A stretch of DNA of 64,000 nt, taken from Spirochaetia bacterium (GTDB lineage: Bacteria > Spirochaetota > Spirochaetia > CADAEX01). A model generated the notes under the pieces. That model worked only from the letters and a program-made list of their open reading frames with translations. It did no database searches and was not told the DNA's origin. Positions within the stretch are counted from its first letter, which is position 1. Each line of letters starts with the position of its first letter. The stretch spans positions 2,720,001-2,784,000 of the forward strand of contig OY759746.1 of NCBI GenBank assembly GCA_963662795.1. Reading direction: 5' to 3'. A program made the position numbers and the translations under genes. Positions 1 through 64,000 of this stretch are shown in pieces.

Positions 1-1116
1 AGTATTTACTGTAATATCCCAGCTTTCCTCCCATGATAAATTTTCAACATCAAGAAGAATTCTCATGAGTTCCGCGATTCCAATCGCCGGATGTGTATCA
101 TTAAGCTGTACCGCTACCTTGCCGGAAAAGCGGGAGAAATTATTTCCGTGAGTTTTTTTATATCTTCTGATTATGTCCTGCAGTGTCGCTGAAACAAAAA
201 AATATTCCTGTTTGAGTCTCAGCTCCTTACCTTCAAAAACATTATCATTGGGATAGAGCACCTTTGAAAGTGTTTCTGTTACAACCTTGTCTGAAACTGC
301 CTGTTCATAGTTGCCGTGATTAAAATAATCAAGCTCAAAATCCCGTGTGGATTTTGCAGCCCACAGCCTCATGTTGTTTACAGTATTGTTGTCATAGCCT
401 GGAATCGGTACATCGTAGGCCATGGCCATTACCTGGGTCCCCCCTTCCCATCTGCAGTGATATTTGCCGTCCTGGTCATTATATTCATTCAGGTAACCGT
501 AGAAAGTAACAGGATAGAGAAACTCAGGCCTTGGAATTTCCCATGGATTACCGTATCGGAGCCAGGGGTCAGGCGCTTCAACCTGATAGCCGTCAATAAT
601 TTTCTGAAAAAATATTCCGTATTCATATCTTATTCCATAGCCGTACGCCGGAAGCTCAAGTGTTGCCATGGAATCGAGAAAACATGCTGCAAGCCTTCCC
701 AGTCCTCCGTTCCCAAGCCCAGCGTCATACTCAAGCTCCTCTATTTCATTCAGGTCAAGACCGAGTTCAGAAACAGCCTTGCTGATCACATCATGCATGC
801 CTAGATTTATTATTGTGTTTGTAAGGGTTCTTCCCATAAGAAATTCAAGAGAAAGGTAATAAACTCTTTTGGCACCCTTGTTATAGTATGTCTGCTGTGT
901 CTCGATCCATCTCTCGAACAGGAAATCTCTCAGGGTCATTGCGAGACCGTTAAAAAGGTCAAGTTTTGTAGCACTGTACTGATCCTTGGCGAGAGAATAC
1001 TTAAGATGGGTCAGCATCGATACCTTTACCGATTCTGCGTCTTTATGTTTGAGACTGTCAAAGTCTATATCTGCCTTTACTACAGCTTCTGTACGCGGAC
1101 TATTTTTAAGTGCCAT
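1..1116 (-). CDS. glgP: Glycogen/starch phosphorylase, 5' part (runs off window)
   Basis: Not in ORF track. Manual minus-strand translation from ATG at 1116 (SD GAGG upstream) gives MALKN...[14 protein letters not shown], then the phosphorylase motifs [39 protein letters not shown] and VQLNDTHP. Confidence 0.93.
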
Positions 1117-1328
1117 TTTTTACCTCACCTGTATATTCTATGTCTACAATTGAAAGTCAGCAAGATTATTTTTATTATATATAAAAGAATAATACCTGAT
1201 TATCAGTAAAAACCTTACCTGAAAATATTGAGTTTTAAAGGCAGCATATTAAATATTTTGCTCTTGATGACAAGAAATGCTTATATTTAAAAGAAAAATG
1301 ATTGAAGGATGAATTACGAGGTGTTTTT

Positions 1329-2117
1329 TTGAGCAGAACAGCGGTTATTACAGGCGCAAGCAGCGGAATCGGGCTTGAACTTGCCGGCCTTATGGCTTCT
1401 GACAGGATTAATCTGGTGCTTGCCGCCCGAAACAGGGAAAAACTTGAAACAATCAGGGATAATCTCACCGAAAAATACGGGATAGGGGTAACAATAATTC
1501 AGATTGATCTCTCTGATGAAGCTTCTCCCGATGAATTATTTGATGAAATAAAAAAATCAGGGTTGCAAATTGATTATCTGATAAACAACGCGGGCTTTGG
1601 AGATTACGGCTTGTTCATTGAATCAGATCCTGACAAATTGAGCAGGATGATAGATCTCAATGTCAAAGCCCTTACAAAGCTCACAGGACTATTTGCTCCC
1701 CTTATGGTTTTACGGGGAAGGGGAGCTATAATGAATGTGGCCTCTACCGCGGCTTTTCAGCCGGGGCCTCTCATGGCTGTTTACTATGCTACAAAGGCCT
1801 ATGTACTGTCCTTTTCCCAGGCCCTCGCAAAAGAGCTTGAAGGAAGCGGCGTTACCGTGACAGCGCTCTGTCCGGGTGCGACTGATACGGGATTTAAATC
1901 CGCGGCAAATCTTGAAGGCTCAAAGCTGTTAGCCGGGAGAAGAATTGCAGCTGCACGGGATGTTGCAAGGTACGGCTACAGAGCTATGCTTAAGGGGAAA
2001 AGAATTGCAGTACACGGATTATTAAATAGAGTGCTTGTTTTTTCTGTAAAACTGATGCCTTCATCTCTTGTAACAGATTTTGTCATGAAAATTCAGGACC
2101 GGCGTAAGGCCGAATGA
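1329..2117 (+). CDS. Short-chain dehydrogenase/reductase (SDR)
   Basis: TGASSGIG Rossmann motif, NNAG and YYATK catalytic motif. Start refined to TTG 1329 after GAGGTG SD (track start 1302). Confidence 0.9.
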   Translation: MSRTAVITGASSGIGLELAGLMASDRINLVLAARNREKLETIRDNLTEKYGIGVTIIQIDLSDEASPDELFDEIKKSGLQIDYLINNAGFGDYGLFIESDPDKLSRMIDLNVKALTKLTGLFAPLMVLRGRGAIMNVASTAAFQPGPLMAVYYATKAYVLSFSQALAKELEGSGVTVTALCPGATDTGFKSAANLEGSKLLAGRRIAAARDVARYGYRAMLKGKRIAVHGLLNRVLVFSVKLMPSSLVTDFVMKIQDRRKAE

Positions 2118-2361
2118 CTGTGGACATATTAAAATCTGACCATTTTGCAGTAAAAATCAATTTCAAGGGCATAATTTTAAGTTTTTCAAACGTCAGTGCG
2201 CCATATTGCAGGGCGTTTAATAGTATGATAGTATATATATGAAATTAGTAAAAATTATTCGGTTTGGATTTTAGCCGCAGTTACTAATAAGGTTTGCAAA
2301 GTGCGGCTTATTTCTCCACGGATTCCCACCTGTATACCCGAATCAATGATAAGGAACATTA

Positions 2362-4281
2362 ATGAAAAAATTACGATTTAACGAACTCCCTCTCTCCGGC
2401 CATATTCTGAGCGCGGTAGAAGAAATGGGCTTCGAAGAAGCATCCCCGATTCAGTCGGAGACAATTCCGATAATACTGGAAGGACGGGATGTTATAGGAC
2501 AGGCTCAAACCGGCACAGGAAAGACTGCCGCGTTTGCCATACCTATTATTGAAAAACTCACTCCAGGGTCGAGAGAACTTCAGGCGCTTGTCCTGTGTCC
2601 GACCAGAGAACTTGTTATGCAGATTACAGAAGAGTTCCGCAAACTCATGAAATTCATGGGAAGTGTTTCAGATGCATCTGTTGTTGCCGTATACGGCGGA
2701 CAGGAAATTGACCGGCAGTTTAAAGCCTTAAAGAAAAAGCCGCTCATTATTGTCGGAACACCGGGGCGGATGATGGATCACATGAGGCGCGGGTCAATAT
2801 CCCTTACCCCTGTATCGATGGTTGTCCTTGATGAAGCAGATGAAATGCTTGACATGGGTTTCAGGGAGGATATCGAGTATATCCTGGGAGAAACTTCTCC
2901 GGACAGGCAGACTGTAATGTTCTCCGCCACTATGTCAAAGGATATCCTTTCCCTTACCAACAGGTTCCAGAAAGACCCTGTTGTAATCGATGTAACAAGC
3001 CAGAAAATAAATGCTCCGATAATTGACCAGATGTCATTCGAAATCTCTGAAAGATCAAAGCCGGAGGCAGTTGCAAGGCTGATTGATTATTATGATATAA
3101 AGCTTGCCCTTATTTTCTGCAATACAAAATCAAAAGTTGACGATCTTGTAGAGGTTCTGAAAACCAGAGGCTACTTTGCTGAAGGACTTCACGGAGATAT
3201 GTCGCAGAAACAGCGTGAGAAAGTAATGGCAGGATTCAGAACCGGAACTGTTGAAATACTTGTAGCAACTGATGTTGCAGGCCGCGGTATCGATGTCAAC
3301 GATATAGCTGCTGTATTTAATTATGATCTGCCGAGGGATGATGAAGATTATATCCACAGGATCGGAAGAACAGGCAGGGCAGGAAAAAGCGGAAGATCTT
3401 TTACCTTTGTTACAGGCCGCGAGGTCTACAACCTCAGAAGAATTGAAAGATCCAACGGGATTAAAATCGCCCGCGGCACAATTCCTACAATTGATGACCT
3501 TGACAGCACAATGATAAAAAGCTACAGCGAGAAAATTAAGGTTCTGGCTGAAAAAGGCTCTCTTTCACGCTATGTGAGGATTGTTGAAAGCCTTATAGGC
3601 GATGATTATACATCACTTGATGTTGCTGCTGTTCTTTTAAAGCTTGCGATGGATGGAAAAAGCGAAGGGTATGACGACACCCAGACATTTGAACCCCAGT
3701 CAGCCAGAAAAAGCTACGACAGGGACAGGTCAGGTTCAAGAAGCTCTTCAAGGGGAGGCTCAGGGAGCACCTCATACAATCGCAGCGACCGCGGAGGCGA
3801 CAGGGGCAGGGATTCAAGACGGGGGTCCGGGCGTGATTCGGGAAGCGGTTCCGGGCGTGATTTCGGCCGGGATTCAAGAAGAGGCTCTGGCCGCGATACC
3901 GGCAGAAACAGCAGCGGCAGCAGCCGCGAAGGCGGCAGGTTTCCCGGACACGGGAGCAGCCGTGACAGAAGCCGCGATAGTAATCGCGACAGCAGGCCCA
4001 AAAGCATAAGCTCCAAAGGCCGGGACACCAGTGAAAACACCTCCGGATTTCCGGGCTGGGCCGCCGATAACCGTGAAAGATTCGCAGACAGGGACAGCAG
4101 GTCCTCAAGGAAAGAGAGCGGCAGCGGCGGACGCAGTGAACGCAGCGAAAAACCGCGAAGCGCATCAGGCAGGAAAAGCGGCAAGGATAATGCCGGAGAT
4201 AAATGGTGGTCAACCTTTGACAAGGGCTCGAAACTCATCAAGGCCGGTTCAGATAAAAAGAAGAAAAAAAGAAAAGACTGA
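2362..4281 (+). CDS. deaD: DEAD-box RNA helicase (DeaD/CshA-like) with long R/S/G/D-rich C-terminal tail
   Basis: Q motif, AQTGTGKT, PTREL, TPGR, DEAD, SAT and HRIGRTGR motifs; the last ~190 aa are low complexity. Confidence 0.9.
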   Translation: MKKLRFNELPLSGHILSAVEEMGFEEASPIQSETIPIILEGRDVIGQAQTGTGKTAAFAIPIIEKLTPGSRELQALVLCPTRELVMQITEEFRKLMKFMGSVSDASVVAVYGGQEIDRQFKALKKKPLIIVGTPGRMMDHMRRGSISLTPVSMVVLDEADEMLDMGFREDIEYILGETSPDRQTVMFSATMSKDILSLTNRFQKDPVVIDVTSQKINAPIIDQMSFEISERSKPEAVARLIDYYDIKLALIFCNTKSKVDDLVEVLKTRGYFAEGLHGDMSQKQREKVMAGFRTGTVEILVATDVAGRGIDVNDIAAVFNYDLPRDDEDYIHRIGRTGRAGKSGRSFTFVTGREVYNLRRIERSNGIKIARGTIPTIDDLDSTMIKSYSEKIKVLAEKGSLSRYVRIVESLIGDDYTSLDVAAVLLKLAMDGKSEGYDDTQTFEPQSARKSYDRDRSGSRSSSRGGSGSTSYNRSDRGGDRGRDSRRGSGRDSGSGSGRDFGRDSRRGSGRDTGRNSSGSSREGGRFPGHGSSRDRSRDSNRDSRPKSISSKGRDTSENTSGFPGWAADNRERFADRDSRSSRKESGSGGRSERSEKPRSASGRKSGKDNAGDKWWSTFDKGSKLIKAGSDKKKKKRKD

Positions 4282-4329
4282 TTTCCTGTGTTAAGGGGCT
4301 CGATCTTAATTAACTCATTAAGTGTGAAC

Positions 4330-4359
4330 AGGCTGCCTGTAACCAGGGCAGCCTTTTTT
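4330..4359 (+). terminator. Rho-independent terminator after the helicase
   Basis: AGGCTGCC...GGCAGCCT stem followed by a T-run. Confidence 0.75.
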
Positions 4360-4383
4360 AAAGCTCAAGCCGAATATTTACTG

Positions 4384-5121
4384 TTATTTCATCTTCCTTA
4401 TTCTGACTTCAATTGCCTTGTCGTTTCCAAGCAGTCTGACAAGTTTTGATGTGTCTGTCTCTCCGAAGTGGTAGGGATAAAGGATTGCTGGCTTTAATGT
4501 ACGTGCTGCTTCTGCCGTCATTTCAGGAGTCATTGTATAGGGAAGGTTCATGGGCAGAAAAGCGCAGTATATATCTTTCAGTTTTTTCATCTCCGGGATA
4601 TTTTCCGTATCGCCCGCAATATATATTTTTTTATCGCCGAAGATGAGTATATAACCGTTTCCCTCTCCCTTTACATGAAAAGGCTGTCCGCTGTCCCTTT
4701 TGTGTACTATGTTATACGCAGGTACAGCTTCGATATCAATGCCTTTGAAGGAAGTTTTATCCCCGTTTTTCATTACCATGCCGCCTCCCAGTGATTCAGC
4801 ACAAATGGATGTCAGGATCAGTTGTGTGTTCTTTCCCTGAATACAGGCCAGGGCTTTCTTGTCAAGATGGTCTCCGTGGTGATGCGTTAAAAGGATAAGA
4901 TCCGCTTTCGGCAGCTTTGAATAATCTGCTACCTGGCTGTAAGGGTCAATATGAAGTACCATGCCGCTGAATTCCATCATAAGAGTGCCGTGGCCGAGTA
5001 ATGTGATAACAAGATCTCCTTTTGAAGTTTTAATAACATCCTGTTCGTATCCCGACTGCGCAAATACAGAAGGAGTGCTTAAAACTGAAAATGCCAATAA
5101 TCCGTACATTACTTTATACAT
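4384..5121 (-). CDS. Secreted MBL-fold metallo-hydrolase
   Basis: Signal peptide; THHHGDH, AGDT and PYH motifs. Confidence 0.85.
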   Translation of the reverse strand: MYKVMYGLLAFSVLSTPSVFAQSGYEQDVIKTSKGDLVITLLGHGTLMMEFSGMVLHIDPYSQVADYSKLPKADLILLTHHHGDHLDKKALACIQGKNTQLILTSICAESLGGGMVMKNGDKTSFKGIDIEAVPAYNIVHKRDSGQPFHVKGEGNGYILIFGDKKIYIAGDTENIPEMKKLKDIYCAFLPMNLPYTMTPEMTAEAARTLKPAILYPYHFGETDTSKLVRLLGNDKAIEVRIRKMK

Positions 5122-5187
5122 AATCTAATTCTCCTTTTTGCATTTTAAATAACTGCACCTCTGTCCCCGGCCTGTAGAAAGATTTAT

Positions 5188-5568
5188 TTAAAAATCAACA
5201 GCTGCGACAGCATCAATTTCAATCAAAAATCCGTAATGAAGCTTCCCTGCAGGAACTACCGATCTTGCCGGCTTATGACTGCCGAAAAAATCTGCATAAA
5301 CTTCGTTTACCCTGCTCCAGAGTGAAATATCTGAAATGTATACTGTTGTTTTAATTACTCTTTCAGTTCCGCTGCCGGCTTCTTCCAGTATTGCCTTCAA
5401 ATTTGAAAGCGCCTGCCTTGCCTGATCCTCTATTTCACCTGTAATTTTTTCACCTGTACCGGGAACGACAGGCAGCTGGCCTGAAATGTAAATCAGGCCG
5501 CCGTGAACAACCGCCTGGGAGTAGTGGCCTGCGGGGGAGGGCGCTTTATCTGTGTAATATGTTTTCAT
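5188..5568 (-). CDS. ridA: RidA/YjgF family enamine/imine deaminase
   Basis: YSQAV, SGQLP, PARS and IEIDAVA motifs. Confidence 0.88.
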   Translation of the reverse strand: MKTYYTDKAPSPAGHYSQAVVHGGLIYISGQLPVVPGTGEKITGEIEDQARQALSNLKAILEEAGSGTERVIKTTVYISDISLWSRVNEVYADFFGSHKPARSVVPAGKLHYGFLIEIDAVAAVDF

Positions 5569-5728
5569 AATTTAATTTTATACCGAATTTTTCTGATGTA
5601 AAGTTATATTATTGTTTTTAGAAATAAAAAATAACGGAATTTTTATCAATTAATCAGCAATTTTTATTAAATGAAATATTAACATTGATTAATAATATTT
5701 AAACAAACATTTTTTAATATAAAAGTAT

Positions 5729-7501
5729 ATGTTAAACGATAAATGGCTAAAGGCCGTCGAGCGTCTTGATTATGCTTTTCAACCTATTGTCAGCTGCTAT
5801 ACCGGAAGAACCTATGCAGTTGAGGCATTAATCAGAGGTACTGAAAATGCTGGTTTTGAAGACATCAGTGACTTTTTTGACAAAGCTCATGAGGAAGGGT
5901 ATTTATCTAAAATTGATTATTATCTTCGGGAAATGGCAATAAAAAAATTTGTTAAAATACCATTTTACAGAGAGATCAAGCTGTTCTATAACTATGATCC
6001 ACGTATTATTGAAATGCCTGATTACAGAAGCGGGGAAACAGAAATTATTTTGTCTGAATATGGTCTTTCCAGTAATGCACTGTTTTTTGAATTGACTGAG
6101 AAATATTCAGTCAAATCTGTCGCTAAATTACGTACATTTTTAATCGGATTAAAAAAGAGGGGCATAAAAATTGCGCTGGATGATTTTGGTTCCGGGTTTG
6201 CCGGACTTGAGCTTTTATATCATTCCGAGCCTGATCTGATTAAATTTGACCGGTTTTTAATATCCGGGTTAAACAGTGAAATTAAAAAAAGAAATTTCTG
6301 TTCACACATTTTAAGTCTATCAAAAAGTTTAAGCATAATTAATCTTGCAGAGGGAATTGAGAATGAAAATGAATTGATAACATGCAAGGATCTTCATTTT
6401 GATCTGATACAGGGGTTTTTCATTGCCAGACCGACTTGTAATATCGATGAGTTATCAGATTTATATCCTCATATAGCAAATTATCAAAGTAAAAGAAAAC
6501 AAAATTCAATTGAATCACTTATCGAAAAGGAAGTTACTAAAATAACTCCGATAATTATTAATGAAAATATCAAGGATGTTGTAGAAAAATTCAGGAATAA
6601 TCATGATATTAATTTTTTGCCGGTTGTTGATTCAAATTATTATCCGGTAGGAATAATAAATGTAGAACCGCTAAAAAAATATCTTTTTCATCCATATGGA
6701 TATTCTTTGATATCAAATCCGGCTATAGGCATTATAGATAATTTTATTTATAAATGCCCTGTTGCTGATATCAAAACCAAAGAAGGAGTTCTGTTAAGCA
6801 TTCTTGCCGGCAATCAGGCATCACAAGGGATTATTATTATAAAAGAATTAAAATATTATGGTTTTCTGACTGTTGCATCATTCATAAATATCATGAATGA
6901 AAAAAAAATGTATATTGCTCGTGAATCCAATCCTCTTACAAGGTTACCGGGAAATAATATTATTAATGATAATATACAAAGTATTATAAATAATAATGCA
7001 AATGAGTTTATTCTGGCATATTGGGATCTTGATAATTTTAAGCCTTTTAATGATAAGTATGGATTCAGACAGGGAGACCGGGCAATACTTTATTTTGCGG
7101 ATTTGCTCCAGACAAACATCAATATGGAAAATTCATTTGTAGGACATATCGGCGGTGATGATTTTTTTACAAGTTTTGATTTATCTGGTACATCCGAGGA
7201 AAGTGTTCTGATAATTATACAGAAAATAATTCATGAATTCACTGAGTCAATAGCATCTATTCATAGTCCTGAAGAATTTTCAAATGGGTATTATTTATCA
7301 AAAGATAGAAATAATCATATGCGGAAAATACCTCTTTTAACTGTATCATGCGCATTAATAAAAATTAATCCATTTGTCGGCAGAATTACTGTTGAAAATA
7401 TCAGCGAGTTTATGTCAGGGATTAAGAAAAAGGCAAAAAAATCGCAGTCTAAAATTGCCTATGCAAGTGTCGAAGAAATAGTCCCGGTCTGCCATTTATA
7501 G
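5729..7501 (+). CDS. EAL-CBS-GGDEF c-di-GMP turnover protein
   Basis: FQPIV, EAL and DDFGSG motifs; CBS-like middle region; DLDNFKPFND and GGDDF motifs. Visibly AT-richer than its neighbours. Confidence 0.88.
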   Translation: MLNDKWLKAVERLDYAFQPIVSCYTGRTYAVEALIRGTENAGFEDISDFFDKAHEEGYLSKIDYYLREMAIKKFVKIPFYREIKLFYNYDPRIIEMPDYRSGETEIILSEYGLSSNALFFELTEKYSVKSVAKLRTFLIGLKKRGIKIALDDFGSGFAGLELLYHSEPDLIKFDRFLISGLNSEIKKRNFCSHILSLSKSLSIINLAEGIENENELITCKDLHFDLIQGFFIARPTCNIDELSDLYPHIANYQSKRKQNSIESLIEKEVTKITPIIINENIKDVVEKFRNNHDINFLPVVDSNYYPVGIINVEPLKKYLFHPYGYSLISNPAIGIIDNFIYKCPVADIKTKEGVLLSILAGNQASQGIIIIKELKYYGFLTVASFINIMNEKKMYIARESNPLTRLPGNNIINDNIQSIINNNANEFILAYWDLDNFKPFNDKYGFRQGDRAILYFADLLQTNINMENSFVGHIGGDDFFTSFDLSGTSEESVLIIIQKIIHEFTESIASIHSPEEFSNGYYLSKDRNNHMRKIPLLTVSCALIKINPFVGRITVENISEFMSGIKKKAKKSQSKIAYASVEEIVPVCHL

Positions 7502-7518
7502 TTTTTTAAATACATTAA

Positions 7519-8331
7519 TTAATAATACATAAATATTCTGATTATATCTGCGACTCCTGATTCAGTATTTGCAGGAGCAACAAGTCCTGCGATCTTTTTC
7601 AGGGCATCATGTCCGTTTCCCATTGCGACTCCCATGCCTGCTTTTTCAATCATTTCGAAATCGTTGAGATTATCTCCGAAGCACATGACTTCCTCAATGT
7701 CAATTCCGAGATGTCTGGCCAGGAATTCAACAGCAGTCCCCTTGTTTACCCCTTCAGGGAGAATCTCAAGGTACTTTTTATTTGACCGCACTATGGCAGG
7801 CAATCTGGGACATAATTTTTCATATTCCCTTAAATAACCGGCAAAGAGAAGATCGTCACCTTCATCGTCATTTCCTGCGAATAGAATCTTGTTTACACGG
7901 GAGAGGTTTACCTCTGACATGTCGGCTGAGAGGTTGGGAAGAATTCCTTCCATTTCAGCGTGTATTTTGATGTTCTCTGTATAATCGGGAGTGTATCCTT
8001 CATTGTCTGAATAAAAAATCACTGAAACCGGACAAGTTGACAGCGCTTTAAGCGCCGATTCCGCCTGCTCACGGCTAAGGTGCTTTTCGTAAATTGTCCT
8101 GTTATCTTTAAGGTCGATGATTTTGGCGCCGTTATAGAGGATCAGGGGCAGATCAAGCGAAAGTTCACTGTGGATGGCGCGGGCTGTTTTTTCAATTCTC
8201 CCTGTAGCAAGTGAAAAAAGTCCTCCGGCGGCTCTGAATTCGGAAACAGCTTTTCTGTTTTCCTCTGTAATCTTATGGCTGTTGTCAAGGAGTGTTCCGT
8301 CAACATCGGAGATTATAAGTTTATATTTCAA
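7519..8331 (-). CDS. Cof-type HAD-IIB hydrolase
   Basis: DVDGTL, ATGR, KG and GDNLND motifs. Confidence 0.9.
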   Translation of the reverse strand: MKYKLIISDVDGTLLDNSHKITEENRKAVSEFRAAGGLFSLATGRIEKTARAIHSELSLDLPLILYNGAKIIDLKDNRTIYEKHLSREQAESALKALSTCPVSVIFYSDNEGYTPDYTENIKIHAEMEGILPNLSADMSEVNLSRVNKILFAGNDDEGDDLLFAGYLREYEKLCPRLPAIVRSNKKYLEILPEGVNKGTAVEFLARHLGIDIEEVMCFGDNLNDFEMIEKAGMGVAMGNGHDALKKIAGLVAPANTESGVADIIRIFMYY

Positions 8332-9217
8332 TTGTGTATTTTTCCGCTATCATTTTTTCCACATCTCCCCTTGTCCTGTCAAACGGGCCTTCTTTTTCCA
8401 TTTTAAGGCTTGCTAGGGCGGCTGTCCAGATTACTGCCTTTTCTGGCGGCATGGAAATCCTGCACCCGGAATAAGTGGAAATGCAGGTATCGCCCCTGCC
8501 GCTTCTTCCGATAAGTTCTTTCGGGTGGAATTCAGTCTCAAAAAAATTGCGGCCGTCGTAGATAAGTATACCTGATTTATGAGTCAGCACTATCTCGGCG
8601 GGTCCCATTGCCTTAAGTATCTTTGCGGCTTCGTGCCGGTCTTTTGTCCCTGTCATGAATTCCGCTTCCGCGATATCAACCTTGAAAAAATCAACCATCG
8701 GCAGAATTTCTTTCTGCTCTTTCCACTGTTCATATTTAACTGTATTTCCGTAGACAACCCTGACAAATCCCTGCACATCAAGCGCAAGGTACCTGCATCT
8801 TTCTTTCATGGCTTTTATAAATGCTTTATTCATTTCACCGAGAAATGAGGGGGCAGCAATAAATACTTTTCCTTTTATATCTTTGATATCGCTTACTTCG
8901 AAATGTTCCGCAACGCTTGTAACCGTGAAAATCCTTTCATCAGGGTTTTCTGTCGGATAATCCATTTTAAGGCATGTTGATTTTTCTGTAAAAACCGCTT
9001 TGGTTTTTATACCGGATTTTTCAAGTTCATCAACTACATGGGAATCTTCTTCCGCAAGGCGGGTTACGGCAAGTACGTCAAGGCCGAGTGCATGTGTCGC
9101 ATGGGCGCCGTAGTTGAAACCGCCTCCGTCTACGATGCGTGTACCCCCTTTTAAGGTAACAATTGTATCTTTTGTGTAGTGTCCAATATGAACTGCATCA
9201 TATTCTTTGTTCTGCAT
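8321..9217 (-). CDS. PfkB-family carbohydrate kinase
   Basis: GGG, DVQG, and GRSGRGD anion-hole variant. Start refined to ATG 9217 after GGAGG; overlaps the HAD gene, so probably one operon. Confidence 0.8.
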   Translation of the reverse strand: MQNKEYDAVHIGHYTKDTIVTLKGGTRIVDGGGFNYGAHATHALGLDVLAVTRLAEEDSHVVDELEKSGIKTKAVFTEKSTCLKMDYPTENPDERIFTVTSVAEHFEVSDIKDIKGKVFIAAPSFLGEMNKAFIKAMKERCRYLALDVQGFVRVVYGNTVKYEQWKEQKEILPMVDFFKVDIAEAEFMTGTKDRHEAAKILKAMGPAEIVLTHKSGILIYDGRNFFETEFHPKELIGRSGRGDTCISTYSGCRISMPPEKAVIWTAALASLKMEKEGPFDRTRGDVEKMIAEKYTIEI

Positions 9218-9355
9218 GATAATCCTCCGTTGCCGGTACATTTATTTGTAAAAAAGCCGAGAATTGATAATAGTTAAATGATGCTGAATTGTAAATACTT
9301 CTGTATTAAATAACTTTTTCGGCCGGAGATATATATTGATCAGCCGTCAGGTTTG

Positions 9356-9799
9356 TTAATAATCCGTATTTTCGGAATTCATCAGCGATGATAGTCTCTG
9401 GACCGTGCTTAAAAGATAACCGCTCTCCCACTCATCCAGTGCACTGATTTTTGCAATAAATTCATCTGCAAAAAAAGAAGGATTGTTTGCCAGGATACTT
9501 TCGCTTTTTTCTGTAAGCGTAATGTATTTGTTCCGTTTATCAGCCGATCCTTTTGTAACAATTATACAGTCTGCTTTTTCAAGCCGGGATAAAATATCTG
9601 TTACTGTCGCCTGCCGCAGCGAGGCTTTTTTTGCTATCCCTGAAATTGTTATATCACCGTAAGATTTTATGATTCTCAGAAGAAAAATCTGGGATCCTGT
9701 AATCCCGTAAAGCTTGAGCAGTTTTTTGGAATGAATATCCATGGATTGTGTTATTTTTCTAAGTGATAAATACATCTTTAAAAAGTGATCATCATTCAT
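9356..9799 (-). CDS. MarR-family regulator (EctR-like), divergent from ablAB
   Basis: GIT..Q, wHTH T...L.RLE and DKR motifs. Confidence 0.85.
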   Translation of the reverse strand: MNDDHFLKMYLSLRKITQSMDIHSKKLLKLYGITGSQIFLLRIIKSYGDITISGIAKKASLRQATVTDILSRLEKADCIIVTKGSADKRNKYITLTEKSESILANNPSFFADEFIAKISALDEWESGYLLSTVQRLSSLMNSENTDY

Positions 9800-9851
9800 T
9801 ACCTAAATATAGATTTTAATTAACCTGTTATCAATAGATTTTCTGAAGGTA

Positions 9852-9896
9852 TTGACTTTTCTTAATAAGAGGGTATAATATATAGGCAACTATGTA
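9852..9896 (+). promoter_or_regulatory. sigma70 promoter of ablAB with adjacent candidate MarR operator
   Basis: TTGACT(9852)-16 nt-TATAAT(9874); pseudopalindrome TATATAGG-CA-ACTATGTA at 9879-9896. Confidence 0.55.
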
Positions 9897-9993
9897 ATAA
9901 AAATATGTTAAATACTTGTGTGAGAACAATATAAATATAATTAAGAGTGATATAAATAGTGTATACTAAGTATATAATTCAATAGGAGGACAG

Positions 9994-11307
9994 ATGGTTA
10001 AGACTGAAAAGAACAGGATCAGGGAATATTTTTATCAGAAAAACGTGAAATCAAACTGGAAAGACTGGGCCTGGCAGCTTAGGCATACAATAAGAACTGT
10101 AGAAAAGTTTGAAGAACTTACAGGAATAGTTTTCAGTGATGATGAGCGGAAATCCCTTGAGATGACTGTAGACCGCTTTCCTGTCAGCATCACCCCTTAT
10201 TATCTTTCGCTTATAGATATTGAGAATTACAAAAATGATCCTGTTTTCAAGCAGGCTTTTCCGGATGTACGGGAACTTGAAATACTTAAAAATGACATGA
10301 GCGATCCGCTTTCGGAAGATGCGGACAGCCCTGTGGAAGGGATAACCCACCGATATCCTGACAGGGTCCTTTTTCATATATCGAATATCTGCTCCATGTA
10401 CTGCAGGCACTGCACAAGAAAAAGAAAGGTGGGGGATATTGATTCCATACCGGACAGGGAATCAATTATCAAAGGAATTGAATATATCAGAAACAACAAA
10501 CAGATAAGGGATGTCCTTCTTTCAGGAGGAGATCCTTTTATGCTTTCTGATGATTACCTTGACGGGATACTGTCCGAGATTTCATCCATTGAGCATGTTG
10601 AGGTCGTCAGGATCGGAACCAGAATGCCGGTTGTGCTTCCTTTCAGAATTACTGATTCTCTTGTCGCTGTTCTTGGAAAATACAAAAACCTCTGGATCAA
10701 TACCCATTTCAATCATCCGAAGGAAATAACTGAGGCATCCGGAGACGCTGTTGCAAAGTTAGCGGAAGCCGGCATTCCGCTCGGAAATCAGTCTGTGCTG
10801 CTGCGTGATGTAAACGATTGCCCCCGGATTATTAAAAAACTCTGCCAGATGCTGGTTAAAAACAGGGTAAGACCTTATTACCTTTATCAGTGCGATCTTT
10901 CAGAAGGGCTTAACCACTTCAGGACTTCAGTCGGCAAAGGGGTGGAGATAATTGAAAACATGATAGGACATACAAGCGGATTTTGTGTTCCGACTTATGT
11001 CGTTGATGCGCCTGGAGGCGGAGGCAAAATACCTGTACTTCCAAATTATCTTATTTCCTGGTCCTCCAATAAAATTGTACTCAGAAATTACGAAGGTGTA
11101 ATTACTACATACTCAGAGCCCCAGTCCTATCATACCAGCTACTGCGATAACAACTGCAGGGACTGTCGTCTTGATTTTTCTGAAAATTGGAAAAAACACA
11201 TGGACTCTGTCGGTATCGAAAGACTCCTTTGTGAATATGACAAGGCAAATACCCTTATCCCGGGCAACAATCCGCGCTTTAAAAGAAGGGAAGAGAATGA
11301 TGGATAA
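9994..11307 (+). CDS. ablA: Lysine 2,3-aminomutase
   Basis: HRYPDRVL, radical [17 protein letters not shown] (PLP lysine) and a C-terminal Cys cluster; followed by a GNAT gene. Confidence 0.93.
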
Positions 11308-12160
11308 TATTGAAAACAGTAAAGCTGATATTGTAGAACATATAGGAAAAACCGTACTTCAGTACGGGAAAAACAACAACAGAGTCTATCTAATGAAACT
11401 TGACCCCGAATCAGATAAAAAAAATGTTATTGACTATATTGACAGGATCTGTATGGAAAAAAGATACGGGAAAAGCTTTGCAAAGATAAGATCTGCTGAT
11501 TATCCGCTCTTTCTTTTGGCAAAATACAGGCTTGAAGCCTATATCCCCTCTTTTTTCCGTAACGGGGATGATTGTATCTTCGCATGCAAATATTATGATA
11601 GCGAAAGGTCTGTTTTTATTGAAACAGAAGCCGGAGAGGCTATTGCCTCTCTTCTTTCCGGGGTAAAAAACACCGCCGGCCGGGCCGGTAAACCTGCTGA
11701 GTTTGAAATCAGGAAGGCTGATGAGCCGGATATAGCATCTCTCGCAGGCTTTTACGGGAGTCAGTTCCCCAACTACCCGTTTCCCCTTTCAAGCGCACAG
11801 TATATTGCCGGAACCATGAAAGCAAATGTTGATTATATGATTATTACAGATAAGGGGAAAGTTATTGCCGCAGCTTCAGCCGAAAAAGATCTGGATGAAC
11901 TCAACGCTGAAATGACAGATTTCGCTGTAAACCCGGAGTACAGGGGATACGGGCTTGCGGGAAAACTTATGAATGCGCTTGAGGCGCATCTGAAAGACGG
12001 GCCGATTAAAACCCTTTATACTATAGCAAGACTTAATTCTACTGCCATGAATGCTGTTTTCAAAAGCAGTAATTATAAATACAGCGGCACGCTCATCAAC
12101 AATACCAATATTTCAACCGGTATTGAATCCATGAATATATGGTATAAGCACCTTACATGA
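11297..12160 (+). CDS. ablB: Beta-lysine N(6)-acetyltransferase
   Basis: [24 protein letters not shown] and GTLINNTNI...IESMNIWYK, typical of AblB. ATG 11297 overlaps the ablA end. Confidence 0.88.
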
Positions 12161-12394
12161 TTATTCTTTTATTAAATTCTTTAGCCTCTCAAATTCTTCA
12201 ACACTTATTTTACCGTCAGCAAGTCTCTGTTTTAAAATATCAAGAGCGCCTGGGTCTTCTTTTTCTCTGTTGTTATGCTGTTTAACCAGTGCATACACTA
12301 CTGCGGCAGCTATAATAATAATCAGTAATCCCATAAACAAATTTCCTCCTCTCAGATTTGAAAAACTGCAAAACTGATTGCTGAAATATCCCAT
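12161..12394 (-). CDS. Small membrane protein with SHOCT domain
   Basis: One TM helix, then ALDILKQRLADGKISVEEFE; ATG 12394 has a GGAGG SD. Confidence 0.8.
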   Translation of the reverse strand: MGYFSNQFCSFSNLRGGNLFMGLLIIIIAAAVVYALVKQHNNREKEDPGALDILKQRLADGKISVEEFERLKNLIKE

Positions 12395-12670
12395 GTAATT
12401 TCCTCCGTATGATTTGCTATATATACAATATAATAAGTCATATAGAAATAGTATGAATAAAAGGTGTTTTTTATGTGAAGTTTTATGCTCAGTAATCGTA
12501 TTTTTCACAGTATTATTGCATTACAATAATTCAGTAAAAAATGAACATTGCTGAAATATTATAATAATTGAGATGAAATTTATAATTTTGACGCCCTGAA
12601 AGTTGACATACTTAAAACTTTCCAGTTTATTACTAAACCCTGTTGATAGAGAGTTATCACGGGGTGAAAA

Positions 12671-15600
12671 ATGGAAAAAAATGAGAAAAAACTTCTGAGG
12701 CCGGACGGCAGAATAGGTATTCTAAACAGGGGCGAAGCTGCCTACAGGTTTATAAGGTCATTAAAAGAGTACAATAATCTTTATTCTGTAAATCTAAAAA
12801 GTATTTCATTCTACATCGAAAAGGAAGAGCAATCCCTTTTTGCAAAAAGCTCGGATGAATCGTACCTTCTTTCAGGTATTTCCGGTGTTTCCGGCAGCCC
12901 GGGGAAAGCAGTTATACCTTACCTTGACCACGATCTTCTGATTGATGCCCTGAAGAAAACCTCCTGCAGCGCAGTCTGGGCCGGGTGGGGTTTCCTGTCT
13001 GAGGATTCGGAATTTGCCGGAAAAATTGAAAAGAACGGCATTGTTTTTCTTGGCCCTTCCGGGGCGGCAATGGCGCTTCTCGGAGACAAAATCTCGGCAA
13101 AGGCGCTGGCTGAGAAAAGCGATGTTCCTGTGCTGCCATGGAGCATGCGGCCTCTCACAGATATTGATGATGCCCATCGGGTTGCTGAAAAACTCGGATA
13201 TCCTGTTATTATAAAAGCGTCCAACGCCGGAGGGGGCAGGGGAATAAGGATTGTAAGGGCAAAACAGGAAATGGAGGCAATGTACAAATCCGCAAGGGAT
13301 GAGACGCTGCGAATCACAGGCAACGATCTTCTCTTTATGGAATGTTTTGTAGAAAAGGGGAGGCACCTTGAGGTTCAGGTTTTAGCTGATACTCACGGGA
13401 ATATCAATACATTCGGAGTAAGGGACTGTTCCATCCAGAGGAGAAATCAGAAAATTATTGAGGAGACTCCGCCGGCGCTGCTTGATAAGGAAATACTGAT
13501 CAGTATGGAAGAGGCATCATCAAGGCTTATAAAATCCGCATCCTATACCGGAGCCGGAACAGTTGAATACCTTTATGATTTAACGAGGAATCAGTTCTAT
13601 TTCATGGAGGTAAATACAAGGCTTCAGGTTGAACATCCTGTAACCGAGATACTCTACGGGATTGATCTTGTAAAAGGACAGATTGATGTTGCAATGGGGA
13701 AAAAGGTTGATCTGAAAGGACATACGCCAAAAGGGGCGATTATGGAGGTCAGGATAAATGCTGAAGATCCTGCGTCCGGTTTTTCCCCCTCTCCGGGAGA
13801 TGTTCTGCTGTTCAAGGCCCCGGCCGGACCTGGCATAAGGGTTGACTCCGGAATTGAAAGAAACAGCAGCATCCCGTCGGAATTCGATTCAATGATTGCA
13901 AAGATAATAGCCTCCGGATCAGACAGGGAAGAGGCAATCGCCAGAATGAAAAGAGCTCTTCAGGAATTCAGGATAAAAATTAAAAACGGGACAACCAACA
14001 AGGCTTTTGTTCTGTCCCTCCTTGATAATCCGGAAATACAAAGAGGAGGTACGCATACAGGTTTTGTGGAAGAGCTGATAAGCAGAAAAGAGTCAGCTGT
14101 TCCGGATGATAAAATCGCGGCTTCTCTGGTCTCCTGCGCTATTGAGCTTTATATCAGGCAGCACAACGCTGATTTTCTTAATTTCCGCAGCCAGGTATCA
14201 AGGTCGGGGAAACCCGGAAGAATACCGTCAATGGAAGGTCTTGATGTGAATCTCTCATCACAGGGATGCAGTTATTCTTTTCATTTAAAAAGTTTATCTA
14301 CCGGCCTTTATCACATCAGTTTTAAGGATAATGATATTGTCTGCAGATACTCTGTCAATGATTTTGAATCGGAACTGATTTTAAACGGAAGAAGATACAG
14401 TCTTATTGTTACAGAGAGGGGAGATGCTTTTCTATGCGAAGTTGACGGGTACGCAATTAATGTAGAGGCTCAGTCACAGGGTTATATAAAATCCATGTCG
14501 CCTGCCATTGTTCTTTCCGCTGCAGTCTCCCCGGGAACAATCGTAAAAAAAGGTCAGCCGGTAATAATTCTTGAAGCAATGAAAATGGAAATGGTTATAA
14601 ACGCTCCTTCAGACGGCGTAATTGCTGAAGTGTATGTATCGGACGGCATGCAGGTCGCGGCCGGCCAGAGTCTTGTCAGAATCGAGCCTGCAGGTACGTC
14701 AGGTCCCGGAGAAGCCGATACTGAGGAGAAAGAAAAGCTGCAGCCGGTCAGTATTTCCTTGATAAATGAATCAGATGAATCAGCCGCTCAAAAACTTAAA
14801 GACATGATGCTTGCCCATTTTCTGGGATATGACTCAGGGCCTGATGTTTTATCCATCTACAGAGAGTTAGCATCTAACGCTTTACATGCTGGTGAATATC
14901 CGCAGGAATTCATGGAATTCGTTTTATCACTGATTAGAATATATATTGCTGTTGAAAAATTGTTTTTAAATAAAAAAATTGCCTCGAGCCTGTTTTCAAG
15001 GCCTCTTACCTACCCGGAGATGCTTTCTCATTTTTTCTTAAGGACAGAAGACAGAAGAAAAGGGCTTCCTGATGAATTTCTTAAAGATATGGATGAAGCC
15101 CTGAAATTTTTTATTTTTGATGATTCTTCAGGTAATGATTATACGGGCGGATATGAAAAAAATAAACTGGATCTGGCGCTCTACTATCTTTTCAGGTCCC
15201 ATAAAAATATACACAGCAAAGAGGAAATTTTAAAATCTGTTTTTCTGGATTTTGAGAATATTCAGATTGGAGAAAAGCATAGTGAAGTATTACAGCAAAT
15301 TTCAGATGAAGTCATTTCCATTTCGGCAGGATCAAACCCCCTTCTTTTAAACGCTGTTGTGCGCCTTAAGTATCTGATAACAGATATTTTAAAGCCGGAC
15401 CTGTCTAAGGAAGAACATACAGGTATGGATATCTCTGATGCCGGCCCGGAGATTATGAAGAGTCTGAGAGCATTATGCCTGTCCCCTGATGAAAATATCA
15501 GAAAAACGGGATTGAAGCATATCGGCCTCCGGTTTAACAGGGACAGAGATATCTCTGTTTCCTTTTTTTGCAATAATGAAGCTGCAGATATTTTCTGCAC

Positions 15601-18229
15601 TGAAGGGAAATACGGCACTTCGGATATCATCTCCTGCGTCTCATTTTTCAGGGAATCGGAAGTTTTCAAATTCTCTTCTGCCGGAGAATCAGCTGCAGTC
15701 TTCTCCCCCGTGTCAGGATTCGGGAAATTACCGGAAAAATCAGATTCGGAAAAAGAATTGATAATACTGGTATATAACGACAAGGAAAAAAATCCGGATC
15801 ATATATTTGATTACCTGATGAGTCTGGAAAATCTGCCGCCGGATTATAAAATAACTATTGGCATCTGCAGTGACTCGGAGGAGACAAACTATAGAAGTTA
15901 TAACTTTGAAAATAATAACTGGAAAGAGGAAAATAACAGGAGAGGTTTCAGCCCGCTTCAGTACAGGGAGCTTAAAGTCTACAGATTCATAAACTTTAAA
16001 CTTAAAGTAATATACAGAAATAAAGGGGTTGTTCTTTGTGAAGCAAGGTCGAAGGAGAACCCTCAGGACATCAGACTGGCCTCTTTTATTGATGTTTCAG
16101 AGAAAACCGTAAATACCGCTGATAACGGTAAAAACATAAAGCTTGATCTCTTTGAAGCCCTGCTGATTGATGCAGTCAATGCCATGCGCTCAGTTTTACC
16201 CTCATACAGGGAAAGGCTTTTATGGAACAGGATAGTTATACATAACAGGACGCTTTTGGGGATCGGACTTAAAAAAATGGAAGAATATGGAAGAGCCCTG
16301 ATTGCATTGACTGACGGGATAGGCCTTGAAAAACTGGTTATTCTTACCCGGAGAAAGCGCTGGAGCGAGAAATCCGCCCGTCCGCTTGAGCTTGATATTT
16401 CTTCTATCGCAGATAAACAGCTTGTAATAAGGAGCAGACTTCCTGCTGAAAAACCGCTCGTCACTGTAGACAGTTACGCCCGGAATGTAATTTTAGCCCG
16501 CAGAAGAAATGTTCTCTATCCTTATGAAATTACCAAAATGCTTACAGGCTCATCCTTTTACGGCGGATCTGTCCCGCAGGGCGGAAAATTCGAGGAATAT
16601 GATATTGCAATAGACAATGCAGGAAAAACCCAAAGTATAATTTCTGTCAAAAACAGAAAATCAGGCCTTAATGAAGCAAATATAATTTTCGGGATAATTG
16701 AAAACAGTGATTTGAAATACAGCTGTGTTTACAGGCGTGTGATTATACTGTCAGACCCGTTGAAGGATATGGGGAGTCTTTCAGAAGGTGAGTGCAGAAG
16801 GGTAATCGCATCTCTTGATCTCGCAGAAAAAGAAAAAATACCGGTTGAGTGGCTTCCGGTTTCATCAGGCGCCAGGATAGATATGGAAAGCGGGACTGAA
16901 AACCTTGACTGGACTGCCGCTGTGCTTAAAAGGATTATTGAGTTCACCCAAAACGGGGGCGAGATAAATATAATTGTCTCATCAATCAATGTTGGGGCCC
17001 AGTCGTACTGGAACGCGGAGGCGACAATGCTGATGCATACCTGCGGGTTTTTAATTATGACGGATGACTCATCGATGCTGCTTACCGGAAAAAAAGCGCT
17101 TGATTTTTCAGGAAGCGTGTCAGGTGACAACAATCTTGATATCGGCGGTGTAGAAAAAATTATGGGGCCCAACGGGCAGGCGCAGTTCAGGGTTTTAAAC
17201 ATCGCTGAGGCATATAATATACTTTTCAGGCATTACAGGCTTACTTACCTTCTGCCGTCTGAATCTGAGAGATACTCAGGTTTTAGAAAGTCGGAAGATC
17301 CTTCGGGGCGGGATATCTCTGTAAATACATATATTGACAATTACGGGCAGGGATTTGAAACAATCGGCGATATCTTCAGTAATGAAAAGAACCCCGAACG
17401 GAAAAAGCCTTTTGACATAAGACAGATTATGAATGCTGTTAAAGATGAGGATTCGGATTACCTTGAAAGATGGCAGCTGATGGCTGATTCAGACACATCT
17501 GTAGTCTGGGAAACAAGGATAGGGGGATTTTCCGCCGGAATGATAGGCATTGAAAGCAGGACAATCCCCAGGATAGGTGAAATACCGTATGACGGTCCGG
17601 AAAGCTGGAACGGCGGTACACTGTATCCCATGTCGTCCAAAAAAACTGCGAGGGCCCTGAATGCTTTTTCCGGACGGCTCCCTGCTGTTATACTTGCAAA
17701 CCTTTCAGGGTTTGACGGATCGCCTGAATCCCTGCGTAAGCTGCAGCTTGAATACGGGGCCGAAATAGGCAGGGCGGTTGTCAACTTCAAGGGGCCTGTA
17801 ATATTTGTTGTCATCGCAAGATACCACGGCGGGGCCTATGTTGTTTTTTCAAAAGCCCTGAATCCGCAGCTTACAGCTGCCGCTGTAAAAGGTTCATATG
17901 CGTCAGTCATAGGGGGGATACCGGCTGCCGCCGTAGTTTTTCCCAAAAAAGTATATAAGGAAGCATGCTCTGATGAGAGAATTGTGAAATTTCAGGATGC
18001 GTTGAATAACGACAGGAGACTTCAGGGTGAGTATGATGAATTGTTTAAAAAGGTGTATAACGAAAAACAGAATGCTCTGGGCCATAGCTTTGACGCGATA
18101 CACTCAGTTGAAAGGGCAAAACAGGTCGGGTCAATCGATGATATAATTGAGGCATCAGACCTGCGTCCCTATATTATAGATATGCTTGACAAAAAGACAG
18201 GGATATCCCGAAAACTCAGAGGAAGATAA
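12671..18229 (+). CDS. Single-chain biotin-dependent acyl-CoA carboxylase (BC-BCCP-central region-CT), 1852 aa
   Basis: BC motifs NRGE, GWGFLSE, GGGRG, QRRNQK, EVNTRLQVEH and RINAED; biotin site EAMKM; CT motifs SSGARI, GGTLYP, LANLSGFDGS and RYHGGAY. Confidence 0.92.
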   Translation: MEKNEKKLLRPDGRIGILNRGEAAYRFIRSLKEYNNLYSVNLKSISFYIEKEEQSLFAKSSDESYLLSGISGVSGSPGKAVIPYLDHDLLIDALKKTSCSAVWAGWGFLSEDSEFAGKIEKNGIVFLGPSGAAMALLGDKISAKALAEKSDVPVLPWSMRPLTDIDDAHRVAEKLGYPVIIKASNAGGGRGIRIVRAKQEMEAMYKSARDETLRITGNDLLFMECFVEKGRHLEVQVLADTHGNINTFGVRDCSIQRRNQKIIEETPPALLDKEILISMEEASSRLIKSASYTGAGTVEYLYDLTRNQFYFMEVNTRLQVEHPVTEILYGIDLVKGQIDVAMGKKVDLKGHTPKGAIMEVRINAEDPASGFSPSPGDVLLFKAPAGPGIRVDSGIERNSSIPSEFDSMIAKIIASGSDREEAIARMKRALQEFRIKIKNGTTNKAFVLSLLDNPEIQRGGTHTGFVEELISRKESAVPDDKIAASLVSCAIELYIRQHNADFLNFRSQVSRSGKPGRIPSMEGLDVNLSSQGCSYSFHLKSLSTGLYHISFKDNDIVCRYSVNDFESELILNGRRYSLIVTERGDAFLCEVDGYAINVEAQSQGYIKSMSPAIVLSAAVSPGTIVKKGQPVIILEAMKMEMVINAPSDGVIAEVYVSDGMQVAAGQSLVRIEPAGTSGPGEADTEEKEKLQPVSISLINESDESAAQKLKDMMLAHFLGYDSGPDVLSIYRELASNALHAGEYPQEFMEFVLSLIRIYIAVEKLFLNKKIASSLFSRPLTYPEMLSHFFLRTEDRRKGLPDEFLKDMDEALKFFIFDDSSGNDYTGGYEKNKLDLALYYLFRSHKNIHSKEEILKSVFLDFENIQIGEKHSEVLQQISDEVISISAGSNPLLLNAVVRLKYLITDILKPDLSKEEHTGMDISDAGPEIMKSLRALCLSPDENIRKTGLKHIGLRFNRDRDISVSFFCNNEAADIFCTEGKYGTSDIISCVSFFRESEVFKFSSAGESAAVFSPVSGFGKLPEKSDSEKELIILVYNDKEKNPDHIFDYLMSLENLPPDYKITIGICSDSEETNYRSYNFENNNWKEENNRRGFSPLQYRELKVYRFINFKLKVIYRNKGVVLCEARSKENPQDIRLASFIDVSEKTVNTADNGKNIKLDLFEALLIDAVNAMRSVLPSYRERLLWNRIVIHNRTLLGIGLKKMEEYGRALIALTDGIGLEKLVILTRRKRWSEKSARPLELDISSIADKQLVIRSRLPAEKPLVTVDSYARNVILARRRNVLYPYEITKMLTGSSFYGGSVPQGGKFEEYDIAIDNAGKTQSIISVKNRKSGLNEANIIFGIIENSDLKYSCVYRRVIILSDPLKDMGSLSEGECRRVIASLDLAEKEKIPVEWLPVSSGARIDMESGTENLDWTAAVLKRIIEFTQNGGEINIIVSSINVGAQSYWNAEATMLMHTCGFLIMTDDSSMLLTGKKALDFSGSVSGDNNLDIGGVEKIMGPNGQAQFRVLNIAEAYNILFRHYRLTYLLPSESERYSGFRKSEDPSGRDISVNTYIDNYGQGFETIGDIFSNEKNPERKKPFDIRQIMNAVKDEDSDYLERWQLMADSDTSVVWETRIGGFSAGMIGIESRTIPRIGEIPYDGPESWNGGTLYPMSSKKTARALNAFSGRLPAVILANLSGFDGSPESLRKLQLEYGAEIGRAVVNFKGPVIFVVIARYHGGAYVVFSKALNPQLTAAAVKGSYASVIGGIPAAAVVFPKKVYKEACSDERIVKFQDALNNDRRLQGEYDELFKKVYNEKQNALGHSFDAIHSVERAKQVGSIDDIIEASDLRPYIIDMLDKKTGISRKLRGR

Positions 18230-18785
18230 TCCCGGCAGCTGCGCCTGCCATCAGATAGAATACAGGATTACCTTTTTTGAACAGATAAAATGTTCCGAGT
18301 ATGGCAAAAAGTGCAGCTGTCCTTAAGGAAAACCAGCCTGCTGATGGGAAAAGGTCAAACATGACAACTGAATTCCCGAATATATATAATCCGGCGGCAG
18401 CTATCATCCCGGCTGCTGCAGGCCTTATTCCTGCAAGTGCATCCTTTACGATACGGTTGTCGGCGTAATCCTGCATGAACCTGGCTATCAGTATAATTAT
18501 AATCAGGGAAGGGGTAACAATCCCTGCAGTAGCTATAAGACCTCCTGTTACACCTGCCGCCTTGAATCCTGCGTAAGTCGCCATATTTATTCCTATCGGC
18601 CCCGGTGTCGCCTGAGAGACTGCAACCATGTCTATAAATTCTCCATGACTCATCCGGCCCGAATCAAGAAGCGCTTCCTTAAGCAGCGGCAGGGTGGCAA
18701 GGCCTCCTCCGATTGCAAAGAGGCCGATTTTAAAGAACATTACAAAAAGCTCAAGATGGATCACAGTTTTTTCTCCTGAAAGCAC
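18216..18785 (-). CDS. Short-chain chromate transporter (CHR), subunit 2
   Basis: FFKIGLFAIGGG and SQATPGPIGINMAT motifs. Confidence 0.88.
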   Translation of the reverse strand: MLSGEKTVIHLELFVMFFKIGLFAIGGGLATLPLLKEALLDSGRMSHGEFIDMVAVSQATPGPIGINMATYAGFKAAGVTGGLIATAGIVTPSLIIIILIARFMQDYADNRIVKDALAGIRPAAAGMIAAAGLYIFGNSVVMFDLFPSAGWFSLRTAALFAILGTFYLFKKGNPVFYLMAGAAAGIIFL

Positions 18786-19302
18786 CTGAGGCTATTCCTG
18801 CGATTGCAGACGCGGCTACTATCAGAACAGGAGATATCTTAAAAAAAGTTATTCCTGCAAAAGCTGCGAGTATTATGACAATACCTGTTTTATATTTTGC
18901 CCCTTTTTTGATAAGTCCTGCGACAATAAAAAGAAGCAGCACGGAAACCGCGACCCTGATGCCCGCGAACGCTTTCTGGATAATGAGGACCTCCCGGAAT
19001 TCTGTAAAAAAGGCTGAAATAATTGTAATTATTATGATTGAAGGGGCAACCATTCCCGCTGTGGCGGAAAGAGAGCCTGCAATACCTTTCTGGCTGTATC
19101 CTACAAACGTTGCAGTGTTTACAGCTATAATCCCGGGTGTTGCCTGGCCGATAGCGTAAAAATCAAGAATCTCGTCATCTGTGAGCCACTTTCTTTTATT
19201 TACAACCTCTTCTTTAAGCATGGGAAGCATAACATATCCTCCGCCGATTGAGAAAAGGCCTATCCTGAAAAAGATTGTAAAAAGCTGTAGCAGATTTTTC
19301 AT
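18751..19302 (-). CDS. Short-chain chromate transporter (CHR), subunit 1
   Basis: FFRIGLFSIGGGY and GQATPGIIAVN motifs. Confidence 0.88.
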   Translation of the reverse strand: MKNLLQLFTIFFRIGLFSIGGGYVMLPMLKEEVVNKRKWLTDDEILDFYAIGQATPGIIAVNTATFVGYSQKGIAGSLSATAGMVAPSIIIITIISAFFTEFREVLIIQKAFAGIRVAVSVLLLFIVAGLIKKGAKYKTGIVIILAAFAGITFFKISPVLIVAASAIAGIASGAFRRKNCDPS

Positions 19303-19337
19303 GGTGTAATAATTATATTCTGAACCTTTTGTGTCAA

Positions 19338-20210
19338 CTATTTTATGAATGTCCCGTCCTTTAAATCACGTATCGCGGTTTTTATTTCATCATCCGTATT
19401 CATCACTATCGGGCCGTACCAGGCGACAGGCTCTTTAAGGGGTTTTCCCGACACAAGCAGAAACCTTGCTCCGCCCTCTCCTCCGGTGACGGAGACCACA
19501 TCACCTTCATCAAACAGTATAAGCTGCTCACACGGGACAGTAATTGTGTTTTTTCCTCCGGATGTCTCTTCGTCATCCCGGATTATGACCTCCCCTTTGA
19601 TTATATAGGCAAATACGGTGTGGTCATTAACAAACGGGCGGGAAAAAGAAACACCTGCCGGCAGGGTTATATCAAGATACTCGGGTTTTATGGCGATATC
19701 GGCAACAGGGCCTTTTATACCGTCTACCTCTCCGCTGATGATTTTTATTTCTGTCCCGTTATCAAGTTTTACAGCCGGAATCATTGCGTTTTTCACATCC
19801 CTGTAGAGCGGCCGGCACATTTTTTCTGAACGGGGCAGGTTGGCCCAAAGCTGGAGGCCCCACATCAGCCCGTTATTATCACCTTCAGGCATCTCCTCGT
19901 GGATTATCCCGCTGCCTGCAGTCATCCACTGCACATCCCCGTCTGATATTGTTCCGCTGTTTCCAATGCTGTCCCCATGCCTTACATTCCCGTGAAGGAC
20001 ATAGGTGATTGTCTCAATACCCCTGTGGGGGTGCCATGGAAAGCCCTTTATATAATCTTCTCTTTTATCTGAATGAAAATCATCAAGCAGCAGGAAGGGG
20101 TCTGTAAGTGCTGTATCGTTATTGCCGAAAATTCTTTTTAGCCTGACGCCGGCCCCTTCCGTGACATTCTCTGCTTTTAAAATAGTTTTTATTTTTCTTG
20201 TTTTTTCCAT
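19338..20210 (-). CDS. Pirin-family protein
   Basis: DPFLLLD, HPHRGIETITY, MTAGSGIIHEE, QLWANLP and GPIVMN motifs. Confidence 0.93.
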   Translation of the reverse strand: MEKTRKIKTILKAENVTEGAGVRLKRIFGNNDTALTDPFLLLDDFHSDKREDYIKGFPWHPHRGIETITYVLHGNVRHGDSIGNSGTISDGDVQWMTAGSGIIHEEMPEGDNNGLMWGLQLWANLPRSEKMCRPLYRDVKNAMIPAVKLDNGTEIKIISGEVDGIKGPVADIAIKPEYLDITLPAGVSFSRPFVNDHTVFAYIIKGEVIIRDDEETSGGKNTITVPCEQLILFDEGDVVSVTGGEGGARFLLVSGKPLKEPVAWYGPIVMNTDDEIKTAIRDLKDGTFIK

Positions 20211-20285
20211 TTTTCTCTCCTGTACGGATACTTTCAGGATACCTGCATTACTGTTAACTTCTGCTATTTAACCAAGAGTTCTTCA

Positions 20286-22028
20286 TCAGATCCTGCTTTT
20301 ATAGCTGCTGTAAAGTCCTTCAAAGAAACGGGCCGCGTTGATTCCGAGTGTGCGGGTCCTGTAGCCCCCTTCCTGAACAATCAGGATGGGTAGTTTTAAA
20401 GAGCCGATCATCTGCCCGTTGAGGCGGAAATCCTCTGCGCTGAGTGTCCAGGTCCCTGTGGGGTCTGCTTTCGCTGTATCGAGACCGAGCGCAAGTACAA
20501 GGTAAGAGGGTTTGAATTTTTTAATTGCTGTTAAGGCTTTCTGAAGCGTTTCCCTGTACTTTTCCGGTGTAATTGTCTCAGGCAGCGGTAGATTAAGGTT
20601 AAATCCTTTCCCCCCGCCTTCCCCTGTTTCATCCGGGAATCCTGAAAAATGGGGATATGCGAATTTCGGATTTCCGTGAATGGATATAGTGTAGACATCG
20701 GAACGGCGGTAGAAAATATCCTGAGTTCCGTTTCCGTGATGGAAATCAATATCAAGGACTGCGATCTTTCCGTGTTTACTGAGATACTGGGCGGCAACAG
20801 CGGATGAATTGAAATAACAGAATCCGCCAAAAGATCTCTTTTCCGCGTGATGCCCCGGCGGACGGACAAGTGCATATGCCATCATCGATCCCCCGAGAAC
20901 CATTTCCGCTCCTGTTACAGCGCAGTTTACTGCCCCGCGTGCCGCAAGCCACGCGTTTCTGTTGATCGGTGTAAATGTATCTATACAGTAATAGCCTACC
21001 TGAAGCTCTGTGTCTTTCGGCGGCCGTTTCAAATTCCGGACGGGAAAAATGATCGGATAGATCGATTTATCAGGAGGAAGCTCTGCGCATATCTTCCTGA
21101 GATATTCCACAAAATGCGGGTCATGTATTTCCCGGAGTGTTTTTTCTCCTATCCTTCTGGCGGGAATCCTGCTGAAAAGTCCTGTTTTTTCAATCTCTGA
21201 AAGTATGGCTGAAATTCTTACAGGCGCTTCCACATAGCCGCGTGTTTTGACATGATGTATATCGTGACCTACGTTGACTATAAGCTGAATACTGAGGCCT
21301 GGAACAGCTGTGACTGCAGTATGGGCTTTTGGCGCTTTTGTATACCTGCGCTCCCTCAATTTGCAGGGATCATCTTTAAATGATTTAACTACCTCGTTTA
21401 TCTGGCTTTCAGGGATAAGGTCCCCGTATTTCCTTTCAAGTATTGCCTTAACCGCTATTCTTACTGTTTTTCGGTCAAGCAGTTCTTCCCTTCCGAGGTT
21501 GTCAAACATCAGGTAATATAAATCCTGATCCCCGGGGTGAACAGGGGATGCGTATACATTATTGATTACGGGACGGACGCCCAGCCTCTCATAGAATTTC
21601 ATCCGTGCCCGGTTCTGATCAAGCAGGGCGGTATCTGTAATAATTTCAGGATCATCCACACTGCACTCGAAAAAAAGCCCCTTTAAATTAAGAGCACGCG
21701 CTTCCTCGCGTACCTGATCGTAAAGTATGCCGCCTATTCCCCCGCCGGTTTTTCCCGGAGCTGCGGAGATAAGCTCGAGGCATCCGATTTCAACATCGCT
21801 CATATGCAGCATCATGGCAAACCCCCGGACCTTTCCCCTGCCGTTTTCAGCTACAAAAAGGATTGACCTGTAGCGGTATTTTATCGGATTATGGAGCTGC
21901 TTCGGAATTTTATCAAAATCCTTTTTTCTTGCAAGGGGAAACTGGGCCTTCAATATTTCACGCACCTGTGCAATAGCGTCCTGATTTGCGGGAGAAACCA
22001 TATCGTAAATTTTTCGTATACTGAACAT
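20286..22028 (-). CDS. GNAT-like domain fused to a Zn-dependent HDAC/acetylpolyamine amidohydrolase domain
   Basis: N-terminal GFAMM...GGGIGGILY..V...A and FYE.LG (GNAT-like); C-terminal RPPGHHA, GFCYFN, DIDFHHGNGTQ, GLD and EGGY. Confidence 0.85.
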   Translation of the reverse strand: MFSIRKIYDMVSPANQDAIAQVREILKAQFPLARKKDFDKIPKQLHNPIKYRYRSILFVAENGRGKVRGFAMMLHMSDVEIGCLELISAAPGKTGGGIGGILYDQVREEARALNLKGLFFECSVDDPEIITDTALLDQNRARMKFYERLGVRPVINNVYASPVHPGDQDLYYLMFDNLGREELLDRKTVRIAVKAILERKYGDLIPESQINEVVKSFKDDPCKLRERRYTKAPKAHTAVTAVPGLSIQLIVNVGHDIHHVKTRGYVEAPVRISAILSEIEKTGLFSRIPARRIGEKTLREIHDPHFVEYLRKICAELPPDKSIYPIIFPVRNLKRPPKDTELQVGYYCIDTFTPINRNAWLAARGAVNCAVTGAEMVLGGSMMAYALVRPPGHHAEKRSFGGFCYFNSSAVAAQYLSKHGKIAVLDIDFHHGNGTQDIFYRRSDVYTISIHGNPKFAYPHFSGFPDETGEGGGKGFNLNLPLPETITPEKYRETLQKALTAIKKFKPSYLVLALGLDTAKADPTGTWTLSAEDFRLNGQMIGSLKLPILIVQEGGYRTRTLGINAARFFEGLYSSYKSRI

Positions 22029-22080
22029 ATATAATATTATATATGTTCTTAACCGTTAATTACAAGCTGGTGTTTTGAGT

Positions 22081-22113
22081 AAAAAAAACTGCCGCAATTT
22101 ATTAGGCGGCAGT
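22081..22113 (-). terminator. Rho-independent terminator
   Basis: ACTGCCGC...GCGGCAGT stem; the A-run on its left reads as a T-run on the minus strand. Confidence 0.7.
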
Positions 22114-22145
22114 CTGTTTATTGGTAAAGGGCATGAATTGTATTT

Positions 22146-22776
22146 CTAATTCAACTTGAATTCCTAACCAATATTGAAAGAGATTTTTCTTTCTTTTATG
22201 TCCTCGATGTTACCATCAACGTCTGTGAGTCCCAAAAATAACCTTCCGTCAAGAGCAAGATATCCATTTCCCATCGGGATATCATATCCTGTTCCCAATA
22301 CTAAGCCTAAGTTTGTGTCTGGTGTGTCTCCGTCTTCAGTGACAGCGTCAGTGCCGTCGTTAACCTCTATTTCTGAATCTCCCATGGGGATAAATATACA
22401 TAATCCTCCGAAAAGGCTGAAATCATTTATATGATATTTACAGAGTATCGGCAGGTCAATTCCCCCCCTGGGTTGTTGTTATGGAACTGTCTCCATCTTC
22501 CAGCTTTCCGGCATAAGAAGTGAAATATAGTTCAACCTGCAGTGAGAATGTTTCGCTGAATCTGAAATTAGAAAAAGTCCCGAAACTGCCTGAAAGCTTT
22601 GAGACGTTTTCTGCATCTGTGCCTTATGTTGCGTTGATTGCATCAATCTGGTTGTCAATTCCGGATCCGTAAAACTTGTTGATGTTTAGACCGGCTTTTG
22701 GCCCGAGATAAAAATCTGTTGCAAAAATTGCTGAAGGAATAAGGCAGAGCAGTAAAATGAGAATAATTTTTTTCAT
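22146..22776 (-). pseudogene. Disrupted porin-family (PorT-like) outer-membrane beta-barrel gene
   Basis: Signal peptide MKKIILILLL.., then GPKAGLNI. In-frame TAA at 22624-26, frameshift in a G7 run (22462-68), in-frame TAG at 22164-66 before the terminal EFKLN. The fragments join into one barrel-like sequence. Confidence 0.8.
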
Positions 22777-22912
22777 ATTTAATACTCCATATATTTGATA
22801 ATAATCTATTACCATCCTTAGGTTTCTGAATGTCAAATAATATTTATGTAATTAATTGGTTTAATAAAAGAGACGCATAACGGGTTTTTAGATGACAATG
22901 CTCTCCGGTCGG

Positions 22913-24007
22913 TTAGAAAGCTTCCCTGAAAATGAAATATGTTTTAAGTCCTTCTTCGCTGAGGCCTAAGTCAAGTCGGATCGCTATATGCTTTTCCCGA
23001 TTAATGAGAAACCTTAAACCCCCGCCGCCGGCATAGTGATAATCCGAAATTGCTGAAAACCCGGATATATCGTTTTCCACAGAGCCGGCTGAAGCGAATA
23101 CGGCACCGGCAAGAAATGCCATAACCGGAAAGCGGTATTCGCCCTGAAATGAAAGGCTGTTGATATCAGTATATCTCCCTTCAGGAAGACCTCTCATTAT
23201 TGTGCTTCCCCCGAGTTTGCTCATCGACTGAAAAGGGACCCCGTTTGTGCATAATTCAATCACAGTCTGGAACGCGAGAACATGCTTGCCTGTTATTTCA
23301 AGATAATATCTTGTGTCTGCCTTTAAACTGGAATAATCATAATCGCTTCCGGCAGAAATGCTGCTCAGCAGGGATGATCCCTCTATGTAAAATCCTTTTG
23401 TAGGATAAAATGTGCTGTCAGTTGTATCGTAGATAAATCTGATTCCGAAGCCTGTTTCAATTCCACCGCCTGAGCCGTTAAAGCCGCCCCTTTCGATAAT
23501 CCCCTCTTCCTCTGAATCTAAAATGGTGATGTTCCTGTAAAGCACCTGCGGGCCGATGTAAAGGTCGGGGGTGACTTTTCTTAATAGTGAAGCCTGGAGA
23601 AGGAACTCTTCAGCGGTAAATGTTTCAAGATCGCTTTCTTCCGCTTCCTGTCCGATGCCCCAGAAATCAGCGTTATTGTTGCTGTATGCCAGTTTAAGCA
23701 GAATTCTGAAATTCTCTGATAATACCAGGTCCGGTGTAATGCCGACAGATTTCTGGCCTTTCATTGTAAGGAGAGAGAAAAATCCGAACTGATCTGTTTC
23801 AGTATCTTCTCCTGTAATTACATCCCGGTAAGCCAGCAGAAACGCGCCTCCGCCCCAGCTTGTATCCGGTGTATAAAACGGGGCGGCGATAGGGACAAAA
23901 CCCCATTTACCCCTTTGGATTTCGGCATGAATACCTGATGATACTGCAACAAGCAGGAAAAAAGGAAGCAATGTTGTTTTTATAATTGACATGCGTAAAA
24001 AATGCAT
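22913..24007 (-). CDS. BamA/TamA (Omp85)-type beta-barrel without POTRA domains
   Basis: P.PFYTPDTSWGGG, LGGSTIMRG, EYRFP, GGGLRF, IRLD and terminal EAF. The start may be ATG at 23992. Confidence 0.8.
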   Translation of the reverse strand: MHFLRMSIIKTTLLPFFLLVAVSSGIHAEIQRGKWGFVPIAAPFYTPDTSWGGGAFLLAYRDVITGEDTETDQFGFFSLLTMKGQKSVGITPDLVLSENFRILLKLAYSNNNADFWGIGQEAEESDLETFTAEEFLLQASLLRKVTPDLYIGPQVLYRNITILDSEEEGIIERGGFNGSGGGIETGFGIRFIYDTTDSTFYPTKGFYIEGSSLLSSISAGSDYDYSSLKADTRYYLEITGKHVLAFQTVIELCTNGVPFQSMSKLGGSTIMRGLPEGRYTDINSLSFQGEYRFPVMAFLAGAVFASAGSVENDISGFSAISDYHYAGGGGLRFLINREKHIAIRLDLGLSEEGLKTYFIFREAF

Positions 24008-24030
24008 AAAAACTATTTATTTGTCAATAG

Positions 24031-24082
24031 TTGACTATCGAATAAATATTCGATATACTTTGATAGTCGAATATTTATTCGA
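24031..24082 (+). promoter_or_regulatory. sigma70 promoter with two 16-bp palindromic operators (probably TetR)
   Basis: TTGACT(24031)-17 nt-TATACT(24054); TCGAATA-AA-TATTCGA at 24038-53 and TCGAATA-TT-TATTCGA at 24067-82. Confidence 0.75.
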
Positions 24083-24110
24083 AATAAAATTAGTTAAGGA
24101 TGGCAACACA

Positions 24111-24815
24111 ATGATTAATAAAAAAAGGTTTTTACAGGTTTTAATGATTTTTTTGATTATATCTGCAACAGATGCGTCCGGGAATGACAGTCCGCGGCCG
24201 GCAAATGGTTCCGGACAGATTGCTCTTGAAATTATTCCGGGCAGATACTTTGCTAACCGGGGATGGTTTTTTATTTTCCCGTTTAAGAAAGGGCCGCAGA
24301 TTGCGGCCTGGATAGAAGATGAAAAAGAAAACTACATGGGAACAATAGTAATTTCTGATAAAACAGCGGGAGACTGCTGGATTTCCGCACCGGAAGAGGG
24401 CCGGCCGGAAAGTCTTCCTGTCTGGTCGCACCGGAGTTCCGGAATATGTAACTCAATCGATGCTGTGACAGCCGCATCACGTGTCATTTCTGAGAACAGC
24501 AGGATTAACTCTTCTCTGAAACTGCCGGCCGGCAGATATAGGGTTTTTCTTGAGGTTAATAACAGCTATGACTGGAATAAAGTCTGGAGGAAGAAATTAC
24601 CGGAGAGCAGTCCGTACTTTAACGGCGTCAACGGACAGCCTTCAGTGATTTATCATGCTGATCTGGAAATCGGCCATGGACCTGCCGCTGTTAAAATGGT
24701 CCCCGCCGGGACAGGAAATCCTCTTGGAAGGAACGGAAATATAGACAAAAGTTTTGACGGAATAGATTCCGCGTTATCGATACTTGAATCTGTTTATGTT
24801 AAAATCAATGAATAA
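24111..24815 (+). CDS. Secreted DUF2271-like protein
   Basis: Signal peptide; PQIAAWIED, RPESLPVWSH, DAVTAAS and NGQPS motifs. Confidence 0.65.
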   Translation: MINKKRFLQVLMIFLIISATDASGNDSPRPANGSGQIALEIIPGRYFANRGWFFIFPFKKGPQIAAWIEDEKENYMGTIVISDKTAGDCWISAPEEGRPESLPVWSHRSSGICNSIDAVTAASRVISENSRINSSLKLPAGRYRVFLEVNNSYDWNKVWRKKLPESSPYFNGVNGQPSVIYHADLEIGHGPAAVKMVPAGTGNPLGRNGNIDKSFDGIDSALSILESVYVKINE

Positions 24816-24829
24816 AAAAGGGAAAGAAT

Positions 24830-25444
24830 ATGGCTGTGAATATGAAAGACAAAATTATAAAAACATCTCTTGAGCTTTTTAATAAACACGGCAGCCATAA
24901 AATTACTACTAACCATATTATTGATAAACTCAAAATTAGTCCTGGAACGTTCTATTACCATTTCAGAAACAAGGAGGAGATAATAAGGGACATCTTCCCG
25001 CTTATTACTGAAGATTTTAAAAAAAACATTGATGCCGGTAACGGTGCTTCAGGGATGGATGAATATATTAAAATCCTTAAAAATCTATTTTCCCTCTACA
25101 ATAAATATTCATTTTTTTACAACGAAATCTCATCCCTTCTTGACAGGGATGAGAACCTTAAAAAAATGTATCTGAAAAATTACATAATGAAATGTTCTAT
25201 GCTCTCAGGGCTTTTATCTGGACTTGAAAGAGACGGGATTTTAAAAAAAGGCTTTTCATCATCACCTGAAGTTTCTTCCATAATTGATTCACTGTGGATA
25301 TTAAGCGATTACCGGGTGCCTTTTCTTAAAACAACCGGACGGCTTGATGAGGAAGCAGTTGTTTCGGGCTGGCGGAATTATCTGGTGCTCCTTATGCCGT
25401 ATATGAGGAAAAATGCAGCAGCTGCGGCAGAAAAATATCTCTAA
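24830..25444 (+). CDS. TetR/AcrR-family regulator
   Basis: HTH ITTNHI...ISPGTFYYHFRNKEEI. Confidence 0.92.
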   Translation: MAVNMKDKIIKTSLELFNKHGSHKITTNHIIDKLKISPGTFYYHFRNKEEIIRDIFPLITEDFKKNIDAGNGASGMDEYIKILKNLFSLYNKYSFFYNEISSLLDRDENLKKMYLKNYIMKCSMLSGLLSGLERDGILKKGFSSSPEVSSIIDSLWILSDYRVPFLKTTGRLDEEAVVSGWRNYLVLLMPYMRKNAAAAAEKYL

Positions 25445-25517
25445 ACTTAAAATGCGAAGTTTGGAAACACCGGGCCAATGAACAATATTGTAAAACTGAA
25501 TAGAGTGTTTTTTAAAA

Positions 25518-26048
25518 CTAGAATTCAGTAACGTTGTCCTGAAGCCTTTTTACGTAAAATACCCCGTCAGTTACTGTTGATTCCCTTGTCGTGTCGACGC
25601 CAGAAAAAGTACCCGAAATAACGCCGCCGAAATTCCCTAATTTCGTGACAGTATAACTTGTACCTCCATCACACTCCCAAACCACTGTGCCATCGATTTT
25701 AATGTGGGTAGGTTCTGATCCTGAATATGTTCCATCTGTATCAGCTATAGAAAGAGAACAGTAAGTGATAATAGTATCATTCAAATCTATTGGAGAGGGG
25801 GCGGCGACAATATAAATTCCGGAATAGATACCCTCGTCCTTTGTTCTGAATCCGCTTGCATCCCCCGAATATATGGTCCCGTACTCATCTTTTGAAATTC
25901 CGTAAGTAAATTCATAATCAGTTCCATTCAGGTTGAATCTGACATAGTAGCTTTCGCTTGTATCCTCTTCTTTACACCCTGAAAAAACAGAAAGCAGGAC
26001 AATGAAAAATATTAATAAAAACTGCCTGATAATAATTTTTGAAGCCAT
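25518..26048 (-). CDS. Hypothetical lipoprotein
   Basis: Hydrophobic signal with FSGC lipobox; GGAG SD. Confidence 0.75.
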   Translation of the reverse strand: MASKIIIRQFLLIFFIVLLSVFSGCKEEDTSESYYVRFNLNGTDYEFTYGISKDEYGTIYSGDASGFRTKDEGIYSGIYIVAAPSPIDLNDTIITYCSLSIADTDGTYSGSEPTHIKIDGTVVWECDGGTSYTVTKLGNFGGVISGTFSGVDTTRESTVTDGVFYVKRLQDNVTEF

Positions 26049-26275
26049 TTTAGAACTCCTCTTTTTAAATTATTTTTTAAATCTGACGCACAATTTATTC
26101 TAACACTGATCATGAATTTTGCAATCCCATGAAAAATAATTACTACATAAATGTATGTATTTAACTTTTCCGTTAAACAAAAATGTATCATACAAAGTCA
26201 GAATATCTGAACGAACATATTGTTCTCTCTGAATAAATCCCTGTTGTGCAAGTAAATAAAATAAAAAAAACATAT

Positions 26276-26291
26276 TGGCACGTTTATTGCT
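26276..26291 (+). promoter_or_regulatory. sigma54 (RpoN) -24/-12 promoter of amtB-glnK
   Basis: TGGCACG-TTTA-TTGCT, an exact match to the TGGCACG-N4-TTGCW consensus, 35 nt upstream of the amtB start. Confidence 0.8.
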
Positions 26292-26326
26292 GATGAATGT
26301 TTGCAAATAGCATAGGAGGTTATTTA

Positions 26327-27640
26327 ATGCTGAAGAAATTTTTACTTGTATTACTGTTTTTGATGGCTGCATCAGCAGGACTATTTGCAGAGTCGGATAT
26401 TGCAAAGTACGATAACGCTTTTGACATGATCTGGCTCATTCTCTGCGCCGTCCTTGTATTTTTTATGCAGGCCGGATTCGCGATGGTGGAAACAGGTCTT
26501 ACCAGGGCAAAAAATGCGGGAAACATCCTTATGAAAAATTTGATGGATTTTGCCGTGGGGGCTATCGTATACATGGGTGCCGGCTGGGCAATAATGTACG
26601 GGAGCTCTGTATCCGGCCTTTTCGGATCAGATCAGTTTTTTTTAAACGGAGCTGATTTTACAGTTTTGAGGGACTGGATGTTTCAGGTAGTCTTTGCAGC
26701 TACCGCGGCAACGATTGTATCGGGCGCGATGGCGGAAAGAACAAGATTTTCTTCCTACCTGATATATACCGTTTTCATCACAGCTATTATCTATCCTGTA
26801 GTCGGACACTGGATATGGAATGGAGACGGCTGGCTTGCTGCTCTCGGGTTTCATGATTTTGCAGGGTCTACTGTTGTTCACTCAGTCGGCGGCTGGGCAG
26901 CGCTTGCAGGTTCAGTAATTTTAGGCCCGAGGACGGGAAAATATGTAAGGAACGGGAAATCTGTAACAGTACAGGCAATACCGGGGCATAACTTGCCGCT
27001 TGCCAGCCTTGGTGTTTTCATACTCTGGTTCGGATGGTACGGTTTTAACTGCGGCAGCACCTTGTCGGGAACTGATGAGGCAATTTCACTTATTGCCGTA
27101 AACACCACCCTTGGGGCTGCATCAGGGGCTGTTTCTTCAATGGCCGTAATCTGGGGCCTTACGGGAAAACCAGAACCGAGCATGACATTAAACGGCGCGC
27201 TTGCAGGTCTTGTCGGGATTACTGCCGGATGTGCTGTAGTTACTCCATTGGGAGCAATTATGATCGGACTCATAGCTGGTGCGCTTGTTGTTGTATCTGT
27301 GGAATTTATTGATAAAAAAATGCATGTGGATGATCCTGTCGGCGCGATATCGGTACATGGTGTGTGCGGTGTTTGGGGAACAGTTGCGGTCGGGATATTC
27401 GGTTCTACTGATGCTGTTAACGGTCTCTGGTACGGCGGCGGGCTTAAACAGCTTGTGATTCAGCTTACGGGAATTGCAGCTGTATTTATCTGGACAGCGG
27501 CAGTTTCGGCAGTATTGTTCATTATACTTAAAAAGAGTGCCGGTCTCAGGGTTTCACCTGAAGATGAACTTAAGGGTCTTGATTTGACTGAACACGGAAG
27601 CGAATCATATTACGGTTTTCAGATTTTTACAAATCAGTAA
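26327..27640 (+). CDS. amtB: Ammonium transporter
   Basis: FMQAGF, DFAGSTVVHSVGG, LWFGWYGFN and DDPVGAISVHG motifs; AGGAGG SD before ATG 26327. Confidence 0.95.
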   Translation: MLKKFLLVLLFLMAASAGLFAESDIAKYDNAFDMIWLILCAVLVFFMQAGFAMVETGLTRAKNAGNILMKNLMDFAVGAIVYMGAGWAIMYGSSVSGLFGSDQFFLNGADFTVLRDWMFQVVFAATAATIVSGAMAERTRFSSYLIYTVFITAIIYPVVGHWIWNGDGWLAALGFHDFAGSTVVHSVGGWAALAGSVILGPRTGKYVRNGKSVTVQAIPGHNLPLASLGVFILWFGWYGFNCGSTLSGTDEAISLIAVNTTLGAASGAVSSMAVIWGLTGKPEPSMTLNGALAGLVGITAGCAVVTPLGAIMIGLIAGALVVVSVEFIDKKMHVDDPVGAISVHGVCGVWGTVAVGIFGSTDAVNGLWYGGGLKQLVIQLTGIAAVFIWTAAVSAVLFIILKKSAGLRVSPEDELKGLDLTEHGSESYYGFQIFTNQ

Positions 27641-27699
27641 CCCCTATTGAAGGATCAGAAAATTGAAATTGGATAAAAAGATAAATGAAGGAGAATCAG

Positions 27700-28041
27700 A
27701 TGAAACTTGTTATTGCCTATATTCAGCCGTATAAACTGAATGATGTAAAAAAGGAATTATATAAATCAGAAATATATAAAGTATCTGTAACTAACGCAAT
27801 AGGATGCGGACAGCAGGAGGGTTACACAGAACACTACAGGGGGGTAAAAATGGAAGTTAATCTCCTGAAAAAGGTGAGGCTTGAAATAGCTGTTAACGAA
27901 GATTTTGTGAAACCTACGGTAGACGCCATAATAAAGGGCGCCAGGTCCGGAAATATAGGTGATGGGAAAATATTTGTATTGCCTATAGAGGAATGCTACA
28001 GGATAAGAAGCGGAGAAACCGGCAGGGTTGCAATCGGATAG
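27700..28041 (+). CDS. glnK: P-II nitrogen regulatory protein
   Basis: G.GQQ.G.TEHYRG, GDGKIFV and RIRSGE motifs; directly downstream of amtB. Confidence 0.92.
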
Positions 28042-28109
28042 TAAAAGTAATACTTACCTGCCTGTATATGAGTTTTAGTAAAAAAATAAATTACAGTTAC
28101 CTGAAATTT

Positions 28110-28148
28110 CAGTCCGGGAAGATTAAGTATCTCTCCCGGACTGTTTTT
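28110..28148 (+). terminator. Terminator between glnK and tpx
   Basis: CAGTCCGGGA...TCCCGGACTG stem followed by TTTTT. Confidence 0.75.
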
Positions 28149-28157
28149 ATATTGAAA

Positions 28158-28655
28158 TCAGAGCAGCTTAATTACAGAATCATAGTCAGGTTCATTCGCA
28201 ATTTCCGGAACAAGCTGTGTATATTTAACCTTTCCATCAGTGTCGATTACAACGACAGCTCTGGCAAGAAGTCCCTGAAGCGGACCGTCCGCAATTCTGA
28301 CTCCGTATTTTTCTCCGAAAGAGAGGACTTTCATTTCACTCAGTGTTTTTACGTTTTTAAGCCCTTCTGAGCCGCAGAAACGCTCCTGGGCAAACGGAAG
28401 ATCCCGGGATATACAGAGAACCACAGCTCCTTTCTTACTGCCCGCAATTTCGTTGAACCTTCTGACAGATGCCGCACATGTTGATGTATCTATGCTGGGG
28501 AAGATATTAAGTACAACTGTTTTTCCTGAAAAGTCTTTTAAGCTCACATCACCGAGATCACTTCCTGTTAAAGTGAAATCAGGAGCTTTAGCACCTGATG
28601 CCGGCAGGGAACCGGATGTATTTATTTTGTTTCCTTTTAGTGTTATTACTGCCAT
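28158..28655 (-). CDS. tpx: Thiol peroxidase (atypical 2-Cys peroxiredoxin)
   Basis: FPSIDTSTC, SRDLPFAQ.RFC and EPDYD motifs. Confidence 0.93.
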   Translation of the reverse strand: MAVITLKGNKINTSGSLPASGAKAPDFTLTGSDLGDVSLKDFSGKTVVLNIFPSIDTSTCAASVRRFNEIAGSKKGAVVLCISRDLPFAQERFCGSEGLKNVKTLSEMKVLSFGEKYGVRIADGPLQGLLARAVVVIDTDGKVKYTQLVPEIANEPDYDSVIKLL

Positions 28656-28849
28656 AATTTACCTCGCCTTTTGAATTATTTAAAATATTAATATACTTAA
28701 ACTTTATCAAAAGATACAAGCAAATCGGTCCTTCGGCAAATAAAATCATACTAAAATACTGTGATTTACTCTTGAAAATAAACCCTTCCGGTATTATTTT
28801 GAACAAGGAGCTGGAATTTAGAAAAAGCACTGTGAATCCGGAGGAAGAA

Positions 28850-31141
28850 ATGCAGGAACTTAAAACAGATAATACAAGAAAAGAGGTACTGGGAATCAAA
28901 GGCATGCACTGCGCAAGCTGTGCCGCAAATGTTGAAAGAACTGTCAGAAAAATTCCCGGCATCAGGGATATAAATGTAAATCTTACTGGTGAAAGGGCTG
29001 ATATCTGGCTTGAATCAGGAAAGGTGAGAATATCAGACATAAGGGAAGCGATTACAAAAGCCGGCTATATCCCGGTTGAGCTTGAAGATAGTGATGAAAA
29101 AGAGATAAGGAAAAACAGGGAATTGAAGGATATGGTAAAGGATTTTATCATATCAGCTGCGGCAGCCGTTCTCCTCTTTTATATTGCAATGGCACCCATG
29201 ACAGGGCTTAACCTCCCTTTTCCGTCGTTTATTGAGCCGATGACATATCCCCTTAACTACGGGATTGTCAGTTTACTCCTTGTCCTGCCTTCGCTTTATG
29301 CAGGAAGAAGGTTTTTTACTGCAGGCATTCCATCTCTTTTCAGGTTAAGCCCTAATATGGACAGCCTTGTGGCTGTAGGTGCTTCTGCCGCGATTTTATA
29401 CAGCATCGTTAATCTGGTTTTGATTGCTTCCGGAAGGACTTCTGCTGTAGAGCAGTTATACTTCGAAACTGCAGGAGTTATCATTACCCTTATTCTTCTC
29501 GGAAAAATTCTTGAGAGCAGGGCAAAAAGAAAAACAAGCCGCTCTATCAAGGCGCTGATGAATCTGACTCCGGATAGCGCGGTACGATTGGTTGATGGCA
29601 ATGAGAGGGAAACACCTGTTTCTGATCTTGAACCGGGAGACCTGATAAGGGTAAAACCCGGCGGCCGTATACCGGTTGACGGCATCATAACTGAAGGATA
29701 CAGCGCAGTTGATGAATCAATGCTTACAGGAGAAAGCCTGCCGGTTGAAAAAAATGCAGGATCAGCTGTCACAGGAGGCAGTATAAATAAAACAGGCAGT
29801 TTTATTTTCAGGGCAGAGCGTGTAGGACGTGACACTACACTCGCAAGGATTATCAGACTGGTGGAAGATGCCCAGAACAGTAAGGCTCCGATAGCGCATC
29901 TTGCCGATGAAGTTTCCGCATGGTTTGTCCCTGCCGTGATGCTTGCCGCACTGATTTCTGCGTCCGCATGGATGATTACAGGTGCGGGAATACCTTTCTC
30001 CATGACAGTTCTTACTGCCGTGCTGCTTATTGCATGTCCCTGCGCGCTTGGACTTGCCACTCCCACTGCCATAATGGTAGGCACCGGAAGGGGAGCCGAG
30101 CTTGGAATACTTGTGAAGACAGGTGAAGCACTGCAGACTGCAGCCGGCATAACTGCAGTCATTTTTGACAAGACCGGGACACTTACGGAAGGGAAACCTG
30201 TTGTTACCGACATTATACCACTCCGGATGAGTGAGGACGAATTTCTCTCTCTAATGGCATCGGCAGAGACCTCATCGGGACACCCCCTTGCAGAGGCTAT
30301 TGTCCGTAAAGCCGGCGAAAAGAAACTTGATCTTAACCCTTCGTCAGATTTTAACGCAATACCCGGCGGCGGCATCAGGGCTTCTGTCATTTCCGCCGGA
30401 GGCAGGGTTGAAGTGCTTGCCGGAACAAAAAAACTGCTTGGCAGGGAAGGAGTCAGGCTTGAATCATCAGAAGCGGAAGGTCTGTTTAAAAGAGGAGGTG
30501 AGCTTGCAGAGGATGGGAAAACTCCTATTTATATGGCCGTAAATGAAGCCGGGGAATGGATGGCCGCAGGGCTTGTCGCGATGAGCGACAGCTTAAAGCC
30601 CGGAAGCAGGGAAGCGGTAGCCGGGCTTAAAAAAATGGGAATAAAATCATATATGATAACCGGGGACAATGAAAAAGCGGCCCAGGTAATTGCGCTTGAA
30701 GCGGGAATTGAAGAAGTACGCGCGGAAGTACTGCCGGAAGACAAGGCTGCTGAAATTGTACGTCTGAGGGAACAGGGTTATATTGTTGCCATGGTAGGCG
30801 ACGGCATAAATGATGCGCCTGCCCTTGCAGCCGCGGATGTAGGCATCGCAATAGGAAGCGGCACTGATGTCGCGATCGAAAGCGCGGATATAATTCTTGT
30901 AAAAAGTGATGTGAGGGACGCTGCCGCAGCGATTATGTTATCCCGCGCTGTACTCGGCAACATAAAGCAGAATCTTTTCTGGGCATTTGCATATAATGTA
31001 CTGCTGATACCTGTAGCGGCCGGTGTTCTGACCCTTTTCGGCGGGCCGCTTTTAAATCCAATGTTTGCGGCGGGGGCAATGTCTCTCTCGTCTGTTTCAG
31101 TTGTAAGTAATGCATTAAGATTAAGGAGTTTCCGTAAATGA
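28850..31141 (+). CDS. copA: Cu(I)-translocating P1B-type ATPase
   Basis: GMHCASC metal-binding domain, TGES, CPCALG, DKTGT, HP, GDGIND, YN and M..SS motifs. Start refined to ATG 28850. Confidence 0.93.
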
Positions 31142-31365
31142 AAAGGATAATATTTATGAGGCGGTGTTTGCCTTACTGAATGAAGTGACTAATGCATTAA
31201 GACTAAAGAGTTTCAAGAAATGAGGCGGAAAAGAAAAAACAGTTTTGTTTTATAGACCGAGTGTAGTTAGTAATGCTTTAAGACTAAAGAGTTTTCGCAA
31301 ATGAAAAGGAGAATATTTATGCGGAGGTTTTTGCCTTACTGAATGTGGTTACAAATGCCCTTTGA
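31100..31365 (+). repeat. Four tandem copies (~82-bp period) of the copA 3' end
   Basis: AATGC core at 31109, 31191, 31272 and 31354. Copies translate to [39 protein letters not shown] and VVTNAL*. Spacers 1 and 3 are near-identical. Confidence 0.9.
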
Positions 31366-31423
31366 AGTCAATGTGGACAGGTACAGCCTTACAGGTTAAA
31401 ATGGAGACAGACAGGAAAATAAC

Positions 31424-32665
31424 ATGTTTCCATTTTCAACACTATCGATAATATCCTCATCAATCCTGCTGGTGCTGCTATTTTATGTAATGTTCTATCA
31501 CCCCCGGTCAAGGCAGCTTTTTATCTTTATCCTCCTTACCCTCTCTACGCTGATATTAAGCGTTTCAAGCATATTTTTATATGTAGCCAAAGACCCGGAA
31601 GCAGCCTGGTTCTGGAACCGGTTTACCGCATCATCCTGGGTTCTTATTATTGGTTTGGGGATGCTTCTTGTTATATATTTATACCATGATAATGAAAGCT
31701 CTCCCCGGTATCTGATTCTGATGATAGTTGTCCCATCACTTTTTTTTCTCTACCGCGGGGTTACTGATGGTACAATGGCCAGCGAGTACCTTCCTGGCCC
31801 TTATGGATATTATCCTGTCTACCCTTTAAATTCTCCATGGCTTTATCTTTACATCCTTTATTGTATCCAGTTTATCGTATTCAACTATTATTACCTGATA
31901 AGAAAATACCGCAATTCCAAAAAGCAGAGAATACGCACTCAGGCCCTGATCTACATGGCAGCAGTGTCGGTACCGGTTTTATTCGCATCTTTTTTCGAGA
32001 TCCTGTTTCCATTATTCCGTTTGACAAGATTACCTCCACTTGGACACTTTTTTCTCCTTCCCTATCTTGTGATTGTTCTGTTTTCAATAACGAGATACAG
32101 GCTGATGATGATAAATGTCCCTTTTACGGCAGATATCATTCTTAAAAACATAAACAACCTGGTTGCCCTTTTCGATGAGAAGGGGAATTTTGTATCCATG
32201 AATGAAAGCGGCCTTGATATCCTTGGGTACGATGACACCTGCAGCGAACAGTGCTGCTTCTACAGCCTTTTCCTCGGGAGGGAAAAAGTATGGGATATGA
32301 TTGACAAAAACAGTAAAGACAGCCATTCCGTAATCAATCAGGTTCTTTACCTGAGGGGCTGCAGTGGAATTGCGGTTCCCATGAATGTTTCAATAAAAAT
32401 TATATTTGACGAGTTTGGCGATCATATAGGTTACATAGTAACAGGCAGCAGGCTTGATATGCTGGACAATGCAATGAAGAGGTTTGGTATAACAGAGCGC
32501 GAAAAGACAATTTTGATGCTTCTGCTGCAGGGACTTGAGTATGCTGATATAGCAGAAAAACTTTACATATCCCAATTAACTGTAAAAACCCACATCCACA
32601 ATATCTATGAGAAAACCGGAGCAAAAAACCGCTCACAGCTTATTAGAATATGTTTTATCCATTGA
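31424..32665 (+). CDS. Membrane-bound one-component regulator: 7TM sensor, PAS and LuxR HTH
   Basis: About 7 hydrophobic helices, a PAS-like segment, and C-terminal ITERE...IAEKLYISQLTVKTHIHNIYEK. Confidence 0.85.
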   Translation: MFPFSTLSIISSSILLVLLFYVMFYHPRSRQLFIFILLTLSTLILSVSSIFLYVAKDPEAAWFWNRFTASSWVLIIGLGMLLVIYLYHDNESSPRYLILMIVVPSLFFLYRGVTDGTMASEYLPGPYGYYPVYPLNSPWLYLYILYCIQFIVFNYYYLIRKYRNSKKQRIRTQALIYMAAVSVPVLFASFFEILFPLFRLTRLPPLGHFFLLPYLVIVLFSITRYRLMMINVPFTADIILKNINNLVALFDEKGNFVSMNESGLDILGYDDTCSEQCCFYSLFLGREKVWDMIDKNSKDSHSVINQVLYLRGCSGIAVPMNVSIKIIFDEFGDHIGYIVTGSRLDMLDNAMKRFGITEREKTILMLLLQGLEYADIAEKLYISQLTVKTHIHNIYEKTGAKNRSQLIRICFIH

Positions 32666-32895
32666 TGAACTCAGAATAATAGTTTCAGGTAGGCTGGTTA
32701 CAGCAAAAAATCCATGCATTGGTAAATTATCCCCGCTCAAACCCGTAAAATAAAATAACTCTGTATCTTTTTCTCTCAAAATACTCCGTATGGTCTATGT
32801 CCGATATCCTTCTTAATTCCTATGTTTTAAGTAGGCTTTAAGGAAAATCTATACCCCTTAAAAAGGTGGAAAGCATATAGATGGAGGAGTAATTT

Positions 32896-33951
32896 ATGAA
32901 AAATATAATAAAAAAAACAACTATTTTAATATCTCTGATAACTGCTGCGCTGATAATATTTACAGCCTGCGATATTGCAGGGAGCAGTTCATCATCATCA
33001 TCCTCAGCACCAGATGGGGATGTCCGGTCTATGACAGCCTTTACCATGGTAAATGTACCTGGAGGCCTCACTTTTCCGGCCAACCTGTTTGACAACATCA
33101 TTGAAAACGTAGCAAATGCTTACGCGATGGGGGAGACAGAGGTAACATACGAGCTCTGGAGCGAGGTTTATGACTGGGCAACAGCCGGCAGTGGTGATCC
33201 GGGTGCGGGAACATACACCTTTGCAAATTCAGGATCCCAGGGGGGAGATTTTATAGGGAGCGGACCGATTGGGACCAATCAGCACCCTGTAACCAGGATA
33301 AGCTGGAGGGATGCCATGATATGGATGAACGCCCTGACCGAATACTACAATGCTGTCCATGCTACTGCTTTAACTCCTGTCTACTATACAGATGCAGCTT
33401 TTTCTGTTCTGCAAAGAACTGTAACCGATTCAACTACAACAACGGAAGGGGTACCGGGAAGCCAGGATGCACCCTACGTCAAGCCTGGCGCCGACGGTTT
33501 TCGCCTTCCGACACAGCCTGAATGGGAGCTTGCAGCCCGGTATATCAATGATTCAAACAGCGATGGAGACATAATGGACGCGGGGGAGTTTTATCCCGGA
33601 GTTTTTGCAAGCGGGGCAGATGCCGCATACAACGTGACAGCCTCATCCGATTATGACGGTGACGGTGATATCGATAATACGGCAGATGTAGCGCTTCATG
33701 GAGCCGCCGGAGTTAACTCTACTATATCTGTTAAAGGTTTAAGCCCCAATGCCCTCGGGCTATATGATCTGAGCGGCAATGTCTCTGAATGGAGCTTTGA
33801 TGCCCATGGCGCCAATCCTGAAAACCGTATGAACCTCGGGAGCAGCTGGAGCTATTCCGCACAAATACTTCAGATAGGAACGTTTCTCAACAACAAGCCT
33901 TATCTGGCAGACGGCTCAATAGGTCTCCGTCCGGTAAGGAGTCTTGAATAA
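32896..33951 (+). CDS. Lipoprotein with FGE-sulfatase (SUMF1/CLec-fold) domain
   Basis: FTAC lipobox and Ser linker; ETEVTYELW, HPV..ISW.DA, FRLPT..EWE.AAR and NALGLYDLSGNVSEW motifs. Confidence 0.88.
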   Translation: MKNIIKKTTILISLITAALIIFTACDIAGSSSSSSSSAPDGDVRSMTAFTMVNVPGGLTFPANLFDNIIENVANAYAMGETEVTYELWSEVYDWATAGSGDPGAGTYTFANSGSQGGDFIGSGPIGTNQHPVTRISWRDAMIWMNALTEYYNAVHATALTPVYYTDAAFSVLQRTVTDSTTTTEGVPGSQDAPYVKPGADGFRLPTQPEWELAARYINDSNSDGDIMDAGEFYPGVFASGADAAYNVTASSDYDGDGDIDNTADVALHGAAGVNSTISVKGLSPNALGLYDLSGNVSEWSFDAHGANPENRMNLGSSWSYSAQILQIGTFLNNKPYLADGSIGLRPVRSLE

Positions 33952-33993
33952 TAAAATCCCGAACGGATAAGCCAGATTTCGAAGGAGAAAATT

Positions 33994-35046
33994 ATGAAGA
34001 TTTATAAAGAAAAAATAATAGTTATTCTGACATTGTCAATATTAACGATAATTCTGTCATCAGCCTGCGATCTGGGCGGAGGCGGAGGAGGCGATGAGCA
34101 GGCAGTCGATCTTACCGATCCTGACAGAATTTCCGCAGCCCCGGTTATTTCGCCTGAATCGGGTGAGCATTATCTTATAAGCGGGAATCAATTATTGATT
34201 ACTCTTGATGTGTCGGTTCCGGGAGCAGATATATTCTATACAACAGACGGCTTGGAGCCGACGAAGGATTCAACCCCCTACACGGCTCCTTTTCCCATCA
34301 GCGGCTCAAGCATGGTCCGCTCCATTGCTTATGAGGCAGGGAAAGAGGCGAGTGCCGTAACCGAAGCAGTGTTCACCATAATGGCGGCATCAGGGACTGC
34401 GGAAGCCCCTGTAATAAGCCCATCCGGAAGCGAACTCAATAATCCGGCAGAAATAACCATGTCAAGCGCGACGCCGGGTGCATCAATTTACTACACTACC
34501 GACGGCAGCGCACCCTCTGCCCTCTCGACACCATACACAGGCCCATTCACCATAGACGCTCCGGTTGAAAAAGTGAGAGCTGTTGCGGTAAAGACGGGAG
34601 AGGAACGCAGTTATGCACTTGAAAACTACAGTTTTGTCGCATCCGGCCCAACTGTAACCAGGAAGAGTCAATGGGACGGCGGTCACACCAGTATGAACTA
34701 CATAGTGACGGACGGAGGTGTCTTCAGTGCAGGGTATTATGAAGAGCCCGATCGGGGAACTAAACTTATAGCAACAACAGCTACAGCTGGTGGTGAAATT
34801 CGCTACACTATTGACGGAAGTACTCCCTCAGAATCATCAATTCTCCACACGGGGCAGCCGGTTGTGTGGTGGGAGAGGGCCGACACATCCGCCCCATATT
34901 ATCTTTATATCGCAGGAGAGAAGGTTACCGCGTCTGTAACCTTATCGACAGGGATGAAGATCCGGGTTTTCAGGGAGGGATATCTCCCCAGTCCTGTATT
35001 TACCATGGGGTTTTCAAAGGAAGCCCCGATACCTCGTCCGGATTAA
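33994..35046 (+). CDS. Lipoprotein with three chitobiase C-terminal/Fn3-associated domains
   Basis: SSAC lipobox and Gly linker; three I.YT.DG..P repeats. Confidence 0.8.
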   Translation: MKIYKEKIIVILTLSILTIILSSACDLGGGGGGDEQAVDLTDPDRISAAPVISPESGEHYLISGNQLLITLDVSVPGADIFYTTDGLEPTKDSTPYTAPFPISGSSMVRSIAYEAGKEASAVTEAVFTIMAASGTAEAPVISPSGSELNNPAEITMSSATPGASIYYTTDGSAPSALSTPYTGPFTIDAPVEKVRAVAVKTGEERSYALENYSFVASGPTVTRKSQWDGGHTSMNYIVTDGGVFSAGYYEEPDRGTKLIATTATAGGEIRYTIDGSTPSESSILHTGQPVVWWERADTSAPYYLYIAGEKVTASVTLSTGMKIRVFREGYLPSPVFTMGFSKEAPIPRPD

Positions 35047-35180
35047 AACCTGTGAGGGTGCGGCTTCCGGCAGATTGATTACAGATGGGGAAAAAATATA
35101 TTGACTGTATGGGGTTTTAATCTTAATATACTACCAAGTTAGTCTGAATTAGTATGTATGAAAAATAAGGAGGCCGCAAT

Positions 35181-36476
35181 ATGGCAGATAAAAAATACAG
35201 GTTTGAAACATTATCCCTCCATGCAGGGCAGGTGCCGGACAGCAGTCTGTCGAGAGCTGTCCCTGTTCACAGGACAAGTTCATATCTGTTTAAAAATACT
35301 CAGCATGCTGCAAACCTTTTTGATTTAAAGGAACCTGGAAATATATATACCCGTCTGGGCGGCCCTACACAGGATGCGCTTGAACAGCGCATAACTGCCC
35401 TCGAAGGTGGAGTCGCATCAGTTGCCCTTGCCTCAGGCACTAGCGCAGTCAACTACGCAGTTGTTACAATTGCAAAACAGGGGGATGAGATAGTTTCCGC
35501 AAATAACCTTTACGGCGGAACATATACAATGTTTGATACGATTCTTCCCAATTTCGGAATCAGGACAAATTTTGTAGATCCGAAAAATCCTGATAATTTT
35601 GAGAAAGCAATAACGCCCAAAACAAAGATTGTCTATGTTGAAACAATGGGAAATCCTGTTCTTGATTTTACAGATATAAAAGCAGTTGCAGACATAGCCC
35701 ATTCGCATAATATCCCCCTTGTGGTGGATGCTACATTTACAACCCCGTATCTCCTTCAGTCAATTGAACATGGAGCAGATATTGTAATTAACTCTCTTAC
35801 AAAATGGATTGGAGGACACGGCACTGCTATCGGAGGAATAGTAACTGATTCAGGCAGGTTTGACTGGAAGAAGGGGAATTTCCCGATGTTCAGCGAACCT
35901 GACCCCAACTACCACGGACTTAAGTGGGCCTATGACCTTCCGCCGCAGCTTGCCCCTGCAGCATTCGCTCTCCGGCTCCGGACAGTCCCGTTAAGAAACC
36001 TGGGCGCGGCAATATCTCCGGATAATGCATGGCTTTTTATTCAGGGGGCGGAAACACTGTCTCTCCGCATGCAGAGGCATTGTGAAAACGCAATGAAAGC
36101 CGCGGAATTCCTCTCAAGGGATAAAAGGGTAGAGTGGGTAAGGTATCCCGGTCTGCCGGGTGATCCGTCGCATCAGACCGCGAAGAAATACCTTGAAAAA
36201 GGATTCGGAGGGATGGTTGTGTTCGGCATAAAAGAGGGATATCAGGCAGCGGTAAAGTTTATAGACAACATAAAGCTCTTCTCTCATCTCGCTAATGTGG
36301 GTGACGCGAAAAGCCTTGTCCTTCATCCGGCATCAACTTCCCATTCACAGCTGACAGAAGAGCAGCAGAGGTCCGGAGGACTTACACCCGATCTGATCCG
36401 GCTTTCAATCGGGCTTGAGCATATAGACGATATTCTCGAAGCGCTTGATGAAGGACTTGAAGCTTCCCGGAAATAA
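35181..36476 (+). CDS. metY: O-acetylhomoserine aminocarboxypropyltransferase (sulfhydrylase)
   Basis: LHAGQ, IYTRL, SLTKWIGGHG (PLP lysine) and HLANVGDAKSL..HPASTSH motifs. Confidence 0.92.
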   Translation: MADKKYRFETLSLHAGQVPDSSLSRAVPVHRTSSYLFKNTQHAANLFDLKEPGNIYTRLGGPTQDALEQRITALEGGVASVALASGTSAVNYAVVTIAKQGDEIVSANNLYGGTYTMFDTILPNFGIRTNFVDPKNPDNFEKAITPKTKIVYVETMGNPVLDFTDIKAVADIAHSHNIPLVVDATFTTPYLLQSIEHGADIVINSLTKWIGGHGTAIGGIVTDSGRFDWKKGNFPMFSEPDPNYHGLKWAYDLPPQLAPAAFALRLRTVPLRNLGAAISPDNAWLFIQGAETLSLRMQRHCENAMKAAEFLSRDKRVEWVRYPGLPGDPSHQTAKKYLEKGFGGMVVFGIKEGYQAAVKFIDNIKLFSHLANVGDAKSLVLHPASTSHSQLTEEQQRSGGLTPDLIRLSIGLEHIDDILEALDEGLEASRK

Positions 36477-36505
36477 GGGGAGCGTCCGGAAATCAAGTAA
36501 TGGAT

Positions 36506-37237
36506 TTATAAAAAAAGCCTTTTCCCAAGCTCCCACACCATAGGAATAAATGTGGCCGGCAGCATGTTGGCTACATTTATTTTTTTTATTCCAAGAAGGT
36601 TAAGCCCTATGCAGAAAATGAGGGCTGAGCCTGTCATAGACATCTGGATAAGCACCTGATCTGTTACAAGCGGCCTGATAAATGTTGCGGCGGCAGTAAT
36701 TGCGCCCTGATAGACAATAACTGTAACAGCAGACAGCATGACTCCCGCCCCGTAGGCTGATGCGAAAATTATTGAGGCAATGCCGTCAAGAAAAGATTTT
36801 GCAAAGAGTGTTGCGGGGTTTCCCATCAGTCCGTCTTCAAGCGCTCCCACAACTGCCATTGCTCCCACACAGAACAGGATGCTTGCTCCGATAAACCCTT
36901 CTGTAAAATGGGAATCTCCAGATTTCGATAATTTAGTCCTCGCATAATTTCCTACCGCGTCAAATCCTTTGTCAATTTTGAGGAACTCTCCTATTACTGA
37001 GCCGATTACAATGGAAATGATCAGCATCATGATATCTGCCCTGTCAAGCATGCCGTCAGGTTTAACGCGGTATACTCCGGCAAGTGTTCCCGAGATACCT
37101 ATAAAGATTACAGCTATCCCCAGGCCGTCAGTAATTATGTTTTTTATTCTGTCAGGAAAACCTTTTCGTAAAAAAAGTCCAATAATGCATCCGGCAACTA
37201 CAGCCAGAGCATTAACCAGTGTACCAATGCCGGTCAT
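36506..37237 (-). CDS. DUF554 family membrane protein
   Basis: GTLVN, FCVGAMAVVGAL, AKS.LDG, YQG.IT and ANMLP motifs. Confidence 0.85.
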   Translation of the reverse strand: MTGIGTLVNALAVVAGCIIGLFLRKGFPDRIKNIITDGLGIAVIFIGISGTLAGVYRVKPDGMLDRADIMMLIISIVIGSVIGEFLKIDKGFDAVGNYARTKLSKSGDSHFTEGFIGASILFCVGAMAVVGALEDGLMGNPATLFAKSFLDGIASIIFASAYGAGVMLSAVTVIVYQGAITAAATFIRPLVTDQVLIQMSMTGSALIFCIGLNLLGIKKINVANMLPATFIPMVWELGKRLFL

Positions 37238-37328
37238 ATTTTCTCCAGTATTAAAAAAACTACAAAAACAATATTAAACCCTGAAATCGGGAAAGAAATC
37301 AAGGCGGAATTGTTTTATAATAATTATT

Positions 37329-37736
37329 ATGTACAGAATAGCGGCAGATTGTATATTGATCGTACACTCGCTTATTGTTTTTTTTATCATCGGCGGATTT
37401 CTTGTAATCATGGCCGGCATTATCCTCAGGAAAAGATTTGTCCGGAGGTTCTGGTTCCGTTTTATCCATCTGCTTGCGATTATCTATATTATTGCTGAAA
37501 CCTGGATCGGCAGACTGTGCCCGCTAACCGATCTTGAGGGTTTTTTTCGCAGTAAAAGCGGAATGAAATCCTATTCAGGGACATTCATCAGCCATTGGCT
37601 TCAAAAGCTCATTTATTACGATTTTGATCTTATCGTATTTCAGACTGCATATACAGCCTTCGGCATACTTGTTCTGCTCCAGTGGATTATAAGACCGCCT
37701 GATTCTCCTTTCAGGAGAGACACCGGAATAAAATAA
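37329..37736 (+). CDS. DUF2784 family membrane protein
   Basis: AD....H, CPLT.LE and FI.HWL..LIY motifs. Confidence 0.8.
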   Translation: MYRIAADCILIVHSLIVFFIIGGFLVIMAGIILRKRFVRRFWFRFIHLLAIIYIIAETWIGRLCPLTDLEGFFRSKSGMKSYSGTFISHWLQKLIYYDFDLIVFQTAYTAFGILVLLQWIIRPPDSPFRRDTGIK

Positions 37737-37796
37737 TTTCCACTCTTAAGTATTATTAGTTTGCTGAATATGCATGTTTTACATTATATTAATCCT

Positions 37797-38855
37797 ATGA
37801 AGAAATTACACTCGGAATTTAATTTAAAGAATTTAACTCTTAGAAACAGGATTGTAATGCCGCCGATGTGCATGTACTCATCAGATGAAAGCGGTGATGC
37901 CAAAGAAGAATGGCACCTGAATCATTACGAGACACGCTCTGTAGGTGGTGCCGGCCTTATTATTGTTGAAGCGACAGCAGTTGAAAGCCGCGGTCGGATA
38001 TCAGCCCGGGATCTTGGAATATGGGATGACTCTCATATAAAAGGATTGTCAGAAATAGTAAAAAGGGTCAAAAGGCATGGCGCCGCAGCAGGAATTCAGC
38101 TTGCCCATGCCGGGAGAAAATGCACGGTAAATCATGAAGACATAATAGCGCCGTCACCGATTAATTTTGATCCGGCAGATACCTCTTATTCAAATCCCAG
38201 AGAAATGGATGAAAAAGATATTAAATATGTCATCAATTCGTTCAAAAAAGGGGCTCAGAGGGCGCTTGAGGCCGGTTTTGATATTATTGAGATTCACGGA
38301 GCTCACGGATACCTTATAAACGAATTTCTTTCCCCTGTCACAAACAGGAGAAATGATGCATCGCCTTATGGCGGTGCATACGGCGGAAGCGCTGAAAACA
38401 GGGTCCGATTCCTGCTTGAAATAACAAGGGAAGTAAGGAAGGTCTGGCCGGAGGAAAAACCGGTATCGCTCCGTATTTCTGCAAAAGATTATATGGAAGG
38501 GGGTAATGAACCGGAAGACCTTGCAGAGATGATTAATCTTGTGAAAAATGAGGGGATAGATATTGTTCATGTAAGTTCAGGCGGTGTAGATGCGAAAGCA
38601 GTTCTTCATCCTTTTCACGGCTATCAGATTCCGGCTGCCAAGATAATCAGAAGGGAAACAGGGCTTCCTGTTATTGCCGGCGGGCTTGTAACAGATTCTT
38701 CAATGGCGCAGGAGATAATCAGAAACGGAAGGGCGGACCTTGTTTTTTTAGGAAGGGAGCTGCTTAGAAATCCTTATTTCCCTCTGCAGGCGGCAAAAGA
38801 GCTGCGCAGCGAAATTAATTACAGGCCGGTGCAGTACGAAAGGGCATATTTGTGA
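37797..38855 (+). CDS. namA: NADPH dehydrogenase, Old Yellow Enzyme (YqjM/NamA type)
   Basis: NRIVMPPMCMYS, QLAHAGRK, HGAHGYL..EFLSP, GRELLRNP and PVQYERA motifs. Confidence 0.88.
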   Translation: MKKLHSEFNLKNLTLRNRIVMPPMCMYSSDESGDAKEEWHLNHYETRSVGGAGLIIVEATAVESRGRISARDLGIWDDSHIKGLSEIVKRVKRHGAAAGIQLAHAGRKCTVNHEDIIAPSPINFDPADTSYSNPREMDEKDIKYVINSFKKGAQRALEAGFDIIEIHGAHGYLINEFLSPVTNRRNDASPYGGAYGGSAENRVRFLLEITREVRKVWPEEKPVSLRISAKDYMEGGNEPEDLAEMINLVKNEGIDIVHVSSGGVDAKAVLHPFHGYQIPAAKIIRRETGLPVIAGGLVTDSSMAQEIIRNGRADLVFLGRELLRNPYFPLQAAKELRSEINYRPVQYERAYL

Positions 38856-38889
38856 TAAAACATGTATAATTAATAACAGGAGAAGCATT

Positions 38890-39327
38890 ATGGAGAAAAT
38901 ATTTTCAAAAAAACCCGGTCTCAAAGCAGGCGATAACATTACTATTCAGAAAAAAGTGACAGAAGAAGATACTGCATTAAAATACGGTTCAGGAAAGCTT
39001 AAGGATCTTCTTGCAACTCCTAGTCTTGTCGCTCTTATGATCGAAGGGTCTGTTCAGTTGCTCGATTCAAAACTATCTGATGGTTTTATATCGGTTGGCA
39101 AGCAGACCTATGTTGTTCATGAAAAACCGACTATAATCGGTGAAACTGTCAGCATAACTGTGGAAATAACTGAAATTGAAAACAACCGCTTTCATCTTAA
39201 AATGACAGCTTATGATGAGTCGGGTGTAATCGGATTCGGCAAGCATACAAGAACGATTGTCAATGAAAAATGGCTGATGCTTAAAATCCAGAAACAGAAA
39301 AAAAATCTGGTTAGCATGAATTATTAG
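38890..39327 (+). CDS. FlK-like hotdog-fold thioesterase
   Basis: DTA..YGSG, LATP.LVALM and H..PT motifs. Confidence 0.8.
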   Translation: MEKIFSKKPGLKAGDNITIQKKVTEEDTALKYGSGKLKDLLATPSLVALMIEGSVQLLDSKLSDGFISVGKQTYVVHEKPTIIGETVSITVEITEIENNRFHLKMTAYDESGVIGFGKHTRTIVNEKWLMLKIQKQKKNLVSMNY

Positions 39328-39332
39328 GAGTT

Positions 39333-39746
39333 TTATCTGTAAGCTCTGCTGATGAAAAATACTCCGGCAATTATAAGCGCAGCGCCGATAACTTTAAACA
39401 GGTTAACTGGTTCATTGAGAAAAACGGCGGAAGCGATAATAACGCCGATATAGGATATGCTTGCGGCAGGGTAGGCTATGCTTAACGGGAGAACTTTAAG
39501 TACATGAAGCCAGATTACAAAGCTCCCGATATAGCATAAACCTCCGGCAATGATCGTGTAGCTTGAGATAATATTCCTGAAAGTAACTGCCTGTGTCTGC
39601 ATCAGCCCTTTTTTCATCAGTACCTGTCCGCAAAGGGTAAAAGTGACTGTTAAAAGCAGAAGGAGAAAACTTTTTAGATTCAATTGATTTACCCCCGGAA
39701 TCTTTCCATATCTATCAAGTGTAGACCTAAAATTCTCTATTATCAA
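39333..39746 (-). CDS. EamA/SMR-like (ArnE/ArnF-type) small transporter; start uncertain
   Basis: GQVLMK.G, W..VL..LPLSIAYP and E......G..LI..GV motifs. Confidence 0.75.
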   Translation of the reverse strand: MIIENFRSTLDRYGKIPGVNQLNLKSFLLLLLTVTFTLCGQVLMKKGLMQTQAVTFRNIISSYTIIAGGLCYIGSFVIWLHVLKVLPLSIAYPAASISYIGVIIASAVFLNEPVNLFKVIGAALIIAGVFFISRAYR

Positions 39747-39926
39747 TCAGGATTATTCTGATTGATATTTTTTCCAAATTTGCCGGGTTATGCTAACTGC
39801 TGTCTGCTATCCGAAAACTCATGCCGGGTGGAAAAAAATATCAGTATTTTATGCTGTCATCTGTATTAATTGGTTGAAAAAAAATATATTTACGTTATAT
39901 TAAAAAACAGAAAGGAGAATTAAATT

Positions 39927-40034
39927 ATGGGAAAATCGCAGGACGCAAAAAAAGATGAAAAGAAAAAACCTTTAAAAACTCCAAAAGAAAAAAAACTGGA
40001 AAAAATGGAAAAGAAAAAAGAAAAAGGTAAATAA
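39927..40034 (+). CDS. 35-aa lysine-rich small protein (below the ORF-track cutoff)
   Basis: AAGGAG SD; MGKSQDAKKDEKKKPLKTPKEKKLEKMEKKKEKGK*; has its own terminator. Confidence 0.7.
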   Translation: MGKSQDAKKDEKKKPLKTPKEKKLEKMEKKKEKGK

Positions 40035-40101
40035 AACAGGTGTTATTGATAAACTGACAAAAATCGGTAATGATGAATTAATTTATTTTAAAAAAATCAG
40101 A

Positions 40102-40149
40102 AAAAAGGATATTCTGCAGTTAAATTTAATGCGGAATATCCTTTTTTTT
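40102..40149. terminator. Bidirectional-type terminator
   Basis: A-run, GGATATTCTGCA...TGCGGAATATCC stem, T-run. Confidence 0.75.
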
Positions 40150-40186
40150 ATTGACTAAGAACAGGAAGTATCTGGTATATTCTCTT

Positions 40187-40648
40187 ATGGAAAGAACACT
40201 CGTCATTTTGAAACCTTCCGCTGTTCAGCGGGGACTTATCGGAGATATCATAACCCGTTTCGAGAAAAAAGGACTTATGCTGTCCGGAATGAAGATGGTC
40301 TGGCTCAGCGATGAACTTCTTACAGAGCATTACGCACATCTTAAGGAAAAAAGTTTTTTTAAGCGCATCAAGGATGCGATGAGGGTCTGTCCTGTACTTA
40401 TCTGTTGTGTTGAAGGAATAGACGCTGTTCATGTAATAAGGACGATGGTAGGCCCTACAAATGGACGCGATGCCCTGCCTGGAACCATAAGGGGCGATTT
40501 CAGCATGAGTATCCAGGAGAATCTTGTTCATGCTTCCGATTCAGTCGAGGCAGCGGAGATTGAATTAAAAAGATTTTTTACGAATGGTGAAATATATGAA
40601 TATGTTCCGCAGCTTATGAGAAGCCTTTATGCCAATGATGAAGTTTAA
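40187..40648 (+). CDS. ndk: Nucleoside diphosphate kinase
   Basis: ERTLVILKP, PGTIRGDF and NLVHASDS motifs. Confidence 0.95.
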   Translation: MERTLVILKPSAVQRGLIGDIITRFEKKGLMLSGMKMVWLSDELLTEHYAHLKEKSFFKRIKDAMRVCPVLICCVEGIDAVHVIRTMVGPTNGRDALPGTIRGDFSMSIQENLVHASDSVEAAEIELKRFFTNGEIYEYVPQLMRSLYANDEV

Positions 40649-40673
40649 GGAATGTTAACAGGGAGAAGATAAA

Positions 40674-41474
40674 ATGAAAAAGATTATTTTAACTGTTTTT
40701 GTTGTTTTTTTATTATTCCCGCTCTTTACTGTTTCAGGAGAAGAAGCAGGGGATAACGGATTAAATTACAACAATGACCTGCTTATGGGAATTCTCTGGC
40801 AGCAGAACTCAGGCGAATATGCTGCGCTCTGTTATCAGGCTTTCAATGCAGGTAAAAGCTACCTCCTGTCTCTGGGTAAAGGGGGAAAGAAGGCTGTTGT
40901 CTTTGACATTGATGAAACAATGCTTGATAACAGCAAATATGCCGCCTGGATGGTCAAAACCGGAAACAACTGGGGTTTTGATACCTGGGAAGATTGGTGC
41001 AATTCAAAAGAAGCAGATGCTGTTCCAGGCGCGCTTGATTTCGCCTCTTTTGCGGAAAAAAACGGATTTGAGGTTTTTTACGTATCAAACCGGCCATCCT
41101 CTGTTCTTAAAAGTACTATGGAAAATCTCACCTCCCTCTCATTTCCCAACGCTGATTCCGATCATCTTTTTCTTATGGAAAAAACTTCCGATAAGAAACC
41201 AAGGCTTGAAAAGATAAGAGAAAAAGGATTTGAAATTGTCCTTCTTGCGGGTGATAATCTTGATGATTTTGAAAGCTCTATTCGTAAAAAAAATAATGAA
41301 GAAAGAAAAAATTTTTCAGATAACAATATTGATGAATTCGGAACAAACTGGATAGTCCTTCCCAATTCTGTTTACGGTACTTTCGAAGCTGCAATCAGGG
41401 GCGATTATTATTCGCTTACTGCCCGGGAAAAATCCGCGGCAAGACTTGAAATGATAAAAACCTGGGAGCGGTAA
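40674..41474 (+). CDS. Class C acid phosphatase / e(P4)-family 5'-nucleotidase
   Basis: Signal peptide without lipobox Cys; DIDETMLDNS, SNR, GDNLDDF and LPN..YG motifs. Confidence 0.88.
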   Translation: MKKIILTVFVVFLLFPLFTVSGEEAGDNGLNYNNDLLMGILWQQNSGEYAALCYQAFNAGKSYLLSLGKGGKKAVVFDIDETMLDNSKYAAWMVKTGNNWGFDTWEDWCNSKEADAVPGALDFASFAEKNGFEVFYVSNRPSSVLKSTMENLTSLSFPNADSDHLFLMEKTSDKKPRLEKIREKGFEIVLLAGDNLDDFESSIRKKNNEERKNFSDNNIDEFGTNWIVLPNSVYGTFEAAIRGDYYSLTAREKSAARLEMIKTWER

Positions 41475-41496
41475 GCCATCTGTAATTAAATATTAA

Positions 41497-42651
41497 ATGA
41501 AAGATTACGAAGAATTCAGGAATAAAACATATCTTAATATTTCTCTTGTGCTGCTTGCTGTTTACACTGTCATAAATATTTCGCATAATCTGCAGCATCT
41601 TTTTTTTATTCATGAAACATCGGTCGGGATTATTACATTTAATATCCTTAACGCGTTTGTTGGATTATCCTGTCTGATTATCAAAAAGAAGAGAACTGAA
41701 GCGGGTATTAATCTGCTGCTTGTCACGTTGTCTTTTACAATGATTGCCATTAATTTGTATATCAGACAGTTTTATAATCACAATAATATTATTGTTGTTT
41801 TTCCGGTACTGCTTGCCATATTCATTGCCACAAAAAAATCCGCGCTGATAATTGCTGCATTCAATACTGCTGCAATAGCTTTTCTCGGTATATTCCATCG
41901 GTCATATGATGATGTTATGTGCTATTTTGTTTTGACAGGTTCGATACTTACCATGATTGCCATAACTTTTCTTCTGAAAAACATGATAATCCGCCTTGAA
42001 ATGATGAGAAGACAGCATGAGGATGAGCTCCATGGAGCAACGCTTAAAATACTTGGTTATGTATCTGAATTGCGTGACAGTGAAACTCAAAATCATCTTG
42101 AAAGGGTTGCCATTGTTACAGGAAAGCTGCTTGCCCGGCTGCAGAAAATATCAAAGTATTCACGGTACATTTCTGAAGTCTATATTTCCGATGTTGTAAA
42201 GGCCTCCATGCTGCATGATATCGGCAAAATAAGCATATCGGATGCAATCCTTTTAAAACCAGGAAAGCTGACAATGGATGAATTTGAAGAAATAAAAAAA
42301 CATACAGTTTCAGGTTCCGATATCCTTGAGCGTGCAAGCCGGAATATAAGCGGACAGAGCTTTTTCAATATCGCGATCGAAATAACCCGTTACCATCATG
42401 AAAGATGGGATGGCGGCGGATATCCCGATCACCTGAAAGGATTTGATATCCCTCTGTCAGCCAGAATAATGGCAGTAGCTGATGTATATGACGCTCTTAT
42501 CTCAGACAGGCCGTACAAGAAGAGGATGTCCCATGAAGAGGCAGTAGCAATTATCAAAGCAGGAAGCGGGACACAGTTTGATCCCGATATAGTAAAGTGC
42601 TTCCATCATGTCCAGAAGGAAATATACAGGGAAACCCACAAACTTCTCTGA
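41497..42651 (+). CDS. Membrane HD-GYP phosphodiesterase
   Basis: N-terminal TM helices; HDIGK, HHERWDGGGYP and DVYDAL motifs. Confidence 0.9.
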   Translation: MKDYEEFRNKTYLNISLVLLAVYTVINISHNLQHLFFIHETSVGIITFNILNAFVGLSCLIIKKKRTEAGINLLLVTLSFTMIAINLYIRQFYNHNNIIVVFPVLLAIFIATKKSALIIAAFNTAAIAFLGIFHRSYDDVMCYFVLTGSILTMIAITFLLKNMIIRLEMMRRQHEDELHGATLKILGYVSELRDSETQNHLERVAIVTGKLLARLQKISKYSRYISEVYISDVVKASMLHDIGKISISDAILLKPGKLTMDEFEEIKKHTVSGSDILERASRNISGQSFFNIAIEITRYHHERWDGGGYPDHLKGFDIPLSARIMAVADVYDALISDRPYKKRMSHEEAVAIIKAGSGTQFDPDIVKCFHHVQKEIYRETHKLL

Positions 42652-42755
42652 ATTCCGTTCGATCAGGAAATTTTTATTTCTCTTGTTCAGCCTTACAACT
42701 TTTGATATCTTTTATTAATTAGTAAATTATAATCAAATAAGGAGCTGCAGTCCTG

Positions 42756-44270
42756 ATGTCAGAATTTGTTCTTGAAATGTTGAATATAGATAAAAGCTTC
42801 TTCAAGGTAAAAGTCATTGACAATGTTACTCTGAAAGTAAAACCGGGAGAAGTGCATGCAATTGTCGGTGAGAACGGTGCAGGTAAATCAACCCTGATGA
42901 AAATACTGATGGGGATATACCGTGCGGACAGCGGGGAAATCCTTCTTGACGGGCAAAAGGCAGAATACAGCAATCCCAAAGAAGCCCTTGTCAATGGAAT
43001 TGCGATGATTCATCAGGAATTAAACCCTATTCTTGACATGGAAATATCAGAAAATATTTTTACAGGAAGGGAGATTAAAAAGTTTAATTTCGGCGGTTTA
43101 AGTATTGTTGACCATAAGGCACAGAGACTGGAAACTGAAGCGCTGCTTGAAAATATTGGTATTTCACTTAACCCGAAAAGCCTGATGCGGAAACTGAGTG
43201 TCGCGCAGACCCAGCTGATAGAAATAGTCAAGGCAATTTCGCTGTCATCGAAGATAGTAATTATGGATGAACCTACATCTGCAATTACTGACAAGGAAGT
43301 TGAAAATCTTTTCCGGCAGATAAAGTTTCTAAAGTCTAAATCAGTGGCAGTAATTTATATATCACATAAGATGGATGAAATATTCAAGATTGCCGATACT
43401 ATAACAGTTCTCCGCGACGGAAAGCACATCTGTACGGAAAATGCGTTAAAACTTGATAATGACAAAATCATCAAAATGATGGTGGGCCGTGAGATCAGGG
43501 AAATTTACCCTGAAAGGGAACAGACCCCAGGTGATGTTGTGCTTGAAGTGCAGCATCTGACCCGGAAGAAAAAATACAAAGATATCAGCTTCAGGCTTCA
43601 TAGTGGAGAGATACTCGGTATCGGAGGTCTTGTCGGAGCAGGCAGGAGCGAACTTGTTGAGGGAATATTTGGTGTTACCCGTCCGGATTCAGGAGATATA
43701 TTTATCCGGGGAGAGAAAACTGAAATATCACATCCGGATAAGGCAATAAAAAAAAGGATCGCCCTGATTACCGAAGACAGGAAATTTACCGGACTTGACC
43801 TGAAAACTACGGTTGCTCATAACATTACGATTGTGCACTTGAGCAAGCTTTCCAGACTCGGCGTCATAGATCTTGCAAAAGAATCACGCGCTGCTGATGA
43901 ACAGATTAAAAAACTTGACATCAGGGTTTTATCCGGAAAGAGCATGATAAATTCCTTAAGCGGCGGAAATCAACAGAAGGTAGTGCTTGCCAAATGGCTG
44001 TTAACAGATCCTGATATAATTATTCTCGATGATCCCACAAGGGGGATTGATGTCGGGGCAAAGAGGGATATCTATCTCCTTATGGCATCCCTTGCAAAGG
44101 CCGGCAAAGCGATTATTCTGATTTCATCAGAAATACCTGAACTGATGGGGCTTTCTGACAGGATTATAGTTCTCGCTGCCGGAAGACTTACCGGAGAGCT
44201 TTCGAAGGCTGAGTTTACACAGGAAAATATCATGAGACATGCATCAACTTTTGAGGTGGCAAATGTTTAA
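42756..44270 (+). CDS. Monosaccharide ABC transporter ATP-binding protein (RbsA/MglA type)
   Basis: GENGAGKST, MDEPTS and LSGGNQQK; tandem nucleotide-binding domains. Confidence 0.92.
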   Translation: MSEFVLEMLNIDKSFFKVKVIDNVTLKVKPGEVHAIVGENGAGKSTLMKILMGIYRADSGEILLDGQKAEYSNPKEALVNGIAMIHQELNPILDMEISENIFTGREIKKFNFGGLSIVDHKAQRLETEALLENIGISLNPKSLMRKLSVAQTQLIEIVKAISLSSKIVIMDEPTSAITDKEVENLFRQIKFLKSKSVAVIYISHKMDEIFKIADTITVLRDGKHICTENALKLDNDKIIKMMVGREIREIYPEREQTPGDVVLEVQHLTRKKKYKDISFRLHSGEILGIGGLVGAGRSELVEGIFGVTRPDSGDIFIRGEKTEISHPDKAIKKRIALITEDRKFTGLDLKTTVAHNITIVHLSKLSRLGVIDLAKESRAADEQIKKLDIRVLSGKSMINSLSGGNQQKVVLAKWLLTDPDIIILDDPTRGIDVGAKRDIYLLMASLAKAGKAIILISSEIPELMGLSDRIIVLAAGRLTGELSKAEFTQENIMRHASTFEVANV

Positions 44271-45264
44271 AAAATTAAATGACAATACAATTAAAGCATC
44301 GCATGAAGGAAATAATGGAAGGTTTTTTTATCTCCATTCATTGAGAGAACTTGGAATTTTCATTGTATTTCTGGTAATACTTGCAGTTCTGATGATTCTT
44401 TCACCGAACGCTTTCGCAAGGCCTACTAACCTTATCAACATACTCAAGCAGGCTTCCATAAACGGTATACTTGCCGCAGGAATGACATTTGTTATTCTTT
44501 CCGGCGGGATAGACCTTTCTGTCGGGTCAACAGTGGCCCTGACAGGGGTAATCGCTGCAAGTTTTGCCCACCCCGGGGAGTATCCTCTTTTTGTACCGAT
44601 AATTCTTGCAGCCGGTGCCGGCAGCTTTATCGGCTTCCTTAATGGTCTGGGTGTCGCGTACGGTAATATCCCCTCTTTTATAGTAACACTTGGTTCAATG
44701 ACCATAGTGCGGGGACTTGCTCTTATTGCAAGCCGCGGTCAGCCTGTCTTTAACCTTTCCAAAAGCTTTGAACATATTGCCGGCGGGTTTATATTTGAAT
44801 ATATCCCCCACCTTGTAGTTTTCTTTGTCTGCATCGCCGGTATTGCAGGATTTATCCTTACAAAAACTGTATTCGGACGTCATGTCTATACAGTCGGAGG
44901 TAATGAAACCGCAGCAAAGGTTTCAGGCGTCAATGTCGGGTATATCAAAGTCGCTGTCTATACCATTGCCGGGTTTCTCGCAGGGATAGCGGGGCTTTTG
45001 CTTGCTTCCCGTATTGTCTCAGGAAACCCTACAGCCGGGGCCGGATATGAGCTTGATGCGATTGCTGCCGTAATAATAGGCGGTGTAAGCATGTCAGGTG
45101 GGGCCGGTAAATGGTACGGAACGGTAATCGGCGCCCTGATTATTGCGGTAATCGGGAACGGCCTGGATATTCTGGGTGTCTCTTCATATTTTCAGCTTAT
45201 AATAAAAGGTTCAATCATAATTGTTGCTGTACTTCTTGATATGAAAGGGAAGGGCAAACAGTAA
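44263..45264 (+). CDS. Monosaccharide ABC transporter permease
   Basis: GGIDLSVG, GGNE.AA..SG and ELDAIAAVIIGG motifs. Confidence 0.92.
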   Translation: MFKKLNDNTIKASHEGNNGRFFYLHSLRELGIFIVFLVILAVLMILSPNAFARPTNLINILKQASINGILAAGMTFVILSGGIDLSVGSTVALTGVIAASFAHPGEYPLFVPIILAAGAGSFIGFLNGLGVAYGNIPSFIVTLGSMTIVRGLALIASRGQPVFNLSKSFEHIAGGFIFEYIPHLVVFFVCIAGIAGFILTKTVFGRHVYTVGGNETAAKVSGVNVGYIKVAVYTIAGFLAGIAGLLLASRIVSGNPTAGAGYELDAIAAVIIGGVSMSGGAGKWYGTVIGALIIAVIGNGLDILGVSSYFQLIIKGSIIIVAVLLDMKGKGKQ

Positions 45265-45283
45265 ATCAATAGTAATAACAAAT

Positions 45284-45335
45284 AAAAAAAGACTGCGGTT
45301 TTTACACCCTTTTGCGGGTCCGCAGTCTTCTCTTT
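45284..45335. terminator. Bidirectional terminator between convergent ABC genes
   Basis: AAGACTGCGG...CCGCAGTCTT stem with flanking A- and T-rich runs. Confidence 0.7.
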
Positions 45336-45377
45336 CAGGGTTTGCCCCTGCACAAAATACTATGATTATGTTTACAA

Positions 45378-46313
45378 TTATTTTATAAATTGGTCAACAT
45401 TATCTTTGGTAATTAATGTAAAAGATACAAGAATTTCATTCTCAACACTTTCGCCTTTTACAATCTTGTTTACTGTTTCCATAGCTGTTGTACCCTGAAG
45501 GGTTGTGCTCTGGGAAACTGTTGCAGTAAGGCGTCCGTCTTTTACAGCCGCAAGCGCATCAGGTGTTGCGTCAAGGCCGTATATTTTCACTTTGCCGAGG
45601 AGTTTTGCATCCTCAACCGCTTTCAATGCTCCAAGGGCCATTCCGTCGTTATTGGCAACAACCGCAGCAAGCGGTGTACCGGTCTGCAGCCAGTTTTCAA
45701 CAATTTTTAGGGCTTCGTCTGTCCTCCAGTTAGCTGTCTGTTCAAAAGCAACCTTTATATCAGGATAGCTTTTGAGAACTTCGTAGTAACCGTTTGTTCT
45801 GCCGATCTGTGCGTCTGAACCCATGGGTCCGAGCAGAAATGCAACATTGCCTTTTCCGCTGATTGCTTCAGCTGCTGTTTTCATCTCAAGAACGCCGCCG
45901 TCAAAGTTTTCAACGCCTACAAAACTGTTGGCTGCTTCAGGTTTGCTTATTTTCTGGTTTACAACAACCACAGCAACACCTGCTTTTCTTGCCGCTTCAA
46001 TTGCCGGAACTACGCCGTCAACAGAAACAGGTTCAATAACTATACCTGAAACCCCCTGCTGAACAGCTGTTTCAATCTGGCTGATCTGTTTTGCAACATC
46101 TTTTTCAGCCTCATAAACAGTAACCTTGACTCCAAGTTCAGCTGCCTTGCTTTTTACGGCATCTGACATCTCAATTGTAAATGCGTTTGTCATGTGGCTC
46201 ATGAACAATGCGTAGCTCTGCTCTTTTTCCGCCGGTTTTTTACTGCACCCTGTAACAAGCGCTAAAGCCAGCATTGAAATTAGAAGCACTGAAAAAAACC
46301 TTGTGATTTTCAT
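45378..46313 (-). CDS. Sugar ABC substrate-binding lipoprotein (RbsB-like)
   Basis: VTGC lipobox; ANNDGMALGA and GLDA motifs. Confidence 0.9.
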   Translation of the reverse strand: MKITRFFSVLLISMLALALVTGCSKKPAEKEQSYALFMSHMTNAFTIEMSDAVKSKAAELGVKVTVYEAEKDVAKQISQIETAVQQGVSGIVIEPVSVDGVVPAIEAARKAGVAVVVVNQKISKPEAANSFVGVENFDGGVLEMKTAAEAISGKGNVAFLLGPMGSDAQIGRTNGYYEVLKSYPDIKVAFEQTANWRTDEALKIVENWLQTGTPLAAVVANNDGMALGALKAVEDAKLLGKVKIYGLDATPDALAAVKDGRLTATVSQSTTLQGTTAMETVNKIVKGESVENEILVSFTLITKDNVDQFIK

Positions 46314-46439
46314 TTTCTTCTCCTTTGATTTGTAACTATAAAATATCAAAAAAATATTACTGATTCAAGGTGTCCGCAATCAAAACTATCATCAGTTATA
46401 CCTCTGTGTCCGGCTTTATAAAAACTGGACAGTATGTCC

Positions 46440-47012
46440 TTATTTTACAATATTAACTGTTCCGTCTTTTTTGCTAATTTCCGTTTTGATTTCCCCGTCG
46501 GGATATCCTATTATCGCTGTTCCGTAAACCCTGTAGCTTTTTGGAACTCCGAGTTCTTTAAGAAAATCCCTTATACTTGCCGACTCATCGATAAATGATA
46601 ATATCTGAATCCAGCAGGAACCGATACCGAGGGAATGAGCTGCAAGAAAAATATTCTGTAAAGCAGCGGCGCTGTCATATTCCGGAGTTGAGGAAGAAGA
46701 AGATTTAGGCTCATTTGAAACAATAATAACTGATGGAGCATTATAGAAATAATTGAGTTTCTGTCTGCTCAGAGTTTTTTTCATCTCTTCATCAGCCGAC
46801 TGCATAGCTGATTCTATTATAAGGGAATTCAGTTTTTCTATCTTCTGTTTGTTCTGGATAACTGTAAAGTGCCATGACTGTGCATTCATTCCGCTTGGGG
46901 CTGATTTTGCCGCCTCAAGGATAAGATTTAAATCACTTTCAGATATCTGTCTGTCCGGGATAAATTTTCTTACACTTCTTCTGGATATGATATTTTTTAT
47001 AACTTCATTCAT
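46440..47012 (-). CDS. Nitroreductase family protein
   Basis: RRSVRKF, APSGMNAQSW and AAHSLGIGSCW motifs. Confidence 0.92.
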   Translation of the reverse strand: MNEVIKNIISRRSVRKFIPDRQISESDLNLILEAAKSAPSGMNAQSWHFTVIQNKQKIEKLNSLIIESAMQSADEEMKKTLSRQKLNYFYNAPSVIIVSNEPKSSSSSTPEYDSAAALQNIFLAAHSLGIGSCWIQILSFIDESASIRDFLKELGVPKSYRVYGTAIIGYPDGEIKTEISKKDGTVNIVK

Positions 47013-47087
47013 ACTGTACTCCTCATTAATTTATATATATAAAATGCATTAGAGAGTTCATATAGTCAAGAAAAGTTATATTTCTTT

Positions 47088-47114
47088 AAAAAAAACCCGC
47101 AGGATCTGCGGGTT
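47088..47114 (-). terminator. Terminator of the Fe3+-family ABC operon
   Basis: AACCCGCAG...CTGCGGGTT stem; the A-run on its left reads as a T-run on the minus strand. Confidence 0.7.
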
Positions 47115-47207
47115 ATCAGCGAAGTATAAACTGATTCAATAAAAACAGTGTTCCGGCAGTCCCTGCTGCCAAAGCTGCTGAAATGAACAGTAATAAGTTT
47201 TTGAATT

Positions 47208-48293
47208 TTATCTGCTTATCCTGACACCTTCTTTATCAAAAATAAGAAAATTTTTGGGATCAATTACGACTTTCACATTATCACCTGGATTATAGTCACA
47301 ATCCTCGACAAGAAGTGCAAAGAATGAAACGTTGTCGATTCTGAGACCGATAATCCACTCAGATCCGGTCGGAAGAACTGTTTCAATCTGGGCTGTATGT
47401 TTCCAGAAATTTTCCCTTGCTGCAGTTGAATGCGGATTAACCATAATTGATTCAGGCCTTAGTCCTATTGTAAAGGCCTTTTCCGCTAATTCCGGAAACA
47501 GCGGCATAATTGTTTTTGCAAGGGACTCACCGTCTTTTATGCTGAAGTGGTTCATGGGAGGGCTTCCGATAAAATCAGCCACAAACAGATTCGCGGGTTT
47601 TTTGTACATCCCCATCGGGGGTGCGTACTGCTGAAGTTTTCCCCGGCTCATTACCGCTATCTCGGTAGAAAGTGTCATTGCTTCCATCTGGTCATGTGTA
47701 ACATATATAACAGTATTTTTAAGTTCCCTGTGGAGCCGCTTAAGCTCTGCCCTCATTTCCAGCCTGAGCTTCGCATCAAGATTTGAAAGCGGCTCGTCAA
47801 GCAGCAGTATATGGGGGTTAAGGACCATCATGCGGGCGAGGGCAATCCTCTGCTGCTGTCCGCCGGAAAGCTGGTTGGGATACCTTTTTTCGAGTCCCTC
47901 TATCCTTAAAAGGCTGATTATTTTTTCAATACGGCCGGCAATTTCCTGTTTCGGCACTTTCTGCATCTCAAGGCCGAATGAAATATTCTGTTCAATTGTC
48001 ATGTGCGGCCATAGTGCATAACTCTGGAAAACCAGACCCATTCCCCTTTTTTCCGTGGGAACGAGCTCTTTTGTCTCACCGTTAAACAGTACTTTGTCCC
48101 CCAGGCGGATTATGCCTTCATCCGGTGTCTCAAGGCCGGTGAGCATCCTTAGAGTTGTTGTTTTTCCGCAGCCGGAAGGGCCTAAAAGGCTGATGAAACT
48201 CCCCTGTGGAATTGAAAGATTAAAATCCTCAACTGCCTTGATTGTACTTCCGGTAAAAGTTTTATTTATATTTATTAGCTCAATGCCTGTCAT
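47208..48293 (-). CDS. ABC transporter ATP-binding protein (Fe3+/polyamine/sugar-phosphate family)
   Basis: GPSGCGKTT, LSGGQQQR and LLDEP motifs; TOBE-like C-terminus. Confidence 0.9.
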   Translation of the reverse strand: MTGIELININKTFTGSTIKAVEDFNLSIPQGSFISLLGPSGCGKTTTLRMLTGLETPDEGIIRLGDKVLFNGETKELVPTEKRGMGLVFQSYALWPHMTIEQNISFGLEMQKVPKQEIAGRIEKIISLLRIEGLEKRYPNQLSGGQQQRIALARMMVLNPHILLLDEPLSNLDAKLRLEMRAELKRLHRELKNTVIYVTHDQMEAMTLSTEIAVMSRGKLQQYAPPMGMYKKPANLFVADFIGSPPMNHFSIKDGESLAKTIMPLFPELAEKAFTIGLRPESIMVNPHSTAARENFWKHTAQIETVLPTGSEWIIGLRIDNVSFFALLVEDCDYNPGDNVKVVIDPKNFLIFDKEGVRISR

Positions 48294-48298
48294 TTCTT

Positions 48299-50131
48299 TT
48301 ATCTCCCTAATCCTGAAGTTGCCTGTGCTCCAGTTAATTTTTCAATCACAAATTTAAATACAAGTATTAAAATTACTATCATAAGTACAACTCCGTTCGC
48401 GAGCTGCATATATCCGTAGTCGGTATAACGAAGTACCTGTGTCGTCATAAGCTCTGTTCCCGGTGTTGCAAGCATTATTACAAGGCTCTGTTCCTTCATT
48501 GCGGTAATAAACGGAAGCATGATTCCTCCAACAAGGCTGCCCTTCATAATTGGTACAACAATTCTTGTAATGCGTTTTCTCCACGGAGCACCGCAAACTT
48601 GAGCAGCTTCTTCCGGGTCGTTGCCCAGCTGCATCATCGCGGCAATACCGGATCTCGAAGCATAGGGCAGATACTTTACAGCCATAACAATAACAACAAG
48701 CATCATGGATCCATATAAAGCCGGAACAGGGCCTCTGCGTACTGCAAAAAGCGATATGTTTGCCGCTGCAAAGGCAATACTAGGAACAAGATAGGGCATG
48801 AATGAAATCTGTTTTAAAAATTTGCCGCTCAATGACTGCGATTTTTTAATTACAACATAACCGATGAAAATTCCGGCAAAACCTGAAAGGACTGCTGCTG
48901 CTCCGGCAGTTTTAAGACTGTTTACGACAGAGCCGAGTACATCGGGATTTCTAAGCAGTCCCATCTGTCCGGGCATTGCCGGAAGCGTGTCGCCGATCCA
49001 GTATGCGAGAGTCAGGTTCGCTTTTGTGATAACTCCGGGTATAATTGTAAGCGTTGACGTAACAAGGGTAAACAATGGTATGAAAATTGTTACACACAGA
49101 ATAATCAGGACAAAAGATACAAAAAAAGGCTTTTTTATCCCAAGGGGAGTCAGCCGCTGAATCGAGCCTTTAACACCGATAGTGACAAACCTCTTATTAT
49201 CCTTCAATAAGAAGCTGTCAAGGGAAATCAGCATAACTCCGACAAGAATCATGCAGATGGCTATGACTGCTGTTACTCCTGTTTCCCCTGAACGGAAAGC
49301 CGCATATAGACTTGTGGGCAGAATAGTGTATTTTACACCTGTTCCAAGTATATATGGAGTTCCGAAGGATCCGATGACCCGTGTGAATATGAGCAGAAAT
49401 GCGGAAAGAGTCGCTGGGAGCATAAGGGGAAGAATAATTCTTCTTGTAATGACAGACCTCGGCGCTCCGACTATTCTGGCGGATTCTTCCAGCTGAATAT
49501 CCATTGATTTCAGGCTGTTGGAAAAAAGGTTATAGGCAAACGGGAAAAGGTGGAAAGCCTCGCAGATTATTATCGGGAAGGCCCCGTATGCCAGCCAGTC
49601 GGGAGATGTAAATCCGAAAGACTCGAGAACTCCCGCGGATCCCCCCAGACGGCGGTTTTTGAAAATTGTAAGCCAGACTACCGCGAATGTCCAGGAAGGC
49701 ATTATATAGGGAAGCATCATAAGGGATGACATCCATTTCTTGCCGGGCAAATCTGTTTTGACCATAAACCACGCAAGAAGCCCGCCAAGCGGTATTGCAA
49801 TTATTGATACCATAATTGCGACAAAGAGGGTCCTCATCAGCGGTTTATAGAAATAGACCGAACTTACCCGCGAGTTGAATACTCTTTTATAAAATGCTCC
49901 GGTGATATCCCCGACATTGCCTCCGGATACGGAACTGTCTCTTACCCCGACGGTGAAGGAATTTATTACCATTGATCCGATAGGGGCAATAACCAGGTAG
50001 GCTAAAACTACAACCAAAATTACCATTATGACTGTTGTCGGGTCATTCATCCCGTTTTTGATTGTATTTTTAGCCCTGGTTATCTTTAAATTAATATTTT
50101 GCACTTGTGCATTACCTCCAGTACTAATCAT
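48299..50131 (-). CDS. FbpB-type ABC permease (two fused halves)
   Basis: Two EAA loops, EESARIVGA and EEAAQVCGA. Confidence 0.88.
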   Translation of the reverse strand: MISTGGNAQVQNINLKITRAKNTIKNGMNDPTTVIMVILVVVLAYLVIAPIGSMVINSFTVGVRDSSVSGGNVGDITGAFYKRVFNSRVSSVYFYKPLMRTLFVAIMVSIIAIPLGGLLAWFMVKTDLPGKKWMSSLMMLPYIMPSWTFAVVWLTIFKNRRLGGSAGVLESFGFTSPDWLAYGAFPIIICEAFHLFPFAYNLFSNSLKSMDIQLEESARIVGAPRSVITRRIILPLMLPATLSAFLLIFTRVIGSFGTPYILGTGVKYTILPTSLYAAFRSGETGVTAVIAICMILVGVMLISLDSFLLKDNKRFVTIGVKGSIQRLTPLGIKKPFFVSFVLIILCVTIFIPLFTLVTSTLTIIPGVITKANLTLAYWIGDTLPAMPGQMGLLRNPDVLGSVVNSLKTAGAAAVLSGFAGIFIGYVVIKKSQSLSGKFLKQISFMPYLVPSIAFAAANISLFAVRRGPVPALYGSMMLVVIVMAVKYLPYASRSGIAAMMQLGNDPEEAAQVCGAPWRKRITRIVVPIMKGSLVGGIMLPFITAMKEQSLVIMLATPGTELMTTQVLRYTDYGYMQLANGVVLMIVILILVFKFVIEKLTGAQATSGLGR

Positions 50132-50298
50132 TCTGCTGAAAAAGAATGCTGAATATTAATAGATTGTTCTCCCCGCTGATGCTGAATGCCGTTGAAGAAT
50201 AAACAATCAAGATCTTATATTTATAAATGAATTTTATAGTATACAAAACCGGCAGTATGGTTTTATTCGATACTGCCGGCAATAATTAAAAAATAAAA

Positions 50299-51474
50299 TT
50301 AATTTCTTGAAAGAAGCCAGAGATCGTTAACTTCCTGACTTAGTTCCATAAGTTTGTCGTCCTCAACAAATATCAGTTTAGGTTTCCATTCTGCCCATGT
50401 CCCTTCATTATCAGGATTGACAAATCCTGCCGGGTTTGGAGAATAGCCGCCCATATCTGTGAGCCACGGCTCAATACCCTCAGGGGTAAGGAGGAAACGG
50501 ATAAAAAGCTTTGCAGCGTTGGGATGGGGCGCGTTTTTGACTAGTGCTGTATAAGTCGCAAGGGCATATCCCATAAACGGCTTGAGTCCCTGGCAGGTTG
50601 CAAGACTAAGATTTTTAGTTTCATTATCCCTCATCTTGGTCAATGTAATCATTCCTACCGGAGGATCTTTCTGGCCCTTTGCGCCGATTGCTTCACTTAT
50701 GTCGTTGTCGGAACCCAGTGCCAGTACATCATTGGCGAAGAGTCTTGCAATAAATTCCCAGGCAGCGTTTTCTTCTTTCAATTTAAGTTTTTTACCGTAA
50801 AAATCCTGATATGATTTTTCAAGCACTTCAGGGTTTAAGGCAAGCTGCGCGAAAAAAGCCCTTGTCGCCGGGTTTATAGCAAGGTCCGGAAGGATAACCT
50901 TGCCTTTCCATTTAGGTTCAGTCAGTTCCCATACATTTTTTACGGGTGATCCGTTGGGATAGGTCTCACTGTTATATGCAAAGATCCTCGGCTGCCAGCG
51001 GTGCGCGAGCGGATAAAGATCATCAGCGGAAAGAACACTTACCATGTCTTTGGGTATCCAGTTGATTAAATATCCTTTCGGCAGCAGTGTTGTTACAAGA
51101 AGCGGCCCGTCTTCAGGCGCAACAACATCAACCTGTACATTCCCGGCATCTACTTCACGTATTACACGTTCAGCCTGTTCTCCGGTCTTCATTTTTGTCC
51201 CTTTGACCTTGATACCGTACATTTTTTCAAAGTTTGCAGCGGCTTCCTTTACACGGCTTGATGTCATGTATACAACTAATTCTCCCTCTGCCTGTGCTGC
51301 TTTTACCAGCGCATCAAGATTGACATCCTCAATTACCATACCGGGTTTCTCTGCAGCAGGCGCTGCTGCAGGTTTAGCTGCTTCTTTGCCTCCTCCGCTG
51401 AAAGCAGAAGTTACTGTAAGAAATATCAATATAATCATGCAAATTGATAACTTACGTGCATCCATTTTTAACAT
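50299..51474 (-). CDS. ABC substrate-binding protein (AfuA/FbpA-like family)
   Basis: Signal peptide AFSGGGKE; AAQAEGELVVY and APHPNAAKLF motifs. Confidence 0.82.
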   Translation of the reverse strand: MLKMDARKLSICMIILIFLTVTSAFSGGGKEAAKPAAAPAAEKPGMVIEDVNLDALVKAAQAEGELVVYMTSSRVKEAAANFEKMYGIKVKGTKMKTGEQAERVIREVDAGNVQVDVVAPEDGPLLVTTLLPKGYLINWIPKDMVSVLSADDLYPLAHRWQPRIFAYNSETYPNGSPVKNVWELTEPKWKGKVILPDLAINPATRAFFAQLALNPEVLEKSYQDFYGKKLKLKEENAAWEFIARLFANDVLALGSDNDISEAIGAKGQKDPPVGMITLTKMRDNETKNLSLATCQGLKPFMGYALATYTALVKNAPHPNAAKLFIRFLLTPEGIEPWLTDMGGYSPNPAGFVNPDNEGTWAEWKPKLIFVEDDKLMELSQEVNDLWLLSRN

Positions 51475-51644
51475 TATTTCCCTCCAGATCGGTTTATTAG
51501 TATTAAATGGAATTATATTACAGTCTTGCAGAAAAGTAAACAATTATTGCAAAAAACATAGTAAATGAAAAAATCATTACATTTATAAGAATGTTGATTA
51601 GGGTTTTAATATTTTAAGGCATACAGACTATTGAAATTTTAAAA

Positions 51645-51780
51645 TTAAAACCACCGGGCAGCCCGGACATATCTAAAGATACTGTTTGCCCCATCTCCAT
51701 TCTGTTTTGCATCTCCGGTATACTCGTATTGATCCGGAGCACCCCAATTCCAGAACATATACACAGTCTTATATGTGTTT
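51645..51780 (-). pseudogene. C-terminal remnant resembling a DUF1566/Lcl-type surface protein
   Basis: Ends ...IFRYVRAARWF*, similar to the DUF1566 YVR.VR.F terminus; no N-terminus or signal peptide. Confidence 0.4.
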
Positions 51781-51839
51781 ATAATTCTTACTTTCGGCCA
51801 CTTGAAAAAGTAATAAGTATAACCGGAGAAGATATTTAT

Positions 51840-52070
51840 CATGGCAATTTTGATTCTGTTCCCGTGAAGTGATATGTTTATTATTATTCTTCCGGAAAGA
51901 TAACTATTGGCGGGAGATATGAAGATGGAAGTGAAACTTATATCTATGATGATGTTACACTTTTTGCCGGCTGGAACAGGATGATTTCTGAAACATCTGA
52001 TAGAAGCACTTTTACATATTCCGGCGGAACAATTTCAGATCCGAAATGGACGGTAATGCCAGAGGAGTGA
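51840..52070 (+). pseudogene. C-terminal remnant of a surface protein/lipoprotein
   Basis: YVYYYSSGKITIGG...DVTLFAGWN...PKWTVMPEE*, with an in-frame TGA at 51870 and no start; followed by a GC-rich hairpin. Confidence 0.5.
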
Positions 52071-52121
52071 TTATTCACTTTATATGTAATAAAATTTCCC
52101 CGGGGCAAAGGCGGGGTTTTT

Positions 52122-52219
52122 TTATTCCACCGGCTCGAATTTGTACTTCTGCCCGCCGATCGAAGCCTGGTACATCAGGCCTCCCTTTGCCATCGTGAAA
52201 ACAGCCATTCCCTTGTAGT
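52122..52219 (-). repeat. Orphan copy of the last 98 bp of the Ysc84/SYLF gene (direct repeat of 53202-53299)
   Basis: 93/98 identical; mismatches at 52140, 52179, 52182, 52185 and 52209. Confidence 0.95.
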
Positions 52220-52447
52220 GCCGGTGTTTAGGATATTTCTACCCTGAAACGCTAAAAAACCTGAAAAAATGCAGATTGCCTTTAATGACTCAGCCATTAT
52301 CTGAAAATACCATAAAAAAGCATATATATAAATAAATAGTCTCATTTTGCATTTTGGGACGACTGATCGGTCAGGCGGGTTTATTCTTACTGTGGCTTCA
52401 TTTTTTCCCGAAGCCGTATCACAATATCAAAAGGAGATTGTTTTGCC

Positions 52448-53164
52448 ATGAAAAAGCCGGAATTGGTTATAATTGCCGCGGCAGTTGCCGCTTTTATCTT
52501 ATTTGCTGCGTGCGACAGCTCAGGAGGCGGAGGTTCCGTTACAGAAGATGATCTTCAGGGAATATGGGTCGCTGTCGGGGAAGATGAGGGGACAGCCAAG
52601 GCCATGCTTTTTGACATCTCAGGCAATGAATTTACAAGAATTGCGTATACAGAAACAATATATCCGGATATGGTTCAGGAAGAAGGTTCAAAAGGGACTT
52701 TCTCCATATCCGGAGATACAATGAAGGTTACAGTGGCGGAAGAATGGGTTGATTACGAAAATGGTTGGGCCTCCGATCCTGATAACTTTGATATTCCCAT
52801 TTCCATGAGCGGCGATACTTTTACAATAAATATAGATGATCAGGATGTCACCTTTTACAAGAAATCATTTTCAAATCCGGCGGGATTTGAGGATAGATGG
52901 TACTTAAATGCCGATGACAGCATATATATGGATCTTGCAGGAAATGGTAATTACTCATACGTAGACACAGATGCAAGTTATAACTCCTCAGGTACCTGGT
53001 CCGCAACTTCAGACATGTTCCGCATAATTGAAACATATGGCAGTGATTATGGAGAAGATTATTATTATGAAAAACTTTATTATTATGAGCTGGATGGTTC
53101 GAATCTGAAATTCTCCTGGGATGAAACTGAAATGTATAATTTTTCAAATGTAACCATAGGATAG
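52448..53164 (+). CDS. Acidic lipoprotein with two lipocalin-like beta repeats
   Basis: FAAC lipobox and Gly/Ser linker; LQGIW / FEDRW and GTFSISGD / GTWSATSD repeats; AAGGAG SD. Confidence 0.8.
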   Translation: MKKPELVIIAAAVAAFILFAACDSSGGGGSVTEDDLQGIWVAVGEDEGTAKAMLFDISGNEFTRIAYTETIYPDMVQEEGSKGTFSISGDTMKVTVAEEWVDYENGWASDPDNFDIPISMSGDTFTINIDDQDVTFYKKSFSNPAGFEDRWYLNADDSIYMDLAGNGNYSYVDTDASYNSSGTWSATSDMFRIIETYGSDYGEDYYYEKLYYYELDGSNLKFSWDETEMYNFSNVTIG

Positions 53165-53175
53165 TATTATCTCAT

Positions 53176-53200
53176 AAAACCCGGTACACTCTGCCGGGTC
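53176..53200. terminator. Hairpin between the convergent lipoprotein and ysc84-like genes
   Basis: ACCCGG(T)A...TGCCGGGT stem. Confidence 0.55.
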
Positions 53201-53201
53201 T

Positions 53202-53768
53202 TTATTCCACCGGCTCGAACTTGTACTTCTGCCCGCCGATCGAAGCCTGGTACATCAGCCCGCCTTTTGCCATCGTGAAAACAGCCATCCCCTTGTAGTA
53301 TTCGGTTTCTGCCTGTTTTTTGTCAGTGTTTGCTGTTTTTCCTTCGGAACCTATGCTTGCCCCGGCCCCGACAGTAATGGCGACTGCCTCGGCTTGGGCG
53401 CCGAACTCGAAATTCCCGGCTGTGAACTCATCATACGCTTTTTTGTTCTCAAAAAAAATTACCTGGCTGTATGCCTGCCCTCCAGCCTGAAAACCAATGC
53501 TAAGTTGAGTCATGCTCACTTCGCCTGTCATTATACCGTTCCTGTAAACGCGCCCCTTGCCGTGCGCTCCGCCAATACCCAGGCCGCCTTTTCCGATGGT
53601 CGGAAAAACAGCGTACCCGTATGATGAATCGTTGAATTTTCTTACTATGTCTGATTTAAGGAATTCCTTCATTGTTTCCCTGTCGGCAGACTCGTCAGAT
53701 TCGGCAAACAGGGGAATTACCGCGAGAATCGCGCATGCCAGAAAAATTATGATTAATCTTGATTTCAT
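53202..53768 (-). CDS. Secreted Ysc84/SYLF lipid-binding domain protein
   Basis: Signal peptide; GYAVFP.IGKGGLGIGG..G.G, SIGFQAGGQ and GLMYQASIGGQK motifs. Confidence 0.88.
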   Translation of the reverse strand: MKSRLIIIFLACAILAVIPLFAESDESADRETMKEFLKSDIVRKFNDSSYGYAVFPTIGKGGLGIGGAHGKGRVYRNGIMTGEVSMTQLSIGFQAGGQAYSQVIFFENKKAYDEFTAGNFEFGAQAEAVAITVGAGASIGSEGKTANTDKKQAETEYYKGMAVFTMAKGGLMYQASIGGQKYKFEPVE

Positions 53769-54104
53769 CTCGTTGTCTCCTGAAACCATATTACACAGTG
53801 ATTCCAAAATTATCAATGTAAATGATGTTGTATCAAAAGTGTGGATTTAGAATCTTTGGTGTTGAACTTGATTACTTTAGGAAAAATCACAATTTAGTAA
53901 GATGTAGGGGAGTGAATCCTGCGGTCTTTGATGTATCAAGATAATAATTTTTTTCGATATTTATTTCTCCTGCCATCATTCCTGCTGCTGTACTATGCTT
54001 TATTATGCTGTATGTTTAATATGGAATTTCTAGCAAAGGTGGTCGTTTATGGCAGTTGCAAACAGAGTATTGAATCAAGACGGCAAAGTAAAAGTACCAT
54101 ATAA

Positions 54105-55161
54105 ATGAAGGTTATCGGTACAGAAACAGATGAAGCTACTTTTACAGACAGCCAGGGGAATGAAACAACCGTAACAGTCAACTCAAGCCGTGTATTTAAT
54201 TCCGATTACCTTTATGTCAATTACAGTTATGAGGGAGACACGTTTTATACGGTTGTAAATCGTGATACTGGAGTTATAAGGGAGATTAAAGAGCCGAACA
54301 CTTGAAGATAGGTTGAGAGAAAGAGAAGGGTATCTGTATTATGTTTCTGACAATATCCTCAATAAAATGGAACTTTCAAGTTTAGCCTGTACAGCCCGGA
54401 GTGCAGCAGATGACGGGATCAATGCAAGCTCCTTTGTATTTGTTTCCCCTACAACAGATAATGTGTTTACATTCGCTCAAAATAATATCCGCTGTTATTA
54501 TTCAGGTGGGACAACCTACAAAGACAATTCTCTTGAGTCAAGCTGTCTGCTGTTTTATCTCACCCTTATGGGTGATTATCCGGGAAAGGAAATTGTTGAG
54601 GACATGGACATGGCAGAGATTTATTATGTCATGTTTGAGGGTGACGGGATTTCCGCTTATAGAATGGAGTTTGACCAATCGGGGTATATCGGGATTATAA
54701 GGCCATGGGATTAATTCTCTATTTCAGGTACAGCGGTCGGCGCTGTTGAAAGACTTGGAGGAAAGACAGCATATTTTGACAACAGCCTCTTTACCCGGAA
54801 TGAATCGTCAAATCAGCTAATCAGGTTAACCTATAGCAGCACGGAAAACATATCTGCGTCCATTTATCAGCTTGCCGCGGAAACATCGAGTTATGCAAAT
54901 CCGAAAGAAGGTGTTTACGATATCGCAGGTAAAAAACTGATATTATATTATTATACAACAACAGGCAGTTATAAAGTAGTCGATACCGATCCAGCGGTTA
55001 CAAGTGTCCTTGTTTCAACGCCGAAAGTAATTACTTGCAGTATTGCAGGTGACAATTTTTTCTATTGTGCCGACTCTGAGATGTATAAATACAGCTTTGA
55101 CACTGATACAAGCGAATTATACAAGCCGGAAGCGGTTGAGATAGAGGGGGTTATAGAATGA
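54105..55161 (+). pseudogene. Fragmented gene of a probable surface beta-propeller-like protein
   Basis: Fragments 54105-54305 and 54313-54714 are in different frames. An in-frame TAA at 54712 is followed by an open frame to TGA at 55159-61. The 5' end is missing. Confidence 0.65.
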
Positions 55162-55185
55162 ATGGGGATAATGGACATTTAAAAA

Positions 55186-55207
55186 GGGTGTCATTTTGGG
55201 TGTCATT
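55186..55207. repeat. GGGTGTCATT direct repeat (period 12), candidate integrase arm-type sites
   Basis: Two exact 10-mers about 75 bp beyond the tRNA 3' end. Confidence 0.5.
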
Positions 55208-55279
55208 GGCATTTATTGCTATGACATATAACTTAAGGGAAGTTGCATAAATTGTTATCCCGTAACGATTTATTTAATA

Positions 55280-55351
55280 AGCGCCCGATGAGAATCGAAC
55301 TCACATCATAAGCTTGGAAGGCTTAGGTAATAGCCATTATACGACAGGCGC
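55280..55351 (-). tRNA. tRNA-Gly (TCC)
   Basis: Reverse complement GCGCCTGTCGTATAATGGCTATTACCTAAGCCTTCCAAGCTTATGATGTGAGTTCGATTCTCATCGGGCGCT folds into a cloverleaf with anticodon TCC; CCA is not encoded. Confidence 0.93.
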
Positions 55352-55478
55352 ATCTGGATGATCACATCCTTGAACAAAATATAATGAGAAATCGCTTTGA
55401 TTGTCAATAGTTTTTACTTGAATAAATAGTATCGATACGTTAAATTGCACCTATCTAACCCCCCGGGAGTAACAGGAC

Positions 55479-55712
55479 ATGGGAATACGCGGTGAAGTTT
55501 TTTCATCAAAACTGAATACTGAAAAAAGAACTTATTTCTTCAATATCAAGGAAAACAGAAAGGGCGATCATTTTCTCAATCTTGTGGAAAGCGCCAAACA
55601 CGGGGAAGAGGGCTTCGAAAGACGCTCCATCATTGTCTATGAAGAAGATCTTGATGATTTTGTAAAGGAATTTACACGCGCTATCGATTTCATGAAAAAA
55701 AACAGATCATGA
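55479..55712 (+). CDS. PUR-domain (DUF3276/BpuR-like) nucleic-acid-binding protein
   Basis: RTYFFNIKEN..GD.FLNLVES and R.SI.VYEED motifs. Confidence 0.85.
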   Translation: MGIRGEVFSSKLNTEKRTYFFNIKENRKGDHFLNLVESAKHGEEGFERRSIIVYEEDLDDFVKEFTRAIDFMKKNRS

Positions 55713-56264
55713 AGAGGTATATTTAAAACTCATCCTGTGAATGGGGCAGGGGCCGATTTTTTCAAGTATCTGCCTGTGAAGCAGAGTCGGATAGCCCTTG
55801 TGCTTCTCAAACATATAATCCCTTTCTATCCATGAATATCTTATCATCCAGCGGTCTCTCGCGTTTTTAGCGATTATTGACGCGGCTTTTATCTCATCAA
55901 TCCTGTCATCGCCTTTGACTATGGCTTCCCGTCTGCAGCTGATATCAGGGGTAAAAAGTCCGTCAACCAGCACAATATCCGCCCCGCTCTGTTCCGGAAG
56001 TTCTTCATAGGCCCTCTTCATCGCAAGAAGTGTCGCGTGGTGGATATTGATCCTGTCAATTTCTTCAGGCCAGGCCCACCCGATTGAGTAAAAGCAGTCT
56101 TTTATCAGCATTGCGCATATTCTGCTTCTCGCCGCGGGGGTGAGTTTTTTTGAGTCTTTGAGTATTTCCCGCGGAAAGTCATCCGAAAGTATTACAGCCG
56201 CGGCAGTTACAGGGCCAGCAAGAGGACCTCTTCCCGCCTCATCTATTCCGCAGATCACAGACAT
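55707..56264 (-). CDS. rnhB: Ribonuclease HII
   Basis: GIDEAGRGPLAGPV, DSKKL, KGD, AASIIAK, HKGYPT and HR.SF motifs. Confidence 0.95.
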   Translation of the reverse strand: MSVICGIDEAGRGPLAGPVTAAAVILSDDFPREILKDSKKLTPAARSRICAMLIKDCFYSIGWAWPEEIDRINIHHATLLAMKRAYEELPEQSGADIVLVDGLFTPDISCRREAIVKGDDRIDEIKAASIIAKNARDRWMIRYSWIERDYMFEKHKGYPTLLHRQILEKIGPCPIHRMSFKYTSS

Positions 56265-56430
56265 TCAGCAATTATCTCCCTATTAGCTTTTTTATTACGG
56301 GATCAAAAAAAGAACAAATTGATCCGGGGTAAGTATAAAATCACTTACCAATCAGGTCAATTATGCTATACTAAGGCAGATTATCCATGTATGGTATTCG
56401 CAAATTCTAAAAAATAATTCAGGTGGCCTT

Positions 56431-59232
56431 GTGTTTTTAAAAAGTATTGAGCTTTTTGGTTTTAAATCATTTGCGGACAGAAGCAAGATAGAATTCATTG
56501 ACGGAATAACTGCCCTTCTGGGTCCTAACGGGTGCGGCAAGAGCAATATAGTAGATGCAATAAAATGGGTTTTAGGCGAGCAGTCAACAAAAACTCTCCG
56601 GGCAGAAAAGATGGAAGATGTGATTTTCAATGGCACAGAGTCGAGGAAAGCGCTTAATATCGCCGAGGTTACGCTTGTACTTTCAAATGACTCAGGCATG
56701 CTTAATCTTGATGTTCCTGAAATTTCCATTAAAAGAAGGCTGTACCGCTCGGGAGAAAGTGAATACTACGTGAATAATACCCCTGTAAAGCTTAAAGAGC
56801 TGCGTGAGCTTTTTTTTGATACAGGAGTTGGGAAATCCGCCTATTCCATAATGGAGCAGGGCAAGATAGACCAGGTTATATCAAACAAACCGGAAGAAAG
56901 GCGCCATATTTTTGAGGAAGCGGCCGGCATTACCCGTTACAGGGTAAGAAGCGCGGAAGCGGAGAGGAAACTCGAAAAGACAGAAGAGAACATGCGCCAG
57001 GTTGACAGCATAATAGGCGAAGTAAAGAAATCCTATGAATCGCTTAAAATCCAGTCTTCGAAAACCGAGAAATACAGGGCGCTCAAGGACCAGCTTTTTA
57101 CATTCGAGCTTGATATACAGCTTCTGCGTCTTAAAGGATTTCTCGACAGCAAGGACAAGACAGAGGATGATATAAAAAGCGGCGATAAAAGAAAATCTGA
57201 TGTTGAAAAGGAAATTGCGTCTATAAATGATTTTCTGAAAGAAAATACGGGGCTTGTAAGCTCTATGGAATCTGAGCTGATAGAAAAGCAGAAAAAACTC
57301 TACGGCATAGGTCTTGAGAAGGACAACAAGAAAAATCAGCACCGTATGCTTGAAGACAGGAAGAAAGAGATTGAGCGGCAGATAGAATCCTGCATGATAA
57401 GGGACAAGGCGCTAAGGGAAAAGATTTTTTCCGTAAAGGATCAGATAACCGACAAGCAGAACCTTTTAAGGGAAATTGATGAAAGGCTTTCTGAAGTAGG
57501 GGATAATATCACTCTTTTTGAGGATAAAATCAGGACTGCGGCAGGTACCATCAGGGAAAATGAAAAACTGATTATTGAAAATGAAGAAGATATCAAGGAA
57601 TCGGAGAAGAGGCAGCATTCCCTTCAGACAGATTTGCGTAATATCACTGAAGATATAGTAAAACAGCTTGATAAATCACTCAAAGATACCGGGTACTCCC
57701 AGGCGGAGAGAAAAACGGCTGAGGAGAGCGTGCTCCTCAGTCTTGAAGAGCTCAGGATTATACTTGAAGGGCGGATCAGGATTCTCAACGACAGTCTTGA
57801 GCTTGATATAACTGATGAAAAAGAATATCTGAATTTCGCGAAAGCGGCAAAATCCGCTTTTGAGGAAGGGTTTGAAAAGCTAAAAACCATTAAAAGCAGC
57901 TTCGAGACCTATAACAGGACAGTTCCTGTTTTTATCGATGAATTCCTTGCTCCCGAAGGTATTATAACCAGAAAAAGGGGCATCGATAACGAAATTACAA
58001 ATCTTTTCGGCAGGGTAGCGGATCTGAGGGAAAAAATCAGGGAACTGCAGACGGCAAACAGGGAGCTTACCTTAAAGATAGAAAACTATCGCGGTTCGCT
58101 TGAAGGGCTTAAGGTAGAGCAGGTCAAGATGAAAACCCAGCAGGGGGCTTTTAACGATTCAATCAGGGCTCTCGCGAGGAACATCGAGGATTACGAGAAA
58201 CAGATCAAGGATAACAATACGGAAGCGGAAAACTGCAATATAAGGATAGGCGATATCTCTGTCAGGATTGATTCTGTAATAACAGAGGAAAAAGCCCTGA
58301 TTGATGATGAGAAGAAACTCCATAAGGAGCTCATCGTTCTTGAATCAGGCATATCAAAGAAGAACAGCGATCTGGTTAATAAGGAAAGGCAGTCAAGGGA
58401 AAAAAGAAAGGATCTTGAAAAATTCCTTGCCCAGATTGAAAAACTGCAGATGGACAGGGTAATGCTTGAAACAGAGATCAGAAATATATATGACAATTTC
58501 AGGGAGAATTTCTCCCGCGACCTGTCTGAATATGAATCAAGAATATTCGAGATAACTGTACCGCTCAAGGATCTTAAGGAAAAGCTCAGGGAAATAAAAG
58601 AAGAAATACGGCTTATGGGGCAGATAAATCTTATGGCGCCTGAAGAGTTTGCAGAGGTGCGGGAAAGGTACGATTTCCTTAAAGGACAGATGGATGACCT
58701 TGTAAAGGCGAAGGAAGATCTTAAAAAAATCACAAAAGAGATAAAAACAGAATCCGAGCAGCTTTTTCTTGAAACCTTTGACCAGATAAAAAAGAATTTT
58801 TATGCCATCTTCAGACGGCTTTTCGGAGGAGGCCGGGCAGAAGTCAGGCTTTCAGATGATCAGAATGTGCTGACATCAGGTATTGATATTTTTGTACAGC
58901 CTCCTGGTAAAAAGCTTGAAAATATAACCCTTCTTTCAGGGGGAGAAAGGGCCCTTACAGGGGTTGCCCTCCTTTTTGCCACTTTCATGGTTAAACCCTC
59001 TCCTTTCTGTGTCCTTGACGAGATTGACGCGGCCCTTGATGAGAGTAATGTGGGCAAGTTTGTTAATATCCTGACAGAGTTCGGCAGTCAGTCGCAGTTT
59101 GTTGTAATAACACATAACAAGAAAACAGTAACAGGCGCCAAGACATTTCTTGGTGTTACAATGGAAGAGTCAGGCATTTCAAGGATTATCTCATTCAGGG
59201 TTGATAAAGGGGGAGAGGCCCAGGCAGGTTGA
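56431..59232 (+). CDS. smc: Chromosome segregation protein SMC (short P115-like form)
   Basis: GFKSF, GPNGCGKSN, coiled coils, LSGGE and LDEIDAALD; 933 aa with no recognisable hinge. Confidence 0.9.
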   Translation: MFLKSIELFGFKSFADRSKIEFIDGITALLGPNGCGKSNIVDAIKWVLGEQSTKTLRAEKMEDVIFNGTESRKALNIAEVTLVLSNDSGMLNLDVPEISIKRRLYRSGESEYYVNNTPVKLKELRELFFDTGVGKSAYSIMEQGKIDQVISNKPEERRHIFEEAAGITRYRVRSAEAERKLEKTEENMRQVDSIIGEVKKSYESLKIQSSKTEKYRALKDQLFTFELDIQLLRLKGFLDSKDKTEDDIKSGDKRKSDVEKEIASINDFLKENTGLVSSMESELIEKQKKLYGIGLEKDNKKNQHRMLEDRKKEIERQIESCMIRDKALREKIFSVKDQITDKQNLLREIDERLSEVGDNITLFEDKIRTAAGTIRENEKLIIENEEDIKESEKRQHSLQTDLRNITEDIVKQLDKSLKDTGYSQAERKTAEESVLLSLEELRIILEGRIRILNDSLELDITDEKEYLNFAKAAKSAFEEGFEKLKTIKSSFETYNRTVPVFIDEFLAPEGIITRKRGIDNEITNLFGRVADLREKIRELQTANRELTLKIENYRGSLEGLKVEQVKMKTQQGAFNDSIRALARNIEDYEKQIKDNNTEAENCNIRIGDISVRIDSVITEEKALIDDEKKLHKELIVLESGISKKNSDLVNKERQSREKRKDLEKFLAQIEKLQMDRVMLETEIRNIYDNFRENFSRDLSEYESRIFEITVPLKDLKEKLREIKEEIRLMGQINLMAPEEFAEVRERYDFLKGQMDDLVKAKEDLKKITKEIKTESEQLFLETFDQIKKNFYAIFRRLFGGGRAEVRLSDDQNVLTSGIDIFVQPPGKKLENITLLSGGERALTGVALLFATFMVKPSPFCVLDEIDAALDESNVGKFVNILTEFGSQSQFVVITHNKKTVTGAKTFLGVTMEESGISRIISFRVDKGGEAQAG

Positions 59233-59627
59233 AGATGGATATAAAAGAGATATTCGGCAGATTTTCTGTTCCGAAAAACATTATTAAAATTGCAGCTTTT
59301 ACACTTATCTTCATCACTGTGCTCCTGCTGGCCTCTTTTGTTTTTAACCTCATTGCGGAACGAAATTACAGGAATTCCTCCTCAATTGCTGAAGAAGCGG
59401 AAGATCCTGATTTGCCTGAAATTTCAATTGATGCAGGCGACCTTAAAATCCCGGAAGCATACACCGGAACACCTGAGTTCACATGGAAACCGTACAGAAC
59501 TCCTGCGGATAAATGGAGCGATGAAGAGATCAGGCGGTTCTGGAAAGATCCCGCTGATGTCATTATTGAAGCATATGCAGATGAAAACAGAAAACATATT
59601 GAAAGTATTCTGGAGGATGTCCGCTGA
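59229..59627 (+). CDS. Hypothetical single-TM protein, coupled to smc
   Basis: Start overlaps the smc stop; one TM helix. Confidence 0.7.
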   Translation: MKMDIKEIFGRFSVPKNIIKIAAFTLIFITVLLLASFVFNLIAERNYRNSSSIAEEAEDPDLPEISIDAGDLKIPEAYTGTPEFTWKPYRTPADKWSDEEIRRFWKDPADVIIEAYADENRKHIESILEDVR

Positions 59628-61066
59628 AAAGCACTATCCTGTTTTTTCTCCTTACTATTTCAACTCTATTCTTTTTTTCCTGTGCGTCCGGCTCTGTTAT
59701 ACCTGATCAAAATTCAGAAGATACAGAACCTGAAATCAGTTCAATCAGTGAAGAAAAGACTGCCCCTCCTGATTATCTGCCTGTTGAAGCCGAGGCCCTT
59801 AATCCTGAATCCGGCAGTATCTGCCCGGAAACAGAACATGACACTGCATGGCCCCTGCCTTTGCCTGTTCCGGCAAGTCCTTTTACAGCTGTTCCCGTCC
59901 CTGCAGGCAGAATTGCCTTATCCGGAGAAATTGACAGGCCCCCGTATTCACTTCCGCCTGCGCCGGTACTGCCGGAAAAAGCTGCCCGGAATCAGTCTGT
60001 GAAGAGTTCTGATGTCACTTCAAACAAGCTGGAATTGCCCTCAGCTGCGACTGTACCGCTTTCAAAGGACCTTCCGGTCAAGGATAATAAGGATAATAAA
60101 GTAAAGACATCGCCGCAGAAGGAACCTTCAGCAGTGCTGCCGTCAAAACCAGCCGTCAGGAAACCGTTAGTTGCCCCTTCTGTAAAGACACCTGCCGCAG
60201 CTCCGCCGTCCCGGGCGCAGTCGAAGGAAGCGCCTGCAAAAGGGGCGGAAGCTAAAACAACTGTCCCGGGACCTGCCTCTGTTCTGTCTCCAACTGCCCC
60301 CAAAGCAGGACTGGTTTCCGGTGCTCAGGACAATCTTCTGCCTAAACTTGTGCAGCAGAACACGGAATTGCCCGCTGTTGATGCACCCTCAGCTCAGAAA
60401 GATAAACCTGAAACAGTGTATTACAGCCGTCCCGGCATTATCGAGATTATGCTTGAGAGGCAGGGCTGGATATACGCAGGTGAAAAAGAAGGGAGAAAAG
60501 GCCTTTCCTTTGAATCAAAGGAAAATCTGCCCGGTAATCCCGGCAGTACACTTTTCAGATTTTCAGTAAGGGATGAGGGCCCCTATAAAATGGTTTTTCA
60601 GCTTCAGGACAGGAGCGGCAGGTCAGAAGTTTCTGAGATAGACCTGAAAAAAGGGGCAGCGGAAAATCCTCAGCAGGAAGATAATGTTCCTGATATTGAA
60701 AACTCCGGTCTGTTATCACTCTTTTCAACCGTAAGTGAAGAGGCCGGAAAAGACGGCGCGATAGAAAAAAATGAGATTACAGAAAAAATCATTAAGGCAG
60801 CGGTTTTGCAGGCATCAGGGCGAATTTACGAAAAAGCAATAGAGATGCTTGAGATTATACCGGAGGAAAACCCGGATTATGCGCAAATGGACACGGTCTA
60901 TTACCTGCTGGGACAGTATTATGAGGCAGACAGTGTAAAGAGAAACGCTTCAAGGTCAGTGTATTATTACGGGAAACTAATTGATGAATTTCCTCTCAGC
61001 AGCCATGTATATGATGCCCAGTCAAGGATAAAATATCTTGAAAAACATTTTATCCATATACGGTAA
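59624..61066 (+). CDS. Pro/Ala-rich lipoprotein with C-terminal TPR-like domain; predicted CTG start
   Basis: The frame of track ORF 59861-61066 is open back to CTG 59624, giving (M)KSTILFFLLTISTLFFFSC (lipobox). GGAGG SD lies 7 nt upstream. C-terminus has YYLLGQYYE...YY.KL..EFPLS. Confidence 0.75.
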   Translation: MKSTILFFLLTISTLFFFSCASGSVIPDQNSEDTEPEISSISEEKTAPPDYLPVEAEALNPESGSICPETEHDTAWPLPLPVPASPFTAVPVPAGRIALSGEIDRPPYSLPPAPVLPEKAARNQSVKSSDVTSNKLELPSAATVPLSKDLPVKDNKDNKVKTSPQKEPSAVLPSKPAVRKPLVAPSVKTPAAAPPSRAQSKEAPAKGAEAKTTVPGPASVLSPTAPKAGLVSGAQDNLLPKLVQQNTELPAVDAPSAQKDKPETVYYSRPGIIEIMLERQGWIYAGEKEGRKGLSFESKENLPGNPGSTLFRFSVRDEGPYKMVFQLQDRSGRSEVSEIDLKKGAAENPQQEDNVPDIENSGLLSLFSTVSEEAGKDGAIEKNEITEKIIKAAVLQASGRIYEKAIEMLEIIPEENPDYAQMDTVYYLLGQYYEADSVKRNASRSVYYYGKLIDEFPLSSHVYDAQSRIKYLEKHFIHIR

Positions 61067-61123
61067 TGGCAAAACAGTTAAGGTTGACATTCGCCCTTAT
61101 TAAGGTTATAAATCGATAACAAT

Positions 61124-62452
61124 ATGCTGGACGGAATATCAACCAAATTTTCAGACATAGTAAGATCAATCTCGGGAAAAGCGGCAATATCTGAAAAAAA
61201 TGTTCAGGATGCGGTCGATGAGATAAAGACAGCTCTTCTCGATGCGGATGTCAATCTCCGGGTAGTGAGAAGGTTTATAAATTCAACCCTTGAAGAGGCT
61301 GTCGGAGAAAAAGTATTAAAATCTGTTGCCCCGGGACAGCAGTTTGTCAAAATTGTATATGATAAAATGGTCAGCTTTCTCGGCGACGAGAGACAGGGCC
61401 TTGAGCTTAAAGGGCCTGATGTCGTCTCTTCGATACTTATGCTTGGCCTTCAGGGTTCAGGAAAGACAACAACGGCGGCAAAACTTGCAGCCCTTCTTTC
61501 CAGAGAGGGAAGGCGCGTTCTTCTGATTGCCGCCGACCTTGTGCGGCCTGCGGCTGTTGAGCAGCTCTCTGTTCTCGGCAGACAGATAGGGGTAGAGGTT
61601 TACAGGGAAGAGGGCTCAACTCCGGTAAAGGTTGTTAAAAACGGTCTCTCTTTCGCTAAAAAGAACCTTTTTAATACAGTAATTATAGATACATCAGGCC
61701 GGCTTCACATTGACACCGCCATGATGAAAGAGCTTTCCGAGATCAGAAAGATTTCCCAGCCTGATGAAGCTCTTCTTGTTGCTGATGCCATGACTGGACA
61801 GCATGCTGTAGATATTGCGAAAGAGTTTAATGAACAGATAGGAATAAGCGGCGTAATCTTAAGCAAGTTTGACTCGGATACAAGAGGCGGAGCGGCCCTT
61901 TCACTTAAAACAATTACCGGTAAACCGGTCAAATATATCGGTGTCGGTGAAAAAACAGAGGATCTTGATGTATTTTATCCTGAAAGGATTGCTTCAAGAA
62001 TTCTAGGAATGGGCGATGTTGTATCTCTTGTGGAAAAAGCCCAGCAGTCGATGGACCAGGAAGATGCGGAGAAACTTCAGGAAAAGATGGCGAAATCATC
62101 TTTTACTCTTGAAGATTATCTTGATCAGTTTTCAAGAATGAGGAAGATGGGAAGCGTACAGTCCCTTATTGAAATGATACCGGGTCTTAAAGGGAATATC
62201 GACGAAAGCAAAATTGACGAGAAAGAGATAGTCAAGGAAGAAGCAATAATCCTTTCCATGACAAAGATGGAAAGGCGTAATTATAGAATTATAGGCCCCT
62301 CAAGACGAAAGAGGGTAGCTGCGGGAAGCGGAACTTCTGTTTCAGAAGTAAACCGGTTTTTAAAGAAATTTGAAAAAACCAAACTGATGATGAAAAAGGT
62401 TGTTAAAAACAAGAAATATCAAGCCGATTTATTGTCTCAGTTCGGCAATTAG
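61124..62452 (+). CDS. ffh: Signal recognition particle protein
   Basis: LLDADV, GLQGSGKTT, DTSGR, SKFD and RILGMGD motifs; M domain. Confidence 0.96.
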   Translation: MLDGISTKFSDIVRSISGKAAISEKNVQDAVDEIKTALLDADVNLRVVRRFINSTLEEAVGEKVLKSVAPGQQFVKIVYDKMVSFLGDERQGLELKGPDVVSSILMLGLQGSGKTTTAAKLAALLSREGRRVLLIAADLVRPAAVEQLSVLGRQIGVEVYREEGSTPVKVVKNGLSFAKKNLFNTVIIDTSGRLHIDTAMMKELSEIRKISQPDEALLVADAMTGQHAVDIAKEFNEQIGISGVILSKFDSDTRGGAALSLKTITGKPVKYIGVGEKTEDLDVFYPERIASRILGMGDVVSLVEKAQQSMDQEDAEKLQEKMAKSSFTLEDYLDQFSRMRKMGSVQSLIEMIPGLKGNIDESKIDEKEIVKEEAIILSMTKMERRNYRIIGPSRRKRVAAGSGTSVSEVNRFLKKFEKTKLMMKKVVKNKKYQADLLSQFGN

Positions 62453-62488
62453 TGTAAAACTAACAAATACTACAAGGAGGAAGTTCGA

Positions 62489-62740
62489 GTGAGTGTAAAA
62501 ATCAGACTGAAGCGGTTCGGCACAAAAAAAAGGCCGTATTACAGGGTAGTAGTGATGGATTCAGCTTCGCCCAGAGATGGCAAAACTATTGAAGAAGTAG
62601 GTCTTTACCATCCGATCGAGGCAGAAGAAAGACAGTTAAAACTTGATGCTGAAAAAATCAAGCAATGGCTCGATAAGGGAGCACAGCCTACCGATACAGT
62701 GAAGAAATTATTGAATAAAAGCAATATTTTTCTTAAGTAA
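62489..62740 (+). CDS. rpsP: 30S ribosomal protein S16
   Basis: VKIRLKR.G.KKRP.YR, PRDG and GAQPT.TV motifs. Confidence 0.97.
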
Positions 62741-62754
62741 ACCGGAGATAAAAA

Positions 62755-62994
62755 ATGACATTGGAAAAAGATCTTGTCGAATATATTGCTAAATCTCTTG
62801 TGGATGACCCGGACGGAGTTAATGTAAACCTGATCGAAGGTGAGAAATCTACAATACTTGAATTAAAAGTATCCCAGGATGATATTGGTAAAGTAATCGG
62901 CAAGCACGGCAGGATAGCAAAAGCTATCAGAACTGTTCTTAGCGCTTCTGCAACAAAAAGCGGCAAAAGGGTTGTTCTGGAAATATTAGATTAG
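62755..62994 (+). CDS. khpA: KH-domain RNA-binding protein
   Basis: DIGKVIGKHGRIAKAIR; located between rpsP and rimM. Confidence 0.92.
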   Translation: MTLEKDLVEYIAKSLVDDPDGVNVNLIEGEKSTILELKVSQDDIGKVIGKHGRIAKAIRTVLSASATKSGKRVVLEILD

Positions 62995-62998
62995 CAAG

Positions 62999-63547
62999 GT
63001 GTCTGACAAAAAAAATCTGGCAATCGGAAAGGTAAGAACCTCTTTCGGCGTCAAGGGACATGTGAAAATCCTTAATTTTTCCGGAGAAAGCGGGCATTTC
63101 TTTAAGCTTGAAGAGATAAGCCTGAAATACAGGGAAAGAAGTGTTAAAAAAACAATAGAAAATGTTTCCCTGCACGGCTCTGATATAATTATAAAATTTA
63201 AAGGGATTGATACGCCGGAAGAGGCCAGGAAGCTTATAGACTGGGAAATTTGGGTCCCGCGTGAGAAGGCCTGCCCGCTTGAGGAAGGGGAATTCTATTT
63301 TTCCGACCTCTACGGCTGCACTCTTGTCGGAACGGAAACAGCTGAACAGCCTGCGAAAATATACGGGACGGTGAAATCTGTCCTTTCTGAATCAGGGGCT
63401 GATGATTTTCTTGAGATAGAAAGCAGCGATTTTGATGAAAAGAACAGAAAAAAGGTTTTTCTGGTCCCTTTTAAAAGCGAGTTTTTGGGAAAAATTGATA
63501 TTGAAGCCGGAACAATTGAACTTTTAACAGAGTGGATTATTCCGTGA
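62999..63547 (+). CDS. rimM: Ribosome maturation factor RimM
   Basis: IGKV...FGVKG, GEFY..DL.G and LVPF motifs; synteny. Confidence 0.93.
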
Positions 63548-64000
63548 AAGTTCATATATTGACTTTATTTCCGGAAATTATTGAAGGCTATTTCAAGAGT
63601 TCAATTATGGCAAAAACTGTTGAAAAAGGGATTGTCGAGTATTCTGTCATCAATATCAGGGACTTTGCTCTTGACAGGCATAAAACCTGTGACGACTATC
63701 CCTATGGCGGCGGGGCGGGAATGATACTGAAGCCGGAACCCCTTGCCGGTGCTCTTGATTCAGTAAACGCTAAGGAAATAAGGACAGTTTATCCTTCCCC
63801 CTCCGGGAAGGTATTCAGTCAGAGTTATGCGAAAGAACTATCCGGAGAAAAAGAACTCATTTTTATCTGCGGAAGGTATGAAGGTATTGACCAGAGGATA
63901 ATTGACATATATGTTAATGATGAAATATGTATCGGCGACTATGTTCTCTCTTCAGGGGAAATAGCCGCCCTTGCCATTATTGATTCAGTTTACAGGCTTC
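63544..64000 (+). CDS. trmD: tRNA (guanine-N1)-methyltransferase, 5' part (runs off window)
   Basis: GTG 63544 starts [11 protein letters not shown]; [21 protein letters not shown] and [10 protein letters not shown] motifs. Confidence 0.96.

Follow-up and report, generated by a model that had tools for sequence, protein, structure and literature searches.

Integrative elements (prophages, ICEs, IMEs and CIMEs) insert into the 3′ end of a gene, regenerate that end and accrete in tandem. The array of repeated copA ends analysed here, located in a 64,000-nt window of a 3.93-Mb Spirochaetia genome (G000), resembles the scars of such elements: a working end is followed, in direct orientation, by what appear to be displaced former ends with mostly silent differences, as would be expected in both cases if each copy was once functional. 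It differs in lacking an integrase, an element body and an identical core, in leaving only ~40 nt between copies, in carrying spacers that are unique in the genome and in being one of several unrelated genes affected.

Stacked orphan ends are also a feature of rhs and cdiA loci, where they are thought to result from incoming DNA that recombines in the conserved part of the gene and brings in a new end; these orphans encode different toxin tips together with immunity genes and are adaptive. Higher-order tandem repeats evolve by unequal crossing-over, and homology-facilitated illegitimate recombination occurs during transformation. Poole et al. (2011, PMC3150448) address C-terminal displacement and the accompanying arrays of orphans at these rhs and cdiA loci. 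The copA array likewise has old 3′ ends stacked downstream of a working gene, although its orphans encode the same 13-residue housekeeping tail and no gene lies between the copies. According to Furuta, Abe and Kobayashi (2010, PMC2853133), which cites Nobusato et al. (2000) on the subject, long target duplication insertions are direct duplications of more than 30 bp without a mobility gene, some of which overlap the 3′ end of a gene; they occur mostly in naturally competent species and flank kilobase-sized restriction–modification cargo with nearly identical copies (e.g. 44/46). The copA repeats are also direct and free of mobility genes, and G000 encodes a ComEC-family protein; copies 1–4, however, enclose no cargo and differ by 17–21%, and the adjoining 3.8-kb cargo has a copy on one side only, whereas insertions of that class carry a direct target duplication longer than 30 bp on either flank of their cargo. 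The likeness to higher-order repeats lies in the dimeric unit, in copy number and unit order that vary among species and in recent perfect duplications within the genome, whereas neither unequal crossing-over nor illegitimate recombination predicts a coding-competent orphan part beside diverging spacers. The literature searched yielded only these analogues and no description of cargo-less stacked ends of housekeeping genes.

The copA product contains the motifs CxxC, CPC, DKTGT, HP, GDGIND, YN(x)4P and MxxSS, a set of which CxxC, CPC, DKTGT, YN(x)4P and MxxSS are taken by us to mark the Cu(I) subtype (P1B-1 ATPase). Its ATG start was chosen by alignment with the sister species (G002), the longest open reading frame beginning with TTG at 28772. 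As the original prediction stated, the last 14 codons, including the stop, recur behind the gene at 31182, 31263 and, truncated, at 31345, so that the starts of the four head-to-tail copies (the first at 31100) are 82, 81 and 82 nt apart. All four read as copA-tail peptides terminating in a stop (copy 4 being truncated) and are spread over three different frames; copies 2 and 4 retain the V[ST]NAL motif in different codons, as had also been proposed. Letter identities over 42 positions are 33 (copies 1 and 2), 35 (copies 1 and 3) and 34 (copies 2 and 3), corresponding to 79–83%, and the longest identical runs are ~13 nt. Some decay is visible in copy 2, where E has replaced V, T has replaced S and K has replaced R at two positions. 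Directly before copies 2, 3 and 4 stands a degenerate 8-nt junction, ACYGARTG.

Tandem Repeats Finder reported the stretch 31108..31345 with a period of 81, 2.9 copies, 63% matches and a score of 224, while a repeat search recovered three 58-nt copies at spacings of 82 and 81 nt and a 96-nt pair with 84% identity, 163 nt apart. The true period is this 163-nt dimer with two kinds of spacer: the array is a higher-order repeat composed of [end, spacer A, end, spacer B] followed by a diverged [end, spacer A′, truncated end], hereafter modules I and II (Table 1). Spacers A and A′ are identical at 36/40 positions (90%). At full length, spacers A and B are not alignable, their score being reached by 418/2000 shuffles; a gapped alignment of spacer B to the 3′ part of spacer A gave a score reached by 33/3000.

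Table 1. Features of the copA end array and its surroundings (positions in the window)
Feature	Coordinates	Strand	Remarks
copA	28850..31141	+	P1B-type copper-exporting ATPase, 763 aa; Pfam HMA, E1-E2_ATPase and Hydrolase domains
Copy 1	31100..31141	+	Working copA end: last 13 codons and TGA stop
Spacer A (40 nt)	31142..31181	+	3′ edge is the ACTGAATG junction; unique in the genome
Copy 2	31182..31223	+	Orphan end with own TGA; +1 frame relative to copA
Spacer B (39 nt)	31224..31262	+	Terminates in ACCGAGTG
Copy 3	31263..31304	+	Pristine orphan end with own TGA; frame as copy 2
Spacer A′	31305..31344	+	Second copy of spacer A
Copy 4	31345..31362	+	Truncated orphan end; first ~18 nt kept, similarity lost after the NAL codons
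Segment of G000 only, relative to G002	31263..35089	+	Module II (copies 3 and 4 with spacer A′) plus three genes
Promoter-like site before the 7TM-LuxR gene	31374..31402	+	10/12 consensus letters; consensus match only
7TM-LuxR regulator	31424..32665	+	Pfam
FGE-sulfatase-domain protein	32896..33951	+	Pfam
CHB_HEX_C-domain protein	33994..35046	+	Pfam
Conserved promoter region and metY-like gene (Cys/Met-metabolism PLP enzyme)	35090..36476	+	Directly after spacer B in G002

Comparison with relatives revealed the variation in unit number that the original prediction had anticipated: head-to-tail units, as in tandem repeats generally, number four in G000 and two in G002, and orphan ends are absent at the best copA match of a further relative (G001) and of four others. 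Among 80 more distant metagenome loci, none of the 72 with a recognisable copA tail carries an orphan. The copA genes of G000 and G002 are 78% identical in DNA and 47% identical at 353 fourfold sites. The G002 locus, whose repeat period is 85, consists of a single [end, spacer A, end, spacer B] dimer that passes directly into the metY-like promoter. Spacer A matches its G002 counterpart at 29/40 positions (a score reached by 0/2000 shuffles) and spacer B at 24/39 (11/2000).

The expectation that orphans would match working ends elsewhere was borne out only in part. The G002 orphan is nearest to the G000 working end (35/42), and copy 3 of G000 agrees with the G002 working end at 33/42 positions, siding with it against copy 1 at 4/5 informative sites. 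Across the 81 working copA ends compared, though, unrelated metagenome ends score 24–28/33 with every copy, and therefore a copy cannot be assigned to a particular allele and a match to a working allele is weak evidence by itself.

Synteny blocks shared with G002 stop at 31223 and restart at 35090, and the 36 nt of G002 that lie between them align to spacer B. The intervening 3.8-kb segment of G000, of unremarkable GC content, is missing in both G001 and G002. Module II forms its left edge, and no copA-tail copy was found at its right edge (35040..35090). A donor arrangement was sought through the 7TM-LuxR gene; its best homologue in 40 relatives is at most 28% identical, and none was seen beside copA.

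The same type of scar was found at other genes. We compared the last 42 letters of 5022 stop-to-stop open reading frames of at least 120 aa with the 500 nt downstream; at least 30 of the 42 letters were repeated there in 11 of the 5022, against six in the upstream 500-nt control. Stacked ends with unrelated spacers stand behind at least three further genes, which encode a biotinyl-domain oadA-like protein, a GDPD and a sigma-54 activator. The oadA-like gene has three end copies in G000 and four in G002; both genomes share its two spacer types, though differently ordered, and its sole degenerate copy adjoins oadB. The GDPD gene has two end copies in each of these genomes and a single end in G001, which matches the G000 orphan type and looks like a hybrid of the G000 working and orphan ends. 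Behind the sigma-54 activator are 6.5 units of 79 nt in G000, three of them identical, and ~3.5 units of 99–100 nt in G002. Spacers are uniformly short at all four genes (21–57 nt). A recent, near-perfect duplication across a stop codon was also present (102-nt unit, C1:1791179..1791378, 98% identity). Together, these results suggest that end stacking acts at several genes of the genus and is not confined to copA.

The reading we favour, with a probability of about 0.5, is that the orphans are displaced former working ends, generated by duplication spanning the stop codon and by out-of-register recombination, partly with diverged alleles. The 266-base stack is probably non-coding, and each copy has probably served, at one time or another, as the working end of some copA allele. 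Copies 2 and 4 would be older orphans, decayed and truncated, respectively, and copy 3 a recently stranded working end; the stack would have formed without any dedicated element. A short duplication over the stop codon, comprising the tail and ~40 nt of flank, may have taken place before G000 and G002 split, after which divergence of the two units would have given the dimer [end, spacer A, end, spacer B]. In the G000 lineage, the diverged module II [copy 3, spacer A′, copy 4] and three accessory genes would then have been placed behind module I, most likely either by homologous recombination out of register (unequal exchange) or by an illegitimate join anchored on homology, in each case with DNA from a diverged strain whose working end was copy 3. 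Since the copies themselves provide homology for more unequal exchange, such stacks would be able to grow, shrink and reshuffle. Several observations run against this reading: random illegitimate joins do not predict spacers of uniform length at four genes, the search returned no donor, copies 1 and 2 lack a silent bias and spacers are better conserved than fourfold sites.

Copies 1 and 3 differ at seven letters, six silent and one exchanging R and K, exactly as first listed; at least six silent changes were reached in none of 5000 simulations of seven random changes. In G002 the two copies differ by seven silent and three replacement changes, and on both comparisons the original view that the copies behave like former working ends rather than neutrally decaying DNA is upheld. 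No such bias separates copies 1 and 2 of G000 (two silent and seven replacement letters). When orphans were compared with working ends over four genes and two genomes (13 comparisons, of which some share variants and are not independent), 44 of 70 differences were silent and 26 were replacements, against 12.1 silent expected at random, and the differences fell at codon positions 1, 2 and 3 in numbers of 14, 12 and 44.

Tandem duplication in place could also yield such a pattern. An 82-nt and then a 163-nt duplication, with no foreign DNA and slow decay of the orphans, would explain the silent excess if the working copy evolves fast at silent sites while the orphans remain nearly static. The dimeric layout is typical of tandem repeats, the 102-nt duplication and the three identical 79-nt units demonstrate recent near-perfect duplication over stop codons in the same genome, and the gapped alignment points to a possible relationship between spacer B and the 3′ part of spacer A. 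Furthermore, interspecies identity is 62–73% for spacers versus 47–51% for fourfold sites, which would follow either from constraint on the arrays or from a rate of change in non-coding DNA here that is about one-third of the silent rate. At that slower rate, even copies made in place would be expected to differ silently in roughly half of cases, and the bias between copies 1 and 3, with which this account is then compatible, is no longer significant taken alone (P ~0.07 by our own estimate). Against it, the copy parts of copies 2 and 3 (34/42 alike) are far better preserved than the spacers that follow them (B versus A-type, ~19/40), a misfit with uniform decay of one duplicated unit, in which all parts would diverge alike and codon structure would be ignored. 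Equally unfavourable are the oadA-like orphan of G000, with five silent and no replacement differences, and unit 5 of the regulator array, with four silent differences (including an AGA/CGG arginine pair), no replacement and one change in its 28-nt spacer. The order of the oadA spacer types, which differs among species, and the coincidence of module II with the 3.8-kb insertion add to these difficulties, and we consider duplication in place as the sole process unlikely.

Selection on the orphans would offer another explanation, whether they serve as spare ends or the repeats contribute to cis-regulation or to coding at the 3′ region of copA. In the former case, deletions between copies would fuse orphans to the gene and damaged spares would cost offspring. 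Conservation is in keeping with such constraint: copy 2 and the G002 orphan are identical at 34/42 positions although fourfold sites are only 47% identical, and the spacers are conserved too. In a close metagenome relative (run X8), the four differences listed for orphan copies 2 and 3 are without exception silent and at third codon positions, which, on small numbers and a contig depth of ~3, hints at ongoing constraint or exchange rather than dead relics. The hybrid-like single GDPD end of G001 is what an inter-copy deletion would yield, and an open +1 frame runs from the last codons of the gene through the next copy in 3/3 modules. Yet copy 2 has exchanged V for E, F replaces the L of the NAL motif (invariant elsewhere) in the G002 orphan and copy 4 is truncated. 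The interspecies alignment of spacer A requires three separate 1-nt gaps, so no reading frame through it is conserved; mini-ORFs of 13 codons overlap the stops in G000 but have no counterpart in G002, and translation of the orphans through a +1 shift or from their own starts was rejected, as neither starts nor mini-ORFs are conserved there. A search of the array against Rfam gave no match at E up to 1, its fold z-score is −0.68, and identical runs of only ~13 nt would be a poor substrate for frequent re-use. Selection on the orphans is thus, in our assessment, distinctly unlikely.

The original prediction had attributed the array to serial site-specific integration at the copA 3′ end, each new end being supplied by an incoming, non-autonomous unit of ~82 bp or by larger islands since deleted to scars. 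The stacking of replacement ends, the recurrence of the ACYGARTG junction, an accessory segment of 3.8 kb adjoining the array and the well-known habit of integrative elements to regenerate 3′ ends and accrete in tandem all speak for such a process. Its further statement that no recombinase is encoded nearby proved correct, and tells against it: integrase, transposase and reverse-transcriptase families were found in none of the 28 open reading frames scanned from 18216 to 48293. Profiles of spacer A and of the copy had no other match in the genome, a copy-profile hit at C1:2814019 (E 0.43) being a chance resemblance in an MreB-like gene. The junction matched among species genomes only the array contig of G002, and no copA-tail mimic was found in viral contigs. 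The repeating unit is a 163-nt dimer, the 72 distant copA loci have tails and no orphan, and the accessory segment bears a copy on its left side only. Thus, neither a recombinase, nor an identical core at one target, nor the site in other genomes or viruses was observed, and a site-specific element is not expected to produce stacks with unrelated spacers at four unrelated genes. Nor is a hairpin conserved: those of spacer A (−3.4 kcal/mol) and spacer B (−4.5 kcal/mol) are weak (z −2.5 for each, with 6/200 shuffles folding equally well), and a hairpin-bearing mini-module was rejected as spacer A′ (−1.1 kcal/mol) and the G002 spacer (−2.3 kcal/mol) fold no better than shuffles. Integration of this kind now appears very unlikely.

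The array is not an assembly chimera: although its silent-site differences resemble strain variation and the genome has a contamination estimate of 5.72%, the chance that an assembler strung together strain variants of the copA end, a concern raised at the outset, is practically nil, given an independently built contig of 12,328 nt (run X4) that spans the whole array, covering 30961..35400 with no differences and no gaps, and a two-copy form in G002 that comes from another assembly. A 166-nt contig of run X8 crosses from copy 2 through spacer B into copy 3 (31184..31344, 12 differences), and six public runs from two studies each contain at least 99% of the words sampled over 30800..31700, although one of these runs may be the assembly source. 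Run X1 contains all of the sampled words, the contigs aligned with the array being those of X4 and X8.

If the stacks are displaced working ends, they would record, within the genome itself, how alleles have turned over at conserved genes; every orphan would type and date a bygone recombination event, and such events could be compared among strains even in the absence of donors. Their occurrence behind four housekeeping-type genes of one genus (a copper pump, a decarboxylase subunit, a phosphodiesterase and a sigma-54 activator) suggests an overlooked, generic recombination of gene ends. A wider proposal, which we hold to be doubtful at present, is that recombinase-free swapping of gene ends is general: short pieces of diverged DNA would repeatedly supplant the final 10–17 codons of housekeeping genes, with the former end stranded ~20–60 nt downstream, leaving a layered fossil record of past alleles in many lineages, and stranded ends might stay usable as spares through inter-copy deletions. 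Were the orphans instead under selection, as the third-position-only changes in the close relative hint, this would amount to a new type of constraint acting on untranslated DNA. In genome annotation, labels such as mobile element, CRISPR-like array or pseudogene of separate origin should be avoided for these arrays.

Other candidate explanations were discarded. The spacers do not represent decayed upstream copA coding sequence, as the alignment score was reached by 1346/3000 shuffles. A diversity-generating retroelement is contradicted by the differences between copies 1 and 3, three of seven of which are T/C with no adenine in either copy, and by the 28 open reading frames, none of which encodes a reverse transcriptase. 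Loss of mismatch repair as an enabling condition was set aside, MutS (two matches) and MutL both being present. The array is also not a CRISPR array: its repeats are 79–83% alike, spacers A and A′ are 90% alike and cas families are absent nearby. The true CRISPR array of the genome sits elsewhere and has a different repeat.

copA carries the motifs CxxC, CPC, DKTGT, HP, GDGIND, YN(x)4P and MxxSS, a set that we take to be that of a Cu(I)-exporting P1B-1 pump. Its 3' end recurs downstream of the stop codon, copy 1 being the working end and copies 2-4 orphans, and Tandem Repeats Finder reports a period of 81, 2.9 copies and a score of 224. Because a separate repeat search returned spacings of 82 and 81 nt together with a 96-nt pair lying 163 nt apart at 84% identity, the array is a dimer, in which module I comprises copy 1, spacer A, copy 2 and spacer B, and module II comprises copy 3, spacer A' and the truncated copy 4. 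Spacers A and A' are identical at 36 of 40 letters. Spacers A and B gave no full-length alignment (score reached in 418 of 2000 shuffles); with gaps allowed, the 3' part of A aligned to B with a score matched in only 33 of 3000. The spacers are not degenerate duplicates of the coding sequence that precedes copy 1.

Coordinates of the copA array, the adjoining segment and the end repeats at three other genes (window positions, or positions on contig C1 of the source genome, G000)
Feature	Position	Strand	Description
copA	28850-31141	+	HMA, E1-E2 ATPase and hydrolase domains
Copy 1	31100-31141	+	last 13 copA codons + stop
Copy 2	31182-31223		recurrence of copA end
Copy 3	31263-31304		recurrence of copA end
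Copy 4	31345-31362		truncated; first ~18 letters only of copA end
Segment extra in G000 relative to sister species G002	31263-35089		copy 3, spacer A', copy 4 and three genes
oadA-like gene (L117)	C1:1250200-1250400	-	end repeat; biotinyl domain, OAD_beta gene next (Pfam)
GDPD-family gene (L118)	C1:1769749-1769883		tail repeat, 62-nt period
Sigma-54 activator, Fis-type HTH (L119)	C1:2638658-2639169		6.5 units of 79 nt after tail

Copies 1 and 3 differ at seven letters, six silent and one R/K, a recount that agrees with the original prediction, and none of 5000 simulations with seven random changes yielded six or more silent ones. Copy 2 departs from copy 1 by two silent and seven replacement letters, V to E among them, and is identical to copy 3 at 34 of 42 letters, against only ~19 of 40 for their spacers. 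Of five informative sites, four group copy 3 with the working end of the sister species G002 instead of copy 1, which would be expected were copy 3 the older resident end. This likeness to a working end elsewhere does not extend to an allele assignment, since any two working copA ends, including those of unrelated taxa, have 24-28 of 33 letters in common.

A genome-wide scan, in which each of 5022 ORFs had its last 42 letters compared with the next 500 nt, gave 11 ORFs scoring at least 30 (six in the upstream control), namely three CRISPR rows, one 381-nt coding repeat, one antisense ORF and six gene-end repeats, three of them copA-like. Whole-genome Tandem Repeats Finder listed 11 non-CRISPR repeats with a period of at least 40, four of which span a stop codon. 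At the oadA-like gene the last 11 codons recur 81 nt downstream with five silent and no replacement differences, and a degenerate third copy abuts the start of the following gene; G002 has four copies, again with the last one alone degenerate, and the same two spacer types (33/45 and 34/47 identical) in a different order. The GDPD orphan and working end differ by four silent and four replacement letters. Its period is common to G000 and G002, and in the relative G001 there is just one end, of the G000 orphan type, which may be a hybrid left after deletion between copies. Nearly all variants of the sigma-54 activator tail are silent, an AGA/CGG arginine pair among them. Units 1-3 do not differ from one another, units 4-7 form a mosaic of two silent-site haplotypes, and a deletion has joined the last unit to the 3' end of a small gene. 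In G002 this small gene is intact, and ~3.5 degenerate units of 99-100 nt occur. Pooled over the four loci, 13 comparisons of orphan with working end, not independent in that some pairs have variants in common, contain 44 silent and 26 replacement differences against a random expectation of 12.1 silent, with 14, 12 and 44 at codon positions 1, 2 and 3; in several orphans the changes are silent only. Other repeats in the genome include a stop-spanning 102-nt duplication of 98% identity with a terminator-like hairpin (C1:1791179-1791378), a stop-spanning run of about four 32-nt units (C1:3914380-3914560) and a CRISPR array of period 65-67 nt (C1:2328009-2332237), unrelated to the copA array.

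The region 30400-31700 was matched in 21 of 41 genomes searched, G000 included, and only in G002, a genome of the same genus, did the match extend beyond the copA stop codon. The order there is working end, spacer A, orphan end and spacer B, with a period of 85, followed directly by a conserved promoter and metY-like gene whose G000 counterpart lies from 35090 onward. The promoter/leader at 35090-35180 is ~90% identical by eye between the two, far above 4-fold sites (~50%). The extra segment in G000, whose genes encode a 7TM-LuxR regulator, an FGE-sulfatase-domain protein and a CHB_HEX_C-domain protein, was found in neither G001 nor G002 (0/2). No second tail followed the best copA hits of G001, G013, G007, G010 and G038 (420-700 nt downstream, three frames), nor was a second tail motif present, within 1500 nt downstream or the available sequence, at any of the 72 of 80 metagenome copA loci with a recognisable tail (protein identity at most 64%). 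Unit number varies across relatives, as had been proposed: four in G000, two in G002 and one in the best hits of the five others. Genes for an ammonium transporter and a P-II protein (26125-28156) lie in a second G000-only block, between stretches syntenic with G002.

We give roughly even odds (about 0.5) to the reading that the orphans are working ends displaced through duplication and unequal, partly inter-strain recombination. It is the best account because a mobile element is defeated by the unrelated loci and uniform neutral decay by the contrast between the ends of copies 2 and 3 and their spacers, and by the silent-only orphans; the original prediction had likewise argued that neutral tandem decay would be blind to codons. 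Most economically, it is only fairly recently that the orphans would have gone out of use as working gene ends. The repeat would originate in a duplication spanning the stop codon, and its copies would offer homology for out-of-register exchange, both within the genome and with divergent sequences from related strains, whereby units could be gained, lost and reordered and former working ends stranded. Module II of copA may have arrived, or been retained, jointly with the 3.8-kb accessory segment; no donor was found. G000 encodes ComEC, MutS and MutL, which makes DNA uptake conceivable and means that mismatch repair is not lacking. Spacers at the four genes are short and similar in length (21-57 nt), which displacement by recombination does not account for.

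Conservation of the non-coding parts may weigh against this reading. Between G000 and G002 the spacers are 62-73% identical and orphan copy 2 is identical at 34/42 letters, better conserved than 4-fold sites (0.47 identical over 353 sites in copA, 0.51 over 209 sites in the metY-like gene). One possibility is that the arrays are under constraint or have been exchanged since the species diverged; the other is that non-coding DNA changes at about one third of the silent rate. At so slow a non-coding rate, silent changes would make up roughly half of the differences even in copies decaying in place, and copies 1 and 3 alone would no longer be significant (P ~0.07, an estimate).

The stacks occur at four unrelated sequences, with spacers that are unrelated and locally unique, and no site-specific element can account for this. 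Against the 3.93-Mb genome, a copy profile recovered the three full copies only (E 2.5e-9 or better), the next match, to an MreB-like gene at E 0.43, being rejected, and a spacer A profile found A and A' only. BLAST of the whole array returned nothing but itself below E 0.007, and the copy pattern had no match in viral contigs. The spacer and its junction, suggested as marks of an element elsewhere, proved local: the junction pattern matched only the G002 contig in the species-genome collection. As already noted from the sequence, no recombinase is encoded nearby, with no integrase, transposase or reverse-transcriptase family among 28 ORFs at 18216-48293. The spacers have no hairpin in common, Rfam gave no match for the array and its fold is not unusual. 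From the earlier model of serial ~82-bp integrations, we retain the copies as former working ends and discard the tiny integrating element, given the missing recombinase, unique spacers and four unrelated loci.

The copA stack works like the displaced 3' ends of integrative elements, differing in having no recombinase and no cargo, and like rhs and cdiA orphan arrays, differing in having neither alternative domains nor cargo. In one account, restriction-modification insertions with long target duplication have repeats of >30 bp, sometimes overlapping a gene 3' end, and occur mostly in competent species (PMC2853133); as described there, they have in common with the copA array a long direct duplication and the absence of mobility genes, and differ in that no cargo lies between the copA copies. 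A literature search, supplements excluded, found no account of cargo-less stacks at housekeeping genes.

An assembly chimera of strain variants is very unlikely given the contigs from public sequencing runs and the G002 array: a 12,328-nt contig of run X4 covers 30961-35400 with no differences or gaps, short X7 contigs on either side of the array are identical to the assembly, and at least 99% of sampled words of the region occur in six runs from two studies, one run being possibly the source of the assembly itself, and X1 contributing no contig to the comparison over the array. The metagenome run X8, from a close relative, gave a 166-nt contig over 31184-31344 with 12 differences (five unlisted; depth ~3) and copA pieces differing at 6/190 and 5/189 letters. 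All four listed differences inside orphans (31214, 31268, 31277, 31289) are silent and at third codon positions, as are six of the seven checked among those listed inside copA; small as these numbers are, the orphan differences are the one observation to hint at continuing constraint or exchange. Three listed differences in spacer B have no third-position pattern.

Two 13-codon mini-ORFs, which are not present in G002, lie at 31138-31178 and 31301-31341, their ATG overlapping the TGA of copies 1 and 3. Both are preceded by a Shine-Dalgarno-like AAGGA/AAGGAG, and the two peptides are alike except at 2 of 13 residues; a further two arginine codons are swapped silently.
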